Source of the DNA: a virus
UHGV virus genome: UHGV-0367612
Length of the DNA stretch: 64,000 nucleotides
Direction: 5' to 3' (one strand)
Part shown: positions 1 to 64,000 of the stretch, in pieces
How positions within the stretch are numbered: the stretch's first letter is position 1
How the letters are laid out: every line of letters starts with the position of its first letter
Translations under genes and position numbers: made by a program
Notes under the pieces: model-generated
Seen by the model: the letters and a program-made list of their open reading frames with translations, nothing else
The model's database searches: none
Told to the model about the DNA's origin: nothing

Positions 1-509
1 CTCATGAACTCATCAGTGATAGGTCCAGAAATAACCTTATATCCAGGACAGTATACTTTTCCCAAAACTGCTTTTGCCATCTTTGCCCCTGATCTTAATA
101 GAAGGTCAAGAGTATCATCTTCTGGATCTGCTTCACAGAATTTCCTTATGTCTTCTTCCTCTATCCCAGAATAAATCAAAAGCTCTAACCAGAAATGAAG
201 AGCGTCTGAACATTCTTCGTTGAAATTCTGAAGGAAAGGCATCATCTTATCTCGGGTATCTCCTCGTGAGAATTGCATCATCAACTCATCATAGGATTCA
301 TAACCCTCTCCAAGCTCTTCAATAACTCTCCCCACAAAATCCTTGATTAAGGTTTGTGAAGATTTTAAATTCACATCTACTGGGTACTGAGGTAAACCTT
401 CTATCTTTATATAAGAGTTCAATAACTCTTTTTGTAACCTGTACATCTCAGTTAATCCTTGACCCATAGGATAAACCACTTCTACTTTCGAATAATCCCT
501 GATATCCAT
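1..509 (-). CDS. MazG-like nucleoside triphosphate pyrophosphohydrolase (all-alpha NTP-PPase), 5'-partial (runs off window)
   Basis: Minus-strand ORF starting at ATG (complement of 507-509) and open to position 1. Translation is MDIRDYSKVEVVYPMGQGLTEMYRLQKELLNSYIKIEGLPQYPVDVNLKSSQTLIKDFVGRVIEELGEGYESYDELMM...SDALHFWLELLIYSG. The EExGE ... D-x-L-helix pattern is typical of MazG and dimeric all-alpha NTP-PPases such as T4 gp56 dCTPase. Family call by eye only. Confidence 0.35.
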   Translation of the reverse strand, partial: MDIRDYSKVEVVYPMGQGLTEMYRLQKELLNSYIKIEGLPQYPVDVNLKSSQTLIKDFVGRVIEELGEGYESYDELMMQFSRGDTRDKMMPFLQNFNEECSDALHFWLELLIYSGIEEEDIRKFCEADPEDDTLDLLLRSGAKMAKAVLGKVYCPGYKVISGPITDEFM

Positions 510-511
510 TT

Positions 512-913
512 TTAATCTTTATTTGGTTTATAATACTTTTTAATTATCTCTCTTAATCTCTCTGAATCAATGTTTAATTCCCGGGATAGTTTTAATCTTA
601 TCCTGGCTTTGGAATAACCCTTAGACTTATACTTCTCAATCAATCTCTTGGCTTCTTTGGCATCCTTCTCATTCAAAAATTTGGCTTCATCCAAATCTTT
701 AAAATCTTTCTCTTTTGCCAAGAGCTCTCGTTGGAGTTTGTTATTTTGCATCTGAGCTATGGCACATATTTCGATGTCCCCACATATCTTACAATCCTTA
801 TCTCTTGGGTCATATTGTGTCCCAAAACATGGATCATCGGGTGTACCTATCTTACTCAAATCTATGGGTTTAGACAAATCTATGGTCTCTTCTTTTTTCT
901 TACTCTTTGCCAT
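512..913 (-). CDS. hypothetical protein with CxxC-type metal-binding cluster (CFGT...CKICGD..C), basic C-terminus
   Basis: 133-aa ORF. Cys cluster PCFGTQYDPRDKDCKICGDIEIC. Lys/Arg-rich coiled C-terminal half. Confidence 0.4.
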   Translation of the reverse strand: MAKSKKKEETIDLSKPIDLSKIGTPDDPCFGTQYDPRDKDCKICGDIEICAIAQMQNNKLQRELLAKEKDFKDLDEAKFLNEKDAKEAKRLIEKYKSKGYSKARIRLKLSRELNIDSERLREIIKKYYKPNKD

Positions 914-929
914 GTCTTGTTAATTTTTA

Positions 930-2339
930 CTATAATAGTTTTCCTTTGAACTCTTCTATAACGTTCAGGCCTTCATCCTTGTAATATCTTAGTCTATGCT
1001 TAGAGTGCCGCTTAAGATACTGTCCTTCATCAAAGAAATCGTCATAGTATGTTATCTTCTTTGACTCATGAGAACGGAGTGCTCTACCTAATAACTGAAG
1101 AGCTTGAATTGCGGAATCTCCAGAAGCCAGGTTTTGCATATATTGGATAAGAGGCATATTCTGTCCCACTTTTATGATCAGTGAGGCTACCAAGATATCA
1201 GTTTCTCCTCTCTTAAACCTGTTTAATTTCTCTTGCCTATCCTTCACTTCATGGTGGATATACTCTATCTTCAAATTTGGAAATTCAGATTTATACCTTT
1301 CATAGGTCTCCTCTACCTGTGTTATATATTTACATACTACCAAGATTGGTTTGTGTCCCTCTCTTAAATGATACTTGGTTGCCTCTATAGCTCTGTCCAT
1401 TCTCTCCACCCCATAGGTGATAGCCTTATCAAACTCGGTTTTATAATCAGCCCCAGGAAATAGTTTGGTGTTACCTTTTCTCATGGTAATGATAATATTA
1501 GAGGATACTCCCATTTCCACTAACTCCTTATTCCTTATGACAAAGGTTTCATTACCGAAGAAAGATTCAACTGTGATGTTCTTTACTTTGTCTTTGTGCT
1601 TTAATGCAGTACCAGATAAACCAACTCGAATAGGGATTAAGTATAGTTTATTTAATACCTTTCTAGCTGTCTTACTCGTAGCAAGATGACATTCATCATA
1701 TATGAGTACATTGTATTTACTTAATTGCTTCCAATACTTCTCTATATTTTTTGCTAAAGTGGGTAACATACATACCACTATATCTCCCCATTGAATGGTT
1801 TTTCCCTGCATGAATCCCCAGCTACTGAACATACCCGGTAGATCATCCTTAAATTGGTTATATAGATCCAGCCCATTCACAATTACCAAAGTCTTAGCCT
1901 GGTGAACTGAGGCATGGATTAATCCGGCTATTAAGGTTTTACCAGCGTTTGTTGCTGCTCCAACAATTCCCCTTGGAAAAGGTACTCCCCCACATGAGTT
2001 CTTCAGTATAGACCAAGCTGCCTTTCTTTGATACGGTCTTCTCTTTAAATCTCCAATGTGTACTGGCATAGCCGTTATCTGTGGTAGTTTCCTTAGGTCG
2101 TCAATCTCATAAGGAACCCCATGATCTTCTATCCACTGAATAACTCTAGGTAATAAACCAGTTTCACAATAACCTCTATCAGTTACCATGTGTACCATAC
2201 CATCCCAACCTTTTGGCATACTCGCTCTAATATAAAAAGCTTGTGGATGTCTGAAAGCCATTTCCTTGTACAATTTCGTAAGTACTTTAGGATCGCCTTC
2301 TACTTTGAACTTGTTGTTATTCAGTTTAATTGTTACCAT
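930..2339 (-). CDS. superfamily-2 DNA/RNA helicase (DEAD/DEAH-box, UvsW/RecG-like)
   Basis: Walker A GAATNAGKT, motif II YDECH (DEAH variant), motif III SGTA, and a C-terminal helicase-C-like region (ILVASLIIKVGQNMP...GRALR). Confidence 0.7.
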   Translation of the reverse strand: MVTIKLNNNKFKVEGDPKVLTKLYKEMAFRHPQAFYIRASMPKGWDGMVHMVTDRGYCETGLLPRVIQWIEDHGVPYEIDDLRKLPQITAMPVHIGDLKRRPYQRKAAWSILKNSCGGVPFPRGIVGAATNAGKTLIAGLIHASVHQAKTLVIVNGLDLYNQFKDDLPGMFSSWGFMQGKTIQWGDIVVCMLPTLAKNIEKYWKQLSKYNVLIYDECHLATSKTARKVLNKLYLIPIRVGLSGTALKHKDKVKNITVESFFGNETFVIRNKELVEMGVSSNIIITMRKGNTKLFPGADYKTEFDKAITYGVERMDRAIEATKYHLREGHKPILVVCKYITQVEETYERYKSEFPNLKIEYIHHEVKDRQEKLNRFKRGETDILVASLIIKVGQNMPLIQYMQNLASGDSAIQALQLLGRALRSHESKKITYYDDFFDEGQYLKRHSKHRLRYYKDEGLNVIEEFKGKLL

Positions 2340-2560
2340 TTACTCCACTCTTTTAAGGCTATGATTATAATTAATAACCCAAAGCCAGATATAAAGAAAG
2401 CGAAAGGTACCCACATAGGTGCCAAACACGTTATATAACTGGCATCTTCCATTCCCCATTCAAAGTACTTAGCTAAGCAGCAAAACATTGCTACCACTAT
2501 ACAAGTACCATAACTTAAGATCATGAATTTCATGAACCCATTTCTATTCTTCTGTTCCAT
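2333..2560 (-). CDS. small membrane protein (2 predicted TM helices)
   Basis: 75 aa with hydrophobic stretches ILSYGTCIVVAMFCCLA and WVPFAFFISGFGLLIIIIAL. Overlaps neighbours by a few nt. Confidence 0.35.
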   Translation of the reverse strand: MEQKNRNGFMKFMILSYGTCIVVAMFCCLAKYFEWGMEDASYITCLAPMWVPFAFFISGFGLLIIIIALKEWSKW

Positions 2561-3461
2561 CTTCTATTGATTTTAATTTTCCTAAATTTAACCATGACAT
2601 CGATTTCGGTTTCTGAGCTTTTACATTATTCTTTTTCATATACCTGTATAACCTCTCCACTGCTTTATCTCCAACGAACTGAGAGGGATAAGGTATATTA
2701 CCTGTGAAAGATAATCCCTCAAACTGAGCCCTCATGTATACTTCTGGTTTTATCTTTGATTCTGCAATGTACTCAGCTGCCTTGACAAACCATATCTTAG
2801 ACTCAGGTTTCTTGGATATATCATCCACTATACCAGTCTCATCTAGTACGGCCTTGTTATATATTTTGCATAGGATATCAGTTATATCCTTATGCTTATC
2901 TTCTTTCTCAGCCTGTTTAGCTTCATACTCAGTACATATCCTAGTATGTAGTGGTAAGAATTTATTCAAACTATAAACCCTCATTAACTTTAATCCGATA
3001 GTACAATACTCTATGAACCCCTCTCTTATTGGTATGTCAAAGTCTTCCACGAAATCCTCTGCATTAGAGGCTACCTGTTTTAGAGTTGCCCATTCCTTAC
3101 TGGTTGATGTGATAAGGTTTATTCCCCTATGTTTAAACTGTCTTCTGACCTTGAATAACATAGATGAGAATAATACTGCAGTATCCTTAGTTGTCACTGT
3201 TATCTTCTCAACCTTTTCCTCTATCTTTTTATTGCTTGCAACTACTGCTCTATTTGATAGAGAGTATGGGCTGGCATACTTTAATATTTGGCCCACTAAG
3301 TTTTCTTTACTAACATGAATAGTAATTACTCCTTGTTTAATTAACTTTTCTACTAGAATTGTCAAATTTGACCTTCCTATATGTATGCTTGGTTCATTTT
3401 TTGAGTATACTGTATTTTCTGCCATGATTAACATCCATTTTATAATTAATAAGTTCTCCAT
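2544..3461 (-). CDS. hypothetical protein (replication-module associated)
   Basis: 305-aa ORF. Start may be the internal Met (MAENTVYS...). No recognisable motifs. Confidence 0.4.
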   Translation of the reverse strand: MENLLIIKWMLIMAENTVYSKNEPSIHIGRSNLTILVEKLIKQGVITIHVSKENLVGQILKYASPYSLSNRAVVASNKKIEEKVEKITVTTKDTAVLFSSMLFKVRRQFKHRGINLITSTSKEWATLKQVASNAEDFVEDFDIPIREGFIEYCTIGLKLMRVYSLNKFLPLHTRICTEYEAKQAEKEDKHKDITDILCKIYNKAVLDETGIVDDISKKPESKIWFVKAAEYIAESKIKPEVYMRAQFEGLSFTGNIPYPSQFVGDKAVERLYRYMKKNNVKAQKPKSMSWLNLGKLKSIEDGTEE

Positions 3462-4407
3462 AAGTCAAGAACTTATGCTTCCTAATCCTCCTTATGGTTT
3501 CTTTTTTACCAAGGTCATTAACATCTAAGTAACTACCATCCTTCTTTTTATCTTCCCAGTATACCACTCTCACCTTCTTAAAGTTCACTAACTTTAATGC
3601 GAGGTTTATGCTTTCTATTAAAGCATCTGGGTCTAATAGTAAATCTATAGCCTCTACTGGAGAAGATAGTATAGTATTGATCTGCCACTCAGTTAACAAT
3701 TTCCCAGCTGTTGCTATGGCTGTATCCCCAATTGTCTCAGCGTTAAATGCTCCCTCACATATTTGGATTCTCTTGTAAATATATAAAGCCTCTATATTAT
3801 ATATCACGTAAGCTTTACCTAATCCCACATCATTAGCAATGGGGTTCTTATATTTTGTCAATCCCCCAAGTAACACTTTCCTGGCATTAAAGTATACCAA
3901 CTGATCGTGCATAATGTAAGGGATGATGACATAACCCTTATAAGGACCTGAATCACAATAACCAAATCCTTTCTGTGATAACTTAGCTACTGAGAATCCC
4001 CTTCTCTTTAGATACTCCCTACATTTCCTTGCTACCAAGTTTGTACCGAATATGATGTTGTGGAACCCTTCTGGGAGTTCTAAGCCTTTGACTTTGTTAT
4101 TTATGGTTAGCTCTGACTCTGGTAACTTTATGTGTAACATATCCCAGTCCTTTGAGAAAATTACTTCCCAAGCTTCTTTCTCTGTGTCTGAGTTAGTTAT
4201 TTCTTGTACAGCTTCAATTATAGGTTTATTATACCCACATCTAAAACAATGGGTATCACCAGTTATGGGTTTTACTCCAAATTTATCTTTGGCTCCACAA
4301 AAGGGGCAAGGCATATTAACCCAACCCCTTGCTTTAGGTTTACCTCCCAATGTATGAATAAACCAACCATATAAATGTTTGATTGTTTTCTTACTGTACC
4401 TCGACAT
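3394..4407 (-). CDS. DNA primase (DnaG-like: zinc ribbon + TOPRIM)
   Basis: CPFCGAKDKFGV...HCFRCG zinc ribbon at the N-terminus. TOPRIM-like ICEGAFNAETIGD and DLLLDPDA acidic motifs. Confidence 0.6.
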   Translation of the reverse strand: MSRYSKKTIKHLYGWFIHTLGGKPKARGWVNMPCPFCGAKDKFGVKPITGDTHCFRCGYNKPIIEAVQEITNSDTEKEAWEVIFSKDWDMLHIKLPESELTINNKVKGLELPEGFHNIIFGTNLVARKCREYLKRRGFSVAKLSQKGFGYCDSGPYKGYVIIPYIMHDQLVYFNARKVLLGGLTKYKNPIANDVGLGKAYVIYNIEALYIYKRIQICEGAFNAETIGDTAIATAGKLLTEWQINTILSSPVEAIDLLLDPDALIESINLALKLVNFKKVRVVYWEDKKKDGSYLDVNDLGKKETIRRIRKHKFLTYGELINYKMDVNHGRKYSILKK

Positions 4408-4921
4408 AGATTTCCCTCCTAATTATCCTGTCTATTGTCCTTCTGGATACTCCATATTTCTTTGCCAGCTCTGTATGTGTTGACTCACTTTCCCTTATCT
4501 TTATAACCTGTTTTTTGGTTAATTTAGATTGTGGGTGCTTACTACTACTCAATAAATATTTATTTCTCCCATCCCTTTTACATTGCTTCATATTTTCTGA
4601 CTGAGTTCCCCAGTATAGATTGTCCAGGTTTGAGTTCATGGGATTATTGTCTTTGTGACAAACCATAGGTTTATTACTTGGGTTTGGTATATAGGTTATA
4701 GCTAACAACCTATATAATAATTTAGGTACACCATATAAGTTTACCTTGGGTCTATACTCTCCTCTCTTACTTCTATATTTATATACAGAAATTTCTACCC
4801 AACTACCAGTTACTTTAGAAAATACCCTGCCCTCTTTGATTATTCTATAATCTGGATACCCAGGTATCTCTTTGCTTTTATCAAAGATCTCCTTCAGTAT
4901 TTTGTCCTCTATCTGCTTCAT
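4391..4921 (-). CDS. HNH homing endonuclease (NUMOD4 + HNH_3 + C-terminal HTH)
   Basis: EIPGYPDYRIIKEGRVFSKVTGSWVEIS matches the NUMOD4 pattern I-P-G-[FY]-x-x-Y-x-[IV]-S-x-x-G-x-V. HNH core VCHKDNNPMNSNLDNLYWGTQSENMKQ. C-terminal HTH ELAKKYGVSRRTIDRI. It is a paralog of the endonuclease inside the terminase intein. Confidence 0.7.
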   Translation of the reverse strand: MKQIEDKILKEIFDKSKEIPGYPDYRIIKEGRVFSKVTGSWVEISVYKYRSKRGEYRPKVNLYGVPKLLYRLLAITYIPNPSNKPMVCHKDNNPMNSNLDNLYWGTQSENMKQCKRDGRNKYLLSSSKHPQSKLTKKQVIKIRESESTHTELAKKYGVSRRTIDRIIRREIYVEVQ

Positions 4922-6284
4922 TTGTCTCTTCTTCAGCTATAAAGTGATTAAACTGTTCATCAAATTCTTTTCTCTGTGCAACACTTAACTCTTTGAACCT
5001 TTGCCTATCCATATCTGTCATGAATACCGCTCTCCCTCGTGGAGTACCATCTCTCTGGTCTATGATCTCTAACCTCTGTACTCCTGCCATTTCTTCATCT
5101 TCTGTTCTATTCAAACCGAATGCGGCGTTGGCATGACGTATGATCTCTATTGCTCCAGCTATATCTTCCCCTTCATACCTTGTCTTCTCATGTTTAGCCC
5201 CTAACCTTGTTACATGGTTAGCAGTCCAATGTACATCTATGTTATGTTTCAACATCACATTAGACATATCAATGTAAGCTTCTGAAATACGTTCTGATAA
5301 AGCTTCTTTTCCAGTGTTAGAACCCATCTTACCCATATAGTCTGTTACCAACACATTCGGATAAAATCCAAAATTCTCTTCAAGGTCAGTGATTAACCTA
5401 TCTACTGTGTTACCAGTAGTTACCAGGGCAGGTAATCTCCTCACCACTACCTCTCCTCCTAACCTTTTATACTTTCTAAAGGTTTTCTTAACATCCTTAT
5501 CATATTCTCCAGAGAGTAATTCCATCTTTGTTTTATTACTCATACATTGTTCTAACCTGGCCATGTATTCTTCTTCTCCATTCTCAAGGTCTATCACCAA
5601 TACCTTCTTTCCCATTTTCAAATACCCCACTATAACATTAACCAAGAAGGCTGTTTTCTTTTTCTTGGGTTTATCCACTATAACTATAGTAGCTCCCTTT
5701 GGATAACCTCCCGCATTGGTTAATTTATTTATCTGCCTAAATGGAGTGGGGAATATAGTTTGTACGTCCCTTCTCATTAACTGTCTATCTGATAAACCTT
5801 CAATAAGAAAGGATCTTGATAGATCCTCTACTATTACCCTTGGTGATATTGCTTTACTTACTTTATCCGAGAATGTGTGATATCTCTCAAAGTCAAGGAT
5901 ATCCATGGTTTCAATGGTATCTTTTAAATCCAGGTATTGGGCAAACTTCTCTGTTTGTTTAACGATATACTCAGGATCTTTTACACTACCCTTGAATAAA
6001 TCTCTAGCTAATGATCTCACATTATCTAGCTCGGATTCCAACAAAGATGATGTCACAGATCTATCTGATAACAATTTCCTTAGTTCTTCCATGTAAACAG
6101 CTTTACTGGGAACTTTCTTGTAGTTTTTGTAGTAATCCTTAATTACTTTTGCCAGGATAGTATGCTCTATTAATGTGAAGTAATCTTCAGAATACAGATT
6201 AACCACCTTATAACCTTCAGGATGCTGCAACGTATAACGTAATATCTCAAATTGAAAGTCTGTATCAAATTCAAACTTAGCCAT
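4881..6284 (-). CDS. replicative DNA helicase, RecA-fold (DnaB / T7 gp4-like)
   Basis: 467 aa with a P-loop-like segment GATIVIVDKPKKKKTAFLVNVIVGYL and a Walker-B-like VLVTDYMGKM. Sits next to the primase. Confidence 0.5.
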   Translation of the reverse strand: MAKFEFDTDFQFEILRYTLQHPEGYKVVNLYSEDYFTLIEHTILAKVIKDYYKNYKKVPSKAVYMEELRKLLSDRSVTSSLLESELDNVRSLARDLFKGSVKDPEYIVKQTEKFAQYLDLKDTIETMDILDFERYHTFSDKVSKAISPRVIVEDLSRSFLIEGLSDRQLMRRDVQTIFPTPFRQINKLTNAGGYPKGATIVIVDKPKKKKTAFLVNVIVGYLKMGKKVLVIDLENGEEEYMARLEQCMSNKTKMELLSGEYDKDVKKTFRKYKRLGGEVVVRRLPALVTTGNTVDRLITDLEENFGFYPNVLVTDYMGKMGSNTGKEALSERISEAYIDMSNVMLKHNIDVHWTANHVTRLGAKHEKTRYEGEDIAGAIEIIRHANAAFGLNRTEDEEMAGVQRLEIIDQRDGTPRGRAVFMTDMDRQRFKELSVAQRKEFDEQFNHFIAEEETNEADRGQNTEGDL

Positions 6285-6443
6285 ACTCTATTTTATGTTT
6301 TGTAATGTTCATTAGTTCCCCTGAAAGTCAGACACTTAGGGCATAATTTAATATATAATAGCATATTTTGTGCCTTAGGCTATCAACTTATTTATAATTT
6401 ATATTTATATTTGCACTACCAAACTATATAATAATTCAAGGAT

Positions 6444-7079
6444 ATGGAATTACACAGGCTAAAAGAAATGCAAGATGACTACGATGAAGAGTTATTTAAC
6501 AAAATCTACAAGGATTGTAGCAAACTCATGAACAAGCTCACTTTTGGTATTAACCCCCTCTACTATGGAGTTACCACTGATATTATCCGTAGTTGGTTTG
6601 ATGATAAGTTTATTTATGTTTATAATAAGTATTATGGTGAGATGTCGGATAAATCGCTCAAATCACATATCATCAAAGCACTACAACAATTCAGATGCAG
6701 AATCTTAAGAGGAGCTTACACTCAACATTCTGAAAAGAATATAGAAATGGTTAGGTTGGATGATGAAGAGTACCAACGTTATAACATGGATGTTATAGAC
6801 GATATTGAACCAGAGGTTGATGAAGAACTCCTATCTAAAGTAAAGGATTTTATGAAGCAAACATTGAGTGAAGATGCTTACTTTTTCTTTAATCTCCAAC
6901 TAAATCCTCCCCCAATGGTCTTATCAAATGAGAAAGAAACTTCAGATGAGAAATGGGCTTCATTCTTAGACTTACCACAAGAAGAATCCACTTATATATA
7001 CCTCGATAAATTAAGAGAAGAGATTTCAAGGGGTACTAAAAGATGCAGAAACAAATTCAAAGATCAGGTTACAAAATAA
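6444..7079 (+). CDS. hypothetical protein, possible transcription regulator transcribed divergently from replication genes
   Basis: 211-aa ORF preceded by TATATTTG (6406-6413), which looks like a -7 element. Acidic middle. No confident family. Confidence 0.4.
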   Translation: MELHRLKEMQDDYDEELFNKIYKDCSKLMNKLTFGINPLYYGVTTDIIRSWFDDKFIYVYNKYYGEMSDKSLKSHIIKALQQFRCRILRGAYTQHSEKNIEMVRLDDEEYQRYNMDVIDDIEPEVDEELLSKVKDFMKQTLSEDAYFFFNLQLNPPPMVLSNEKETSDEKWASFLDLPQEESTYIYLDKLREEISRGTKRCRNKFKDQVTK

Positions 7080-7081
7080 AA

Positions 7082-7105
7082 GGTAGGGATTAAATCCCTA
7101 CCTTC
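7082..7105. terminator. bidirectional rho-independent terminator between convergent genes
   Basis: Perfect hairpin aggtagggatt-TAA-atccctacct lying between the stop of the 6444-7079 (+) gene and the stop of the 7140-9761 (-) gene. Confidence 0.5.
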
Positions 7106-7139
7106 ACCATTAATCACCAATATAATAAGAGAAAACACG

Positions 7140-9761
7140 TTAATAATTCTTTGGGGCATCTTGATAAATTGTCCATGAGTAACATCCAGCCCCCATCATT
7201 AATGGCATAGTTCCTTCCCAACTGAATACTCCATCATCTATATCATTAACTACTACCTCATTCCTATACCCATACCTTGACTCATTAAATCTACCGTGGA
7301 TATACCACTGTAATCCATTATTTCCTCTTGAATCACAGAATTGAAGATACTTATCTCCAGCTATAGGAGGTACACATGGATTAAACCAATAACTACCTGA
7401 TGCTGACTTACCAGATTTCCAACACTGTACTGATAACTGCATGTGGAGGACATCTTCCTTTACGAATAGACCCATACCATTTCCCCAAGCATTCTTGTAA
7501 GCATTGTATGTATTACCCACCATGTATTGTAACCTACCCACAGTTCCTCCTGATTGTTCTGTTAAAATGTTATAAGTATCTAAGGCAAATCCACCTTTAC
7601 CTGTATTCATACTTACAGAACTGAAAAGAAGTTGGATTGGACTTGCGAATCCATTATCTACTAATACCCATTTCATGGCTCCTTTCCAATTCATAGCCTT
7701 AACTCTAATCCAATCCCCTACATATTTTAGATATGGTCTATGTGGACCGTTATCATTGCTACTCAAATCATATGAGGGGTCAACAATAGAATTAGGTAAA
7801 GCTATGTGGAATAATAACCTAGTCCAACCTTCTAAGTACTGTTCTCTCGCCCACAATGAGTTTGATATATTACCTATCAATTTAATCACTTTTTCATACC
7901 CATCCATATCTTCTGTGGGTGGGTCAAGTATTAAACAACTTCTATGGTTACCATATCTCTGATTACCATTATTTATATTACCTGACCAACCAAAGTTATT
8001 CCTTGCCGCATCATATAACGGCTGATAGTCCAGATAACTTATACCCACTGTATTACTGATACGAATCCATTGGGTATTACTACTGTAATCATGTATATTA
8101 TTACCATTTATTATCTCAGTTCCAGCCATCAACCCAGGTGTAACGTTTGCTGATGGAAGTCTTCCTTTCTCCCTAGCATGAATTCTCCAGAATGATTCTC
8201 CAGCTTTCTTTGATACCAATACCCAACCTCCAGTATATAACTCAACAGTGATAGTTTCATCCCCAGCTCTCAACCCAGTTACCACTATACCTTTTCCATC
8301 TAGACCCTCATTAACCCAGTTCTCACCAAAGCATAAGAATAATATCTGATTATGATCAGCTCGGTTATCTGAAGGAAGTTTGACAAAACCCACATTACCA
8401 GTTACCCCATTCCTTGTCATGTACTTCATATCTATTATCATAGCCTTGTACACTTCAGCTGCTGGAAACTCAGTGGGAGAAGTACTCGAGTTACTCAGGT
8501 TAAGAGTGGGCATGTAAATCTTGAAGTCGTTACTTTGATTCAGATCATCATACTTGGTTTGTAACTCATTTTGTAAAGCCACCAAGTTTGTCCAAATAGA
8601 TTTTGTCTTGGATACAGAAGTCATTGGAGGCTCTGTCTGACTCCCGTTGAGTTTATATCCCAACGTAGAGTAGATAATACTCAAATCCTGAGCTAATGGC
8701 CCATCTATGTAATCATGGATGGATTTCAAATCTGCATCAGTTTGTACCTCATATCTCTTTAGCTCGGTATCCAAACTTAACAGGTTTTCCCAAACAGTCT
8801 TGGCTATTGAAATCCAATTAACTCCCGCGGGGTTTTTATCTGGGTAACCTATACGATTCCATATTTTAGTATCTTCATCGTTGAGATACTTTTTAAGAGC
8901 TACAAAGTTCTCCCAAACAGTTTTTAGAGTATCGAGTACCGTTTCTCCCTCTGGTTGCTTCTCAGGAAATCCTAGCTTGTCCCAAAGCTTCTTTAATTGG
9001 GTATCTATAATGTATAAGTTATACCACATCGTGTATACCGCCCCAATGAAGTTGTAGGTGTTGGGTAACTCACCTGGGTTATTGGGGTCTTCTTTTCCTG
9101 TATAGTTTGGGATACCTAGCTTTGCTATAACGTTCAAATCTGCTCTATCCTTTTCTTTTAACCAGGTATCCAGGTATTTCAGTATCTTACCAAGCTCTTT
9201 AAATTTCCCTAATCCACCTCTAACTCCTGACGCTGTAACATCATCGGCTGAGAGTATATTTGTGGACTTCATATCTGCGGAACCAGGAACTGCACCCATT
9301 GAATAGGTTCTGGCAGCCCCTGTTCCAGAGATACGGATAGTCATCAATGGGGTGTCATACTGATTTAATGCAGAAAGATCATCTACATTCTCAGCTGCCC
9401 TTAATGTATATGTTATATCAAATCTTACAGGTACATCAGTACCAACATATGGCCTTTGATAATAAGCTACCAATATGTATAACCCCTCTTTTGTTTCACC
9501 TGGAACATTGACAGATATTGCTCCCTCCTCATGTACTAATGTCCCATACTTGTTCATATAAACACCAGTAGGATTGGACATACTCCAATCCTCTAATGTT
9601 TTTACTATCCCAGTCTTTTCATGTGAAATTGAAAATCCCGTACTCGTTTTTGCTATGGTATCAAACCCACAGTATATACCTGGGTTTATAACTCCCAGCA
9701 TGGCCTCTCTAAGTTCATAAGAAAGAACTAGGGCCCTATGATCGGTAAACGTCTTTGCCAT
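7140..9761 (-). CDS. tail fiber / baseplate-distal fiber protein with three internal ~38-aa repeats
   Basis: 873 aa. It is the last gene of the baseplate block. Repeats IW(D/N)(K/R)(L/I)G(F/Y)P(E/D)K(Q/N)P...TVWENLVAL occur three times (nt ~8570-9010). Gly/Asn-rich C-terminal half. Confidence 0.45.
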   Translation of the reverse strand: MAKTFTDHRALVLSYELREAMLGVINPGIYCGFDTIAKTSTGFSISHEKTGIVKTLEDWSMSNPTGVYMNKYGTLVHEEGAISVNVPGETKEGLYILVAYYQRPYVGTDVPVRFDITYTLRAAENVDDLSALNQYDTPLMTIRISGTGAARTYSMGAVPGSADMKSTNILSADDVTASGVRGGLGKFKELGKILKYLDTWLKEKDRADLNVIAKLGIPNYTGKEDPNNPGELPNTYNFIGAVYTMWYNLYIIDTQLKKLWDKLGFPEKQPEGETVLDTLKTVWENFVALKKYLNDEDTKIWNRIGYPDKNPAGVNWISIAKTVWENLLSLDTELKRYEVQTDADLKSIHDYIDGPLAQDLSIIYSTLGYKLNGSQTEPPMTSVSKTKSIWTNLVALQNELQTKYDDLNQSNDFKIYMPTLNLSNSSTSPTEFPAAEVYKAMIIDMKYMTRNGVTGNVGFVKLPSDNRADHNQILFLCFGENWVNEGLDGKGIVVTGLRAGDETITVELYTGGWVLVSKKAGESFWRIHAREKGRLPSANVTPGLMAGTEIINGNNIHDYSSNTQWIRISNTVGISYLDYQPLYDAARNNFGWSGNINNGNQRYGNHRSCLILDPPTEDMDGYEKVIKLIGNISNSLWAREQYLEGWTRLLFHIALPNSIVDPSYDLSSNDNGPHRPYLKYVGDWIRVKAMNWKGAMKWVLVDNGFASPIQLLFSSVSMNTGKGGFALDTYNILTEQSGGTVGRLQYMVGNTYNAYKNAWGNGMGLFVKEDVLHMQLSVQCWKSGKSASGSYWFNPCVPPIAGDKYLQFCDSRGNNGLQWYIHGRFNESRYGYRNEVVVNDIDDGVFSWEGTMPLMMGAGCYSWTIYQDAPKNY

Positions 9762-9763
9762 AA

Positions 9764-10588
9764 TTATAAGTTTCTTGTATCAGGGAATTTATGTAATACA
9801 GTAATGTAATTCGTTTCTCTTGTTTTGATATATCTTCTCAACCTTGTTACCAATCCTCTTGGCAGGGTAAACGTTATATCTAGCTTCACATTTACTGGAG
9901 TAAGGTAATCTTCAATGACAGTTGCTAGGTTCTCACGAAACTCTTCCGAATACTCCGTATAATTATTCCCAGGTACTACAGTTATATTTATTTGCTCAAT
10001 AGCGCAATCAGTACAACCGTTCCTATACGTGGAGTTATAATCATACCTCAATCCTTCATTTCCCAAGTTCTCGTAAACTGTGTCATACCTTAACCCAATG
10101 TCATATCTGGATGTGGCTTTCCTGTAAGACTTATGGTCTTCAGGTTTCACTCTTAATCCAAATAAACCAAGGAACATGTTTAAGGCATTGATTGAACCCC
10201 TTGCTCTATGTATATGTACTGCATAAGCCAGGTAATCCTTGTATTGTTCATAGGTTTGAAAGGTTTCATACCTTACATCTCCCCATAGCCAAGCTATGTA
10301 ACGAAGTAATCCCAGGTGATCTACATCTGGGATTAAGTCAATGTTTTGTGGGTCGTTGAGATATTTTAACCCCTCAATCTTTGGGATTAATTTCTCATCA
10401 AACTCATTCATGAAAGCTTCTGTAAACCTCTCTAAAGGTCCCGCATCTTTCATGTTCTCAGCTACTTCTTTATTCTTTATTACTGGTGGATAGTTAGGAT
10501 CATTTTGATCGTTTTGTTTGAACCCACTCGGTAAATTCTCCATAAACCAATTCAGCTTGTGGAGGATGTTATCCCTAGATAGTTTCAT
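9764..10588 (-). CDS. baseplate protein (P2 gpI / Mu gp48-like position)
   Basis: 274 aa, immediately downstream of the gpJ-like gene with overlapping start and stop. Called by synteny only. Confidence 0.35.
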   Translation of the reverse strand: MKLSRDNILHKLNWFMENLPSGFKQNDQNDPNYPPVIKNKEVAENMKDAGPLERFTEAFMNEFDEKLIPKIEGLKYLNDPQNIDLIPDVDHLGLLRYIAWLWGDVRYETFQTYEQYKDYLAYAVHIHRARGSINALNMFLGLFGLRVKPEDHKSYRKATSRYDIGLRYDTVYENLGNEGLRYDYNSTYRNGCTDCAIEQINITVVPGNNYTEYSEEFRENLATVIEDYLTPVNVKLDITFTLPRGLVTRLRRYIKTRETNYITVLHKFPDTRNL

Positions 10589-12374
10589 TAGCGTATTCGT
10601 TTATGGTTAAACTGATATTTTCAACCTTAAGAACAGGAACTGAATTATCTGATACTGGGATATCTACATTGTTAGTGTAGGTTTGGAACTCCCATGAATC
10701 TCCCTCTTGTATACCGGGGTTATTCAATAACAACTTGAATACAAATACATCATACTCAAGTGTTACGTATCCATCAGCTCCGGGTGTTACAGATACATTC
10801 TCAAACACTTTCACTTGAGCCCCATTCTTTGTGATTATAATATCCATGTTTGCTCTGTTGTTCTTAATCAATGAAATGATTAAAGCCCAATAGGCATTCT
10901 CAGTGGGTACATATTTGTTGTTCTCTTTCTTGAAGTCAATATAGCCAGGGAAAGTGATTTGAGCTGCATTGGGATTCTCAGTAGTGATTGCCTTTCTCCC
11001 ATAGGGTATGAGGTATAGCTCATCCAATGTCAAGTGATCTACAGCATCAAGGTTATCTACCAGGGCAATTATGTCTGAAGTGTAGATCGGTCTGTTGATG
11101 TCGGAATTGTTGTAACTATATTCATTTACCAGAGCAGTCTCAACCAATAGTTGTATATCCTGAGCTCTCTTACCATATTTTCCCCATACTGTTAAACCTA
11201 CATAGATTTGGGTTTCACCAGCGGGGAAAGCTTGTACAGGTACTCCTAATACCTTTCTCATATCTACGTAGGCTTCTAGCTCTCTCAATAAAAGCTCATT
11301 AGCTTCGCCTCCTTTGTCAGGTGTGATATAGTATGAGATCCCTGTTTCACAAGTAAAGTCAGCCCCTACTTTATCAACACCTGGACAAAGTTTAGCGATA
11401 TCAATAAAATCCTTGAAAGTTACTGCTCTGTCTAATGTCCTTAAAGAACAACCCAAATGTTCTCTCATATCTTCAATGGTTTCTCTATCTGAACCCCCGG
11501 TTGCAGCATTTGGGTTTGTTATAGCAAGAGTATAATCTGCCAAAGCTCCTGCGGGTTCTACAGTTGGAGTTCCCTTAAAGTCTGTGATAGTACCTGAATC
11601 AAGGTTACCATTTACTCCTTGTGTGATGTTGTATGATAACTTAGCTTCAGCTCCTGCTCTTGGTATAGCCCCTCTAATACCATCCCCAAATTTAGCAACG
11701 AATAATCCTTCACTCACATATTCTACTACAAAGACCTGATCATAAGGGCTTGAGAATCCCAGAGTCTCTACCAAATCCCATTGTTCTCCATCAATGTATA
11801 TTGTACCAGAACCGTCTGCATAGTTTGAGGGTAATGATACTGTTGGATTCTTTCCTTCTGGAATTAAACCAAGGCTAGTATATTCATCTGGATTAGTGGC
11901 ACTCTTCACTGATTGTTCAAGGTCAAGCACTATTAAGTTTGAACCTTTTCTCATCACTACATCACCCATCTGTCTGAACGGTACTCCATTAGAACCTAAT
12001 AGGATATTATCTCCTTTGAATATTATATCCTGAATTGCCTCTGCTGGGTTACCATCTTGGTCTAAGAGTTGTACTGTTACCCGTGCAGTTGAAGGTATCT
12101 TTGCCTTGATCCTGTAATCAATTAACCTTGATAACTGAATCATGGATGAGATGTGTTGAGCTGTGTAAACGTATAGCTCTCGTGCTGATACATCTACATA
12201 GTAATTCAACAACTCAGTCAGAGCAGCCATATAATCTAGGATAATCATAAAGATATTGCTCTGACTATAGTCTGTCATTTCTGGCAGTAATGTTTTTACC
12301 CTATTTACTAGGGCCGTTTTAATGGTTCTGTATCCCCTATCAAGATACCCAACCCATGGATTCTCTAATTTCAT
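10575..12374 (-). CDS. baseplate wedge protein (P2 gpJ / T4 gp6-like)
   Basis: 599 aa following the gpW-like gene. Size and order match baseplate J family proteins. Confidence 0.45.
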   Translation of the reverse strand: MKLENPWVGYLDRGYRTIKTALVNRVKTLLPEMTDYSQSNIFMIILDYMAALTELLNYYVDVSARELYVYTAQHISSMIQLSRLIDYRIKAKIPSTARVTVQLLDQDGNPAEAIQDIIFKGDNILLGSNGVPFRQMGDVVMRKGSNLIVLDLEQSVKSATNPDEYTSLGLIPEGKNPTVSLPSNYADGSGTIYIDGEQWDLVETLGFSSPYDQVFVVEYVSEGLFVAKFGDGIRGAIPRAGAEAKLSYNITQGVNGNLDSGTITDFKGTPTVEPAGALADYTLAITNPNAATGGSDRETIEDMREHLGCSLRTLDRAVTFKDFIDIAKLCPGVDKVGADFTCETGISYYITPDKGGEANELLLRELEAYVDMRKVLGVPVQAFPAGETQIYVGLTVWGKYGKRAQDIQLLVETALVNEYSYNNSDINRPIYTSDIIALVDNLDAVDHLTLDELYLIPYGRKAITTENPNAAQITFPGYIDFKKENNKYVPTENAYWALIISLIKNNRANMDIIITKNGAQVKVFENVSVTPGADGYVTLEYDVFVFKLLLNNPGIQEGDSWEFQTYTNNVDIPVSDNSVPVLKVENISLTINEYANETI

Positions 12375-12733
12375 AATGTATTTTGATTTAATGGTGTTAC
12401 AAAACTTATGTTGATGTTGATAGTCCCATCCTGTCTCCTACTATACTCAACCACATCTACTTCACATCTATTCTCCAACTGAACTACCTTATCTATGACT
12501 GTCTTTTTAATAAGAGCCTCTAACACTAAATCATCTGGCTCTTTTAAAGTCTGGTATAATCCAGTACCGAAACCAGGTTGGTAGGGTCTTTTATTTAAGG
12601 GAAACATCAATATATTATTTATTGAACTTCTCAGTACCTGGTTTGTACTCTTCAGTTGAGGTCTTACCTCACCAGAGCTATTCTCTGTGAATGTTATTGG
12701 GAAACAGAGTCCCACTATATTTCTCGTTGACAT
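12371..12733 (-). CDS. baseplate protein (P2 gpW / T4 gp25-like)
   Basis: 120 aa between the spike and the J-like gene. Size and position are typical of the GPW/gp25 family. Confidence 0.45.
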   Translation of the reverse strand: MSTRNIVGLCFPITFTENSSGEVRPQLKSTNQVLRSSINNILMFPLNKRPYQPGFGTGLYQTLKEPDDLVLEALIKKTVIDKVVQLENRCEVDVVEYSRRQDGTININISFVTPLNQNTL

Positions 12734-12735
12734 AC

Positions 12736-13584
12736 CTATTTATGTTTAGGGTGAGTTACTGTCGGGTCATTATATTCACTTTCAGAAAATTCTGATATGG
12801 TACCTGTATAGGGTACTGTTGGTGCTGATGGTGATCCCATACCAGCTGTTGGATGAGTATGTAACTTGTAGTCATTGATAAGAGAAATTAACTCCTGTTG
12901 TAACTTGTTCAACCTCTCAGTTAAAGCCTCAATAGCTACTGCATCTCCACCTCCACCATTCAGAATTATATTTCCCTCTCCATTCATCTCTATGGTAGAA
13001 GATGTACCATCTTTCTCCACTTCAATTTTAAGAGTGGGTTCATCAAGGTTTATGTTTAAAGAAGTATTGGTCTTTTTGTCTTCATCCTTGAACTCAAAAT
13101 CAAGGTTCCCATTTAGCTCATCTAGTTTAAATGAATTACCTTTTGGAGTGGTTATTTCAATATAACTATTTTCTTCGCTAGTATTTGATTTGGGCTGTTC
13201 ATTTATTAATAATTCATACCCCATTGGAGTACGAAATCTATAAACTCTTTTTTGAAATTTTATTATCTCTTTCCCCTCTTCATCTTTCTCTGGAACATAA
13301 GGCCCAAAACTCCATACTGGCATGTGGAAATCTCCATTGATAAACTCAATCAAAACAGTATCACCAACATTGGGTACTATGAAAGACCCATAGTTCTCTC
13401 CCATCCATTGACCCTTTGGTAAAGCTTGAGCTCTGAGAACTCCCTTACTAATTGTAGGTACTGAAACAGAAATACGACCCCTACCAGAAGGATCGTTATT
13501 TCTAAATACTATTCCGGAATAAGTACCATAATATTTACCGTACCTCTCTAACCCGGTATTTAATATCTCATTTAATATACTCAT
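12736..13584 (-). CDS. baseplate central spike (P2 gpV / Mu gp45-like, OB-fold N-domain)
   Basis: N-terminus YSGIVFRNNDPSGRGRISVSVP...ALPKGQWMG...GSFIVPNVGDTVLIEFINGDFHMPVW matches the gpV/gp5 OB-fold signature (G.V...DP..GR.RV..P......WA.P......G..P.VGD.V.V.F..GD...P). C-terminal HTHPTAG resembles an HxH metal apex. Confidence 0.6.
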   Translation of the reverse strand: MSILNEILNTGLERYGKYYGTYSGIVFRNNDPSGRGRISVSVPTISKGVLRAQALPKGQWMGENYGSFIVPNVGDTVLIEFINGDFHMPVWSFGPYVPEKDEEGKEIIKFQKRVYRFRTPMGYELLINEQPKSNTSEENSYIEITTPKGNSFKLDELNGNLDFEFKDEDKKTNTSLNINLDEPTLKIEVEKDGTSSTIEMNGEGNIILNGGGGDAVAIEALTERLNKLQQELISLINDYKLHTHPTAGMGSPSAPTVPYTGTISEFSESEYNDPTVTHPKHK

Positions 13585-13585
13585 A

Positions 13586-15706
13586 TCATTCGTCTATTCC
13601 AGCTTGTTTAACATACTCATTTTGGAACTCTGGTGAGTTTGGTGTCATGTAGTTATCACCAGTCTCACTTACCCATACTGTATCGTCAGTGGGTGTATCA
13701 TTAGGACCCATTTGAGTTTGGCTTGCATCTTTAGACCAGTTCCTGGGGTTAGAAGGACCAATATAAATTTGTCGGTTATTAACACCGAATAATTGTTGGT
13801 CAAAGAACCTTCTTCTAAGGTCTTCTGGTTTATATGATGTATACTCCCTAACCTGATTCAACATGGTTGCAGTTGTTTCTTCAGCCTGTCTACATAACTC
13901 CATGGTAGTTTTATACCCACCTGACTCAGTTATAGAGTGTCTCACCGATTTTATGTAGTAATCACCACTATCTCCACCTAATCCGGTTAATCTTACTACC
14001 ATACCATCCATGATGGAAGGCTCTCCCTCAATGGTACAAGTAGCAGTAACACCTGCCATGGCTGAAGCTCCTAACTTATTGGCCGCTTCCCATATTGCAT
14101 CATTGTTTTCTTGAGTTTGGATATAACGTATAACACCTGAGAATTTTCTTACTCTACCAGTTTTATCATCTATGGGATCATAAGTATAGAACTTCTCATG
14201 TTTTACCTTCACTATCTCAGATTGTGGTAACCTAGCATTTGAACCTGCATTACCATGACTTGCCCCGTAACTCATTTGTTCCAATACCTTCATAAAAGAA
14301 GATTTGGTTTTATCAGAATCAACTACTGCTGTGTTGGTATCTGATTGACTGTCACCCAAGTAATACTGATACAATTTTTCTATTCCTGCATACTGATGTA
14401 ATTCCTTGGCAGTTGCATAGGCCTCATTAAATTTGTCGTAATCCTCTTTTGAAATTTCTAACCCGTCAAGAGTATATTTCAGGTTTTGTTTTAATAACAA
14501 ACCTTGACGAGTGTTTATAACCATACCTTCTTTAATAAGGTCTGGAGTATTCTTTGTCGTGTCTCCTCCAAATACATCGTTAGTCAAACCATATATAGAA
14601 TCAGTTTGTACGTAAACAGAAGATTTATTCTGGATTACTTTTGGGTTATTGTTTATAACTCTATCCCAAATCTCCTCCATTGTTTTCAGGGCAGTGTTAT
14701 ATTGTACTACCCTACTAATATTCCTTAGTGTAGAATCTTGTGATGATACCTCCTCTTTATCCTTAGATAACTCGTCACCATCATATTTAATGGTACAACT
14801 AAGGATTGTGTTATCATCATTGTAAAAATTAAATTGTCTTTTCGCTGACCCAAAAATTCCCCTATCATGAATCATGAATAGGTTACCTCTTCTAGTAACA
14901 TACCAAGGACCCTCTGGCATGTAAGATAATATCTTGTTTATTGTTGCCATTACCTTCTTAGCAGTGACATCAATAATCCTGGGTGTAAGTAAGAACTCTT
15001 TCAGTTCATCTGGTAAGTTTATATCTGAGGCCTGTGGTTTGAAACCCTGTTGAGCTTCTTCCAATATAGATGTATCTTTGAATGGCCCTATGTATGGTTG
15101 GGCATCATTTCCCAGTGAAGGCAATAGATACTTAATTACGTTATATGAGTTCCATGAGAATGTAGGAGGGATATACCCATTACCAGCTTTCACCCTACTA
15201 TACCTGTATCCAACTTTACCTCTACATGTAATCACTAACTCAAGGCTATCACCCATTAATCCGATAATAAATTCTAGTGGAGATTGAGAAATTGTCTTAC
15301 TCTCATTCTCCTCTTGAGAACCGCTTTCATCTGGTATTTCTATGTCTACTGGAGAATCATCATCCACTGAAAGTGAGTCAAGTGGGGAAGATAGTGATGT
15401 TAATGATATAGTGGTAGATAAACCTTTCTCAGTATATTTTCTCTCTACATCCTTAATAACATAAGGTATAACATCTGACATAGTCCCATCTGTATATCCA
15501 AATGACATACTCACTAATCCCTCATATACAAACCCCCATGAGTGCATCAATTGAACATTCCTGGATTCAAAAGTGAGTTCTATGTCATCTTTACCATCAT
15601 CCTTCCATTTACAGTCAAATTGGGTCAGACGAATATCTGACCCATCGGGACATATCTCCATACCAGTTGGAGTAGTTAATATGACAGTTGGTATCCTAGT
15701 TCCCAT
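13586..15706 (-). CDS. tail/baseplate hub protein (P2 gpD / Mu gpP-like, extended)
   Basis: 706 aa. It lies between the gpX-like LysM protein and the spike, as in P2 and Mu. Confidence 0.4.
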   Translation of the reverse strand: MGTRIPTVILTTPTGMEICPDGSDIRLTQFDCKWKDDGKDDIELTFESRNVQLMHSWGFVYEGLVSMSFGYTDGTMSDVIPYVIKDVERKYTEKGLSTTISLTSLSSPLDSLSVDDDSPVDIEIPDESGSQEENESKTISQSPLEFIIGLMGDSLELVITCRGKVGYRYSRVKAGNGYIPPTFSWNSYNVIKYLLPSLGNDAQPYIGPFKDTSILEEAQQGFKPQASDINLPDELKEFLLTPRIIDVTAKKVMATINKILSYMPEGPWYVTRRGNLFMIHDRGIFGSAKRQFNFYNDDNTILSCTIKYDGDELSKDKEEVSSQDSTLRNISRVVQYNTALKTMEEIWDRVINNNPKVIQNKSSVYVQTDSIYGLTNDVFGGDTTKNTPDLIKEGMVINTRQGLLLKQNLKYTLDGLEISKEDYDKFNEAYATAKELHQYAGIEKLYQYYLGDSQSDTNTAVVDSDKTKSSFMKVLEQMSYGASHGNAGSNARLPQSEIVKVKHEKFYTYDPIDDKTGRVRKFSGVIRYIQTQENNDAIWEAANKLGASAMAGVTATCTIEGEPSIMDGMVVRLTGLGGDSGDYYIKSVRHSITESGGYKTTMELCRQAEETTATMLNQVREYTSYKPEDLRRRFFDQQLFGVNNRQIYIGPSNPRNWSKDASQTQMGPNDTPTDDTVWVSETGDNYMTPNSPEFQNEYVKQAGIDE

Positions 15707-15998
15707 AATTCATAGTTTGTAGATCATCCTTATTCGGAAATACTAACTCTATCCCTACTGGTAATTCCAGTGGGTTGATGAATTTATCTCTATTGTAAGC
15801 AGCAACTATGAACCAAAGATTATGGTTACCATAGTACTTTAAAGATATATCTTTCAATGATTCACCATCTATTACTGTGTGGTATATGGGGTCTACCATA
15901 TCATATACTGGTAAGAAAGAGATTAGCGCATCTCTCTCATTAGTACTGGCATCCCTGTATACTCTGGCTACATCGTATAAGTGTGTGTTCAGGTTCAT
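15696..15998 (-). CDS. LysM-domain tail protein (P2 gpX-like)
   Basis: 100 aa. HTVIDGESLKDISLKYYGNHNLWFIVAAYNRDKFINPLELPVGIELVFP fits the LysM consensus (Y.V..GDTL..IA..Y......I...N.......I..GQ.L.IP). Confidence 0.55.
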   Translation of the reverse strand: MNLNTHLYDVARVYRDASTNERDALISFLPVYDMVDPIYHTVIDGESLKDISLKYYGNHNLWFIVAAYNRDKFINPLELPVGIELVFPNKDDLQTMNYGN

Positions 15999-16981
15999 CT
16001 CTGTGTTGTGTTAATTACTTTGTATTGGATGTCATTCCAAGTAGGATTTAGTTTAGATACCTTTTGCAAAGTAATAGTTTGTACAATATGTAAAGGAACT
16101 ATCTTACTCTCCCCTGCAACTCCCGTGAATTGTTTAATGACATAAGGTGCTGAGGTTATTACGTAATCTACATCCTCTACTCCAAGAACTCCAATCAGAT
16201 TAATTACTGGAGGTTGTTTCTTATACCCATCAGCTTTGGAATAAGACTCTATCTTCTTACATAGAGAGAATACCCCAGTGTAATCTCCTTTAGTAGAATA
16301 CCAATCTATATCAAATGATAAAGTATCTTTACCACCCAAGTATTGGAGTGGGGGAGAGTTTCTTCCAAAGGCATTTATATTTACCCAAGTAGATTCAGGT
16401 TTGAAATCCATCCCAGTTGGAATGAAAGGAAGTTCTATCTTATCGAAAGAATCTCCCTTATCCAAATTATAAAATGCAAGGATATATAATTTCCTACCTG
16501 TTACTGCAAGCTGTTTATTCTGCTCATCTAGTGCTGTTTTAATGGTTGAAGCAGCATCTATATAAAACGTCATACCAGCTTTATTATACCCCTCATGGGC
16601 TTGCTCATAATTCCCATTATTGATTAGAGAAATTACTTTACTCTTATCTGTAGTAGGACCAATCTCTAATGGAGTTTTAGTATTTATTCGTTGGTCTCGG
16701 TTTCTGATAGCTGTGGCAGATGATTCTGGGATACCCCCAGCTTTAGGTCTTAACTCTGACCTTCTGTATGGGAAACCAGTTTTTACGTAAGCATATCCCA
16801 AATCTTTTGTAGAACTATCCAAATCACCAACCAGGGTTTGAGTACCGAAAGAAAGTCCAAGTTGACCTAGTACTCTCCCAGCTACTCCACCAGGCATTTG
16901 TACTGATTTTAATAGATAAGACCTTGCTACATCTATTGTCTTTACAGCCGTTGGTCTAAATTCAAATCTCAATTTTGCCAT
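15995..16981 (-). CDS. tail protein downstream of tape measure (Mu gpN / P2 gpU position)
   Basis: 328 aa, translationally coupled to the tape measure. Called by synteny only. Confidence 0.3.
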   Translation of the reverse strand: MAKLRFEFRPTAVKTIDVARSYLLKSVQMPGGVAGRVLGQLGLSFGTQTLVGDLDSSTKDLGYAYVKTGFPYRRSELRPKAGGIPESSATAIRNRDQRINTKTPLEIGPTTDKSKVISLINNGNYEQAHEGYNKAGMTFYIDAASTIKTALDEQNKQLAVTGRKLYILAFYNLDKGDSFDKIELPFIPTGMDFKPESTWVNINAFGRNSPPLQYLGGKDTLSFDIDWYSTKGDYTGVFSLCKKIESYSKADGYKKQPPVINLIGVLGVEDVDYVITSAPYVIKQFTGVAGESKIVPLHIVQTITLQKVSKLNPTWNDIQYKVINTTQR

Positions 16982-16992
16982 AGCCTTACCTC

Positions 16993-19392
16993 CTATAATT
17001 CTTCATTTATGGTTTTGTTAACCATTGATTGAACATCTGCCCTGATAGCTCTTCTGATTGTATCTGCCCCAATGGTTAAGCTTAAATTGATAACTGGGTT
17101 CTGATTATCTTTACCTAGGGAGGATACCTCATTAGGGGATACATCTGTACCCATCTTCTTAGATACTTCATTCAACCCATACAAGTTTTTAACTGCACTT
17201 CCAGTCATGGCGGCTTTCATTGCTTCTGCCTCGTATGACCTCATTGTATCTTGGTTGTTCCTTAACCATTGTTGAGCTACCCTTAAATTATTGTTATCTC
17301 TAACTACATCTTCTGCATTCTTAGCAGTGGCCTGTCTTAGTAACTCGGTTTGCTTCTTATCTTCTGCATTCTTATCTGAAAAGAAGCTCCATAAAGACAT
17401 ACCTATTGAAGCTACCAAGGTTATAATCATACCAACTGGTCCAGTTAAGAAACCAAGTACTCTACCCAATATCCCACCTATCCTAGTTATCCAAGGTAAG
17501 GCTTTACTAAACCAACCTCCAATTTTACCAAGCCATGGTAGCCATGTTAATATCCTTGCCCATACTCCGGTTTTAGTAGCAGTCTTTGCAGCTTGTGCTG
17601 CTTTCTCTGCCTTAGTTGTACCTGGAGAAGATCCGAACCAAGATACTCCCCAACCTTTGGCTATCTCTTTCTCAGTAGCTGGTCTATAATACTCCGGTGT
17701 GTATTGTTTTCTAAATGACCTTGCAGCATCACGAGTATCAAATACCTTATTTCCCATTTGTGGGTTATAAATAACCCATTGACCATTTATCTTCTGAGGA
17801 GCAGACCATGGGTTTTTACCTTTCATTGATTTGACATACCCAGCCCAACCATCTGGTACTGTCTTCTTACCCATATTGTTTGTGAATACCATTGGTCCCA
17901 TACCACCTGCTCCCATTGCCATTGATCCAGCTACTCCTTGAGCTTGATAAGCTCTGGTTGTACCCATTACTGCAGCAGTCAACCCATTCTGAGCAGCTGT
18001 AGCTGAGTATATAGTTTGGGTTAAAGCAGACATTATGGAATTCTGTTTTGTACCACCAGCTATGGCCTCTCCAGAAGCTACTGCAGATTTGGCTTTCAGT
18101 ACATCAAAAGCCATACCAGCTAATCTAACTGCCATTCTGGCTAACCTCCACCCTGTGACAACTAGGAACGTTGGGCCAACAATAGATTTTACTATGGGTA
18201 TACTCATGAGGTGTACTAACCCCCTTAACAACCCATTTATACCAGATAAGAAAAACTTTAATGGTGGTGTTATAGAATCAGTGAATACAATACCCAAGTG
18301 TTTCACAACAGTTATGAATTGAAGGATATGACCATATAATGATTCCATCCTCATATCCATAATCTCTTGTGATTTACCAGCAGAGTTATTCAACTGGTCT
18401 ATGAATCCTTTTAACTGGTCTCCATCCCTTACTAACAATGTAGCAGCTCTCTTACCTCTTACTCCAAATAAGTTATCTAGGATATTCTGTCCAGCGATTG
18501 TACCAGTTCCTACCTTCTGCATGGCAGTTTGTAACTTCTCAAATATTACAGGTAATGATAGTAACCTACCTTGCCTATCCATGAAGTCCTCAGTTTGTAA
18601 ACCGAGTTGTTGTAATGCTTTTACTTGTCTACCAGTTGCCTGTGGTCCTAGAGCCCTTGCAAAATACCTCATTGCATTCTCCATTGCAACACCAGCCATA
18701 GAACCCTGTATACCAGCATTAGACAGTAACATAAGTCCAGCTGTTAACTCTTGTAAAGGTATATTCAAAGAATTGGCAGTTGAACCGGCATATTTAATAC
18801 CTTGTGCTAAGTCTACCAGGTTGGTATTCGCTTTAACTGTAGCTACTGTCAATACATCTGCCACTGAAGTTGCGTGTTCTACTCCCAACTGAAAAGTCTT
18901 CATTATATTGGTCATAATATCCGCAGTACCTAACTTCCCTTGTAAGGCAGAATCAGTTGCACCAGCTAAGTTTACGGCTGCAGGTATAGACCCCATAATC
19001 TCAGCATACTTCATACCAGCCATACCCATGTACTTCATAGCATCTGCTACCTGATCAGAGTGGAATATAGTATTCTGACCTAAGTCCATGGCCAATCTAT
19101 CCATCTTCTGTAACTCGGCATTGGTTGACTCAGTAACAGCTTGTACTGATACAAGGGTATATTTATATCTTGCTCCAGCCTCTATCACCCTACTTAATCC
19201 ATACCAAGCAGAGCCCATAGCTACAGAAGTAAATCCCAACCCTCTATAGAATTGAGATTGAGCTGATGCTAAAGCAGCTAAGTTTTGTTTTAGGTATTGA
19301 GACTGTTGGTTAATACGTGAAGCGGGGCCTGAAAATTGGTCCCGCAACGCAACCGCAAGTCCTACTCCTAAGAGTGTTCCATTTGCAGCCAT
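16993..19392 (-). CDS. tail tape measure protein
   Basis: 799 aa, Ala/Gly/Gln-rich with long predicted helices and hydrophobic segments (FLVVTGWRLARMAVRLAGMAF, MIITLVASIGMSLWSFF). Sits after the tube and chaperone genes. Confidence 0.7.
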   Translation of the reverse strand: MAANGTLLGVGLAVALRDQFSGPASRINQQSQYLKQNLAALASAQSQFYRGLGFTSVAMGSAWYGLSRVIEAGARYKYTLVSVQAVTESTNAELQKMDRLAMDLGQNTIFHSDQVADAMKYMGMAGMKYAEIMGSIPAAVNLAGATDSALQGKLGTADIMTNIMKTFQLGVEHATSVADVLTVATVKANTNLVDLAQGIKYAGSTANSLNIPLQELTAGLMLLSNAGIQGSMAGVAMENAMRYFARALGPQATGRQVKALQQLGLQTEDFMDRQGRLLSLPVIFEKLQTAMQKVGTGTIAGQNILDNLFGVRGKRAATLLVRDGDQLKGFIDQLNNSAGKSQEIMDMRMESLYGHILQFITVVKHLGIVFTDSITPPLKFFLSGINGLLRGLVHLMSIPIVKSIVGPTFLVVTGWRLARMAVRLAGMAFDVLKAKSAVASGEAIAGGTKQNSIMSALTQTIYSATAAQNGLTAAVMGTTRAYQAQGVAGSMAMGAGGMGPMVFTNNMGKKTVPDGWAGYVKSMKGKNPWSAPQKINGQWVIYNPQMGNKVFDTRDAARSFRKQYTPEYYRPATEKEIAKGWGVSWFGSSPGTTKAEKAAQAAKTATKTGVWARILTWLPWLGKIGGWFSKALPWITRIGGILGRVLGFLTGPVGMIITLVASIGMSLWSFFSDKNAEDKKQTELLRQATAKNAEDVVRDNNNLRVAQQWLRNNQDTMRSYEAEAMKAAMTGSAVKNLYGLNEVSKKMGTDVSPNEVSSLGKDNQNPVINLSLTIGADTIRRAIRADVQSMVNKTINEEL

Positions 19393-19565
19393 AATCTATT
19401 TCTTCTTTAATTGTTTTTCGATCTCCTTATTCTTAGCTTCCATTTCGTCAATGGCCTTATTCAATTTCTTTACCAAGCTTACCCTACGTTTTGAGGGCAT
19501 CTTTAAAAAATCTTCAAAGGATCCTATATTAACATGGTTGACTGATAGGAATAGAAAGTCATTCT

Positions 19566-20342
19566 CTATGTCAACCGTGGAGATAAAAAATCCTCAACCT
19601 GAAGAAGTGGTATATCCAGCTCTTCCTCTGGGTTATAAGGGTTAATTATGTGTGATGTCATTGATTGATTCCCATCGTCGAAATCAGCCATTACTTTTCT
19701 CAAGAAAGCCATGTCTTTAGGGGAGAAATTCTTGAATGAATTTACATTGACCCAATTCTCTTTCTCACCTTCACTAATGAACTTCTGAGCTAACTCTCTA
19801 CCTTTTAAGATTGAGTTTGAGTTGATATCATCCCCGAGCTGAATAAGATATTGTTCTAAACGACCATCAGGGAATCTCATTCTAAATTCCTTACCTTGCA
19901 TCTGGAAGTAGATGTAATGGTAGTCATGGAAATCTCCAGTTGCCGGAAATGGTTTGAATAGGTTTGGGTTATATCCCTCTTCTTCTGTTGTAGGGAAAGG
20001 TTTTGAGTAATCAAAAAGATAGGTATTCAAATCCTCTTCATAGGGAATTTGTTCTCCATCCTTATCCCATTTATATTCAAACTTTAATTCTGATCCAAGT
20101 GAGAATACTCGAGATTGTAACAGAGCATAGTATTTATCCGAAATCCTCATGTCTATTATGTCCTGAAGTTTCGGTTTTCCTTTGTCAAACAAATCAGTGA
20201 TGATATTACAAAGGAATGCGTTTATGTGGTTACCTTCTTTTGTTAACCGAACACTGGAAAGAAGTTCTTCATCCTCTCCATTTTGCATTCGAATTGTACA
20301 AGGTAATCCACTCGGTAATAAAAATCTTAATGTGTTTTCCAT
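19566..20342 (-). CDS. tail assembly chaperone candidate (gpG-like position)
   Basis: 258 aa between the tail tube and the tape measure. A 57-codon overlapping reading frame continues in the -1 frame across its stop, through 19393-19565, up to the tape measure start. Confidence 0.35.
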   Translation of the reverse strand: MENTLRFLLPSGLPCTIRMQNGEDEELLSSVRLTKEGNHINAFLCNIITDLFDKGKPKLQDIIDMRISDKYYALLQSRVFSLGSELKFEYKWDKDGEQIPYEEDLNTYLFDYSKPFPTTEEEGYNPNLFKPFPATGDFHDYHYIYFQMQGKEFRMRFPDGRLEQYLIQLGDDINSNSILKGRELAQKFISEGEKENWVNVNSFKNFSPKDMAFLRKVMADFDDGNQSMTSHIINPYNPEEELDIPLLQVEDFLSPRLT

Positions 20343-20418
20343 ATCTCTTTAGTTTATATTGGGTAATAGTATTTAAACAAGTAAACCCAGACCTAAGCCT
20401 GGGTTAATACTTAATGTA

Positions 20419-20898
20419 TTAAATGATACCACCCGTTCCAGATGGGCTTGAGTAGTAGTCTACTGCAAACTCAATGGTTTCTATCACGTTGTCAGAACTC
20501 ATACGGTCAAGTTCTAATCCGTTTATTTTACATGGCCAGATACCATCTACTGTGTGTTTCTCAGTAGTGATACCTAGCTCATCTACCAATTCAATAGTGG
20601 CACTGTCCTTTGCAGTATCTATCGGTAACCCAACTCCAAGCATAGCGTTTTGGATTGAATGAATCCAAACTCTCAATGCGTTATCATTCGCGTTATTCGG
20701 TTTCAACTTCTCGCAAACAAGATTTGAGAAGTGAACCATACCAGGTGTCTTCACCGGAGAGTTAATCTCACCATGCTCAACTACATCAAGCTCGATATCT
20801 GGAAGAGTCACTCTCTGGAACTCAAATTCATTTCCTTTTAAGGAAGCGAAAGAAATCCTCCATTGGAATTTCTTTCTAGGGTTTGAAAAATTTGCCAT
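20419..20898 (-). CDS. tail tube protein
   Basis: 159 aa immediately downstream of the sheath gene, the standard myovirus order. Confidence 0.5.
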   Translation of the reverse strand: MANFSNPRKKFQWRISFASLKGNEFEFQRVTLPDIELDVVEHGEINSPVKTPGMVHFSNLVCEKLKPNNANDNALRVWIHSIQNAMLGVGLPIDTAKDSATIELVDELGITTEKHTVDGIWPCKINGLELDRMSSDNVIETIEFAVDYYSSPSGTGGII

Positions 20899-20904
20899 GT
20901 TGTT

Positions 20905-22527
20905 TTATGCTATTTCGATTCCTACTTCACCATCGCCTTGTACAAGCATGATGTTCAATGTTACTTCAATCATTGGTACAATCAACCAAAGTTTCAGATA
21001 AGCTTTGTACTTACCCATTTGTACATCGTTCTTCTGGTTAACAACCAAAGTATCCAGAGAACTTGCATCCTGATCTCCCAAGTATTCATACTTCCAAAGA
21101 GCTCTGGAAGAAGTTCTTGCCAAGTTATCAAGGAACGGTCTGATTTGATTCCACATGTTTTTGAATGTCACAGTATCACAAGGTTCTTTCAGATAAGAAC
21201 GGTATACCGGCAACATGGTATTCTTGATGTAGAATACCAAGAACATGGATGATACAAATGAGAGAGCTGAGTTTGTCTTCTGAGAAGTATAAGATGATGT
21301 CCACTCAATTGCACCATCACGGTAAACCATTGCATTGATTCCATGATTTGCAAGAGTATTCAACTCTGAGATCCTAGCTGGAGTACCAAAGTTTTGTACT
21401 ACTCCAAGTGCATTCAATACAGTTGCACTTTGTTTTGATGCGGGATCAAACCAAGCTCCTCTGTTGTTGTGAGTCCATACTGTCAAACCAATGGTATCGG
21501 CTATTTCGTCCAACTCAATCTCAGTATCGGTTGCGGTATCATAATGACGAATACCGCCGGTGGAGATTTGAGCATACTCGGTATCTCCAATTGCTTCATC
21601 TTTCTCAGTACAAGCTTCTTCTGCTTTACCAGGTACTGCCAATACAGAACCATAGTATACCATATCCTGTCTCAACGTTGCGTAGGCAACACCGGCAGTA
21701 TGGATGGCATCAATTCTTGCCCCAGGTACTGCAACAATCATTGAATCTGATACAGTGTCAAAAGCATGGAATCCATTGTCTGTACCATCTCCAATAAAGT
21801 CAGCATCAACTACTGCCGCACCATCTGACCCACCAGTAAATGCAGTGGTTGCCGGTACAATAGCAATTGTTGCCTCTGCAGGTACTGTAGGTTCTGTTTC
21901 AGCTTTTGTGAATGTGGCGATTGATGATAACTTGTTAAGGTTATTCAAAAAGGTTTGTTTTGCCCATTCAATATTCGGATCAGGAAGTGGTACTGCAGAA
22001 TAACTCTCACTCAAGTCTGGGTTGTTAGGCCAAACCAATTTCAAGTCAAAAGCTTTCGGGTTACCGTTCGTTGAAGCAGATACCACTACCTGAATACCAT
22101 TGTAATCTGCTCCGGCATATTTGGGTTGTACCTTGAAAATTTCTGTGGGTGTTGCTGAACCACCTTTTGGGGTGATATTCATCTTCACTGAAATGGCAGT
22201 GGCTTTCTTTGCCTCAACTTCTTCTGCCGTTTCACTCTGTCCGGCTCTATGAGTTATACGGTTAATTCTCAACCGAGCTCCATAAGCCAACATTCTCTGT
22301 ACGTAGATATGGAACTTATCCAATCCTTTCGCATCTGCAGCGAACATGCTTTTTGGAGCGGCACCACCATAGAGAGCCTCAAATTGATTCATTGTGGAAA
22401 TTAAGATTGAGGGATCATTGATAGGCCCTCTTCTCGTAACTCCACTTACACAAACTATCCCAGTGGCTGGTGTCGATGCCTGTTGGGTAAAGTCCTGTAC
22501 GTTTACATTAACTACTGGAGTATTCAT
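20905..22527 (-). CDS. contractile tail sheath protein
   Basis: 540 aa directly upstream of the tube gene. Size and position are typical of a sheath. Confidence 0.6.
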   Translation of the reverse strand: MNTPVVNVNVQDFTQQASTPATGIVCVSGVTRRGPINDPSILISTMNQFEALYGGAAPKSMFAADAKGLDKFHIYVQRMLAYGARLRINRITHRAGQSETAEEVEAKKATAISVKMNITPKGGSATPTEIFKVQPKYAGADYNGIQVVVSASTNGNPKAFDLKLVWPNNPDLSESYSAVPLPDPNIEWAKQTFLNNLNKLSSIATFTKAETEPTVPAEATIAIVPATTAFTGGSDGAAVVDADFIGDGTDNGFHAFDTVSDSMIVAVPGARIDAIHTAGVAYATLRQDMVYYGSVLAVPGKAEEACTEKDEAIGDTEYAQISTGGIRHYDTATDTEIELDEIADTIGLTVWTHNNRGAWFDPASKQSATVLNALGVVQNFGTPARISELNTLANHGINAMVYRDGAIEWTSSYTSQKTNSALSFVSSMFLVFYIKNTMLPVYRSYLKEPCDTVTFKNMWNQIRPFLDNLARTSSRALWKYEYLGDQDASSLDTLVVNQKNDVQMGKYKAYLKLWLIVPMIEVTLNIMLVQGDGEVGIEIA

Positions 22528-22573
22528 CTTTAACTTTTTAAGGGTTTATGATATTTAATTTTAGTATTGTCAT

Positions 22574-23290
22574 TTACTTCACTTGGAAGTATAGATTTGA
22601 TTCGTTTATTTGTACCAAGTCCATGAAAAGGTTAACCTCCAAAAGTGGTGATATCTTATCAGGATAAGTCTTAACTATAACTACATCCCAAGCATCTGGT
22701 ATGTTATACCGGTATACATCTTCTTGGCAGTTGTTCTCTGGACTAGGGTACATGTTAGAGGTTAATAATTCACAGAAAAAGGTTGGTAACTCTTCAGGTA
22801 ACTCTATACCATCATATACCATTTTTGTTATCTTATGGAATCCCCTTCTTGGTATTGCCTTAGCTAATATAGCATTCAATACCCTGCCTTGGTCTATACT
22901 GTTGTAGACAAGGTGGATGTTCATCACATAATTAACTGGTTGCGGTGGTAGTTCATGTCTTCTGAAATTACCATCTGTGTCCAATGTATATTGGGTTCTA
23001 CCCCATTGTCCGAATTCACCAGGAATACATTGTACTGTCCTTACTACCATCCTGGCAAATTTCTTCTCTCCCATTTCAACTGGGCTAAGGTTACTCAACA
23101 CATCAATACAAAAACCCTTATCACTAACCACCCTCTCCTGAGCTTTGACATAATCTGCATACCCTTGTTTAGTTCTTGGATACTTTGTGATATCAGGCAT
23201 GTAGCCATAATTCACTGCTTCTAGTCTTAAGTTCTCAACTAAAGTTCTCTCTATTAATGTTTGAGTAATTGATAAACTAGTTTCAGCCAT
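22574..23290 (-). CDS. hypothetical virion protein (tail-completion / sheath-stabiliser position)
   Basis: 238 aa, upstream of the sheath in the late operon. Confidence 0.3.
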   Translation of the reverse strand: MAETSLSITQTLIERTLVENLRLEAVNYGYMPDITKYPRTKQGYADYVKAQERVVSDKGFCIDVLSNLSPVEMGEKKFARMVVRTVQCIPGEFGQWGRTQYTLDTDGNFRRHELPPQPVNYVMNIHLVYNSIDQGRVLNAILAKAIPRRGFHKITKMVYDGIELPEELPTFFCELLTSNMYPSPENNCQEDVYRYNIPDAWDVVIVKTYPDKISPLLEVNLFMDLVQINESNLYFQVK

Positions 23291-23295
23291 TGGGA

Positions 23296-23895
23296 TTATA
23301 ATTTTTTAAATGCTCGAACTCTCTGAGCAATAGATCTATTCAAATATTGGGATAACCCTCTATTACCACCGAGTTTCTCGTATGTTCTACTAAAGAATGG
23401 TCTGGCTGGAGTTCTCCCAGTTCCACCTTCCAAGAACCTCGCATATTCATCTACAGTTACCTGGTTAGCATACACTTCAGAAATCATGGCATTAGGAGGA
23501 ATTATATCACGAGGAGTATTCTTTAAAATACCAACCTGTACTAACCCATACCTACCACCCTGAATCTTTCTGATAGAGTTTAGTAAATTACCCATCATGT
23601 AACCGGCATGATCTGCTCTTTGATCACTCACATAGGTTTTTTTCTTGGCAGCATACAATGGAGAGTTTTCATCTATACCTATCTCAGCTCCCCCAGTTCT
23701 AATATACCTTTTAAGTTGGTGATAATATTTATCTGCGAATGAGGATTGACCTTCTCTAACAGCATTAGAAATCTCAGGACCCATGTTCATAAAACGATCA
23801 AGGGTATTGAGATCTCCCAATACCCTAATCTCTAAACTTCCAAAGCCTAGATTCCTATTCGATATTTTCCTATAATTAGGATCTTCACGTGCCAT
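23296..23895 (-). CDS. hypothetical virion protein (tail terminator/neck position)
   Basis: 199 aa in the late operon. Confidence 0.3.
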   Translation of the reverse strand: MAREDPNYRKISNRNLGFGSLEIRVLGDLNTLDRFMNMGPEISNAVREGQSSFADKYYHQLKRYIRTGGAEIGIDENSPLYAAKKKTYVSDQRADHAGYMMGNLLNSIRKIQGGRYGLVQVGILKNTPRDIIPPNAMISEVYANQVTVDEYARFLEGGTGRTPARPFFSRTYEKLGGNRGLSQYLNRSIAQRVRAFKKL

Positions 23896-24452
23896 TATAT
23901 TTCAGTGTTTTCTTTCTCAGCTCTTTTTAAGATTAACCGATAAAGAAGTGGGTTGTCCCCTGCCTGAGCAACTGGTTTATCTCCAGAAGGCCTGTACTTA
24001 ATACCATCAAGGTAAAAGTAATCCCTTACAGAGTCCATATCCATCGCAAGGTCTTCTTCTGTTTCCCCACGAGTATATCCCAATTCTTTAAGGTATTTAA
24101 GGTTTATATACACTACCACATGTTCTTCATCAAAAGTACCAGTGGTAGTCTCGGTATTTAGAGGCCAATTCTTTATGGTATCATACATCACGAGAACTTT
24201 TATTTCTCGTTGTTCCCATTTAGAATTTTTATCTGTATTCTCACCAAACTGGTTCATTGAGAAAAGGTAATGATACCAAGTCAACTTATTCCTGAAAGCA
24301 TCATGTCGGAATTTGTTGATGATATTCTTATACCTATTCCAATTCTTAATACCTACGTAAGCCATGGAACCTCCTCCTGTTTCCAGTGAATTTTTGTACT
24401 CGTGGGCCAGATACTTTGAATCTGTTGTTATATAGGCTTCTATCATCATCAC
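23895..24452 (-). CDS. hypothetical virion protein (neck/head-completion position)
   Basis: 185 aa. The true start is probably the internal Met (MAYVGIKNW), because the annotated start overlaps the upstream gene by 107 nt. Confidence 0.3.
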   Translation of the reverse strand: MMMIEAYITTDSKYLAHEYKNSLETGGGSMAYVGIKNWNRYKNIINKFRHDAFRNKLTWYHYLFSMNQFGENTDKNSKWEQREIKVLVMYDTIKNWPLNTETTTGTFDEEHVVVYINLKYLKELGYTRGETEEDLAMDMDSVRDYFYLDGIKYRPSGDKPVAQAGDNPLLYRLILKRAEKENTEI

Positions 24453-24915
24453 AGTAAGGTACTTTAATACCTATCCTACTTGCCATAGAACATATTCCCT
24501 TAAACAACATATCCATCACAGAACCATTTTGCCCATTTGAAGATAATAAATCTTTCAATGCTGTAGAGGTAGAATAGAACTCTACCTTAGTTGGGCCAGT
24601 CTCAATACTTTTAATATTTCCCCCATCAGGTTCTGAGTCTGGGTCTACCTCTGTTTCTCTGTTTGTATTACTACTTCCCCCTATGAAAGCTATGAATGAT
24701 CCCATAGCTGCCATCTGAAAAGCATCATATACTACTAACTTCGCGATTAATGAGTTACACATATCCTCGAAGTTTTCGCAACGTAACTCCTCTGGAATTG
24801 ATTTGAAGCCTGGCTCCATAAACAATTCCCAATATTTCTTTTTACCTTGTACCCATTTAGAATCAAGGGATAGGTTACCAGGAACCTCAAGGTCTATGTA
24901 TTCATTAATTGTCAT
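24346..24915 (-). CDS. hypothetical virion protein
   Basis: 189 aa in the late operon. Confidence 0.3.
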   Translation of the reverse strand: MTINEYIDLEVPGNLSLDSKWVQGKKKYWELFMEPGFKSIPEELRCENFEDMCNSLIAKLVVYDAFQMAAMGSFIAFIGGSSNTNRETEVDPDSEPDGGNIKSIETGPTKVEFYSTSTALKDLLSSNGQNGSVMDMLFKGICSMASRIGIKVPYCDDDRSLYNNRFKVSGPRVQKFTGNRRRFHGLRRY

Positions 24916-25322
24916 AAGTCTATCTCAATCCAAACTTGTTCTTTTCTTTCGATGGCCTCATTGATTCTCTTGTTCAACTCATCTGAGTATTTCCTTGAGT
25001 TAATCAATTGGCCTTTTTTCTTGTTCTCTCCCACCAAGATACATCCTAAAGTATCCTTAGGAGTATTACCAGGGTGTATCATGATACCGGTGAATTGTGG
25101 TACATTCTCTAAGTAAGGCATTACCCTTTTAAACTTAGAAGACATAGACATCACCACCTTATATTTACCAGCTGGGATAGCTGTTTCTCCATAGACCTTC
25201 TTCTCACTGTTCAGGTCTCTTACCTTATCCTCTAACGTATCAGAGAATTTCTCACCATCTACCATCAGAACTCCAATAGTATAGGTATCTTTTTTGTATA
25301 GCCTTTTAACTTCTAGCAACAT
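24912..25322 (-). CDS. hypothetical protein
   Basis: 136 aa in the late operon. Confidence 0.3.
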   Translation of the reverse strand: MLLEVKRLYKKDTYTIGVLMVDGEKFSDTLEDKVRDLNSEKKVYGETAIPAGKYKVVMSMSSKFKRVMPYLENVPQFTGIMIHPGNTPKDTLGCILVGENKKKGQLINSRKYSDELNKRINEAIERKEQVWIEIDL

Positions 25323-26061
25323 TTTTGTATATATTATCTATGAACTCTGATCTTAATTGCTTGTAGAATATCTCTACGTTATTTTTAGCAACACGAGCAT
25401 TATACCCGTCTTCGCAATATATTTGTTTTAACATTACTTCTTTCAATCTCTCTTTCCAGTTCTCTGGGATAAAGAAGCTTAATGGAGAGCCCTTGAATTT
25501 AAAACTCAAGGCTCTCTCTCGATCGTAAGCGACTATATTTGATGACAAAAGCTCAACTTTCTTTTCTATAGCTTCTCTGTTATCTATATGATTATCCCTT
25601 ATAATTTGCTCCAAATAATTCACAACCCTTAATTGGCTTTTAGCAAAAAACATATCAGATAGATCATCTACTTGCTTTGAAGAAATCTCATCTGATACCC
25701 CCTCTACTAAAGTTCTCAGTAACTGGGTGTGACCTTGTAAAAGGTTTCCTTGATCAATTAAAGTATTTCTCAACTCAGTTAACTGACCAATGTATTCCTT
25801 GTTAAAGGCATCTGATTTCCTGTTGTCCCTTATCATGTTAAGGAACATCACTATAAATCCTATAAACAGGATTGCCATGGCAACTACCATGGCTGATTGT
25901 TCGTTTATTAACTTTGACATATTACCAACAGCATCTACTGTCTGTTGTAATCCTTCTTGTGGTGACAGTTGTAAAATCATTTTAGTTTGGTTATTAAAAG
26001 ATTGGGAGGAGTATAAAAACCAGGCTAAAACTCCTCCCAAGTGGTGTGTGAAAGAACTCAA
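25306..26061 (-). CDS. membrane-anchored hypothetical protein (1 TM)
   Basis: 251 aa with a TM segment MVVAMAILFIGFIVMFLNMI. Downstream of the fiber genes. Confidence 0.3.
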   Translation of the reverse strand: MSSFTHHLGGVLAWFLYSSQSFNNQTKMILQLSPQEGLQQTVDAVGNMSKLINEQSAMVVAMAILFIGFIVMFLNMIRDNRKSDAFNKEYIGQLTELRNTLIDQGNLLQGHTQLLRTLVEGVSDEISSKQVDDLSDMFFAKSQLRVVNYLEQIIRDNHIDNREAIEKKVELLSSNIVAYDRERALSFKFKGSPLSFFIPENWKERLKEVMLKQIYCEDGYNARVAKNNVEIFYKQLRSEFIDNIYKNVARS

Positions 26062-26087
26062 TTATAATTTTTAAAGTCTCGTATCAG

Positions 26088-27887
26088 TTATATTTGCCTA
26101 AACCCATCTTCAAAGTTGGATTGTTTAATTACTGTGAATTGGTTCATGTCGTAATAAGTATTTAAAAGTAACATGTATAATAATATTGTTTTACCATCAG
26201 TCTCAGTAATACTATCCCAAGCACCCTCTGTAGTTTCTGCCCCAGATTGTACATTACCTCTTAGAGCACCTGGGTTTACAAGAAATACCACTGGGTAGTT
26301 ATTTGTCCATGGTCTATGGGCTGTTACAACTCCTCCCATATTCTTATCTGTATCACCAGTTGAATCATACAGAATAGTTAATAGTGCTACTGGATCCTCT
26401 ACGTCAGTGAATACAAGTTCTTGATTTAAGAGGTCCATAAATACTATTGAACCACTTATCAAATTTGTACTACCACCGTTTCTATGATAAGCTGGTAAAG
26501 CTTGTAATACCCAATTACTCAAAGTTTGTTGGGTATATGATGATTGTCCACCATATAATATCCTTAATCTAATATCATATAGTTTGGATGTCTGGGTAAT
26601 CTTTACAGTGATTGTCTGCTCAGAATCAAATCCAGGTAAGTATGCTACAACTGTGTTGTTACCAACAATAAAAGCATTCTTTGGTATTAAGAAAACTGTA
26701 CCAGAACCATCTACATTGAAATTCAATCTACCAAGGTTACAAGCTGTATGTATGTACTCTGTACCTCTCACAGTAAACTTATACCCAGTTGCCCCACCTC
26801 CCCTTATACTTGAATCTAGAGACCTGTTAATATAAAATTTAATATAATCATCTGTGACAGTAGATATGTCAAGTTCTATGGTTGTTGCTTTTTCTCCATT
26901 AGGTTTAACCCTGTTATCAATACAATCAAACCTATTGGTTATCATACTAGATATAGACCCACCACTACATACAAAAACCCCACTGTGTTTTAAACTATTT
27001 ATAGGTAAATATCCTCCTGTATATGAACCTATCATATTACCTATATACCTGTTAAATACAATCTTCTTCTCTGCATCTGTTAATTTTCTATTCCATAATA
27101 CAAAATCCTGTATATCTCCACACCACCAGTCCTTTGGAGTACCTGTAGTTTGAAAACATCTCCCTAACCAGATGTTACCGTCCCAACCTCTATCTCTATC
27201 ATTATAGTTCACATTACCTTTTTGGGCAGTTGTTAAATAAGTACCATACCTATACCCATTAAGATACATACCTCTTCCTTCTAATGTACTATCAAACTCT
27301 AATAACAGGTGCATCCATATACCCAAAGTTTGTGGCCATACATCTGAGTTTATACAATAACTGCCATTAACGTTTGGACTCACTTGGTTTTTTGGATATT
27401 GTTGGAATTGAAATCCTTTAGATAAATCTTTACCATCTCTTGCTGCTACAGCGTAACCTAATCCAATAGAATTGTTACCAGAAATAACTCCTCCCATTAA
27501 TCCATTCCTTGTAGTTTCTTGAGTTACTACTTGAGGATTTATTAACACTGATATAGTGAATGGTCCAACTACTTTCGCTGCGGCATTTAAGGCTACAGCA
27601 AATTGGCACATACATTGAAGTGACTTTCTACCATCTATACCCTCACCCCAAAAGGTAGTACCTGTAGAACCAATTGGGTTGTTATTATTACCAGAGTAAT
27701 CTAATAAATCTCCATTTAATGGCATTAATATAGTTGGATTTAATCCTATAATAGGATCGTCTGGCCACACTTGTACCACCGTGTTACCGGTGGTACATAT
27801 CCCTATCTTCTTTATGGTTTTCTTTGCCCCAGTGGAATCTACTAACATCCCAGCTTTGAGCGATTGATTTGCTATCTTTATTCCCAT
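26088..27887 (-). CDS. tail fiber / receptor-binding protein
   Basis: 599 aa, Gly/Asn/Thr-rich beta-type composition. Follows the giant fiber gene. Confidence 0.4.
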   Translation of the reverse strand: MGIKIANQSLKAGMLVDSTGAKKTIKKIGICTTGNTVVQVWPDDPIIGLNPTILMPLNGDLLDYSGNNNNPIGSTGTTFWGEGIDGRKSLQCMCQFAVALNAAAKVVGPFTISVLINPQVVTQETTRNGLMGGVISGNNSIGLGYAVAARDGKDLSKGFQFQQYPKNQVSPNVNGSYCINSDVWPQTLGIWMHLLLEFDSTLEGRGMYLNGYRYGTYLTTAQKGNVNYNDRDRGWDGNIWLGRCFQTTGTPKDWWCGDIQDFVLWNRKLTDAEKKIVFNRYIGNMIGSYTGGYLPINSLKHSGVFVCSGGSISSMITNRFDCIDNRVKPNGEKATTIELDISTVTDDYIKFYINRSLDSSIRGGGATGYKFTVRGTEYIHTACNLGRLNFNVDGSGTVFLIPKNAFIVGNNTVVAYLPGFDSEQTITVKITQTSKLYDIRLRILYGGQSSYTQQTLSNWVLQALPAYHRNGGSTNLISGSIVFMDLLNQELVFTDVEDPVALLTILYDSTGDTDKNMGGVVTAHRPWTNNYPVVFLVNPGALRGNVQSGAETTEGAWDSITETDGKTILLYMLLLNTYYDMNQFTVIKQSNFEDGFRQI

Positions 27888-27898
27888 AATATTTCTAT

Positions 27899-30800
27899 TT
27901 ATCCTACTTCAAAATAGATGTTCCCTGCCGTACCAGTTGTGGGTAATGTAGTTACTATATTTAAAGTATAACCACCCCACTTTGTTGAATTATCAGCCTT
28001 ACCATTAAGATCACCTATAAATTTATTAGCGTAAATACTAGCCAAATTATTTGACCTATCACCTTTCAAGAACCTGTAGTATGATATAGGGTTTGTTACT
28101 GCTTTTGTCTTACCTGAAAAGTTAATGTTAAGTATTGTTCCAGCACTACCACTCCCGTTTAATATCCCCACATCTGGGATGAAATTAAATTGGTTCTCAC
28201 CTACTATAAAATCATTATTGGCATCTTCTCTAGCCACCCCAGATATCTCGGAAGCTGTGTATGTGGGTTTTGTTGCTGCTTTAGCCCAACTATATACATC
28301 ACTTGCAGGCATAGATGAAGGGAAATCAGTGATTTGTGATTTGGTATGAGTATGAGCTGATGGCGTAAAGGTTGATGGTTTTCCAGTTATAGAACCCCAG
28401 GCTATTGATGGTTTCACTACAGGAGGAGTTGTCAACTGTGTTACAGCAGATAGATCAGTTAAGAAACTTACTGTAACTCCAGATAATACAGTATTATATG
28501 CTGAGTAACCCCTATCTATCTCATTAACCCATACTTGTGGATAAGCCCATGAGTCACCAGATGAACCGATTATGATAGCACAATGTCCATTATAATAACC
28601 TAACCTTACAGTATACTCATATCCTTCTATTGTACATGTGGTATTCACCCATGAGGAACCTGAGTAATTATAACCCCAAATATGTATACGTGAAGATTTA
28701 CCAGTAAAGTAATGAAATATTGTCACAATATAGTGGGCCATCGTTGAAATCCAACCGTACGGAAGCTCTATTACTATTGCCCCGGTTTTATCTGTACTAG
28801 CTACATGTCCCCCTAAATCATGGAATATAGCATTCTCCTCGAATGTATCTGGATTTAATCCCCTAATAGCTATTTGTTTACCAGCTATAAATCCTCTAGC
28901 ATCACCTGAAGCTTTACTTATCTCAAAGTCGGGTGTCCTACCCATCATTGAGTTAGCAGTAACTCCATTAGTTAAATCCAACCCTGCGTGCCACCTTAAC
29001 CTTGTCACATTATTTTTTGCCCAAATAGCAACACACTCATTACCTTGAGTATCATACCCTATACCTCCACCATAAGCACCTCCCAAATCATTACCCCTAA
29101 AGTTTAAGGTTTTACCATTATTAATATTGATATTCCCTTTTGAATATATACCCAATGAAGGTACTTTAGTGTAATCTGCCCAACTATCTGATACAAGTAA
29201 GTCCTTGATATTAATCCCTTTAGCAGTGTTTCTACCAGCAACTATACGACCTCCACCATCTGAATAAGAATACCAACCAAAGTCTGCTGTTGCCCCGATC
29301 TGTAATCCAGATATAGCTCTTATTAATCCAGCTGTTATTCCAGCATAAGTACCACCAGTACCGTTATAAAAATTATAGGTAGTAATGGCTGCTCCATCCT
29401 GAGTACCTAACCCATTTCTATAGTTAATAGCTACGGTTGTTTGAGTTTTATTGGCAAAGTTAAATTCATTACCATGAGATATCATGTTATTGTCACTTGC
29501 TCTAATAGCGAAATCTACATCTCTAGTTAACTCAGATACCTTACTTGGAATTGCCACTGAAACAGCTGCAGAACCATTATAGGTTTTGGATTGATATCCT
29601 GTAAATGTAAGGGCATAAGGATTGGGTAATGATCCTGGTATACTTGGGATTGTAGGCTTATCACTTAAGTCATTATAACTACCAGAAGTAGCTACAGTAG
29701 CAAATGTGGGTTTCCCTTGTAGTGTTGCCCAAGTAGGATATGCTGGAAGGTTTCCTGAATGGTAGATGATTTTTGATCCCCATTGTACTTTATCAGGATA
29801 CACTCTCAATGTATTTTCACTGCTGTACTCATTACCCTCAGTACCAAAAAATAAGTAATTAGGTACTTCTCCATTTCCAAAAATACCCAATGTACCTATA
29901 ACATCCCTACTACCAGTTGCAGCCTTGGTATGTCTAAAATAAAACCCATAAGACCAACCTCCAGTTCTAGTACACAATGCACTAACAGATTCCCCAAACA
30001 TGGGGGAGTCACCCTCTTTATAATATTTTGTTAGGTCAGAAGTCTGTACTGGATTAGGTAGGTTGTAAGCATCCCAAATTTTGTAGTTAACATTATTCCT
30101 TCTGTGGATAAGGTCGTTAGCCGCTGATCTTATGTAAGTTGTACCTAGGGATGTACTAATGTAATTCTCACTACCATTAAAGGCTAATAGAGCATATCCA
30201 GAAGCGTTATATATACCCCCAGTTGTTAAATTTGCCCCACCATCTTTTAACCATAGAGGTCCTATATTCCTTCCACCTGCAATAGGGATGTAATTAGCTA
30301 AGTCGGTTGTACTTGCAGGAGATGGAAGGTTTAAGGCATCCCAAATGGCATAATTTGTACTACCAATCTTGTGTTGTAAAGCTGTATTATTTGCTGATTC
30401 TATGTATGTACCACCAGAATTAGAACCAAAGTACTTATTCCCAACACTATCTACACTTAATAATTGTTCTGATCCATTACGGAGAGTCCAAGATCTTTGT
30501 GGTACATACAAATCACCAGTCATGGCATGAGAAGATCCACCTGATCTAGGGATATAATTAGTTCTAATATCTGTTAAATCATCAAGGATATTCTGGATAA
30601 TGTCTGGGTTATTTTGTAAAGCCTCAGCTAATTCTCCCAAAGTATCCAATACATCTGGAGCATCACCTATAAGGTCTTGGATTTTCTGAAGTACAAAATC
30701 CTCGGTAGCCTTAGCATCCCATGTATCTTTATCCTGTTTGGTTACGTGAACGTTGGCATTTGCTATGTGAGTAAGTATGGGTTGAATCCTACTCAACTCT

Positions 30801-32719
30801 GATTGAGTGATAACATCCAGAGTGGTGTCGTCTATTGGGTCTACAGAGATACATACTCTATCAACTTTGTTTGTTGACCAATCAGCCGGCTTGGTTACAA
30901 CAGCTTCTCCCTCCCCATCAGGTACCTCTACATCAGGCATTTTAGCTGTGGGAGTGAATACCATCTCTATCGTCAAGAAGTTATTAGTAGATGAATCCAA
31001 TGAGGTTGTATTCAATTCCACGTATCCATTGTATACACCCTCTAAATCACCAGTCAATAGAGAAATTGCTCCTAATGTTGTACCAGATTTACCATTCTTA
31101 ATTGTGATTTTTACAGAAGCCTGCTCATTCACTAGTGTATCAAAATCCATAGAACAATATAACTTGTTAGTTAATTTTATTCTATCCACTAGTGAACCAG
31201 TTAGGATTACTGTACCAACTACAGAGTTAGTAGTCCCAACCATCTCACTGTTCTGTTTTAAAAGGATTGAGTTATTATCTCCCCCACAACATTCGGTTAA
31301 TCCAACTGAATAATCCCAGAAGGGTGTTACTGGTCTACCAGTCCCAGTACTACCACTATTATAAATAGCCTTAATTGGGTTACTCATATCAAGGATAGAG
31401 TAATTTACCCCTACTCTGGCAAGATCTAGAATTTGTTGGATTTGTTCATATATTAATACCTCTCCATCTGATGTGGCAGAGGCTCCTGATTTCAATTTAC
31501 TCTCTGATGTGTACTTGGGAATGATCCCAGCTGCTGGAGTAGAAGATGCTCTACTCACGTCATAGAAATGTTCTTTCGGATATAAACCAGTGACTGTGTC
31601 AGAGGCTAAAGGTATCTCAAACCCAGTACCAGCTGTATTGGTTATGGTTGCTTTCTTATTGGGTTCACTATATGAATAAGCCAAGTTAACCCACCACATA
31701 GTTTTTCCGATAACTCTCCATTGAGTACCATCTTTCATCACTACATCACATGATGTAAAGTTTTGTCCTGTTACAGCATCTGTGATAGTGGTTGTGGGAG
31801 TTGCTAACTTACTTACGTAAAATACTGCTCCGTCTTTCTGGCTATTTATATCTGGTATTCCGGCAGAGTTACCAGCTTCTCCAACAAAGTGTAATACTTT
31901 ACCCATGTCAGATATAGCTGAGTCTACCAGGTCAAGTACTGCCTTTTGAATTGTGGCTCGGTAATACTTACCATCTGCTCCCATGACAAGTATCTCATCA
32001 TTAGCCACTACGCTTGTTTTTGACCCTTGTCTACCTATTATGGTATCAATGTAAGCTTTTACTATCTTGTTAGAGATTGCCTTTGTAGATGTATCTGACA
32101 TTGTCTGATCCACAATCTCGGGATGAGCGTTGGGATCCTTCATGTGGTTAATTAACTCTTGTCCAATCTCCTCTCCTGAAGTTTCAAGGTCATTTATTTG
32201 GTTTTGTAAATCAACATCTTTAGCATCTAGCCTAGCCATCTCACTATCATGTTTTGATTCTAGGTTATCTAAAGCCTCTTGAGTGGCAGTAGATATGGGT
32301 TTATCTAAGTCTGAAGTGTTGTCTACATTTCCAAGGCCAACATCAGACTTGTTTAACCAAATATCTTTATCTAAAGCATACCCATTCACTTTTCTTGTGA
32401 TAGGAACATACTTCAGTAACTCTTTATATACTTGATCACCCGTAACAAATCCTTGTGAATCCTGAACTACAGAACCACTGAAATACTCTTTGATTTGGTT
32501 AGGTGTTAATATCTCTGGTTCAGGTAGTTTACCTTGAACCATCAACATCTCTTCTCCTGTTAGTGGCATCCCAATATTGGGGAAACTATCAGGAAATATT
32601 ACATAGTCTCTTCCGCCAATGGGTTCAGTAGCTCGGCTACTTCTTAAGAAATAAGGAACGAACGGCTCATCGGAAGAAGGTTCTATTGGATATTTTGAAT
32701 TATTCTTAAAATTACTCAT
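27899..32719 (-). CDS. giant tail fiber / spike protein (1606 aa) with internal tandem repeats
   Basis: Very long ORF, Gly/Ser/Thr/Asn-rich. Tandem ~60-aa repeat TYI(E/R)SA(N/A)N...N(Y/V)(A/K)IWDA(L/Y)NLP(S/N)P...(S/T)DL(A/T)(N/K)Y at nt ~30020-30420. Coiled-coil N-terminal region. Confidence 0.5.
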   Translation of the reverse strand: MSNFKNNSKYPIEPSSDEPFVPYFLRSSRATEPIGGRDYVIFPDSFPNIGMPLTGEEMLMVQGKLPEPEILTPNQIKEYFSGSVVQDSQGFVTGDQVYKELLKYVPITRKVNGYALDKDIWLNKSDVGLGNVDNTSDLDKPISTATQEALDNLESKHDSEMARLDAKDVDLQNQINDLETSGEEIGQELINHMKDPNAHPEIVDQTMSDTSTKAISNKIVKAYIDTIIGRQGSKTSVVANDEILVMGADGKYYRATIQKAVLDLVDSAISDMGKVLHFVGEAGNSAGIPDINSQKDGAVFYVSKLATPTTTITDAVTGQNFTSCDVVMKDGTQWRVIGKTMWWVNLAYSYSEPNKKATITNTAGTGFEIPLASDTVTGLYPKEHFYDVSRASSTPAAGIIPKYTSESKLKSGASATSDGEVLIYEQIQQILDLARVGVNYSILDMSNPIKAIYNSGSTGTGRPVTPFWDYSVGLTECCGGDNNSILLKQNSEMVGTTNSVVGTVILTGSLVDRIKLTNKLYCSMDFDTLVNEQASVKITIKNGKSGTTLGAISLLTGDLEGVYNGYVELNTTSLDSSTNNFLTIEMVFTPTAKMPDVEVPDGEGEAVVTKPADWSTNKVDRVCISVDPIDDTTLDVITQSELSRIQPILTHIANANVHVTKQDKDTWDAKATEDFVLQKIQDLIGDAPDVLDTLGELAEALQNNPDIIQNILDDLTDIRTNYIPRSGGSSHAMTGDLYVPQRSWTLRNGSEQLLSVDSVGNKYFGSNSGGTYIESANNTALQHKIGSTNYAIWDALNLPSPASTTDLANYIPIAGGRNIGPLWLKDGGANLTTGGIYNASGYALLAFNGSENYISTSLGTTYIRSAANDLIHRRNNVNYKIWDAYNLPNPVQTSDLTKYYKEGDSPMFGESVSALCTRTGGWSYGFYFRHTKAATGSRDVIGTLGIFGNGEVPNYLFFGTEGNEYSSENTLRVYPDKVQWGSKIIYHSGNLPAYPTWATLQGKPTFATVATSGSYNDLSDKPTIPSIPGSLPNPYALTFTGYQSKTYNGSAAVSVAIPSKVSELTRDVDFAIRASDNNMISHGNEFNFANKTQTTVAINYRNGLGTQDGAAITTYNFYNGTGGTYAGITAGLIRAISGLQIGATADFGWYSYSDGGGRIVAGRNTAKGINIKDLLVSDSWADYTKVPSLGIYSKGNININNGKTLNFRGNDLGGAYGGGIGYDTQGNECVAIWAKNNVTRLRWHAGLDLTNGVTANSMMGRTPDFEISKASGDARGFIAGKQIAIRGLNPDTFEENAIFHDLGGHVASTDKTGAIVIELPYGWISTMAHYIVTIFHYFTGKSSRIHIWGYNYSGSSWVNTTCTIEGYEYTVRLGYYNGHCAIIIGSSGDSWAYPQVWVNEIDRGYSAYNTVLSGVTVSFLTDLSAVTQLTTPPVVKPSIAWGSITGKPSTFTPSAHTHTKSQITDFPSSMPASDVYSWAKAATKPTYTASEISGVAREDANNDFIVGENQFNFIPDVGILNGSGSAGTILNINFSGKTKAVTNPISYYRFLKGDRSNNLASIYANKFIGDLNGKADNSTKWGGYTLNIVTTLPTTGTAGNIYFEVG

Positions 32720-32801
32720 GGCTTTAAGACTTAAAACGAAAAAACCGAGTTAACTGACAAGAGCAACTCGGTTTCTTACGCATGTAATTGGAAATAATAT
32801 A

Positions 32802-33365
32802 TTACTTCTCTCCCTCTTCAGGGTCTTCTTCGGAATTTTTTTCGAGCTGATAAGCATAGTCTAACTTTTCTTCGAAACTCATAGCCTTGTAAGCTTTTTG
32901 CTCTTTCTTTTCAAGGTCATAGGTTTCCAGGATGTACTTATCCAATTCGGTTTCGTCTTTTGCAAAGACATCCTCCTTACCGGTGGAGAGTAACTCGATA
33001 CGAGCTTCAAAAATGGCTTTCTCTTTCTCAAGGGTAGAAACTCTTTCTAAGGCTTCTGTAAGAAGTTGAGATTTCTCTGAGTTCTCATTTCTCAAGGATT
33101 CTACCTCTGCAAGAATCTCAGATACATCTTCTTTATCTACCTTCACTCCTTGTGGTCTTTCTTGGCCCATCTTTTCCATATAAGCCTCTACCTCTTCAGG
33201 AGTTGCTATACGAATATGGCCATTACCAAGTGCTGTCATGAACGTACCGTCCATCATAGCTTTTTCCGGAAATTCTTTTATTTCACCGGGAAGGAGCTTA
33301 AATCTAAGGACTGAAGAATAAAAGCTTGCAGCCTTTGCTCCTAATCTAGCATATTGTTTTGCCAT
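32802..33365 (-). CDS. coiled-coil acidic head-associated protein (scaffold-like?)
   Basis: 187 aa, very acidic and helical C-terminus. Directly downstream of the major capsid gene. Confidence 0.3.
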   Translation of the reverse strand: MAKQYARLGAKAASFYSSVLRFKLLPGEIKEFPEKAMMDGTFMTALGNGHIRIATPEEVEAYMEKMGQERPQGVKVDKEDVSEILAEVESLRNENSEKSQLLTEALERVSTLEKEKAIFEARIELLSTGKEDVFAKDETELDKYILETYDLEKKEQKAYKAMSFEEKLDYAYQLEKNSEEDPEEGEK

Positions 33366-33446
33366 AATTATAATAATCTTGTTTACACTCTAAATATTTA
33401 CTAGAAATAAGAATAGGGAGAGAATTTTCCCTCCCTAAAACTCATT

Positions 33447-34568
33447 TTAGTTTTTCAATTCAACAATTTGTTTTGAATTGATATCGAAAGCAGCCGGGAA
33501 TCCGTTGGTAGCAAAGTCTTTGGTCTTATCCAAGATGATCACTGAATCTTTCCAAAGCTTAGCAAACCCAATTTGCAATGAAGCATAGAATGCTTCCGTT
33601 TGGTTAGAAACGATTCTCTCAGATTCAACCTTCAACGGGAACCCATTCAATTTCAGCAAACCTGCTGATTTGTCAAGCATAAGGATTTGATCTTCGTCAA
33701 CTCCACCATGGATGAAGAAATCCAAGTTTTGAGGGATCGGAGTTTTGATGTTCAGGTTAGCCCGAGTGGTACCTGATTCACGTTGACTGAATTCCGGAAG
33801 ATCCAATACATCGATTGCCATTTCCTCCCCACCAATCAAGGTAGACGGAGTACGTCCAAGACGAGACATACGAACCAAGATTTTCAAAAGGTCACGATAG
33901 GCAACAGTTCCCACCGTCTTAACTCCAATTACAGGAGCAGCTTCTGAACCATCTTTCTGTTCTCCATTGATTGCACACTCAATTGCTAATCCATCAACCA
34001 CGTGACCAAGCAATACCCCGAAATCTTCCAAGAAAATGGAAACAAGGTTCAGAGATGAATACATCTTGATTTCATCGGTAAGAGAGATACCACGTCCAAT
34101 CTTGAACATAGTGTATTCTTTCTGACCGAAAGAAACAGCTCCCAATGGAATTGTCTCAGCTTCATTTACTTTACGAGGAGCAGCATCTGACATATTGATG
34201 TACGGTACTTTCATTACCGGGCCAGACATTTGCTCTTCTCCACGAATAATGTTCGGATAAATAGGTGCTCCCCGATATCCTTTTCTCAATGCTGCACGGA
34301 AGATTTCCGGAACGATCCAACGAATTTGGTCAACCTCTGCCTGATTCAAGATCATGGCAACGGTATCTTGGTTCGGGTTGATTCCCATCTTGTACAAGTA
34401 AGAATCAAACTCCATATTGTATTTCAGTTTGATGTAATCTTCAACCAACACATCGTTGGGTCTTTGAGCATCAAAACGCAAGGCATTCAATTCATCGAAT
34501 ACCGTCTTAACTTCTTGGCGGAGTTTGGTTCTCTCAGCCTTTTGCTCTGCTGTTAATTCAAGTGCCAT
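33447..34568 (-). CDS. major capsid protein (putative)
   Basis: 373 aa. Lies in the portal / protease-scaffold / small-protein / capsid order typical of HK97-fold head modules. Preceded by a strong RBS-like spacer. Confidence 0.5.
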   Translation of the reverse strand: MALELTAEQKAERTKLRQEVKTVFDELNALRFDAQRPNDVLVEDYIKLKYNMEFDSYLYKMGINPNQDTVAMILNQAEVDQIRWIVPEIFRAALRKGYRGAPIYPNIIRGEEQMSGPVMKVPYINMSDAAPRKVNEAETIPLGAVSFGQKEYTMFKIGRGISLTDEIKMYSSLNLVSIFLEDFGVLLGHVVDGLAIECAINGEQKDGSEAAPVIGVKTVGTVAYRDLLKILVRMSRLGRTPSTLIGGEEMAIDVLDLPEFSQRESGTTRANLNIKTPIPQNLDFFIHGGVDEDQILMLDKSAGLLKLNGFPLKVESERIVSNQTEAFYASLQIGFAKLWKDSVIILDKTKDFATNGFPAAFDINSKQIVELKN

Positions 34569-34600
34569 TTTTATTTGGTATTATAAAGTTTCACAATTTG

Positions 34601-35098
34601 TTACGCAACCGTAATATTCATCGGTGCATCTAACACAAGGATACGCATTTCCGGAGTGTTGTCATTCTCACAAGGTTCCATAGCGATAGCTACTACAGCA
34701 CCAGTTGCAGCAATCTTGGTTGCAATCAAGTGAGGATATGCTCTGATATCAGTTTCCGGGAATGTTGCCGGTACTCCATCTTCTCTCGTAACTGTAACAC
34801 CATCACCGGCTTTGAATGCTCCGGCAGATTCTGCGTAAAGGATAACGTGTCCTACAAGGATTGATACTGTAGTGATACCACCTGCAACAGCACCATCCAA
34901 AAGGTTGATACCGATATATTTACCGGAACCATCATTCACGTATGACTTGATTGAACCATCTTGCAATAACATTACAGGTTCACCCGGAAGAATCGGTTTT
35001 GCTTGAGTAGTTGAAACAAGGAATTGGTTTGCCAACTTATCCTGTTCTCTTTTGTAAATCGCGGTAAACGAAAGTCCACCAAATTGGTCTCCGTACAT
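34601..35098 (-). CDS. Gly/Ala-rich head protein (decoration or scaffold candidate)
   Basis: 165 aa between the protease/scaffold gene and the major capsid gene. Confidence 0.3.
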   Translation of the reverse strand: MYGDQFGGLSFTAIYKREQDKLANQFLVSTTQAKPILPGEPVMLLQDGSIKSYVNDGSGKYIGINLLDGAVAGGITTVSILVGHVILYAESAGAFKAGDGVTVTREDGVPATFPETDIRAYPHLIATKIAATGAVVAIAMEPCENDNTPEMRILVLDAPMNITVA

Positions 35099-35164
35099 AA
35101 TTGTCTATTTTTATTTGTTATTAATTTCCTGCAATTAAACTAAGTTAAGGTCTGGAAGTTTATT

Positions 35165-36616
35165 TTACTTCTTCTCTCCCTTAAAATCTCTCCGGTAAAT
35201 CAACTCTTCTTTGATACTCTCGAAAGAACGAATTTCTTTGTCATCATTGTTCTCGTTGTCGTTTGAGTTGGATTTGAAAGAAGAACGAGAGATATCGTGG
35301 CCTCCACAATTCTTGCAAGTTAAGGGAGCATCTTTCTCCAGCTGAGCTTGGTATTGAGCAAGCATTGATTTTGCCTCTTTGGCATCGGCTTTGTTGATAA
35401 GAGCAACAATAGCTTCATCCTCTGTTTTACCCTCTTCTAAGGTCATCTTGTAAAGATTGATAGCCTCTTCTCTCAATTCTTTCAGATGATCTTCACCAAT
35501 CTGAATAAACTCTGCTTTCTCTTTCAGAGCTCTCAATTCGGTTAACTCCGTGGTCATTGCATTGAATGACTCTTGAATCTTATCCCAACCGGTAACATCA
35601 CCTAACTTCAGAGAAGCAGGGTCTACCAGTTTATCCATGTTCGCCTTGAAAGCATCCAAGGTCGTTTTAAAGTTCTCAGTGGTCATTCCTGATAAACCCA
35701 AAGCCTGAGAAGCTAAATTAATGATTTCTTCTGGGGTCATAACTTTTTGATTATTTTGGTTACTGTTAATTCTGAATAGTCCGTTGAAAGAGTTTGTCTC
35801 TTCATTTAGAACAGACTTAAGGTTCCTCCAATCTACATTGTAAGCAAAATTGGTCTGGTCTACTTTTACTGACTGTTTCTCTGCAAAGTTGGGTAACACG
35901 ATTTTACCATTCTCATCAAGTTTTTTTGCAAAGGGGTCTGCTCCATGAGGGACTAAAGATAACTCCATGTAATAAACTATCTCAGTAGCTATCTTACGAA
36001 CGAGTTGTCCTTTCTCATCATAGGTACCCATCTTCTCGTAAAATTCCCATTCTTTCTCAAATGAGTGAGAAGGTTTCCACCGATAAACAACAGTACATGA
36101 TACCGAGTGAATTGATGGAGGGGTCATATTCAACCCACGTGCAATATTGGGATGAGATTTGGCATCAATCTTTAAACGAGCGTTAATTCCAGCCGGAATA
36201 GTTTTGTCGCCCACCTTGTAAGATTCTTGCCAAACATTATCTACTACTGCACCCAGCTCGTTACCCACTTGCATATCATGGTTAGGATAAATTGATTGAC
36301 CAACCATAAGTCCCATAGATTTCTTAAGAACATCAACTGGAAACTCAATCAATCCTCTATCTGATATAACAACTGTGTTAGATAACATCCGGAATAGTGG
36401 TTGGATGAACTCACCATCCTTGGCAGTGAAATCTTCTTCCTTTGCTTCAGGATAATAAGTGTTAAATGCAGGTGGATCATTCCAGAATCCGAAACTTGAT
36501 TGATCTTTCATGTTTTGACCCAGCTCCTCTTTTAATGGAAGTTGGGTCGGTATATTAGAAGCAATCAGAGATCGAATCCCACAAAGTGTAACCTGCTCTT
36601 CATAAATCTCTTTCAT
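35165..36616 (-). CDS. prohead protease / scaffold fusion candidate
   Basis: 483 aa immediately downstream of the portal. Helical, coiled-coil C-terminal half with a CKNCGG zinc knuckle. Confidence 0.35.
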   Translation of the reverse strand: MKEIYEEQVTLCGIRSLIASNIPTQLPLKEELGQNMKDQSSFGFWNDPPAFNTYYPEAKEEDFTAKDGEFIQPLFRMLSNTVVISDRGLIEFPVDVLKKSMGLMVGQSIYPNHDMQVGNELGAVVDNVWQESYKVGDKTIPAGINARLKIDAKSHPNIARGLNMTPPSIHSVSCTVVYRWKPSHSFEKEWEFYEKMGTYDEKGQLVRKIATEIVYYMELSLVPHGADPFAKKLDENGKIVLPNFAEKQSVKVDQTNFAYNVDWRNLKSVLNEETNSFNGLFRINSNQNNQKVMTPEEIINLASQALGLSGMTTENFKTTLDAFKANMDKLVDPASLKLGDVTGWDKIQESFNAMTTELTELRALKEKAEFIQIGEDHLKELREEAINLYKMTLEEGKTEDEAIVALINKADAKEAKSMLAQYQAQLEKDAPLTCKNCGGHDISRSSFKSNSNDNENNDDKEIRSFESIKEELIYRRDFKGEKK

Positions 36617-36617
36617 G

Positions 36618-38054
36618 TTATTTCACTTTTGGTTGTGGTTTATTCTTTTCACGAGTTCTTTTATCTGACTCGTCTTTCTCTTTCTCTCTCGTTTGTTGAG
36701 CTCCATTCTCTTCAATAGGTGCTCTTGGTTCTTTCTCAGCTGGGGCATCGTATCCCAGCTCATCAGCAGCTTGCTCTTGAGAAATGATACCCATCATGTA
36801 CTTATTAGAGGTATTCCTGATCTTGTACTCGTTGGCTTGTTCTGTTTTCAAGATATCAGTGATTGTTGAAGGATTAAACTCTACCTTCAGAGTTTTAAAA
36901 TTAAACCCAGCTAACAATAATTCATACCTATACCCTATCTCAAGGTCTGCAGCCACTATACTTTGTACTGCTCTAAGTTGAGATAACATCTTGGTAAAGA
37001 TGATACTTAACCCAGTTTCAGTTCCCCCAGTAGTATTTAACCCCATGAATGTTCCAGGATATTTCAACGAGTTTGCCACTTTCCGTTGAGCTTCTGAGTA
37101 TAGTTCAGATACTCCATTCATATCCTTAGTAGCTGTATGGAAATTAAACTCATGATCATCCTGGAATCCGGTTACCACTCCATTAGATACCCCTTTCATA
37201 ATCTCCTTTTGAGTTTTCAGTAGGAAACTATCTAACTTGGATATGTAAGCGTTATCACTCTCACCATCTTCTTGTGTAGGTTTAGCAACCTTAACTTCAA
37301 GAAAACCTACCAACCCCATAAGAGTTAACAAGTTATCAACGTTCTGATCCATCCGGTATAACTTTGCTATGGTTCTCAAAGCCGGTAACCAAGGTGGAAT
37401 ACCATATGGAACTTCTGAGTAACCATTGATGGCAAAGTATTTGTAGGTCTTTGGGTTTAACTTCATGTAAAAATCCTTTACATTACTCCCAATAGGTGTA
37501 TCACCCTTTGTACCCACTATGTATTGATATGGGAAATACCTTTGTTTCCTTTTATCATACACCCAACGAATATTCTCAGGTTCAACCATGAAACAGGATT
37601 TAATTCCTTTCAAATCATTGTCTATCACCCATTCATTGGATATACAACCGGTAAGGTATGCTTGAGCTATAAGCTTACTGACAAAGTTATCAGTATTGGC
37701 TATACCATCAACCCATGTTTTACATTTCTCGTTTAGATGATCTCTCATCTTCTTTACCTGGTCAGCTGGAACCTGTGGGTCAAATTTTATCTTGTGCCCA
37801 GTATTGGTCAGTAAAACCAAATCGTTCAGGGCTAAAGATAAATTGTCATCAAGCATAGCTAACTTTCTGATCTGCGGAAGTACCTTCAAGATAAGTTCTG
37901 GTACAATGAGCTTCTTGTTTGGAGATAGCTCATTGACAACAAAATCCCCACCAATATCCAAATAACTATCCCTACCTGCTGATAAGGATTTTGGGTTGGT
38001 AGAGACATCCGTTACAGAACCTCCTGCAAGGGCTTTGTCTTTTAGCTTTACCAT
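36618..38054 (-). CDS. portal protein
   Basis: 478 aa directly downstream of the large terminase. Charged, disordered C-terminal tail. Size and position are typical. Confidence 0.6.
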   Translation of the reverse strand: MVKLKDKALAGGSVTDVSTNPKSLSAGRDSYLDIGGDFVVNELSPNKKLIVPELILKVLPQIRKLAMLDDNLSLALNDLVLLTNTGHKIKFDPQVPADQVKKMRDHLNEKCKTWVDGIANTDNFVSKLIAQAYLTGCISNEWVIDNDLKGIKSCFMVEPENIRWVYDKRKQRYFPYQYIVGTKGDTPIGSNVKDFYMKLNPKTYKYFAINGYSEVPYGIPPWLPALRTIAKLYRMDQNVDNLLTLMGLVGFLEVKVAKPTQEDGESDNAYISKLDSFLLKTQKEIMKGVSNGVVTGFQDDHEFNFHTATKDMNGVSELYSEAQRKVANSLKYPGTFMGLNTTGGTETGLSIIFTKMLSQLRAVQSIVAADLEIGYRYELLLAGFNFKTLKVEFNPSTITDILKTEQANEYKIRNTSNKYMMGIISQEQAADELGYDAPAEKEPRAPIEENGAQQTREKEKDESDKRTREKNKPQPKVK

Positions 38055-38055
38055 A

Positions 38056-40518
38056 TTAAATCGGATTTGTTACTAAGTTTTTCTTACCTTTTCTGATATA
38101 GTTAGTTATGGCTTCAGCCATTATGCAGTCATCTGTGTATACTGCATCATCATCGTAGATGTTATCATCGTTTGCCTTATCTTTACCCATTGCCACTGGC
38201 CTATTTCTGGAATCGAATATGAATGTATATGACTCATCCACAAAGAATTTGTTACATATATTCACTTGGTCAAAACGGATATCTTCTTCTAACTCATCTA
38301 TAATAATTGGTCTAGTGGATGTGGTTGTATACCAACCTGGGATATCTTCTACCTCAGGCTTACTTTTACCTTTCTTTTTCAAGAGTTTTTTGGCGTAATA
38401 CAAGTTAGGATAACCGTGATCCTGAATCTTAGAAGTTACTGCCAACCCAATATCATTTGATTCTGGTGCTATCAAAGCATTGTTGAAACGTTTACCGGTA
38501 TGCATGAGGAGGTTTGCATACTTAGAGGGATTTATCTTTCCCCTAAAATAAGCTAACTCCTCCCCATACCGGTTCATAACAGAAAATGCAGAATAGTCGT
38601 TTGCTCTACCAATAGCAACGTCTGCTCCGATAAAGCATCTCTCACCAGGTTTAGCGAAACGTCGTATGAAAAGTTTCCCATTCTGTTCAATGGAAATATA
38701 ATCATCTGGATAAGGTAAGCATTCCTCTATTGCTCTGATACAATTCAAATCGAATACCGTATTACCTGAAGAAAGGAAGTCACCATCAATCTCCTGTGCT
38801 GTTCTCCTTGGACCCAGTGACTTAGCCATCGAGTTATACCACTCCTCGTTTCTTTCAGGGTGCATTTGCCAATACAACCGAATAGGATTGAAATAACTAT
38901 CTCCATTTTTGGCATCAACCCATTGTTTGTGAAAGAAGTTCCCAATACCCATTGGCGTGTTATGGTTGATATACAGCGAGTTACATATATAAGATTGATC
39001 CTCTTCTACTGAAATATCATATATGTTCTCATAGGTGACGTTCACTAATTTTAACTTAGAAATATTCACCTTTGTAACCCTCTTGTTGTTTATAACTCTA
39101 CTGATATATGAAGCATTTACTCTTAACCCTAATTCATCTTCAATCTCTCTCATAATAATCTTAGATGAACCATAGGAGTTACCATACTTTTGATACTTCT
39201 CTTTTATCTTACCTATCAATAAGATATCTGGAAATTTATCACCCACACTTGGAGCAACTTTAAATGTGGGGGAAAGGTTTACTGCTCTCTTAGTATTTTC
39301 TGATTGAGATAGTATTTGTAAGTTTGTTACATAATTATGAGAATGGTCACAATCTATATGGTCTACTACATAACCTTCTGGAATATCACCTATAAATAAT
39401 TTAGCTACTAATCTTGATACTGAAAAGTTCTTACTCTCCCCATTTGCCCAAAGCTTAAACCTATAATACCCAGAATTACCTAGTATGGGTTCTTTCTCTA
39501 TCAGAGAATCACCATCCTTTATATATAACTTACCCCAGTTAGATAACATATATTTTGGATAACCAGGTATATTCTTGAATATCTCAATACTTGGTTTCTC
39601 GGTTTTTTTTGTTTCTAACTTCTTAAACCCTGTATCAAAGGTTATTATATTTAAACCTTCTCTAACAATTCTACCTACTGACCTCCAACCCTCTGTAGTA
39701 TATAATTTATGAGCTGGAGTACATCTCAAAGTATTTCCTTGTTCATCTTCTACTTCCCAGGTTTTCAATATACCTTTGTTCACAGAGTGTGTTACTTTTC
39801 TCCACTTACCAGTATGTGATAATACTTCTATCCCTAAATGAGATATATCTTTTATCCCCATTTCTTTTGGGCATACAGTATCAATTCTCAATGGTCCTTC
39901 TTTTGTAACTATTTCAGTATCACCTGTAACGCAAGAGTTTAGGATAGCACTACCTCCAGTTGATAGAGTGGGGAATGCTGCTGCCCAGATCCTATCAGCC
40001 CATCTTACAATTGCCGCCTCGTCTATCACAAGAAGAGAAACTGCCTCTGAACGACCGGCTTCTTCTGTTGTGGGGACTGATGTTATTGATGACCCATTCA
40101 CAAACTCAAGTACTGTGGCAGTACCAAATGAGTCTCCACGTATTTGAGTTACAGGAGTTTGTAACCATTCTGGCAGGTTTTTGTACATGTACTTAATCCT
40201 TTTCAAAACTCTCTTTGCAACCATATCCTTGATCGAGATAATCTGGATATTCTTGTTGTCATTAAACATGGCTAACCATAAGCAAAAGAAAGCGATAAGC
40301 TCTGTTAAACCTGCCTGACGAAACTTAAGTATGATGTTGAAACGGTTGTTCAGAAAATTCCAGAGAACTGCTCTCTGGTATTCGTAGAGTTTGAATTGTA
40401 CTTTACCCTTAACAGGATGAATGATATACACAAAGTTTGCAAGGTAGAATGGATTTACCTTGCATGTCCTGTATATTTCAAATTGTTCCTTCGTAAGAGT
40501 TACTATCTTTTTCTCCAT
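38056..40518 (-). CDS. terL: terminase large subunit, interrupted by an intein
   Basis: Exteins carry Walker B LLVIDEAA and the terminase motif STGGSAILNS|...|TPMGIGNFFH. The inserted segment between Ser195 and Thr521 has intein hallmarks. Confidence 0.85.
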   Translation of the reverse strand: MEKKIVTLTKEQFEIYRTCKVNPFYLANFVYIIHPVKGKVQFKLYEYQRAVLWNFLNNRFNIILKFRQAGLTELIAFFCLWLAMFNDNKNIQIISIKDMVAKRVLKRIKYMYKNLPEWLQTPVTQIRGDSFGTATVLEFVNGSSITSVPTTEEAGRSEAVSLLVIDEAAIVRWADRIWAAAFPTLSTGGSAILNSCVTGDTEIVTKEGPLRIDTVCPKEMGIKDISHLGIEVLSHTGKWRKVTHSVNKGILKTWEVEDEQGNTLRCTPAHKLYTTEGWRSVGRIVREGLNIITFDTGFKKLETKKTEKPSIEIFKNIPGYPKYMLSNWGKLYIKDGDSLIEKEPILGNSGYYRFKLWANGESKNFSVSRLVAKLFIGDIPEGYVVDHIDCDHSHNYVTNLQILSQSENTKRAVNLSPTFKVAPSVGDKFPDILLIGKIKEKYQKYGNSYGSSKIIMREIEDELGLRVNASYISRVINNKRVTKVNISKLKLVNVTYENIYDISVEEDQSYICNSLYINHNTPMGIGNFFHKQWVDAKNGDSYFNPIRLYWQMHPERNEEWYNSMAKSLGPRRTAQEIDGDFLSSGNTVFDLNCIRAIEECLPYPDDYISIEQNGKLFIRRFAKPGERCFIGADVAIGRANDYSAFSVMNRYGEELAYFRGKINPSKYANLLMHTGKRFNNALIAPESNDIGLAVTSKIQDHGYPNLYYAKKLLKKKGKSKPEVEDIPGWYTTTSTRPIIIDELEEDIRFDQVNICNKFFVDESYTFIFDSRNRPVAMGKDKANDDNIYDDDAVYTDDCIMAEAITNYIRKGKKNLVTNPI
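38959..39933 (-). mobile_element. intein (325 aa) with NUMOD4/HNH homing endonuclease, inserted in terL
   Basis: Begins CVTGDTEI (the block-A Cys is the first residue after ...ILNS). Ends ...SLYINHN followed by the extein Thr (His-Asn + Thr/Ser/Cys). Internal NIPGYPKYMLSNWGKLYIKDG is NUMOD4-like. VVDHIDCDHSHNYVTNLQILSQSENTKRA is an HNH core. Boundaries were checked at nucleotide level: gca 39931-39933 encodes the Cys, gtt 38959-38961 encodes the terminal Asn. Confidence 0.7.
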
Positions 40519-41189
40519 ATCCTAAACTTTAATCCAACCTCTAATCTTGGTTTTTCGTTAAACAATAGAACCTCAGAAGCCCGGAGAAACATGAATGAAT
40601 TGTTATTAAACCGATAATCTAACTGAAACTCTCCGAATGGCTTTTCCCGTAAAAAATCCAAACCGAAAACAAGAAAATAGGAAAGCCTTGGCTCCTGAGG
40701 TCTGTATTTTGTTTTCGAATACCCCATAACTCCTGATGCCCAATGATAGTTGTAATCCTGGTAAAACAGGTTATAGTGTTCCGAATAAACTTGTCCGTTA
40801 ATTCCAAGAAGAGAAATGTTAAGTGAATCTCTGAATAAACTCATTTCCACTAACTTTGGGTTTTGGGGATAAAGCTTTAGGAAATTCTCAGAAATCTCTA
40901 TCTCTTCCTGTAATCCTTGGATGATGAAACTGTAATGAAGGCTGTCCTTCAAAATCCTTAATTCCAATTCCTTTATTCTGGATGAATCTTCCCGGTAAAT
41001 CGTTACTCTATCAGGTTTCAGTGTATCTCTGATGATTTTGATTTCAGGATAAGGTTTTGAAATGAAGATTGTATCTGTAACCACCTTTACATGGGGATTT
41101 GGTGATTCAGATTTGTTGGTTCTGAATCCGAGATAAAAGGTTAAAGCCAGTATCCCAATGATGGTTATGATTTTGATTGTTGTCTTCAT
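40503..41189 (-). CDS. secreted / membrane-anchored beta-rich protein (signal-peptide-like N-terminus) overlapping terL start
   Basis: 228 aa. The N-terminus MKTTIKIITIIGILALTFYLGF is hydrophobic. It occupies the slot where a small terminase is usually found, but has no TerS-like features. Confidence 0.4.
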   Translation of the reverse strand: MKTTIKIITIIGILALTFYLGFRTNKSESPNPHVKVVTDTIFISKPYPEIKIIRDTLKPDRVTIYREDSSRIKELELRILKDSLHYSFIIQGLQEEIEISENFLKLYPQNPKLVEMSLFRDSLNISLLGINGQVYSEHYNLFYQDYNYHWASGVMGYSKTKYRPQEPRLSYFLVFGLDFLREKPFGEFQLDYRFNNNSFMFLRASEVLLFNEKPRLEVGLKFRIWRKR

Positions 41190-41285
41190 CCATGTTTCCT
41201 GTTTGGTTTCAGTGTATTAGAACCTCGAAAGTAAAATTTTATCAGTTCTAGAAATCAGGGAAAGGATATCGCGTGTATGCGTATA

Positions 41286-41434
41286 GACTAGGCTTAGGAT
41301 TAAGCTTAAAGATAGAGTTAGAGAAAGAGTAAGGTAATAATTTTTAGGCTTTAGCCTAAAAATACTTAGGATACGTAGTATCCTAAGTTTATACTCTTTT
41401 CTCTTTCTAAAAAGGATATTACGTAGTAATATCC
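41286..41434. repeat. cluster of four or more perfect palindromes (candidate operator / pac / terminator region)
   Basis: ttaagcttaa at 41300-41309. tttttaggc-ttta-gcctaaaaa at 41341-41362. cttaggatac-gta-gtatcctaag at 41365-41387. ggatattac-gta-gtaatatcc at 41414-41434. The last two share the core GGATA..TACGTAGTA..TATCC. Confidence 0.6.
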
Positions 41435-41455
41435 CAAAAAGGTTTTCTCTTCTCT

Positions 41456-42466
41456 CTAAATAAACTTTTTGTGTCTGAAAATCCATTCCAATGATTGTTT
41501 TATCCATGTCCCTACTTCATAAGGGGGGCACTTAGCTACTGTAGTACGGCCTTTGTTTATCCAATAGTTGATGTTCTCCCTCTCTGCATGGATTATGAAT
41601 TCATCAGGTATTCCCTGTATCCTAGCTAATTCTCTAGGACTCATCTGATAACCATCGGGATTGAATTGTCTGTTTGATTTCCTAGCTACTTGAGGATATG
41701 AATGCTTCAGGTTTCTGTAAACACCCGGTGCAGAAGAGTATTTACGTTTACTAGCTATGAATCTCTTTTCATTCGGATGATCTATCCAATACCTTCTTAC
41801 TTCAGATAATGTCATCTTAAATCCGGCATACATAGTTACTTCAGAATTTATCAACTCAGTGATATGTCCCCAAGGTATAGAATGGTTGTTGGATTTTAAT
41901 CCTTTTAACAAAATTCCAGTAGTTTTAGGCTTATGTTCTTTAAATTTCGTGATGTGTTTCCATATCAGTTTATGATTAACTGGGAAATCTTTCCTTATAC
42001 CCATCACTATAAGCCTTATTCTCCCAACTTGAGAATTCCCAAACTTTAACACTGAGCCAGTTAAGTAATGTAAGTGGTATTCTTCACTAAGCCATTTTAT
42101 CTCCTTAACAGAATATTTGGCTTTCGGTAAATTCTCCATGAAAAATATACTCGGTTTATAGGTTTTTATCTGGTCAAAGAACATGGCAAATGAATCATTA
42201 TCAAGAGGATTAGAGAATTCTTTTGCCCTTGTTAAAGCCATCATTGATGATGATCCACAATCTGGTGCTCCCACTATCACATCTGGGAAATCAAATACTT
42301 CTTCAGGTTTTTTGTAGAATGGTATACCTTCAAAATTCCTATTCCACTGGATATTGTTTTGAGTATGGAATAAACTCCTACTCTCAATATTTCCAGTAAG
42401 GTTGTCTTTCATTGGGTATAACCAAGAACCATTACCCCCACATACTGCTAAAATTTTGTGTTTCAT
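41456..42466 (-). CDS. C5-cytosine methyltransferase-fold protein with non-canonical motif IV (DCG instead of PCQ)
   Basis: Motif I-like ILAVCGGNGSW (FxGxGG). Motif IV-like VIVGAPDCGSSS (canonical GGPPCQxFS). Motif VI FFMENLP (ENV). Motif VIII-like GRIRLIVMGIRKD (QxRxR). Confidence 0.5.
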   Translation of the reverse strand: MKHKILAVCGGNGSWLYPMKDNLTGNIESRSLFHTQNNIQWNRNFEGIPFYKKPEEVFDFPDVIVGAPDCGSSSMMALTRAKEFSNPLDNDSFAMFFDQIKTYKPSIFFMENLPKAKYSVKEIKWLSEEYHLHYLTGSVLKFGNSQVGRIRLIVMGIRKDFPVNHKLIWKHITKFKEHKPKTTGILLKGLKSNNHSIPWGHITELINSEVTMYAGFKMTLSEVRRYWIDHPNEKRFIASKRKYSSAPGVYRNLKHSYPQVARKSNRQFNPDGYQMSPRELARIQGIPDEFIIHAERENINYWINKGRTTVAKCPPYEVGTWIKQSLEWIFRHKKFI

Positions 42467-42640
42467 ATTAATTGTTTTTATTTTGCAATAGTTGGTATTG
42501 CCAAATCTATCATTTGGATGGGTAAATATTGAATCTAGAAGAAAATTATTGAGTAAAAGCTAAGTTAATTCATTGGCCCTAAAAAGTTTAAACTAGATAA
42601 CTCTTTCTATCTTGGTTCTAATAATCCTAAAATCAAACAA

Positions 42641-43036
42641 ATGGAAACACAATTCAAGAATAGGCAGGATTTAGTGGATTACTTTGAGAATCTCCCAAGG
42701 ATGTTATACATCGTTATGGGTGATAAACGAGTTACTTTACACTCATATAAATTCGCAAGGTTAATCCTTTTCTCTATGGGTGCTGAAATGCACAGAGATG
42801 GTAAGTTAGATTTACTTGCATACACCAAATTAACTCGGATGTATTCCCAAGATTTCATTGACAATCAAGGTGGAACAAACAGACAAGAATACCAATATGA
42901 TGACAGTGAGATGGATTTCATTGAAGAAATGGTATCTCTATTCTCACTTGAGATATTGAGAGCTGGGTTTATATCTGATGTACAATTCAGAATCCTATTA
43001 TGTAATGAGAATGTGATAGATGTTATACTCCAATGA
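42641..43036 (+). CDS. hypothetical protein
   Basis: 131-aa ORF, first gene of a plus-strand cluster. Confidence 0.4.
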   Translation: METQFKNRQDLVDYFENLPRMLYIVMGDKRVTLHSYKFARLILFSMGAEMHRDGKLDLLAYTKLTRMYSQDFIDNQGGTNRQEYQYDDSEMDFIEEMVSLFSLEILRAGFISDVQFRILLCNENVIDVILQ

Positions 43037-43581
43037 GAAAATGTAAGGATAAAAGGATGTATGAACCTCATGTAGAGGTTTTGAAGTATATACTTGATTT
43101 AGACCAAGACCCATTTTGTGGTTTTGTTTTACCTGATTGCACAAGGAACAATCTTATAAACCTTGACAGAGTGAATTACAGTATAACTGGGATAAGGATT
43201 ATAGATGAGACTTACATGTGGCAGGATATTGAGGTTGATGGTAAGTTACACATAACAAGCCCGCTTTACATAGAAACTATTACAGAATACAACAAGTATT
43301 TAAAACACATATCAAAAGAGATGGCAGTAAATTACGAAATAGGGGATTTAAGACCAGTTGATTTCAAGGAGGCTAACAGATTATTACAAGGTAGTGATGA
43401 GAATATAGAACCCTTGAAAGTTTATAATGATGGTACAATGTCAGTATCCTGTTGGAAGATGACATTAAGAGATATACTTAGGTTATTATTTAATCCTAAG
43501 AAAAGATATATTTGGATGGGTATAAAAGCTGGACAATCGCAACCACCAGTATGGTTAACCACCAGATACCCGTTCAAATAG
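43033..43581 (+). CDS. hypothetical protein
   Basis: 182-aa ORF translationally coupled to the upstream gene (ATGA overlap). Confidence 0.4.
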   Translation: MRKCKDKRMYEPHVEVLKYILDLDQDPFCGFVLPDCTRNNLINLDRVNYSITGIRIIDETYMWQDIEVDGKLHITSPLYIETITEYNKYLKHISKEMAVNYEIGDLRPVDFKEANRLLQGSDENIEPLKVYNDGTMSVSCWKMTLRDILRLLFNPKKRYIWMGIKAGQSQPPVWLTTRYPFK

Positions 43582-43664
43582 ATATCCATGAGTGTTAGAT
43601 TTTACCCAGACTTTTACAGGAGTCTGGGTTTTCTTTGCGTGAACTAATTTAAAATAAACAAGTT

Positions 43665-44105
43665 ATGGAAATTCCAAAGAACCTACAAAAGTATCACAGT
43701 TATTTATGTAATAGCCTACAAAGGCTTAAAGATATGAAGTTAAAGCCTAAACAGATGAAAAAAGAAACTGTGGGTGTAGAGATAAGGTGTTATAAATGTG
43801 GTAAATCATTCAAGATGGTTTTCACCATTGCAGAGTGGGCAGCATACCTTGATACTCAAAGAAAACTGATAGAAGAGAAAGGTATTGTGATGAGTAATCA
43901 AGATACAGTGTCTATGTTCAGATACAAGAACATGAGATTCTTGAAACACCTATTCCTTGAATGTTGTGAATCCTGTTTACAGGAAGAAGAAAGGATTCAG
44001 GTAGATGGGTTAATGTCACTTGAGAATAACATCAAATTAATTCTCGGAACCTATGAAAAAGGAAAAGAAGAATACGAGAGAGCACCCATTACAAGTTTAC
44101 TGTAA
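43665..44105 (+). CDS. zinc-ribbon protein (CxxCGK ... CxxC)
   Basis: 146 aa with CYKCGKSF ... CCESCLQ. Confidence 0.4.
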   Translation: MEIPKNLQKYHSYLCNSLQRLKDMKLKPKQMKKETVGVEIRCYKCGKSFKMVFTIAEWAAYLDTQRKLIEEKGIVMSNQDTVSMFRYKNMRFLKHLFLECCESCLQEEERIQVDGLMSLENNIKLILGTYEKGKEEYERAPITSLL

Positions 44106-44304
44106 AACCTGTGGTAAACTGTTAGTAGAGGTAGAAGCTGATTGGTACCAGTTTAATTGGTATTACGCTCCGTTAGAGATAAGACCACCATTAAGAGAAC
44201 TGTTTCCTGGAATTACTCATGAACAGTTCTTGGGTTTGAAATACAGGAAATGTGAGCAATGCAGGAAACAAAAGAAACAAAAGAAACAAAGGATTTGCAT
44301 TTAG
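44053..44304 (+). CDS. zinc-ribbon protein, paralogous to the preceding ORF and overlapping it in the +1 frame
   Basis: 83 aa with CKTCGKLL ... CEQCRKQ, the same CxxCGK...CxxC architecture. Basic KKQKKQ tail. Starts inside the A-rich end of the upstream ORF. Confidence 0.35.
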   Translation: MKKEKKNTREHPLQVYCKTCGKLLVEVEADWYQFNWYYAPLEIRPPLRELFPGITHEQFLGLKYRKCEQCRKQKKQKKQRICI

Positions 44305-44325
44305 TAAAACGGGATATTATATTTG
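44294..44325 (+). promoter_or_regulatory. Bacteroidetes-type sigma-AB promoter (TTTG-20nt-TATATTTG), extended conserved block
   Basis: gaTTTGCATttagTAAAACgGGataTTATATTTGCAT. The -33 TTTG is at 44294-44297 and the -7 TATATTTG at 44318-44325, ~24 nt upstream of the 44349 ATG. It is nearly identical to the minus-strand promoter blocks at 55.8 and 60.4 kb. Confidence 0.6.
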
Positions 44326-44348
44326 CATTATAATTAAATAATAAAAAT

Positions 44349-44606
44349 ATGGTTATTAAGACTTTACTAAAATTGATTATCCTAATCCCCACTTTAAAAA
44401 TCTTAAAATGGTGGTACAGGGGATTTAATATGTTTATTTGGGTTGGATGTGGTATCACATTTAGTTTTGCAAGGGTATCTGGAAATATGGATTTACTAGA
44501 TAAAGGGTGGTATAAAACATTCACAGAAGTTTTGGGTTTTAGTTTATACATGATACTTCATGTATTATGGATATTAGCTATCAGAGAATTAATCATTAAG
44601 TTATAA
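44349..44606 (+). CDS. small membrane protein
   Basis: 85 aa with hydrophobic helices LLKLIILIPTL and FIWVGCGITFSFA ... LYMILHVLWILAI. Immediately upstream of thyA. Confidence 0.4.
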   Translation: MVIKTLLKLIILIPTLKILKWWYRGFNMFIWVGCGITFSFARVSGNMDLLDKGWYKTFTEVLGFSLYMILHVLWILAIRELIIKL

Positions 44607-44607
44607 T

Positions 44608-45672
44608 ATGTTACAGTACTTAGAGTTATTAAAGAAAGTCCATGTTTTAGGGACTTATAGAAAGCCGGCAAGAGAAGGGATGCCTGCTTCTAAGAATTTA
44701 TTCGGTGAGATGATGGAAATTGATTTACGTGATGGGTTTCCATTATTAACTACTAAAAAGATGGCTTGGAATGCTATCAGGGTAGAGTTATTATGGTTCT
44801 TGAGAGGAATACCAAACCTAAGGTATTTATGGAGATATAATGTACATATCTGGGACCAAGATGCTTATAGGTTTTACAAGAGAAAATGTGAGACTTATAC
44901 GAGGACTCCCATATCTACTTACATGAAGACTCCATTATCTTATGAGGGTTGGTTAGAGAGATTATGGGTTATGAGAAATGGTTCTTTCTGGGAAAGAAAT
45001 CAGGACTTTGACAAGATGACCTATATGGGAGCAGTTTACCCAGCTCAATGGAGAGGTACATTTGTTTTTGGAGGGTCTTCTCATACTGATCAAATCCTAT
45101 ACATGATAGAGAATATCCGAAATAATCCTACGAGTAGATACCATATAGTTGATGCTTGGAATCCTATGGATATTGACCTGAACAAAAGGACTCCAGTGTT
45201 AGCTTTACCACCTTGTCACATGAGCCACCAAATCTTGGTAGATGTGAAGAGTGGTGAGTTTGATATGCTCATGTACCAGAGAAGTGCAGATATTTTCTTG
45301 GGAGTACCATTTAACATAGCTAGTTATGCTTTACTATGTTACTTCTATAGCATGATGACTGGATATCAACCTAGGTATCTCAAAATGATTTTTGGAAGCG
45401 TTGATTTATATGAAACTCATTTTGAGCAAGCAAGAGTTCAATTGAACAGAGATCCCAAGTTATTACCGAGATTAAAACTATTACCAAATGAGAATGGTGT
45501 TATGGATAGAGTGATGGAGTTCAATATGAAGGCTAAGGAGTATTATGATAACCCCACTCATTCGAAGTTAAATGAAGTGGTCAATACATTACAACCTTCA
45601 GACTTTGAGTTAGTGGGATATGACCCACATCCTGCAATAAAAGGGAAACTAGATACTGGGTTAGGAATCTAA
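44608..45672 (+). CDS. thyA: thymidylate synthase family enzyme (ThyA-like; TS or dUMP hydroxymethylase) with large small-domain insertion
   Basis: Strong identity to E. coli ThyA blocks: LQYLEL..V...G (N-terminus), DGFPLLTTKK, PPCH catalytic Cys, MLMYQRSADIFLGVPFNIASYALL, GYDPHPAIKG. About 45 extra residues lie between IWD and YPAQWR. The pyrimidine-specificity Asn in PFNIASY is retained. Confidence 0.85.
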   Translation: MLQYLELLKKVHVLGTYRKPAREGMPASKNLFGEMMEIDLRDGFPLLTTKKMAWNAIRVELLWFLRGIPNLRYLWRYNVHIWDQDAYRFYKRKCETYTRTPISTYMKTPLSYEGWLERLWVMRNGSFWERNQDFDKMTYMGAVYPAQWRGTFVFGGSSHTDQILYMIENIRNNPTSRYHIVDAWNPMDIDLNKRTPVLALPPCHMSHQILVDVKSGEFDMLMYQRSADIFLGVPFNIASYALLCYFYSMMTGYQPRYLKMIFGSVDLYETHFEQARVQLNRDPKLLPRLKLLPNENGVMDRVMEFNMKAKEYYDNPTHSKLNEVVNTLQPSDFELVGYDPHPAIKGKLDTGLGI

Positions 45673-45736
45673 CATAATATGTTATAGAGGCATTGTTATT
45701 TATACTGTATCTAAGTTTTGAATCTAAACAACAAAG

Positions 45737-45775
45737 GGGACCGTCTAGATGACAGACCCCTTCTTTTTGTGATTA
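45737..45775 (+). terminator. rho-independent terminator after thyA
   Basis: aaggggaccgtctagatgacagacccctt hairpin followed by ctttttg. Confidence 0.45.
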
Positions 45776-45955
45776 CTTATTTACTGGACGGATGTACTTG
45801 TCATAGAACATCTTTGCCCACCAACCTATCACTACTCCCGCTGCAAATGATACCAGAGCATTAACTGATACCCAGAAAGGAGCACACTTAACGAACACTA
45901 AAGCTACGATGATGATAGCTACTACCACCAACCAAAAAATCTGTTTCTTTTTCAT
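45773..45955 (-). CDS. small 2-TM membrane protein (holin-like)
   Basis: 60 aa: MKKKQIFWLVVVAIIIVALVFVK ... VSFAAGVVIGWWAKMF. Last gene of a three-gene minus-strand unit. Confidence 0.35.
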   Translation of the reverse strand: MKKKQIFWLVVVAIIIVALVFVKCAPFWVSVNALVSFAAGVVIGWWAKMFYDKYIRPVNK

Positions 45956-45968
45956 GATAAGAATTTAT

Positions 45969-47315
45969 TTAGTTAACAAATGGATCTTCATTTGAGAATA
46001 CCTGTACATTACCAATTACCCAACCAACTTGCTCACTTGGTTTTAATATAGTGGCTACATTCACATAACTTATGGTTACTTGATTTTTACCATCAACCTG
46101 ACTTACCTTGTGAACTGGAAAATATAACTGATACTCAGTGTCACTGATTTTAATTACTTGAGAACAATTCAAAGTATAAACTTGGCCACTTGAGTTAGCT
46201 GTTTTGGGATAAGTTAGAATGGTATTTCTAAGAATTTCTTCTAAAGTATACCCAGCTTGTGTTAGTGTAGATATCCCACTAATAACTGTACCTCCAGAAG
46301 TACCTCTTTGACCAGTTCCAGTTACTGGATTGCCATTTACCATAAATATGGCTTGTATGGTTAATTTCCTTGAAAGGAGCATAGCACTACTCAATATTCT
46401 CCCTTGGTTTGCTGATAATGGAGCCTGTTTATCGGCTGAACCAAGGTGATCTACCACTATATTACCGGTTAAAACTGGGGTATTGTACCTTATTCCTCTC
46501 TCGACATACTCTAAACTCTTCTGATTGAAAGTAATGGATAGGTAATATGAAATACTGTTATAAACAACAGTCAATACTAATTCACCGGTTTCCCATGCTT
46601 GAGGATTATCTTTAAGGTTTGTGATAGTTATATTAACAGGTATATATCCTCGTACATTATCTGAAGCCTTGATTAGGAATTGTGTTTCCTTCTTATTTAG
46701 TTCAGTAATCTCTTGTATAGTCCCAATCCTCTCATTAATAAAGGCAGCCCAAGAAGCTACACTATCCTCTACCTCGTCATTGAACAGGTTATATAGGGTA
46801 TTTGGTAATACATGGACCTCACCACTACCACCCCCTATATCCGATAAGTAGGCTATTTGGTTTGCCTCTTCTCCAGTTTGACCAGCTTCTTGAACAGTTG
46901 GTCGAACTCCCTTAGGAGTGTTCAGGTTAATGGGTAATTCTGAAGTACCGAGATCAACTACATCCCACTCATTTACCATGGCAATGTTCACACTACCCAA
47001 ACCCTCTTTCTTAGCCACTCCTGTGATAAGGTCACCATTCTTCAGTTGAATGGCTAACCTGTTTGGGTGTTGTTCATCCTTAGCTTCAACATACTTCACC
47101 ACATCATCAGATGTAGTGGCTATCTTACCAGTATCTTCATATTCACCAGTTTCATTGTTGTATATCCACCAGTTATTATTCTCTCCAATCATTGGAGATT
47201 TACCTGGTGCTCCCTTCACTATATTACCCATAGTGATTTGAGCAAATACTCTCTCGTTTGTTACAACTGGAAAGATATTTAGCTCTCCATTATAAATTTC
47301 TAGCTTACAAATCAT
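45969..47315 (-). CDS. hypothetical protein, possible accessory virion/adhesin protein
   Basis: 448 aa, Gly/Thr/Asn/Val-rich beta-type composition. Not in the main structural operon. Confidence 0.3.
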   Translation of the reverse strand: MICKLEIYNGELNIFPVVTNERVFAQITMGNIVKGAPGKSPMIGENNNWWIYNNETGEYEDTGKIATTSDDVVKYVEAKDEQHPNRLAIQLKNGDLITGVAKKEGLGSVNIAMVNEWDVVDLGTSELPINLNTPKGVRPTVQEAGQTGEEANQIAYLSDIGGGSGEVHVLPNTLYNLFNDEVEDSVASWAAFINERIGTIQEITELNKKETQFLIKASDNVRGYIPVNITITNLKDNPQAWETGELVLTVVYNSISYYLSITFNQKSLEYVERGIRYNTPVLTGNIVVDHLGSADKQAPLSANQGRILSSAMLLSRKLTIQAIFMVNGNPVTGTGQRGTSGGTVISGISTLTQAGYTLEEILRNTILTYPKTANSSGQVYTLNCSQVIKISDTEYQLYFPVHKVSQVDGKNQVTISYVNVATILKPSEQVGWVIGNVQVFSNEDPFVN

Positions 47316-47321
47316 AGCAAA

Positions 47322-47726
47322 TTATATTTTTCCTATTACTGCATATTTTACCTCTAGAATGTTAGAGAATACACCTATGATTGAAGTCTCAACATTCTCA
47401 GCCTCTGATACCGTTACCTGCATCACTTGGATATCATAAACTCCATCCATATCCTTAGTCTCATCAGGAGTGAAGTTTATGAGGAGTTTGTTCCCATTCA
47501 CTCCCATTTTCCCGTATTGAAGGTCTGGGTATTCTGGAATTGGGTCTAAGATTAATGGCATGGGATTTTGGTATATAGCTACAACTTGTGAACCTTGAGC
47601 CACTACAACTCTCATTACCTTGTCTTCTAAAGTGATTGGGGTGAGTCCATCATCCTCATACATAGCTAACACTATACCAACCGTCTCACCGGTATAAATG
47701 GTATGTTTTTTGTTACAACTGTTCAT
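47322..47726 (-). CDS. hypothetical protein (Ig-like composition)
   Basis: 134-aa ORF upstream of and coupled to the 448-aa gene. Confidence 0.3.
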   Translation of the reverse strand: MNSCNKKHTIYTGETVGIVLAMYEDDGLTPITLEDKVMRVVVAQGSQVVAIYQNPMPLILDPIPEYPDLQYGKMGVNGNKLLINFTPDETKDMDGVYDIQVMQVTVSEAENVETSIIGVFSNILEVKYAVIGKI

Positions 47727-47856
47727 GTTCGTTAATATTTTAGTTTATATGATGATACAATATGGTCTGGACAACCTACATAGGATAAAATATAGCCCTA
47801 GTAATGTTACAAGTGTACTTACTTCCCACTAATACATATAAATTAAAACCAGGATT

Positions 47857-48135
47857 ATGAAGTCAGTAGAAGAGTATTTCTATTTATACTATGATCTAAA
47901 AGATGAGATGATAAGGTTATCCAAAGAGGGTAATGATATAAGGAAAGCTTTTATCACCAAAATTTACTGTGTCCCAAAGAATGAGGTTAAGAGTAATTAT
48001 CAGGACCTGAAGAAAATTGTGAGGACTTTTAAACAAGATGGGTTTTGGGCAAAGGCTTCTAAAAATAGAAATGGGATTTTAAGGATAGTAGTATTTTTCA
48101 AAAAACCAAGTATAATAGTTAGGATATTAATATGA
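47857..48135 (+). CDS. hypothetical small basic protein
   Basis: 92 aa, first of a plus-strand array of small genes with overlapping start and stop codons. Confidence 0.4.
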   Translation: MKSVEEYFYLYYDLKDEMIRLSKEGNDIRKAFITKIYCVPKNEVKSNYQDLKKIVRTFKQDGFWAKASKNRNGILRIVVFFKKPSIIVRILI

Positions 48136-48527
48136 AAATTAAAGTTTTGATTAGGTACTTAGACATTGATAAGAAAGGTAATAAGACTTACACTAAAAAA
48201 CCCATAAGTAAGTTCTCTGCTAAAGTGATAGTTTTAAAAGGTGGGCCATGGCTTGATAAATTGATACTGAAGTTTAACAATCAAGAGGTAATGGCGTTCG
48301 AGTATAACGAGCAAACTCTTACCTTCCTAAAGAAGATTACTAGTGAGTACTTTGCAGTAACTAAAGTGTATAGATGTCCATTTTACAGCTATTATCTAGT
48401 AAGTCGTTATTCGAAGGAGATAGTATCAAACTTGAGTGATTTACTGAAGCAATGTCATTACATGGATTTAATAACAACAGAAGAATATTGGCAAAACCAA
48501 ATACCCGTAAAGTTATGGAAAGAATAA
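48132..48527 (+). CDS. hypothetical protein
   Basis: 131 aa, ATGA-coupled to the previous gene. Confidence 0.4.
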   Translation: MKIKVLIRYLDIDKKGNKTYTKKPISKFSAKVIVLKGGPWLDKLILKFNNQEVMAFEYNEQTLTFLKKITSEYFAVTKVYRCPFYSYYLVSRYSKEIVSNLSDLLKQCHYMDLITTEEYWQNQIPVKLWKE

Positions 48528-48916
48528 GTATAGAAGAAGCTAGGGAGATAACCCAGGTAGCAAAAACAGAGTATGACAAAAAGGTATCTCAACGAATGAA
48601 GGATGAGATACTGTGCCTTACTAATAGTATCATTTACCAAGCTAATGGGGGAAAATATGATACTCACAATAGTATACGTTTCAGAGATAAAGATGGTGTT
48701 ACCCTTGACAAATACTGCATGAAAAGTATAGTGTCCTATTTCAAGGATCAAGGTTATAAGGTAGAATGGGGTGAAAATAACCAATCAGACAGGTACTGGA
48801 TAAGGATATCTTGGTACAAATCTCCAAAGATCACCTGGTACCAATGGTTGATTCTTATTGGGATACCAGCCATGTTAATTTATGGATTTATTAAATTATT
48901 GAGTTATGGGATATAA
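48452..48916 (+). CDS. hypothetical protein with C-terminal TM anchor
   Basis: 154 aa. C-terminus WYQWLILIGIPAMLIYGFIKLL. The true start may be an internal Met. Confidence 0.35.
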   Translation: MSLHGFNNNRRILAKPNTRKVMERISIEEAREITQVAKTEYDKKVSQRMKDEILCLTNSIIYQANGGKYDTHNSIRFRDKDGVTLDKYCMKSIVSYFKDQGYKVEWGENNQSDRYWIRISWYKSPKITWYQWLILIGIPAMLIYGFIKLLSYGI

Positions 48917-49265
48917 TGCAAGAAAAGCCTACAAGGATGTAGTGAAATCTGGGATAAACTCCAAAAGGGATAAGGATAGGTATATTATGTTACAAGAAAT
49001 CCTGACCAAGATTGAGGGAAGAGCCAAACAAGGTGAAAGGTCAATTGTGATAGAGGAACCCATAAATAGTTGGGATTTTATTTTACCGGTAGTGGAGAAG
49101 CTAAGAGAATTGGGATTTACAGTAGACCCAAAATTCTTACAATCCAGAGGTTGGGTATTAGCTATCTATTGGAATAACAAACCCAGGAATAAAGGAGAAA
49201 ACGTGATCATTCTGGGATTGGTTTTATTAGTTTTAACCTGGTTAATTTGGTTGATATGGCTTTAG
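48906..49265 (+). CDS. hypothetical protein with C-terminal TM anchor
   Basis: 119 aa. C-terminus VIILGLVLLVLTWLIWLIWL. Confidence 0.4.
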   Translation: MGYNARKAYKDVVKSGINSKRDKDRYIMLQEILTKIEGRAKQGERSIVIEEPINSWDFILPVVEKLRELGFTVDPKFLQSRGWVLAIYWNNKPRNKGENVIILGLVLLVLTWLIWLIWL

Positions 49266-49501
49266 ATAGAGATGAAAAACTCCTGAAGAAGATAGCTAAA
49301 TTCCCATCAAAGAAACAGTGGGATGATTTGGCCTATTCTTGGTTGAAGGAAAGGTTTCCTAATGCAGAGGATATAATGATCAGGGAAGCAAAATTCAACC
49401 AAGGGATATTCCACGTAGTGGCTTACATCGACTGGCAGAAGGTGAGTTTCACGGTTAATTCAACAGCACTTTTGTTTCACCTTATTAAAAAGTATTTATA
49501 G
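49247..49501 (+). CDS. hypothetical protein, tandem paralog A
   Basis: 84 aa. MALDRDEKLLKKIAKFP...LKERFP...ALLFHLIKKY. Confidence 0.45.
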   Translation: MVDMALDRDEKLLKKIAKFPSKKQWDDLAYSWLKERFPNAEDIMIREAKFNQGIFHVVAYIDWQKVSFTVNSTALLFHLIKKYL

Positions 49502-49502
49502 T

Positions 49503-49724
49503 ATGGCTTTAGAAATGGACAAGGTCTTAGGTAATATCCTAAAAGAAAGGTTCCCACAATATCCAATGAGGTTATTGTCCTATACCGATACAGGGACTGG
49601 ATGGGAAGTAAGGGCTATGGTAAAGAACTCCAACATGGCTACAGTATTAGAGGATGGATTCAATATCCTAATCTCAGATAGGGAGGTTTTAATTCACTTA
49701 ATCCAAAATTATACCTGGATATGA
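49503..49724 (+). CDS. hypothetical protein, tandem paralog B
   Basis: 73 aa. MALEMDKVLGNILKERFP...VLIHLIQNY. It shares its N-terminus, the LKERFP motif and its C-terminus with the preceding ORF. Confidence 0.45.
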   Translation: MALEMDKVLGNILKERFPQYPMRLLSYTDTGTGWEVRAMVKNSNMATVLEDGFNILISDREVLIHLIQNYTWI

Positions 49725-49930
49725 ACAGGGAAGTTAAATGTGAGTTGGTAGGATCCATATCCCCAATTATATGTGGGATGTTATTCATATTTGGATACTG
49801 GATTGGAGGTGGGAGTAGTGAAGACGTTTACGCTTCAGCAATCCTTTTAACCCTGATCTCAGCAGTTTGGGGAGGTTTAATGGGTAGTATTTACGGGTCA
49901 CCAAACGATGGCCCCATTTGTGGGCCGTAA
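49721..49930 (+). CDS. small membrane protein (2 TM)
   Basis: 69 aa. ISPIICGMLFIFGYWIGG ... ILLTLISAVWGGLMG. Confidence 0.4.
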   Translation: MNREVKCELVGSISPIICGMLFIFGYWIGGGSSEDVYASAILLTLISAVWGGLMGSIYGSPNDGPICGP

Positions 49931-49950
49931 AAAGTGGTGGAAATTTTTTG

Positions 49951-49980
49951 GAGGATATGGATAACGTATCCTCTTTTTTG
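49951..49980 (+). terminator. rho-independent terminator ending the plus-strand small-gene array
   Basis: gaggata-tggataacg-tatcctc hairpin followed by TTTTTT (49974-49979). Confidence 0.6.
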
Positions 49981-50140
49981 TATGTATAGGGTGATGGGGT
50001 GGCTTTGAATCCTTGTCCTTGATCCTTGTTTGTGGGGCTTGGGAAAGTCGTAGCTGTAGGGGGGCCGGTCGGTAGGATATAATTAAAAAATAAGTGTTAA
50101 TTTTTTAGGGGACAAATTAACACTTATCTAATTTAAAAAT

Positions 50141-50251
50141 TTAACGTTTTTCTTTCTTGAAACACACGTACAAAATGCAAACAATAACTAAAATAATAAT
50201 CTGCATAATGAAAGAAAGTATTTCAATTAATGCGTTTAAAATAGCGTCCAT
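50141..50251 (-). CDS. 36-aa hydrophobic peptide (not in ORF track)
   Basis: ATG at the complement of 50249-50251. Translation MDAILNALIEILSFIMQIIILVIVCILYVCFKKEKR, then stop. Single TM. Lies inside the AT-rich island. Confidence 0.2.
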   Translation of the reverse strand: MDAILNALIEILSFIMQIIILVIVCILYVCFKKEKR

Positions 50252-50421
50252 ATCTAAAAACAATTATAGATAAATATATCATATTTCTTTTTGAAAATTT
50301 TTTCATAGAAATATTTTTTTAGTTTTAAAATCTTTTTCTCCATTCTAAAATAATTGAATACACGAAACAAATAAAAATGAGTAGTACAAATGTACTACTC
50401 ACTAATGTAAAAATATTCATT

Positions 50422-50850
50422 TTATTTTGCGGTCTGTTTGAAATTCTTTGATTTTGCAGTCTGCAAACGTGCAAACAATTTTTTCATTGCGTCCTCTTTT
50501 TCGAGTGTCGAAGTATTATATAGCTCTTTTGCGCTATTATACTCTCCTTGCACTTCTACAATCGTGTCGTGTAGTTCTTTCAACTCGACTAACGTTTTTT
50601 TGTCAACGTTAAATGCAAAATCAAGAATGAATTTTTGATACAATTTGCGTACACTCTTTTTTTCGTGCGTTTTTGAATCCATTTTCGCTAAATTATTAGG
50701 AATCTCTAGTCCTAATAATTTATACAACTTTTCGTAGTTAATTTTACCTTTGTTGTTACTACGATTTACAACGCTTTTAGAAAATTCTTGAAATAAACTC
50801 ATAATATAAATTATTAAAAATAAAAGGTGAACTTTTAAATTTGGTGTCAC
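50422..50850 (-). CDS. hypothetical protein encoded in compositionally distinct AT-rich island
   Basis: 142-aa ORF, though the true start may be Met17 (MSLFQEFSK...). Codon and dinucleotide usage differ from the neighbours: many CG dinucleotides in very AT-rich DNA. Followed on its strand by a palindrome and T-run terminator (50379-50400). Confidence 0.4.
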   Translation of the reverse strand: MTPNLKVHLLFLIIYIMSLFQEFSKSVVNRSNNKGKINYEKLYKLLGLEIPNNLAKMDSKTHEKKSVRKLYQKFILDFAFNVDKKTLVELKELHDTIVEVQGEYNSAKELYNTSTLEKEDAMKKLFARLQTAKSKNFKQTAK

Positions 50851-51524
50851 CTCATAGCCAAATTATATTTTTACATTTTTTCAACATTTCAAAGAACTTG
50901 TTTTTTTATCGTTTTTCGATATACGAATGTACAATTAATTTTTGAACTACAAAAATATTTGCAAGAAAAAATCAAATTATTTTCATGAAAAAATTAATTT
51001 TATTTTCATTCTAAATTAAATAAAAATCGAAAAATTTTTGATTAAAAATTTGTTTTTGTCAAAAAAATTTCGTAGATTCAATATATAAAATATCCACCTG
51101 CCCGCCTGCCCACCCTATTCCTAATTCCAATCTAGCTCTGGCTTCCGCTCCTAGTCCTGGTATCTTCTGAGCCCGCCTACCTTCTTAGCCTTAAATTAAA
51201 CCCGCCTTCCTATTCCTAACCTATTAACATTAACCCAATAGCTCTCACCTTTCAGTTCTCCGGTTAACTGATAAGAAGGCTTTAAGATAACTAGGATATA
51301 AGGCCTTATGACCACTAATTATGATATCTAGTTGATCAACTCTTATCAAACATGTAAATATTCTCATAGAATAACTACTTTTCTTCTAGAAATTCATTCT
51401 GGCTGTCCTAAAATGACAGAAAAGCGAGCTTTCATTCAGTCAAACTTTCTCACACAATCAATCACAAAAATAGAGTGGCTGTATGGGTCACTCTATCATT
51501 ACATCTAATACAGCTCTTACAGCC

Positions 51525-52040
51525 TCAGTTCTTTTTCTCAAGCATTTTCACTACCTGATATCCGACCTTTGCCTGGATAACATCCATCCGGTAATCCTGG
51601 AATTTACTGTAGTGGGTGTACTCTTCCAGTTCCCTTGTCTTGATAACCTTCTCAATCCTGTTGATGAAATCCTGAACATCAACCTCATATTGTGCCTGAT
51701 GTAGTACCTGATAGTACTGGGATATCAGATCCGGAATATAGTCGCAGAGCTCATCATCCTCTGTAACCTCCATAGCCCTCTCATAAACTAAGAGTCCCAA
51801 CATATTCAGATAAGCTGTTAACCTTGTTTCCGGTACGTTGACTTCCCATATATTATCCGGTAAACATCCAAATACATCCATTATGGGTTCCATCTCTTCC
51901 CAATCCTGAGGGTCGTAAATCTTGATAGCCTTGAGCCCTGTGATCTTCTCTGCCCAAGCTAACAACTCATATTCTCCGGTTGAACCTACAGTTAATAACT
52001 TAATTTCCTTGATTCCCTGATTTGCTTGTTCGTTCTCCAT
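51525..52040 (-). CDS. hypothetical acidic protein
   Basis: 171 aa. A conserved promoter block lies immediately upstream (52068-52106). Confidence 0.5.
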   Translation of the reverse strand: MENEQANQGIKEIKLLTVGSTGEYELLAWAEKITGLKAIKIYDPQDWEEMEPIMDVFGCLPDNIWEVNVPETRLTAYLNMLGLLVYERAMEVTEDDELCDYIPDLISQYYQVLHQAQYEVDVQDFINRIEKVIKTRELEEYTHYSKFQDYRMDVIQAKVGYQVVKMLEKKN

Positions 52041-52067
52041 AATTTTATTTATTTTAAAAATTAATAT

Positions 52068-52106
52068 ATTGCAAATATAATAAACCCTGATTGCTGATGC
52101 AAATCC
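52068..52106 (-). promoter_or_regulatory. conserved Bacteroidetes-type promoter block
   Basis: Minus-strand reading: ggaTTTGCAtcagcaatcagggtttatTATATTTGCAa, 28 nt upstream of the ATG at 52040. Confidence 0.55.
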
Positions 52107-52357
52107 TTTTTAACCCTAATAGGGATCTGAAACCCGCCCACTTATCTTAGAGGCCTTAACATCACCAAGCCGAGATTTAGGATAGGGCTGAAGGACCTAT
52201 CCTCCATGGCTATGGTTCTCTATCCTAATTCTAATCCTTAGCCTGATATCCATAGCCTGACAAAGCCAAACACTAAAAGTTCTCCCAGTACATTATATAA
52301 GTACAAAGGAGAACTGATCAGGCTTGGGTTGTTGGCCTTGATTTGGGGATATGGCTC

Positions 52358-53851
52358 CTATTCTCTGTTAGGTAGTGAATCGTCCTCTATAACATCAACC
52401 TGTCTTCTGGCTAAGGATTTGAGATGTCTTTGGGCCTTTTTGTCCTTAGCCTTTAGAGGCTGTATGGTATCACCATATTGGTATTTCCTTTTCTTCTTTG
52501 GTGATAAGGATATAGGGCCCTTATTCCCTGATACTGGATTAGGATTTAAGGCTGTTTGAGGCTTAGGATCAAGGTCCTTGAGGCCATCATGGCTATCCTG
52601 GCCTTTACTGTCATTGGGCCTCAGTGATCCCTTTCCCATCCCCAAAAATTGAGGCCCGGACTCCATCCTTGATCCTTGATTTGTGGCTAATAAATCCTCT
52701 ACAGATCCCTGAATGTCTGATACAGCCTCAGTATAATCATTATCGGATACTGGAACACCATCCAAATAAGGAATCCCATTACCTAAACCCAAATCCATAC
52801 CTATACTATTACTCTCTTTAGAATTACTCTTAGATAATGTACTTGTAGATTGATGAATTTCTTTGTTTTTTGTGGGTTTTTCTTTTTGTAGGCTATCAGG
52901 GATAAGGTCTTCATCCGTATCCTGGTCTATATCTTCCTCTTCCCAGTCCTCTACCTGATCCTTTATCCCTTTAGATTTTCTCTCTTCTGCTTTTTGTAAT
53001 GTCAGGATTTTATCCTGGATCCTTTGTCTTAGGGTTTTGTCTTCTGTTTCTTGTAGTTGTTTTTGTAATTCTGGGATTGTGTCCTCTATCCAGTCAACGT
53101 CTTCGATTTGTTGCATTCTTTTCTCTGATCTGGCTTTGGATACAGAGTTGTCGATGTGATCATATTTATGTAGTATATCTAGGGAGATATGTTCTTTCTC
53201 TTCTAATAGTTTGAGCTGAGGTTGGTCTAGGATTTTAGCCTGTTTTATGTTATCTGTTTGTATTTCTTTCGGTTGGGATGTTTGAACTATTTTGTAGGCT
53301 TCCTCTACAGTCAAGGATTGGGATTGGTTATTTTGAGTGAGGTTGTTGTTGATGTTGATGGTAGATCCTGAAGCATAGAAGGTCCTGAATATCTCTGCTA
53401 CTTGTTTATTAGATTGTAGTAGAGTGGATAGGGTTCTGGATATCTCTCCTGATATGAAGGGTGCGTATTTATCTCCTTGTGATTTTAGTAGGATTTCTAG
53501 TTGATGTTGGATTGTACCTCTATCCTGAATAGCCCAAAGTGTGGACATGTTGGCTAAGGCTGCAGCAGTATCCTGTAACCTTTGAGGGTCTTTGAAGGCC
53601 TCTAATGTATGAGAGGTTCCGAGCATACATGATTGTATTGTTTCTACTTTGGTATTTAAAAGATGGGCCAGTTGAGGGATGGATAGTGTCCTATCATTTA
53701 GCCTGAATCCTGACATTGTGTAGATATTGACAATGTGGGAAATCAGTTTCTCTTTCCTGGTTTTTCTTAACTTTTTGCTCTTTGCTTTATTCATTTGCTG
53801 AGCTAGGATTGTAACCCCAGTAGGTCTGGGCATTCTTTCAATTTGTGTCAT
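52358..53851 (-). CDS. large mostly disordered charged protein (N-terminal folded domain, KKKRKY basic cluster near C-terminus)
   Basis: 497 aa. N-terminal ~150 aa appear structured. The rest is low-complexity Gln/Glu/Asp/Lys/Ser-rich. Confidence 0.45.
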   Translation of the reverse strand: MTQIERMPRPTGVTILAQQMNKAKSKKLRKTRKEKLISHIVNIYTMSGFRLNDRTLSIPQLAHLLNTKVETIQSCMLGTSHTLEAFKDPQRLQDTAAALANMSTLWAIQDRGTIQHQLEILLKSQGDKYAPFISGEISRTLSTLLQSNKQVAEIFRTFYASGSTININNNLTQNNQSQSLTVEEAYKIVQTSQPKEIQTDNIKQAKILDQPQLKLLEEKEHISLDILHKYDHIDNSVSKARSEKRMQQIEDVDWIEDTIPELQKQLQETEDKTLRQRIQDKILTLQKAEERKSKGIKDQVEDWEEEDIDQDTDEDLIPDSLQKEKPTKNKEIHQSTSTLSKSNSKESNSIGMDLGLGNGIPYLDGVPVSDNDYTEAVSDIQGSVEDLLATNQGSRMESGPQFLGMGKGSLRPNDSKGQDSHDGLKDLDPKPQTALNPNPVSGNKGPISLSPKKKRKYQYGDTIQPLKAKDKKAQRHLKSLARRQVDVIEDDSLPNRE

Positions 53852-54028
53852 ATTATCATGGTTTTAGTAATCACTTATATGATATCTGGAAATCTGGGTC
53901 TTAGACCTACTTATGAGTAGTTTAAGATAAATCTCTACAAATTCTTTTTAGTTAACTAGATACACAAAAAGAAAGAGCCAAATCATTCAATTTGACCCTT
54001 TCCAGTTAATTCAAATTATGGAGTTTAC

Positions 54029-54295
54029 TCAAAAAGTCGCATCTATGTCGATATATACTAAAGTCCCAGGATTAAACCTGTATTCCTCTTCCTCCTCTGT
54101 TTCTATTACCAGTTCCTCAGTCTCATCATCCATGTATATAGATTGAACGTGATCTATGGTTTGTTCTTTACTGATTTCTGATATGGTTACTATTACTGAT
54201 TCTTCCATGTTTGAGAAAGCCCATTCTATTATTCCTAGAATCTCAACCGTTTGTTCTAAGGTTTTCTCTCGTAGTTGTACTGTTAATTGATCCAT
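54029..54295 (-). CDS. small acidic protein
   Basis: 88 aa, very acidic C-terminus (ETEEEEEY). Last gene of the operon fed from the 55856-55893 promoter. Confidence 0.4.
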   Translation of the reverse strand: MDQLTVQLREKTLEQTVEILGIIEWAFSNMEESVIVTISEISKEQTIDHVQSIYMDDETEELVIETEEEEEYRFNPGTLVYIDIDATF

Positions 54296-54311
54296 GATTA
54301 ATCATTATTAA

Positions 54312-54617
54312 TTATAAAGCGTATTCTGATTTTGTAGTCAGAGATATCTGATCTATCTCATCATATTCAAATATCTTTTTCTTACCTGCATCCCAGCAGA
54401 ATGTGGTAAACTTGTTGGGCGTTATATCCGCTATTGTCGGATCTACCAGGTTAATTTTCATTGTACATCTCTTGGTTTCTTTGAGTTGAATTATCATTTT
54501 AATTTCAACTCTTTCATTGTCTTCTACCATCCTAAGGTATAATGCTAGCAACTTTATGAGTTGTTGCTTAGCATTATTACTTAAGTCTTTAAAGTCTAAA
54601 ACTAGATTCTCATTCAT
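54312..54617 (-). CDS. small hypothetical protein
   Basis: 101-aa ORF, tightly packed with its neighbours. Confidence 0.4.
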   Translation of the reverse strand: MNENLVLDFKDLSNNAKQQLIKLLALYLRMVEDNERVEIKMIIQLKETKRCTMKINLVDPTIADITPNKFTTFCWDAGKKKIFEYDEIDQISLTTKSEYAL

Positions 54618-54619
54618 GA

Positions 54620-55195
54620 TTACTCATTTTTGAGTTTATTCCAAACTTCCAGGACATTCTTGCAGGTAAGAACCTTATCATGGTTAGTACCAATGGCAGT
54701 TGAGGTCATCCATTGTACCATATCCTGAAGTTCATCATCAGAATTGATATAATCACTATCCTCATTAGAGAGGTATTCTTCCCACATTCCCTGAACCCAT
54801 TTATCAATGAGTGCATTCTTTTCCGGGCAATTTGGAATCTGATACAATAACATTTGGATTTGTTCGGATAGATCTGGTACATAATCATAATAGGAATCAT
54901 CTCCACCGTCGAAGTTATCGAGCATTACCTCCAAGTATTTACCAGCCTCTTCTAATAGAGTTTTTAACATCTTATCCCCTGGAAACTCAGGATCCTCAAA
55001 TGTCCTGACAAATATTTGGGTTGACATATCAATCTCTAACCCTTTCAAGGATTTTAAATACTCTTCGAACTGTTTATCCTTTTCTGGATTTTCTTCTAAT
55101 TCGAATTTATCAAAAGCCTTTACCCATTGTTCTCCAATGAACTGATCAGGAGTGTATTCTCCAATTTCTGTTAAAATATAAAACTTCTTTTCCAT
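54620..55195 (-). CDS. acidic hypothetical protein
   Basis: 191-aa ORF. An internal antisense ORF was ignored. Confidence 0.45.
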   Translation of the reverse strand: MEKKFYILTEIGEYTPDQFIGEQWVKAFDKFELEENPEKDKQFEEYLKSLKGLEIDMSTQIFVRTFEDPEFPGDKMLKTLLEEAGKYLEVMLDNFDGGDDSYYDYVPDLSEQIQMLLYQIPNCPEKNALIDKWVQGMWEEYLSNEDSDYINSDDELQDMVQWMTSTAIGTNHDKVLTCKNVLEVWNKLKNE

Positions 55196-55197
55196 AA

Positions 55198-55524
55198 TTA
55201 ATCTCTAAATAAGGTTAAACTTTTACCTATCTCTTCCCAATCTTTTAGTACCGGAGAATCTGGTACAAATCTTGAGTTTAGGGCTTCATTTATTTTATCC
55301 CTATGTTCAATAACGAATTTTCTCATCTGATCATTTAGGTGATCTTCATATTCTGTTACAGCAGATTCGATGAAGTCGAATAAATTACCTACTTTTGTTT
55401 CGTCTGCATCCAGTAAGATATATTCCTCATGGTCGTTGAGAATCTGTTCTATTTTCCTAAAGTCTTCTCTTAATTCAAGTAATTCATTACCTGAAAAACT
55501 TAAGGTTTTAGTGAACTGTTCCAT
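55198..55524 (-). CDS. small acidic protein, tandem paralog 1
   Basis: 108 aa. Shares FxxGxELLEL ... EY(E/K) ... DWEEIGKSL blocks with the next ORF. Confidence 0.45.
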   Translation of the reverse strand: MEQFTKTLSFSGNELLELREDFRKIEQILNDHEEYILLDADETKVGNLFDFIESAVTEYEDHLNDQMRKFVIEHRDKINEALNSRFVPDSPVLKDWEEIGKSLTLFRD

Positions 55525-55530
55525 GGCTCA

Positions 55531-55827
55531 TTATGCTAAAGGTTGTAACAATTCTTTTACTCTCTCCCAATCTCTTTGGAATCCTGAATTGGGATACCCA
55601 ACTGAAATAGCATTGCTGATTTCTTCTAAATGATCCTCAAGGAACTCCATGACATCATCGAAAATACTTTCCTTATATTCATTTACTGTATCTTCGAGTG
55701 TCTCGAAAAATTCTCTTAAACATGGGGTATCACATCTTGAATTCGGGTTAACCTGGTCTTTAATCTCCTTGTATAACCCTAATAATTGTGAGCCTTTTAA
55801 CTCGATTGATCTTTTAATATTCTCCAT
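55531..55827 (-). CDS. small acidic protein, tandem paralog 2
   Basis: 98 aa. LKGSQLLGLYKEI ... NEYKESIFDDVMEFLEDHLEEISNAIS ... DWERVKELL. Confidence 0.45.
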   Translation of the reverse strand: MENIKRSIELKGSQLLGLYKEIKDQVNPNSRCDTPCLREFFETLEDTVNEYKESIFDDVMEFLEDHLEEISNAISVGYPNSGFQRDWERVKELLQPLA

Positions 55828-55855
55828 AACTCTTTATATTTTAATTATTTAATAT

Positions 55856-55893
55856 ATGCAAATATATAAAACCTGTTTTACTTTTGCAAATCC
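55856..55893 (-). promoter_or_regulatory. conserved Bacteroidetes-type promoter block
   Basis: Minus-strand reading: ggaTTTGCAaaagTAAAACaGGtttTATATATTTGCATatat. The -33 TTTG is 20 nt from the -7 TATATTTG. The ATG at 55827 is ~30 nt downstream. Confidence 0.6.
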
Positions 55894-55906
55894 TAAATAA
55901 CCAATT

Positions 55907-56383
55907 TTACTCATCCCTATTTGTGTAATCTACCACCCTAACATAGATATGTCTATTAGGATCTTTCATTTGGTGTACGTTCTTTTCCTCTTCTCCATCA
56001 ATGATGAACGGGAATTGTACTGGAGACATGGTCATCTTGAAGGTGTACATCTCAACCCCAAATTCATTTTCCAAGATTTCAATGGTTCTCTTAAATACCT
56101 GGAAATAGACAAACGGGTAATTCTTTTCAAATTGCCGGGTCTTAATGACAAACTTTTGCATTGCTGGTGTAGTATAGCTCATTTGACAAGCATCCCTCTC
56201 AGATACCTTGAGTGCTGCAGACTGAGCTATCACAACTATGGTGGGTTTATTCTCACCATGTCTCCCCTCGATTTCAGAGGTAAACAGATAATCTATTTCC
56301 TCTGCCTTTAAGGCGATTATCAACTGTTCAATGAATTGCTTAAACGTGCAATCGTAATTTAACTGATCTAACTTAACTTCCAT
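55907..56383 (-). CDS. hypothetical protein
   Basis: 158-aa ORF downstream of the 56387 gene. Confidence 0.45.
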   Translation of the reverse strand: MEVKLDQLNYDCTFKQFIEQLIIALKAEEIDYLFTSEIEGRHGENKPTIVVIAQSAALKVSERDACQMSYTTPAMQKFVIKTRQFEKNYPFVYFQVFKRTIEILENEFGVEMYTFKMTMSPVQFPFIIDGEEEKNVHQMKDPNRHIYVRVVDYTNRDE

Positions 56384-56386
56384 AAC

Positions 56387-56722
56387 TTAAATGTCTAAAA
56401 TTAACTGAACTCCAACTAATTTGATTGAACCTTCATAAGGTTTCATATATACTCTCTCGTATTCCGGTAAAGTCATACCTAACATCTTGGCATCGTGTTC
56501 AAGCATATCCGTGGGCTCTACCTTAAGTATGTTATCGTCCTTTTGAACATAAACATAAACCCTCTCATGTTTTTGGGCGTTGGCGATAAAACTCTCAATA
56601 AAGTATTCCTTACCATAATGGTCATTACTATCGGATATTTGCTCATCCTTTACCCGTAAATACTTATTGTTTAACTCATCCCAAATTAACTCAGCTGCCT
56701 GTTGTAACTCTTTTTGCTCCAT
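56387..56722 (-). CDS. small acidic protein
   Basis: 111 aa. Promoter block immediately upstream. Confidence 0.45.
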   Translation of the reverse strand: MEQKELQQAAELIWDELNNKYLRVKDEQISDSNDHYGKEYFIESFIANAQKHERVYVYVQKDDNILKVEPTDMLEHDAKMLGMTLPEYERVYMKPYEGSIKLVGVQLILDI

Positions 56723-56750
56723 AACTTAAATATTATTAATTATTTAATTT

Positions 56751-56790
56751 ATGCAAATATAAAAAACCCAAGTTGCTAATGCAAATCTTG
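56751..56790 (-). promoter_or_regulatory. conserved promoter block overlapping a 9-bp-stem hairpin
   Basis: Minus-strand reading: ccaagaTTTGCAttagcaacttgggtttTTTATATTTGCAT. aaacccaag and cttgggttt form an inverted repeat across the spacer. Confidence 0.5.
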
Positions 56791-56817
56791 GGTTTCCTTA
56801 TTAACCTGAATAACCTT

Positions 56818-57183
56818 TTATTCTGTGATGATAACTCCTGACCTCATACCTTCATAAATAAGATAAGAGATTAACTGAAGAGGGCAGTTTACCACTCTTT
56901 TTCCATATCTCTCCAAGTCCAGAGCATACATGGTTACAAGTGATACTGTGGTAAACGTGTCTGTTTCTGGGTCATAGCTCCCACGTCCTCCAACTTCTTC
57001 GTTAATCACATCCCAATCTACAATTTCGGGATTTTGTACTGTGATACCTTCTACCTGGTCTATGTCTGGGATGGGTACTCCTCTCAAGAAATACCTATCA
57101 TCTTTTTTCTCTAACATCTCATTATCTCTAAGATAATACTGTGTTTTCAGTAGGTCTTTACCCTTAAATTTCTTGATTGCCAT
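56818..57183 (-). CDS. hypothetical protein
   Basis: 121-aa ORF overlapping the upstream gene by 20 nt. Confidence 0.4.
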   Translation of the reverse strand: MAIKKFKGKDLLKTQYYLRDNEMLEKKDDRYFLRGVPIPDIDQVEGITVQNPEIVDWDVINEEVGGRGSYDPETDTFTTVSLVTMYALDLERYGKRVVNCPLQLISYLIYEGMRSGVIITE

Positions 57184-57448
57184 TTTCTACGATTTCTAAA
57201 ATGTAAGTGTTATTATCCCATACAAATGTGGGATTGTTGATTGATTTCGCTTTACTTTGTAATAACCTCAACCCTACTGATTGTGGTATTCTTATCATTA
57301 CCTTATCACGTATCCTACCGCTCTCTACTACCTCTTGGTGTATTTTATTATCCCATAAGAAAAGCGTTTCCTTCTCAGAATCCATGTAAATGAAATCTCT
57401 GATTGGGATTTGCTCTAATAAATATTCAAAATCTTTCGTGATTAGCAT
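57164..57448 (-). CDS. hypothetical protein
   Basis: 94-aa ORF. A terminator-like hairpin (ggagta...tactcc, 57456-57480) and a TAtttaTG element lie upstream. Confidence 0.4.
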   Translation of the reverse strand: MLITKDFEYLLEQIPIRDFIYMDSEKETLFLWDNKIHQEVVESGRIRDKVMIRIPQSVGLRLLQSKAKSINNPTFVWDNNTYILEIVENGNQEI

Positions 57449-57508
57449 ATCTAGTTTACATTAAAAAGGAGTAAAGCATAAACTCTACTCCTTTGCATAA
57501 ATACTCGC

Positions 57509-58000
57509 TTATTGGATATTATAGGATGTCATATACCTTTTTATCAAATACAATAGCATGATAAAAGAGTATAACCCTTCTTCTTTAGAGGATACAACTC
57601 CATACCCAAATAAATCCATGAAGAAATTCTTATAGATTGATGTCATATTATCATCAATCATGAGTTGAACAATATTGATGATATCACCAATCCTGTCCTT
57701 TTGTACCAGGATAAACCGACGGTCAATGTCTATGTATAACCCATAACTCTTAAACAAGGTATTCAAGATTTCAGCTATATCCACCGTGTTAATCTTGAAG
57801 TCTGGGCTTATACCCTGAATTAACTCTACCGGAGTTATAGCTTTACCTGGATTTACATCACTCTCCATTGAGAATTCATACCCATCAACATCAAGAACAT
57901 TGTTTATGCTATATTCTTTGATGATATAGTCCTTGAGTTCATCGATGTCAATGTAACTATTGTGCATCACCTTGGGTCCCTCCAGTGACCAATTGCTCAA
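57509..58000 (-). CDS. hypothetical protein
   Basis: 163-aa ORF. Confidence 0.4.
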   Translation of the reverse strand: MSNWSLEGPKVMHNSYIDIDELKDYIIKEYSINNVLDVDGYEFSMESDVNPGKAITPVELIQGISPDFKINTVDIAEILNTLFKSYGLYIDIDRRFILVQKDRIGDIINIVQLMIDDNMTSIYKNFFMDLFGYGVVSSKEEGLYSFIMLLYLIKRYMTSYNIQ

Positions 58001-58568
58001 GGATACATTTTAACCGGGTCAAAAGGTCGCAGATAACCTCTGGATTCTTTGCTACCCATGAGTGGTTGTTGATAACCCATTGCCGATGTTTGTGATATAC
58101 CAGTAATGAATCAATCATCTCATTCACTGATAGGATAGCATATTCAATGGGTGCCCTGAACTCGAAATGGAGTGTAGGTTTTCTTGAACCTTGAGTCTCA
58201 GCCCATACTACTTGGAATGGGTCAAATTCCAATGAAATCAAATCCCATGGTAAATCATTTACCTGTTTCCAAAAATCCTCTTGGAATTGTCCCAAAGTCT
58301 CCTCTGCAATCCGATCATGTAAAGTGGCTTTACCTGATTTTACTTTGGATTGCAAGGTTCTCATGGCAGCTAACGTGATTGCATCTGCCGAAAGTAAGAG
58401 TGGTTTTCTCTTCTCTTCTTGTACCGGAGCATCTTCTACTCCAGTATTCTCTGCTACTTCCTGAACTCCTGCTAATGGTGCCCCAGTTTCGGGGTCAAAT
58501 TTTGGTTGTGGAATCTCAACCTTTCTTCCTCTTTTTGCCATTTCTTTTAATTTTAAGTTATATAACAA
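57957..58568 (-). CDS. hypothetical protein with Pro/Glu-rich N-terminus
   Basis: 203-aa ORF. Confidence 0.4.
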   Translation of the reverse strand: MLYNLKLKEMAKRGRKVEIPQPKFDPETGAPLAGVQEVAENTGVEDAPVQEEKRKPLLLSADAITLAAMRTLQSKVKSGKATLHDRIAEETLGQFQEDFWKQVNDLPWDLISLEFDPFQVVWAETQGSRKPTLHFEFRAPIEYAILSVNEMIDSLLVYHKHRQWVINNHSWVAKNPEVICDLLTRLKCILEQLVTGGTQGDAQ

Positions 58569-58581
58569 TGGTTATTAGTTC

Positions 58582-59091
58582 CTATGCTTCACCCATGATT
58601 TTATTGGGTACATAGCCGGCTTTTGGTTTACCTATTTTCATAAATCCCTGAATCCATGCTTTAGCAGCATCTCCAACTGCCATAATGGCCAGATCATTTA
58701 TATTTTCAATGGTCATGTTCTTACTTTTCTCATTTTGCTTATGAATAATGGGTAGTGCTCTCAATACCAAGGCATGGTTATGGGTTTGATCATTCACTTC
58801 TTCCATTAACTTAACCATAATACTGATCTTATCATCCTCGTTAAACTCCTTGTGGTCTTTAAGGAAACCATCCACTGTATCTGTTAACATACTGTGTAAT
58901 TCCTTATCCAGATCATCCATATCTCCCATAGTTGAGAAGTAATTTCTGAACAGATTCATCACTACACTTACCATTAAACTATCTATAAAAGTCGGGGTTA
59001 TAATACCCGACTCTATGAGTTCTTGAATTTTTCTGATTTCTTCCAACTCTTTATCTGGAAGAGAATCCAGACTATTTATTCTTTTTCCCAT
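58582..59091 (-). CDS. hypothetical acidic protein
   Basis: 169-aa ORF. Confidence 0.45.
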   Translation of the reverse strand: MGKRINSLDSLPDKELEEIRKIQELIESGIITPTFIDSLMVSVVMNLFRNYFSTMGDMDDLDKELHSMLTDTVDGFLKDHKEFNEDDKISIMVKLMEEVNDQTHNHALVLRALPIIHKQNEKSKNMTIENINDLAIMAVGDAAKAWIQGFMKIGKPKAGYVPNKIMGEA

Positions 59092-59324
59092 TATTTATTC
59101 TTTAAGGTTTCATAATCTTCTTCTGTAATCTCTGAGCATCCGGTAATTTCTACTGTGTTACCGATAGGAGCATATTTGGCTGTAGTCTCCACTCTAATCT
59201 GGTTTTTGATCTCTTCAATCTCTCCCATTGGGTGTTCTCCCTCGGTTTCTACATAGAAAATGTGTAGTGACTTTCTACCCCTGTAGTTTGTCACGTTTGC
59301 GAAAATCATAAAATAGCGTTTCAT
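59091..59324 (-). CDS. small hypothetical protein
   Basis: 77 aa, ATGA-type coupling with the upstream gene. Confidence 0.4.
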   Translation of the reverse strand: MKRYFMIFANVTNYRGRKSLHIFYVETEGEHPMGEIEEIKNQIRVETTAKYAPIGNTVEITGCSEITEEDYETLKNK

Positions 59325-59328
59325 CTCT

Positions 59329-59739
59329 TTATCTTATTTTAGTCCATTCAATCGGTTTACCTTTTATCTCTGTAATAAAAGAGTCCCAGTTCTGATTGAC
59401 AAGCAATATATCCATGGGCTCAACTTTTGAGAATTTTTCCAAGAACTCCTCAAAGTTGTTCATGATATTCTGGGATAGCTCCTCATTCTTTCCAAAATGT
59501 TTGTGTAACTCTTGCCTGAGTAATTTCTCAGATTGGATTCGGAATTGGTCTCCAGCCACTTTTAATTTCCCAGACCAGATATTCGTGTATTTCAAATCAT
59601 CCAGTTTTTCCATTAATACAGTGGATACCAGAACAAGCACCATGTATGATGATGCCTGTTCCATTGTAATCTTAGTTCCCATAAGCTCTCCCCCTTTTAA
59701 CCATTTTCTCATGGTGACCCTTAACTGCTTCTGGGTCAA
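59329..59739 (-). CDS. hypothetical protein
   Basis: 136-aa ORF. Confidence 0.4.
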   Translation of the reverse strand: MTQKQLRVTMRKWLKGGELMGTKITMEQASSYMVLVLVSTVLMEKLDDLKYTNIWSGKLKVAGDQFRIQSEKLLRQELHKHFGKNEELSQNIMNNFEEFLEKFSKVEPMDILLVNQNWDSFITEIKGKPIEWTKIR

Positions 59740-60028
59740 ACCCTTTCACTTTTTCCCTTATGGGCACGATGTGAGTCTTATATAAAGACTTCCATAAAAA
59801 CTCAGGTAAGGGTCTAAATGAATTCTCTGATACCTTATCCCACTTTGCCCGGAGTGAGTTAATGCAAAACCGGAATGTACTCATGTCCTCCATTGCATTA
59901 AAATTCGTTATCAGATCATCAAAATCCTTTTTCATGTCCTCAATAAAATTGTTATAAGGGAAATTCTCAGTGTTCTCCAAATTATACTTTCCCAAATACT
60001 CTGTTACTTCCATGTACCTAACCTCCAT
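59672..60028 (-). CDS. hypothetical protein
   Basis: 118-aa ORF overlapping its neighbour. The true start may be an internal Met. Confidence 0.35.
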   Translation of the reverse strand: MEVRYMEVTEYLGKYNLENTENFPYNNFIEDMKKDFDDLITNFNAMEDMSTFRFCINSLRAKWDKVSENSFRPLPEFLWKSLYKTHIVPIREKVKGFDPEAVKGHHEKMVKRGRAYGN

Positions 60029-60321
60029 TAAGCTAAATATTTCTCTTGCAATTCTTTTAACTCTTTTTGTGCCTTTCTCAACTCTTTTGCATCCTCTCCA
60101 CCAGATGCTCGGAATACCCTTAATTCGGCTTTCTCAATTTGATTCCGAACCTTTTGCCGGTAAGACTTCCTTTTAACCGTGTCAATCATACCCTTTGGGT
60201 ATTTGTACCTGAGTTCTTTTCTCACTACCACTTCCTTAACAACCTCTAACTCCATTTGTTCTTTGGCAGACTTGGTTTCCTTAACCTGTTCTTCCTTTTT
60301 TGTTTTGACTTTTGTTTTCAT
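60028..60321 (-). CDS. small basic coiled-coil protein
   Basis: 97 aa, Lys/Glu-rich. First gene downstream of the 60363-60400 promoter. Confidence 0.45.
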   Translation of the reverse strand: MKTKVKTKKEEQVKETKSAKEQMELEVVKEVVVRKELRYKYPKGMIDTVKRKSYRQKVRNQIEKAELRVFRASGGEDAKELRKAQKELKELQEKYLA

Positions 60322-60362
60322 AACTTACTCATTATTAATTATTATAATTATTATTAAATGCA

Positions 60363-60400
60363 ATGCAAATATATAAAACCTGTTTTACTTTTGCAAATCC
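60363..60400 (-). promoter_or_regulatory. conserved promoter block (38/38 nt identical to the 55856 copy)
   Basis: Plus-strand text tgcaaatatataaaacctgttttacttttgcaaatcc is identical to 55858-55894. Confidence 0.6.
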
Positions 60401-60404
60401 TTTG

Positions 60405-60599
60405 TTACCCAATTATCAATCCGATAATCATTATTATCAGGAAGAATAAGAAGGCGATCCCCACTATGGTGTCAGCTCTTTTCTTATTCTTTTCCCTGAT
60501 CTCTTCCATGGTCATGGGTTTGGTTATTTTTGAACCTCCATCCACTATAGCCCCGTAAATTACAGCTACCACTATTATTACTAAGATGATTGTAATCAT
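60405..60599 (-). CDS. small 2-TM membrane protein
   Basis: 64 aa. MITIILVIIVVAVIYGAIV ... IVGIAFLFFLIIMIIGLIIG. Confidence 0.4.
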   Translation of the reverse strand: MITIILVIIVVAVIYGAIVDGGSKITKPMTMEEIREKNKKRADTIVGIAFLFFLIIMIIGLIIG

Positions 60600-60904
60600 G
60601 ATTTCTTTGTTTTAAGTTTGTAAATCTTGTCAATCTCAGTTTGAGATACCACCAATACGTTATTCTCTTCATTGAATGTCCAATCCAATTCCTTAAATAA
60701 TGGATCCATTCTTAAACTCTCTATCAACCTTTTCATGGGTAGTTTATCTGAAAAATAGATAATATTGTTGGTGATGTCTATGGATACCCTTATACGATTA
60801 TGAGAATCCTCTATCCCATGATTTAACTCTGAACTCTCTACGATGTAGTCTAAGAAATCACTTAAACTCTCATCTAAAACTGCATTACCTGTTGAGCCTT
60901 TCAT
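60596..60904 (-). CDS. hypothetical protein
   Basis: 102-aa ORF. Confidence 0.4.
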   Translation of the reverse strand: MKGSTGNAVLDESLSDFLDYIVESSELNHGIEDSHNRIRVSIDITNNIIYFSDKLPMKRLIESLRMDPLFKELDWTFNEENNVLVVSQTEIDKIYKLKTKKS

Positions 60905-61248
60905 AATCCTAAATACTTTTCTAGTTCTGCTTCTTCTTTTAATTCACGTAATTGCTTACGAGTCGTTTTCTTTTTACTTTGAAGCTCTTTAATTTGTCTC
61001 TGTAAATCCTCCACTGCCGCTTCAATATCATAAGGATCATTCCCATCCACTGAAGTCCCAGTATAAATCTCACCCTTGGGAACCTTAATCCCATAATCAG
61101 ATAAACTCTTGTCCCGATATGGATAGGGAATAGTAATCTTCCCGTAATTCTTTGGAGCATCCCACTTTTTCTTCATCTCGGTTTCATTAATCCCATATAC
61201 ACATGATATGAGAATCCCTATCAATACTGCCACTACGTATTTCATCAA
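60901..61248 (-). CDS. secreted/lipoprotein-like small protein
   Basis: 115 aa. N-terminus MMKYVVAVLIGILISCVYG is signal-peptide-like with a Cys. Basic coiled-coil C-terminus. Confidence 0.4.
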   Translation of the reverse strand: MMKYVVAVLIGILISCVYGINETEMKKKWDAPKNYGKITIPYPYRDKSLSDYGIKVPKGEIYTGTSVDGNDPYDIEAAVEDLQRQIKELQSKKKTTRKQLRELKEEAELEKYLGL

Positions 61249-62054
61249 TAATTGAATAAGTGATCCAAGACCTGTCTATCTAACCCAATCTCTTTTGCCG
61301 GTTTCAAGTCAAACTCATGGTTTAACTGGTAGTTAAATCCATTATAGACGTAATAGTCATTGCAAATGGCTATCTTGTTTTTCTCCATTTCCAATTTGAT
61401 CCGATCTACAATATTCTCTCTATAAGTTCCCGGGAATCCAGTTTCTTCAATAACATCCACTACCCGATCTTCAAATGATCTTCTAACCTTTTGAGATTCT
61501 AATTCTCGGAATGGGTAAATTGCCTCTTCAAACCTGTTGATAAGGTCATTGGCTGAGTCCAAGAGATATTCCGGATTGAGCATCTTTTCTAAGGCTTCTG
61601 TGTGTAACCCCTTGACATGAATCCCAGCACCTTCCGGAATGCACATCCCATTAGTGCATATTTGCCGGTAAATGGCTGCGGTCATTTGGAATTTCATTGA
61701 CCCATCATAGGAATTGTAAAAACTCAATTTCGGGTGTAATGAATCTACTCCCTCCATTTTAACCTTTTGGTCTTTGAGAATCAAATCCAATCGAGTGATA
61801 GCCCCACCCTTAATGAGTTTAGCCTGAGGTTCTACCTTGAATTTATCAGAAAATAATTCAATGATAGGTTGAAATACTACCTTATTCTCAACCAAGTGGT
61901 ATTTCTCAGAGCAAAAATTCACTATTCGTGCATTCTCTGTTCCTGGATTGACAATCACTGCATACTCATTGCTGGAATTAACCTGAATCCCCGGTATCAA
62001 TTCTGATACCTTTCTTTTAATAACTGGTTGGTAAATCTGTTCTAACGTACTCAT
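61245..62054 (-). CDS. hypothetical protein
   Basis: 269 aa, the largest protein of the early array. Promoter block upstream. Confidence 0.45.
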   Translation of the reverse strand: MSTLEQIYQPVIKRKVSELIPGIQVNSSNEYAVIVNPGTENARIVNFCSEKYHLVENKVVFQPIIELFSDKFKVEPQAKLIKGGAITRLDLILKDQKVKMEGVDSLHPKLSFYNSYDGSMKFQMTAAIYRQICTNGMCIPEGAGIHVKGLHTEALEKMLNPEYLLDSANDLINRFEEAIYPFRELESQKVRRSFEDRVVDVIEETGFPGTYRENIVDRIKLEMEKNKIAICNDYYVYNGFNYQLNHEFDLKPAKEIGLDRQVLDHLFNY

Positions 62055-62083
62055 AATTAATTATTTTATTTATTATTAAATGC

Positions 62084-62125
62084 AATGCAAATATAATATA
62101 CTCATATTCACATTGCAAATCCTAT
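62084..62125 (-). promoter_or_regulatory. conserved promoter block
   Basis: Minus-strand reading: aggaTTTGCAatgtgaatatgagtatatTATATTTGCATtgca. Confidence 0.55.
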
Positions 62126-62134
62126 TTTACTTTA

Positions 62135-62563
62135 TTAACTTTCCCATCTCTCTGTTACGAAGATGAAATCGGCTGCAAAGGTAACATCTACCCCATTCTC
62201 GAAAAATTGACTGATACCTCTTTGACATTGGTACTCATCAAAATCATAATACTCATCTCCATCTATATCAAAGTCCTCATTAACAGATTCAAATACCCAT
62301 TGGTGAAAACCATAACCTCTGGCATCATTCTCGAAGGTATCGAAATGACATAACTGCCAATTCCTATCTCTGAACCATTTGAAGAAATCCTTCCAGTAAA
62401 TATTGTTTTTCTCCAATTTCCCATTAATTAAAGTGTAACCCGTTATATATTCCCATACTCCGGTTCTATTCTGAGAATCATTCCGGATGAATCTTTTGAT
62501 TGCATCCTCTGTAGTCTTCTTTGCTAATTGCAAGCTTAACTGGTTTAAATCTTGTATCTCCAT
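62135..62563 (-). CDS. hypothetical acidic protein
   Basis: 142-aa ORF with a promoter block upstream. Confidence 0.45.
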   Translation of the reverse strand: MEIQDLNQLSLQLAKKTTEDAIKRFIRNDSQNRTGVWEYITGYTLINGKLEKNNIYWKDFFKWFRDRNWQLCHFDTFENDARGYGFHQWVFESVNEDFDIDGDEYYDFDEYQCQRGISQFFENGVDVTFAADFIFVTERWES

Positions 62564-62584
62564 ATATTTATTATTAAAAATTAT

Positions 62585-62624
62585 AATGCAAATATATAAA
62601 TCCTCAGTTTCCTATGCAAATCTC
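62585..62624 (-). promoter_or_regulatory. conserved promoter block
   Basis: Minus-strand reading: gagaTTTGCAtaggaaactgaggatttATATATTTGCATt. Confidence 0.55.
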
Positions 62625-62657
62625 TTGTTACGTGATTAACATGAAAAGAGGCTCATT

Positions 62658-63077
62658 TTACTGAGCCTCTGGTTTTAGTCCAAATTTAAGATTGAAATCT
62701 CTGAGCTTCTCTCGTGCTCTCTCTTTATAAAAGATCTTTTCCCACCATTTTAGTTTCCCAATAAAGAAATCTAGTATTGGTTGTTGGTTTTTCAATATAA
62801 CTTTATGTAGCAATGAAAATTGCTCACTAGATAAATCGTGCATGATATTAGCCATAGCCCCTGTATTGATCCCCAATTTGGTGTACAAACTGATAGAATC
62901 TAGGTTGAGGTCTGTCCAATCATCAACTGATATCCCGGGTATAACACATTCTACTGATTTACCTAAAACCTTTTTATTAGCGGCTGCTATAACCTGAGCC
63001 AGAGTTTTAATAACTGCCAACTCATCCTGGTTAAAAGGAGGCCTATTCTTCATCGCTGTCCTCGGCATAACTTTCAA
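62658..63077 (-). CDS. hypothetical protein
   Basis: 139-aa ORF. Confidence 0.4.
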   Translation of the reverse strand: MKVMPRTAMKNRPPFNQDELAVIKTLAQVIAAANKKVLGKSVECVIPGISVDDWTDLNLDSISLYTKLGINTGAMANIMHDLSSEQFSLLHKVILKNQQPILDFFIGKLKWWEKIFYKERAREKLRDFNLKFGLKPEAQ

Positions 63078-63852
63078 GTTGTTTAAGTGGTTGTGACGTA
63101 GTTACCCATTTATTCCATCGTAAATAGAAAGGAGTGGGTTCTTTCTCCGGGTCTCTCTCCATTTCTCTATACTCTTTCCGGAATCTCTCTTTCTCTTTCT
63201 CACTCATGAATTCTGGGAAAATGTGGAGTTTCTGTGTTGTGAAGGATTCTTGAGCTTTTCCTGGAACCTTGATCTCAAGTGTACCAGTAAATTCTCCAAA
63301 CCTGTATACTTGGACTTCATCTGTCCTTTTCTTGTATATCTTTATCCCCACTATAATGGTTGGGTCGAATTTATCTAACATGGGGTTCTTTGATTCTTTG
63401 ATTAACCGAACCATGTATTGGAACTTGTCTGTTCTCCAATCATCATTCTCCCACTCTACCTTTTCAAACCTCTCCATTTGGTGAAGTAAATCTCGAGTCA
63501 CGAATACAAATCCCTGTTCTCGTAAAGCCTTGATTAATTCATCTTGATCCTGAGAACTGTTAATGATCTCCATGATCTCTTCTACATAGCTCTCTGAATC
63601 TGAATCGATCTTACCAACCTTTTTAGCCTTTTTCTCCTTAGCTTCAAGTGGCAATAACCCGGATAACTTCTTGAGATATGTGATAGCTTTCTCCACATCT
63701 TCCTGATTATCCATTGTAACCTCAATTCTCATTGGACCGTTGTGGGTAAACTTTGGTCCAGTTGCAAACTCTGATCCCTGTTTATAGAGTTTATCTGATA
63801 TGAGCCTTGACTCTTCATCAAATAATTGTACTCTTATTCTTTTCTCTTCCAT
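63043..63852 (-). CDS. hypothetical charged protein
   Basis: 269-aa ORF, Lys/Glu-rich. Confidence 0.45.
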   Translation of the reverse strand: MEEKRIRVQLFDEESRLISDKLYKQGSEFATGPKFTHNGPMRIEVTMDNQEDVEKAITYLKKLSGLLPLEAKEKKAKKVGKIDSDSESYVEEIMEIINSSQDQDELIKALREQGFVFVTRDLLHQMERFEKVEWENDDWRTDKFQYMVRLIKESKNPMLDKFDPTIIVGIKIYKKRTDEVQVYRFGEFTGTLEIKVPGKAQESFTTQKLHIFPEFMSEKEKERFRKEYREMERDPEKEPTPFYLRWNKWVTTSQPLKQLESYAEDSDEE

Positions 63853-63853
63853 A

Positions 63854-64000
63854 TTAATATCTCTTTTTACTAATTACTTTAAAATCTTTTGGATAACCCT
63901 CTCTCCATATAATCAACATGGATTGATCCTGAATCTCAGTCTCAATTACTATGAATTTAGTACCACTACTGTAAGGAATAATCCATTCTCTTATGGGATT
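63854..64000 (-). CDS. hypothetical protein, 5'-partial (continues beyond window end)
   Basis: Open minus-strand frame ...NPIREWIIPYSSGTKFIVIETEIQDQSMLIIWREGYPKDFKVISKKRY. The stop (complement of 63854-63856) overlaps the ATG of the next gene. Confidence 0.35.
   Translation of the reverse strand, partial: NPIREWIIPYSSGTKFIVIETEIQDQSMLIIWREGYPKDFKVISKKRY

Follow-up and report, generated by a model that had tools for sequence, protein, structure and literature searches.

We analysed a stretch of 64,000 nucleotides of viral DNA (UHGV-0367612), hereafter called the window. The window encodes a major capsid protein, portal, protease-like protein, large terminase, tail sheath, tape measure and baseplate J. 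Furthermore, it encodes a 1606-aa fibre-like protein, a DnaB-like helicase, a primase and a SNF2-type helicase. Among the window proteins, we detected neither an RNA polymerase nor a sigma factor of the phage. The tail sheath, tape measure and baseplate J indicate a contractile-tailed phage that is not crAss-like. A crAss-like phage with promoters for a virion RNA polymerase is ruled out by these three proteins together with the portal, capsid and TerL, and the 1606-aa protein is ruled out as a polymerase as it resembles a tail fibre. Scans for tRNAs and Rfam families found nothing in the window.

A megablast search with 12 kb of the window returned no near match among deposited phage genomes. 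Searches with the portal, DnaB and sheath proteins (tblastn) found no cultured relatives with a known host and matched solely uncultured human-faecal phages at 29–41% identity. Four close relatives are present in IMG/VR (82–84 kb, about 75–94% nucleotide identity) and the window thus represents about three quarters of a genome of about 83 kb. From its sequence, we identify the phage as an uncultured ~83-kb gut myovirus.

Seven copies of a two-box motif occur in the window. The plus-strand copy, P44294 (44292..44327), has its −33 TTTG at 44294–44297 and its −7 box TATATTTG at 44318–44325, and four relatives have retained an orthologous copy. It heads two plus-strand genes (44349..45672), an 85-aa ORF (44349–44606) and a gene for a thymidylate-synthase-family protein (44608–45672). 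The latter protein comprises 354 aa, which is about 90 aa more than the Pfam model, and thus carries insertions; it could be ThyA or a related pyrimidine hydroxymethylase. Directly upstream of P44294, a short tandem repeat, GAAACAAAA, occurs about three times (44268–44291, plus strand) and is kept in relatives.

The remaining copies are on the minus strand, where they divide the region from 64.0 to 51.5 kb into units of one to ten small genes. P62620 (62587..62622) is upstream of 62135–62563, and P62119 (62086..62121) is upstream of a DUF932 gene (61245–62054) and three small genes. P60397 (60364..60399) heads a block of about ten ORFan genes from 60321 down to 56818, followed by P56785 (56752..56787), which heads two ORFan genes (55907..56722). 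P55890 (55857..55892) heads five small ORFan genes from 55827 down to 54029, which end at a terminator-like hairpin (53970–54003; another one is found at 50376–50403). Lastly, P52103 (52070..52105) is upstream of a 171-aa ORFan (51525–52040). The downstream genes are almost all ORFans: about 29 of the 30 downstream proteins have no match in the PHROG families, and Pfam adds just the DUF932 domain.

Geometry and placement of the motif

The pattern GATTTGCA-N18-TATATTTGCA matches seven times in the window, even when three mismatches are allowed, whereas 0.11 matches are expected from shuffled sequences. All seven copies of the original prediction were thus recovered with the two-box core at their places. 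Read in gene orientation, the sites align without gaps and both the GATTTGCA and the TATATTTGCA blocks are invariant. The −33 TTTG, which is part of GATTTGCA, is present in all seven sites, and the −7 box reads TATATTTG in each of them. The spacing between TTTG and TAnnTTTG is exactly 20 nt in the seven sites, as it is in all 31 sites of the family, by which we mean the window together with the four relatives (~83-kb gut phage contigs). Consequently, the distance between the two ATTTGCA heptamers is 28 nt throughout. This differs from the original prediction in two details: a variable spacing of 19–21 nt had been proposed, and its own blocks, GGATTTGCA and TTATATATTTGCAT, are separated by 15 nt and not by 17–19 nt. 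Two copies had also been described as identical, which is correct for P55890 and P60397, but the shared stretch is 39 nt (39/39; 55856–55894 and 60363–60401) instead of 38 nt.

We built a position weight matrix (PWM) from the seven window sites and scanned both strands (128 kb). The seven sites score 46–56 bits (27–52 bits when each is left out of the matrix), whereas the next best site scores 0.2 bits and the maximum over 50 shuffles is 9 bits. With such a bimodal distribution, we conclude that the window has exactly seven copies; degenerate copies, for instance for late or replication genes, were not found on either strand. The prediction spoke of seven or more copies, and in agreement with this the close relatives L114 and L073 have two or three further copies, preceding small ORFs, in the ~20 kb of their genomes that extend beyond the window.

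When mapped to ORF starts, the placement of the sites is non-random. All seven lie wholly within non-coding gaps, which has a chance probability of about 2e-8 given a non-coding share of about 7.9% (estimated from a crude ORF-based gene map), and all are co-oriented with the adjacent gene, which they face. The ATG follows the G of the −7 box at a distance of 23–44 nt, a wider range than the predicted 25–35 nt. The longest distance is found at the site at 60397, where a mini-ORF of four codons (ATG AGT AAG TTA TGA; 60322–60341, minus strand) precedes the real start and overlaps the start codon of gene 60028–60321. The relatives L013 and L090 have a similar arrangement, ATGAGTTAG...ATG.

TAnnTTTG on its own occurs 67 times in the window, which is about the chance level (we estimate about 77 expected occurrences), and only two of these occurrences are sensible −7-only candidates upstream of genes, at 6406 (plus strand) and 42502 (minus strand). 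In the first (6381–6443, plus strand), TATATTTGCA lies 28 nt before the ATG of 6444–7079. In the second (42467–42510, minus strand), TAGATTTG lies 35 nt upstream of the methyltransferase-like gene (41456–42466) that opens the long structural operon. Apart from these two candidates, the late and replication genes of the window have no recognisable host-type promoter.

Comparison with Bacteroidota promoters and the host

In Bacteroidetes, promoters read by the primary sigma factor (sigma-ABfr) have a −33 TTTG and a −7 TAnnTTTG (PMC7366714, PMC6847099, citing Bayley et al. 2000), and the −7 box has been refined to TAHHTTTG with the G at −5 (PMC6847099). Both elements are present in 7/7 sites, which agrees with these publications and bears out the promoter architecture that had been proposed. 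Taking the G of the −7 box as −5, the phage leaders are predicted to be about 19–40 nt long, in line with the 5'UTRs of Bacteroides thetaiotaomicron (mode 23 nt, median 32 nt; PMC7366714).

To place the motif taxonomically, we searched for the exact 36-nt pattern in a collection with one genome for each bacterial and archaeal species (596 Gb) and found it in at least 120 stretches of bacterial genomes. Among the 80 matches listed, 73 are from Bacteroidota, one is from Ignavibacteria and four are from outside Bacteroidota, where the phylum was assigned from the record titles. Bacteroidota make up about a tenth of species. We estimate that about 20–60 matches would arise by chance in 596 Gb, which accounts for the few outliers outside this phylum. 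The matched genomes listed cover Bacteroidales, Sphingobacteriales, Flavobacteriales, Chitinophagales and other orders of Bacteroidota. Furthermore, 31 of the genome sites listed are located 11–68 nt upstream of a co-oriented tRNA gene, and 45 of 101 precede an ORF of 60 codons or more, compared to 14 in a control of reversed orientation.

We then estimated base frequencies in 887 kb of the matched genomes, which are dominated by Bacteroidota, excluding the seeded sites. In this sample, 30% of the TAnnTTTG occurrences continue with CA and the commonest nn is TA; TATATTTGCA is thus the generic optimum of the phylum. The spacing at the host loci of the sample is 19 nt at 27 sites, 20 nt at 29 sites and 21 nt at two sites. 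At least 116 stretches of IMG/VR contigs, mostly unrelated to our phage, contain the exact pattern as well. Among the matches listed from unrelated viral contigs, an ORF follows 75 of 98 sites at a median distance of 28 nt, compared to four in the control.

The phage copies thus share both boxes, the 20-nt spacing, the leader length and genes that lack Shine-Dalgarno motifs with the sigma-ABfr promoters of Bacteroidota. Host promoters, however, have AT-rich spacers of variable length (19 or 20 nt about equally often) and a −33 box that is weak or even undetectable (PMC6847099). The phage copies, in contrast, are all perfect, with a fixed spacing, both boxes extended to ATTTGCA and G/C in the spacer. 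P_BfP1E6 is reportedly a strong Bacteroides phage promoter. Like the copies described here, this promoter (Whitaker et al. 2017) and the predicted promoters of the Bacteroides fragilis phage Bf12P1 are phage-borne and of the host type, and such promoters reportedly drive very strong expression in several species of Bacteroides. The promoter of a P_BfP1E6-driven cassette, as printed in PMC13634575, ends in the identical −7 box TATATTTGCA; by our reading of that source, it has CTTG instead of GATTTGCA at −33, and it stems from an unrelated phage. Strong promoters of the Bacteroidota type on a phage have known precedents such as P_BfP1E6. Our finding is sound but ordinary and leaves the current understanding of Bacteroidota transcription unchanged.

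Translation signals point to the same host. Shine-Dalgarno-like motifs (GGAG, GAGG or AGGA at −20 to −4) precede 7 of the 77 window genes (compared to 16.5% at random positions), and A is enriched to 54–67% at −14 to −11 of the phage genes in the window. A lack of Shine-Dalgarno motifs combined with A-rich positions −14 to −11 is characteristic of Bacteroidetes (PMC6847099). Three independent lines, namely the distribution of the promoter pattern, the missing Shine-Dalgarno motifs and the A-rich positions, thus agree with the predicted Bacteroidota host, and this host is supported by the genomic signals at the resolution of the phylum and not of the genus. That the motif defines the host clade, as originally proposed, holds for the phylum; it does not hold at finer levels, as genomes of Bacteroidales, Sphingobacteriales, Flavobacteriales and Chitinophagales have the same pattern. 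Given the faecal origin of the relatives, a host within Bacteroidales is most likely, with the motif itself resolving no further than the phylum. These agreeing signals allow a phylum-level host call from sequence alone for an uncultured family of ~83-kb gut myoviruses that has no cultured relative.

Timing of the transcription units

From the architecture, placement, conservation and taxonomic distribution of the motif, we infer the use of the host polymerase, the start site, the promoter strength and the timing. In the proposed mechanism, the host RNA polymerase holoenzyme with a Bacteroidota primary sigma factor of the sigma-ABfr type would use the seven near-consensus promoters. Region 4 of the sigma factor would read the −33 box GATTTGCA, and region 2 would read the −7 box TATATTTGCA, 28 nt apart. 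Transcription would start about 5 nt past the G of the −7 box, according to the published geometry of promoters and start sites, and the resulting leaders would be A/T-rich and free of Shine-Dalgarno motifs. The promoters would cut the 14-kb region of small ORFans and the thyA-like operon into short transcription units, some of which would be preceded by a terminator hairpin. As such promoters would need no phage factor, their units would most probably be expressed first and hold early genes or genes for host takeover. Without the motif, the replication and structural modules would depend on something else, for instance on a phage factor, as in the classic scheme of phage transcription.

The two-box promoter is found neither in the 35-kb structural block (42.5 to 7.1 kb) nor among the replication genes (6.3 to 0.9 kb). 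Likewise, the recombination genes near the extra copies in the relatives (SSB, UvsX-like, SbcCD, RusA) have no two-box site. With the motif missing from structural, replication and recombination genes, at least two promoter classes must be present. The restriction of the motif to the ORFan and thyA blocks fits early expression, rather than proving it, and it is plausible from this arrangement that the units behind the seven promoters are early genes. We consider the best overall explanation, with a probability of about 0.85, to be that the seven sites are strong host-type sigma-ABfr promoters that probably drive early or takeover units of ORFans in a Bacteroidota host. The ORFans are thereby marked as candidate early host-takeover genes for functional work.

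The early promoters of other phages offer a comparison. The T4 Pe promoters and the early promoters of T5 and lambda also occur in many uniform copies that are stronger than host promoters and precede small genes of no assigned function (PMC6024815, T4 classes). They need no phage factor, as proposed for the seven sites, and other gene classes of these phages are without them. The sigma family and the consensus are different, and the timing of the promoters described here is a prediction from their sequence.

The main alternative concerns the timing and not the promoter type: the seven sites may be host-type promoters that are not specifically early, but are constitutive throughout infection or belong to middle genes, with timing set by antitermination, repressors or the order of DNA entry. 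In Bf12P1, −33/−7 promoters have been predicted for the early, middle and late modules (PMC13139388), so that the temporal class of a gene cannot be read from the motif class alone. In addition, one of the seven sites drives the thyA-like gene, and nucleotide metabolism is often a middle function. A weak match to a PHROG family of transcription antiterminators in a relative (L073:7798–8475; IMGVR_UViG_3300045988_126484; E=2e-4) points in the same direction. This gene lies beyond the window, adjoins the ORFan and promoter region, and is a possible lead for the expression of later genes. The absence of the motif from the structural, replication and recombination genes and its association with small ORFans, the usual profile of early genes, nevertheless speak against this alternative. 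We regard it as possible but rather unlikely.

Promoter cassettes in related phages

We next compared the 31 sites of the family. Pairwise, they are 99% identical in the −33 box and 100% identical in the −7 box, compared to 49% in the spacer (21 distinct spacers) and 53–54% in the 20-nt flanks. These natural perfect-consensus promoters with 21 spacers may be of use in Bacteroidota, either as parts for gene expression or as a mutational series in which to study promoter strength. A distant relative from human faeces, MT121964 (about 37–41% amino-acid identity), has about eight ATTTGCA-N18/19-TATATTTGCA/T sites that cluster at one end of the genome.

Within the family, conservation extends beyond the two boxes. 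A-53, G-47, A-44, G-18 and T-15 are 94–100% conserved, with the upstream A-53, G-47 and A-44 invariant over the 31 sites and the spacer positions G-18 and T-15 at 94–97%; A-24 is present in 87% of the sites. Most cassettes are preceded by an upstream element, GTTAAT-N3-GGTAAnnA, at about −57 to −40 (for instance 62627–62645 and 56790–56806), which is also found in the relatives L013, L021, L057 and L090. Unrelated phage or host sites with the same boxes show no conservation of these extra positions, and the spacers of those sites are AT-rich. The extra positions could represent an UP-like element, a binding site of a factor or the shared descent of the copies.

Some of the cassettes include a hairpin. 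At P56785, a stem of 9 bp (AAACCCAAG / CTTGGGTTT; 56761–56795, minus strand) is followed by a T-run and holds the −33 box in its loop. The region folds with a dG of −29.4 (z −3.0), and four genomes share the hairpin with 100% identity. For transcripts arriving from upstream, it resembles a terminator, which would share 40 nt with the promoter. The second case is a terminator-like hairpin at 62647–62670 (minus strand; 9 bp followed by TTTC), about 25 nt upstream of P62620, which makes this site a composite cassette of terminator and promoter. A hairpin with a T-run is clear at these two of the seven window sites, whereas the other five have no significant structure; we thus rejected a terminator-promoter composite as the general arrangement. 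Some sites of the relatives have a hairpin and a T-run as well (L073:11681, L114:792).

The comparison to a relative that is about 88% identical (L108; IMGVR_UViG_3300045988_155912) revealed that homology breaks at 56718 and 52035, in both cases exactly at the promoter leaders. Behind P56785, the first gene (56387–56722) is missing from this relative. Behind P52103, the ORFan 51525–52040 is swapped for two unrelated ORFs (blastp similarity is not significant) between conserved flanks. The P62620 orthologue in the same relative has the spacer of P55890 and P60397 within conserved flanks. Furthermore, the 40-nt sequence of P56785 is identical in the window and three relatives, where it precedes different genes, and in a more distant relative (116426) a cassette of 103 nt (56705–56807) alone is conserved between unrelated flanks. 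These few events are hints that promoter cassettes coincide with the boundaries of gene replacements and deletions between relatives.

A similar situation is known from the PeSL cassettes of T4-type phages (PMC2839356, PMC4122927), which are likewise repeated promoter cassettes in a plastic, ORFan-rich region, with deletion and replacement boundaries of close relatives at the cassettes (the boundaries are few in our data). The host phylum and the promoter type are different, and the stem-loop is clear in just two of the seven window cassettes. Taking these observations together, we tentatively suggest that the promoters may be mobile recombination cassettes of about 100 nt that carry marks of factor binding, as a Bacteroidota counterpart of the T4 PeSLs. 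Such a cassette would consist of an optional terminator hairpin, GTTAAT-N3-GGTAA, perfect −33/−7 boxes and an A/T-rich leader, and it might shuffle ORFan genes among gut Bacteroidota myophages. A-53, G-47, A-44, G-18 and T-15 would then mark the site of a putative phage or host factor by which early units are switched off. We regard this joint reading as speculative.

The same positions could also be read differently, namely that the conserved block is mainly the site of a phage protein (the operator of a repressor or activator, or a promoter read by an RNA polymerase or sigma factor of the phage) and merely resembles the host consensus. The near-invariant A-53, G-47, A-44, G-18 and T-15 and the GTTAAT-N3-GGTAA element are outside the host consensus, and G/C occurs in the phage spacers, whereas the spacers of host and unrelated phage sites are AT-rich. 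However, both boxes correspond exactly to the generic optimum of Bacteroidota, and host tRNA genes have the same pattern. No sigma-like or RNA polymerase-like protein and no clear HTH regulator is present among the proteins scanned, and the spread of cassette copies by recombination can explain the extra conserved positions. We therefore consider a site devoted to a phage protein improbable.

Lastly, a generic sigma-70 scan reads each site as TTTGCA-18-TATATT (9/12 matches), as expected for sigma-70/sigma-A promoters of an AT-rich host outside Bacteroidota such as a Firmicute, and 4 of the 80 matches listed are in records of Clostridia or Gammaproteobacteria; but 9/12 with an 18-nt spacer is weak, the region has hardly more sigma-70-like sites than expected (99 compared to 77), a −10 reading leaves the invariant TTTGCA after TATA unexplained, and 91% of the matches listed are from Bacteroidota with the remainder at the chance level (20–60 random matches estimated in 596 Gb), so that we give this reading hardly any weight. 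The genes of typical Firmicute phages do have Shine-Dalgarno motifs, whereas those of our phage do not.

Two further features of the window were noted besides the promoters. Non-coding stretches of unusual length are present at 49931–50421 (about 490 nt) and 50851–51524 (about 670 nt), in which an AT-rich core lies between short G-rich motifs (GGCGGG, TAGGAATAGG); similar G-rich motifs recur at 52130–52240. The repeats within 49.9–52.4 kb are just short AT-rich, chance-like matches, with no clear family and no Rfam match. These stretches may hold a replication origin or an RNA that is not annotated. The large terminase (38056–40518, minus strand, 820 aa) contains an intein-like insert with an HNH endonuclease at about aa 224–520, which is flanked by the ATPase and nuclease parts of the terminase.
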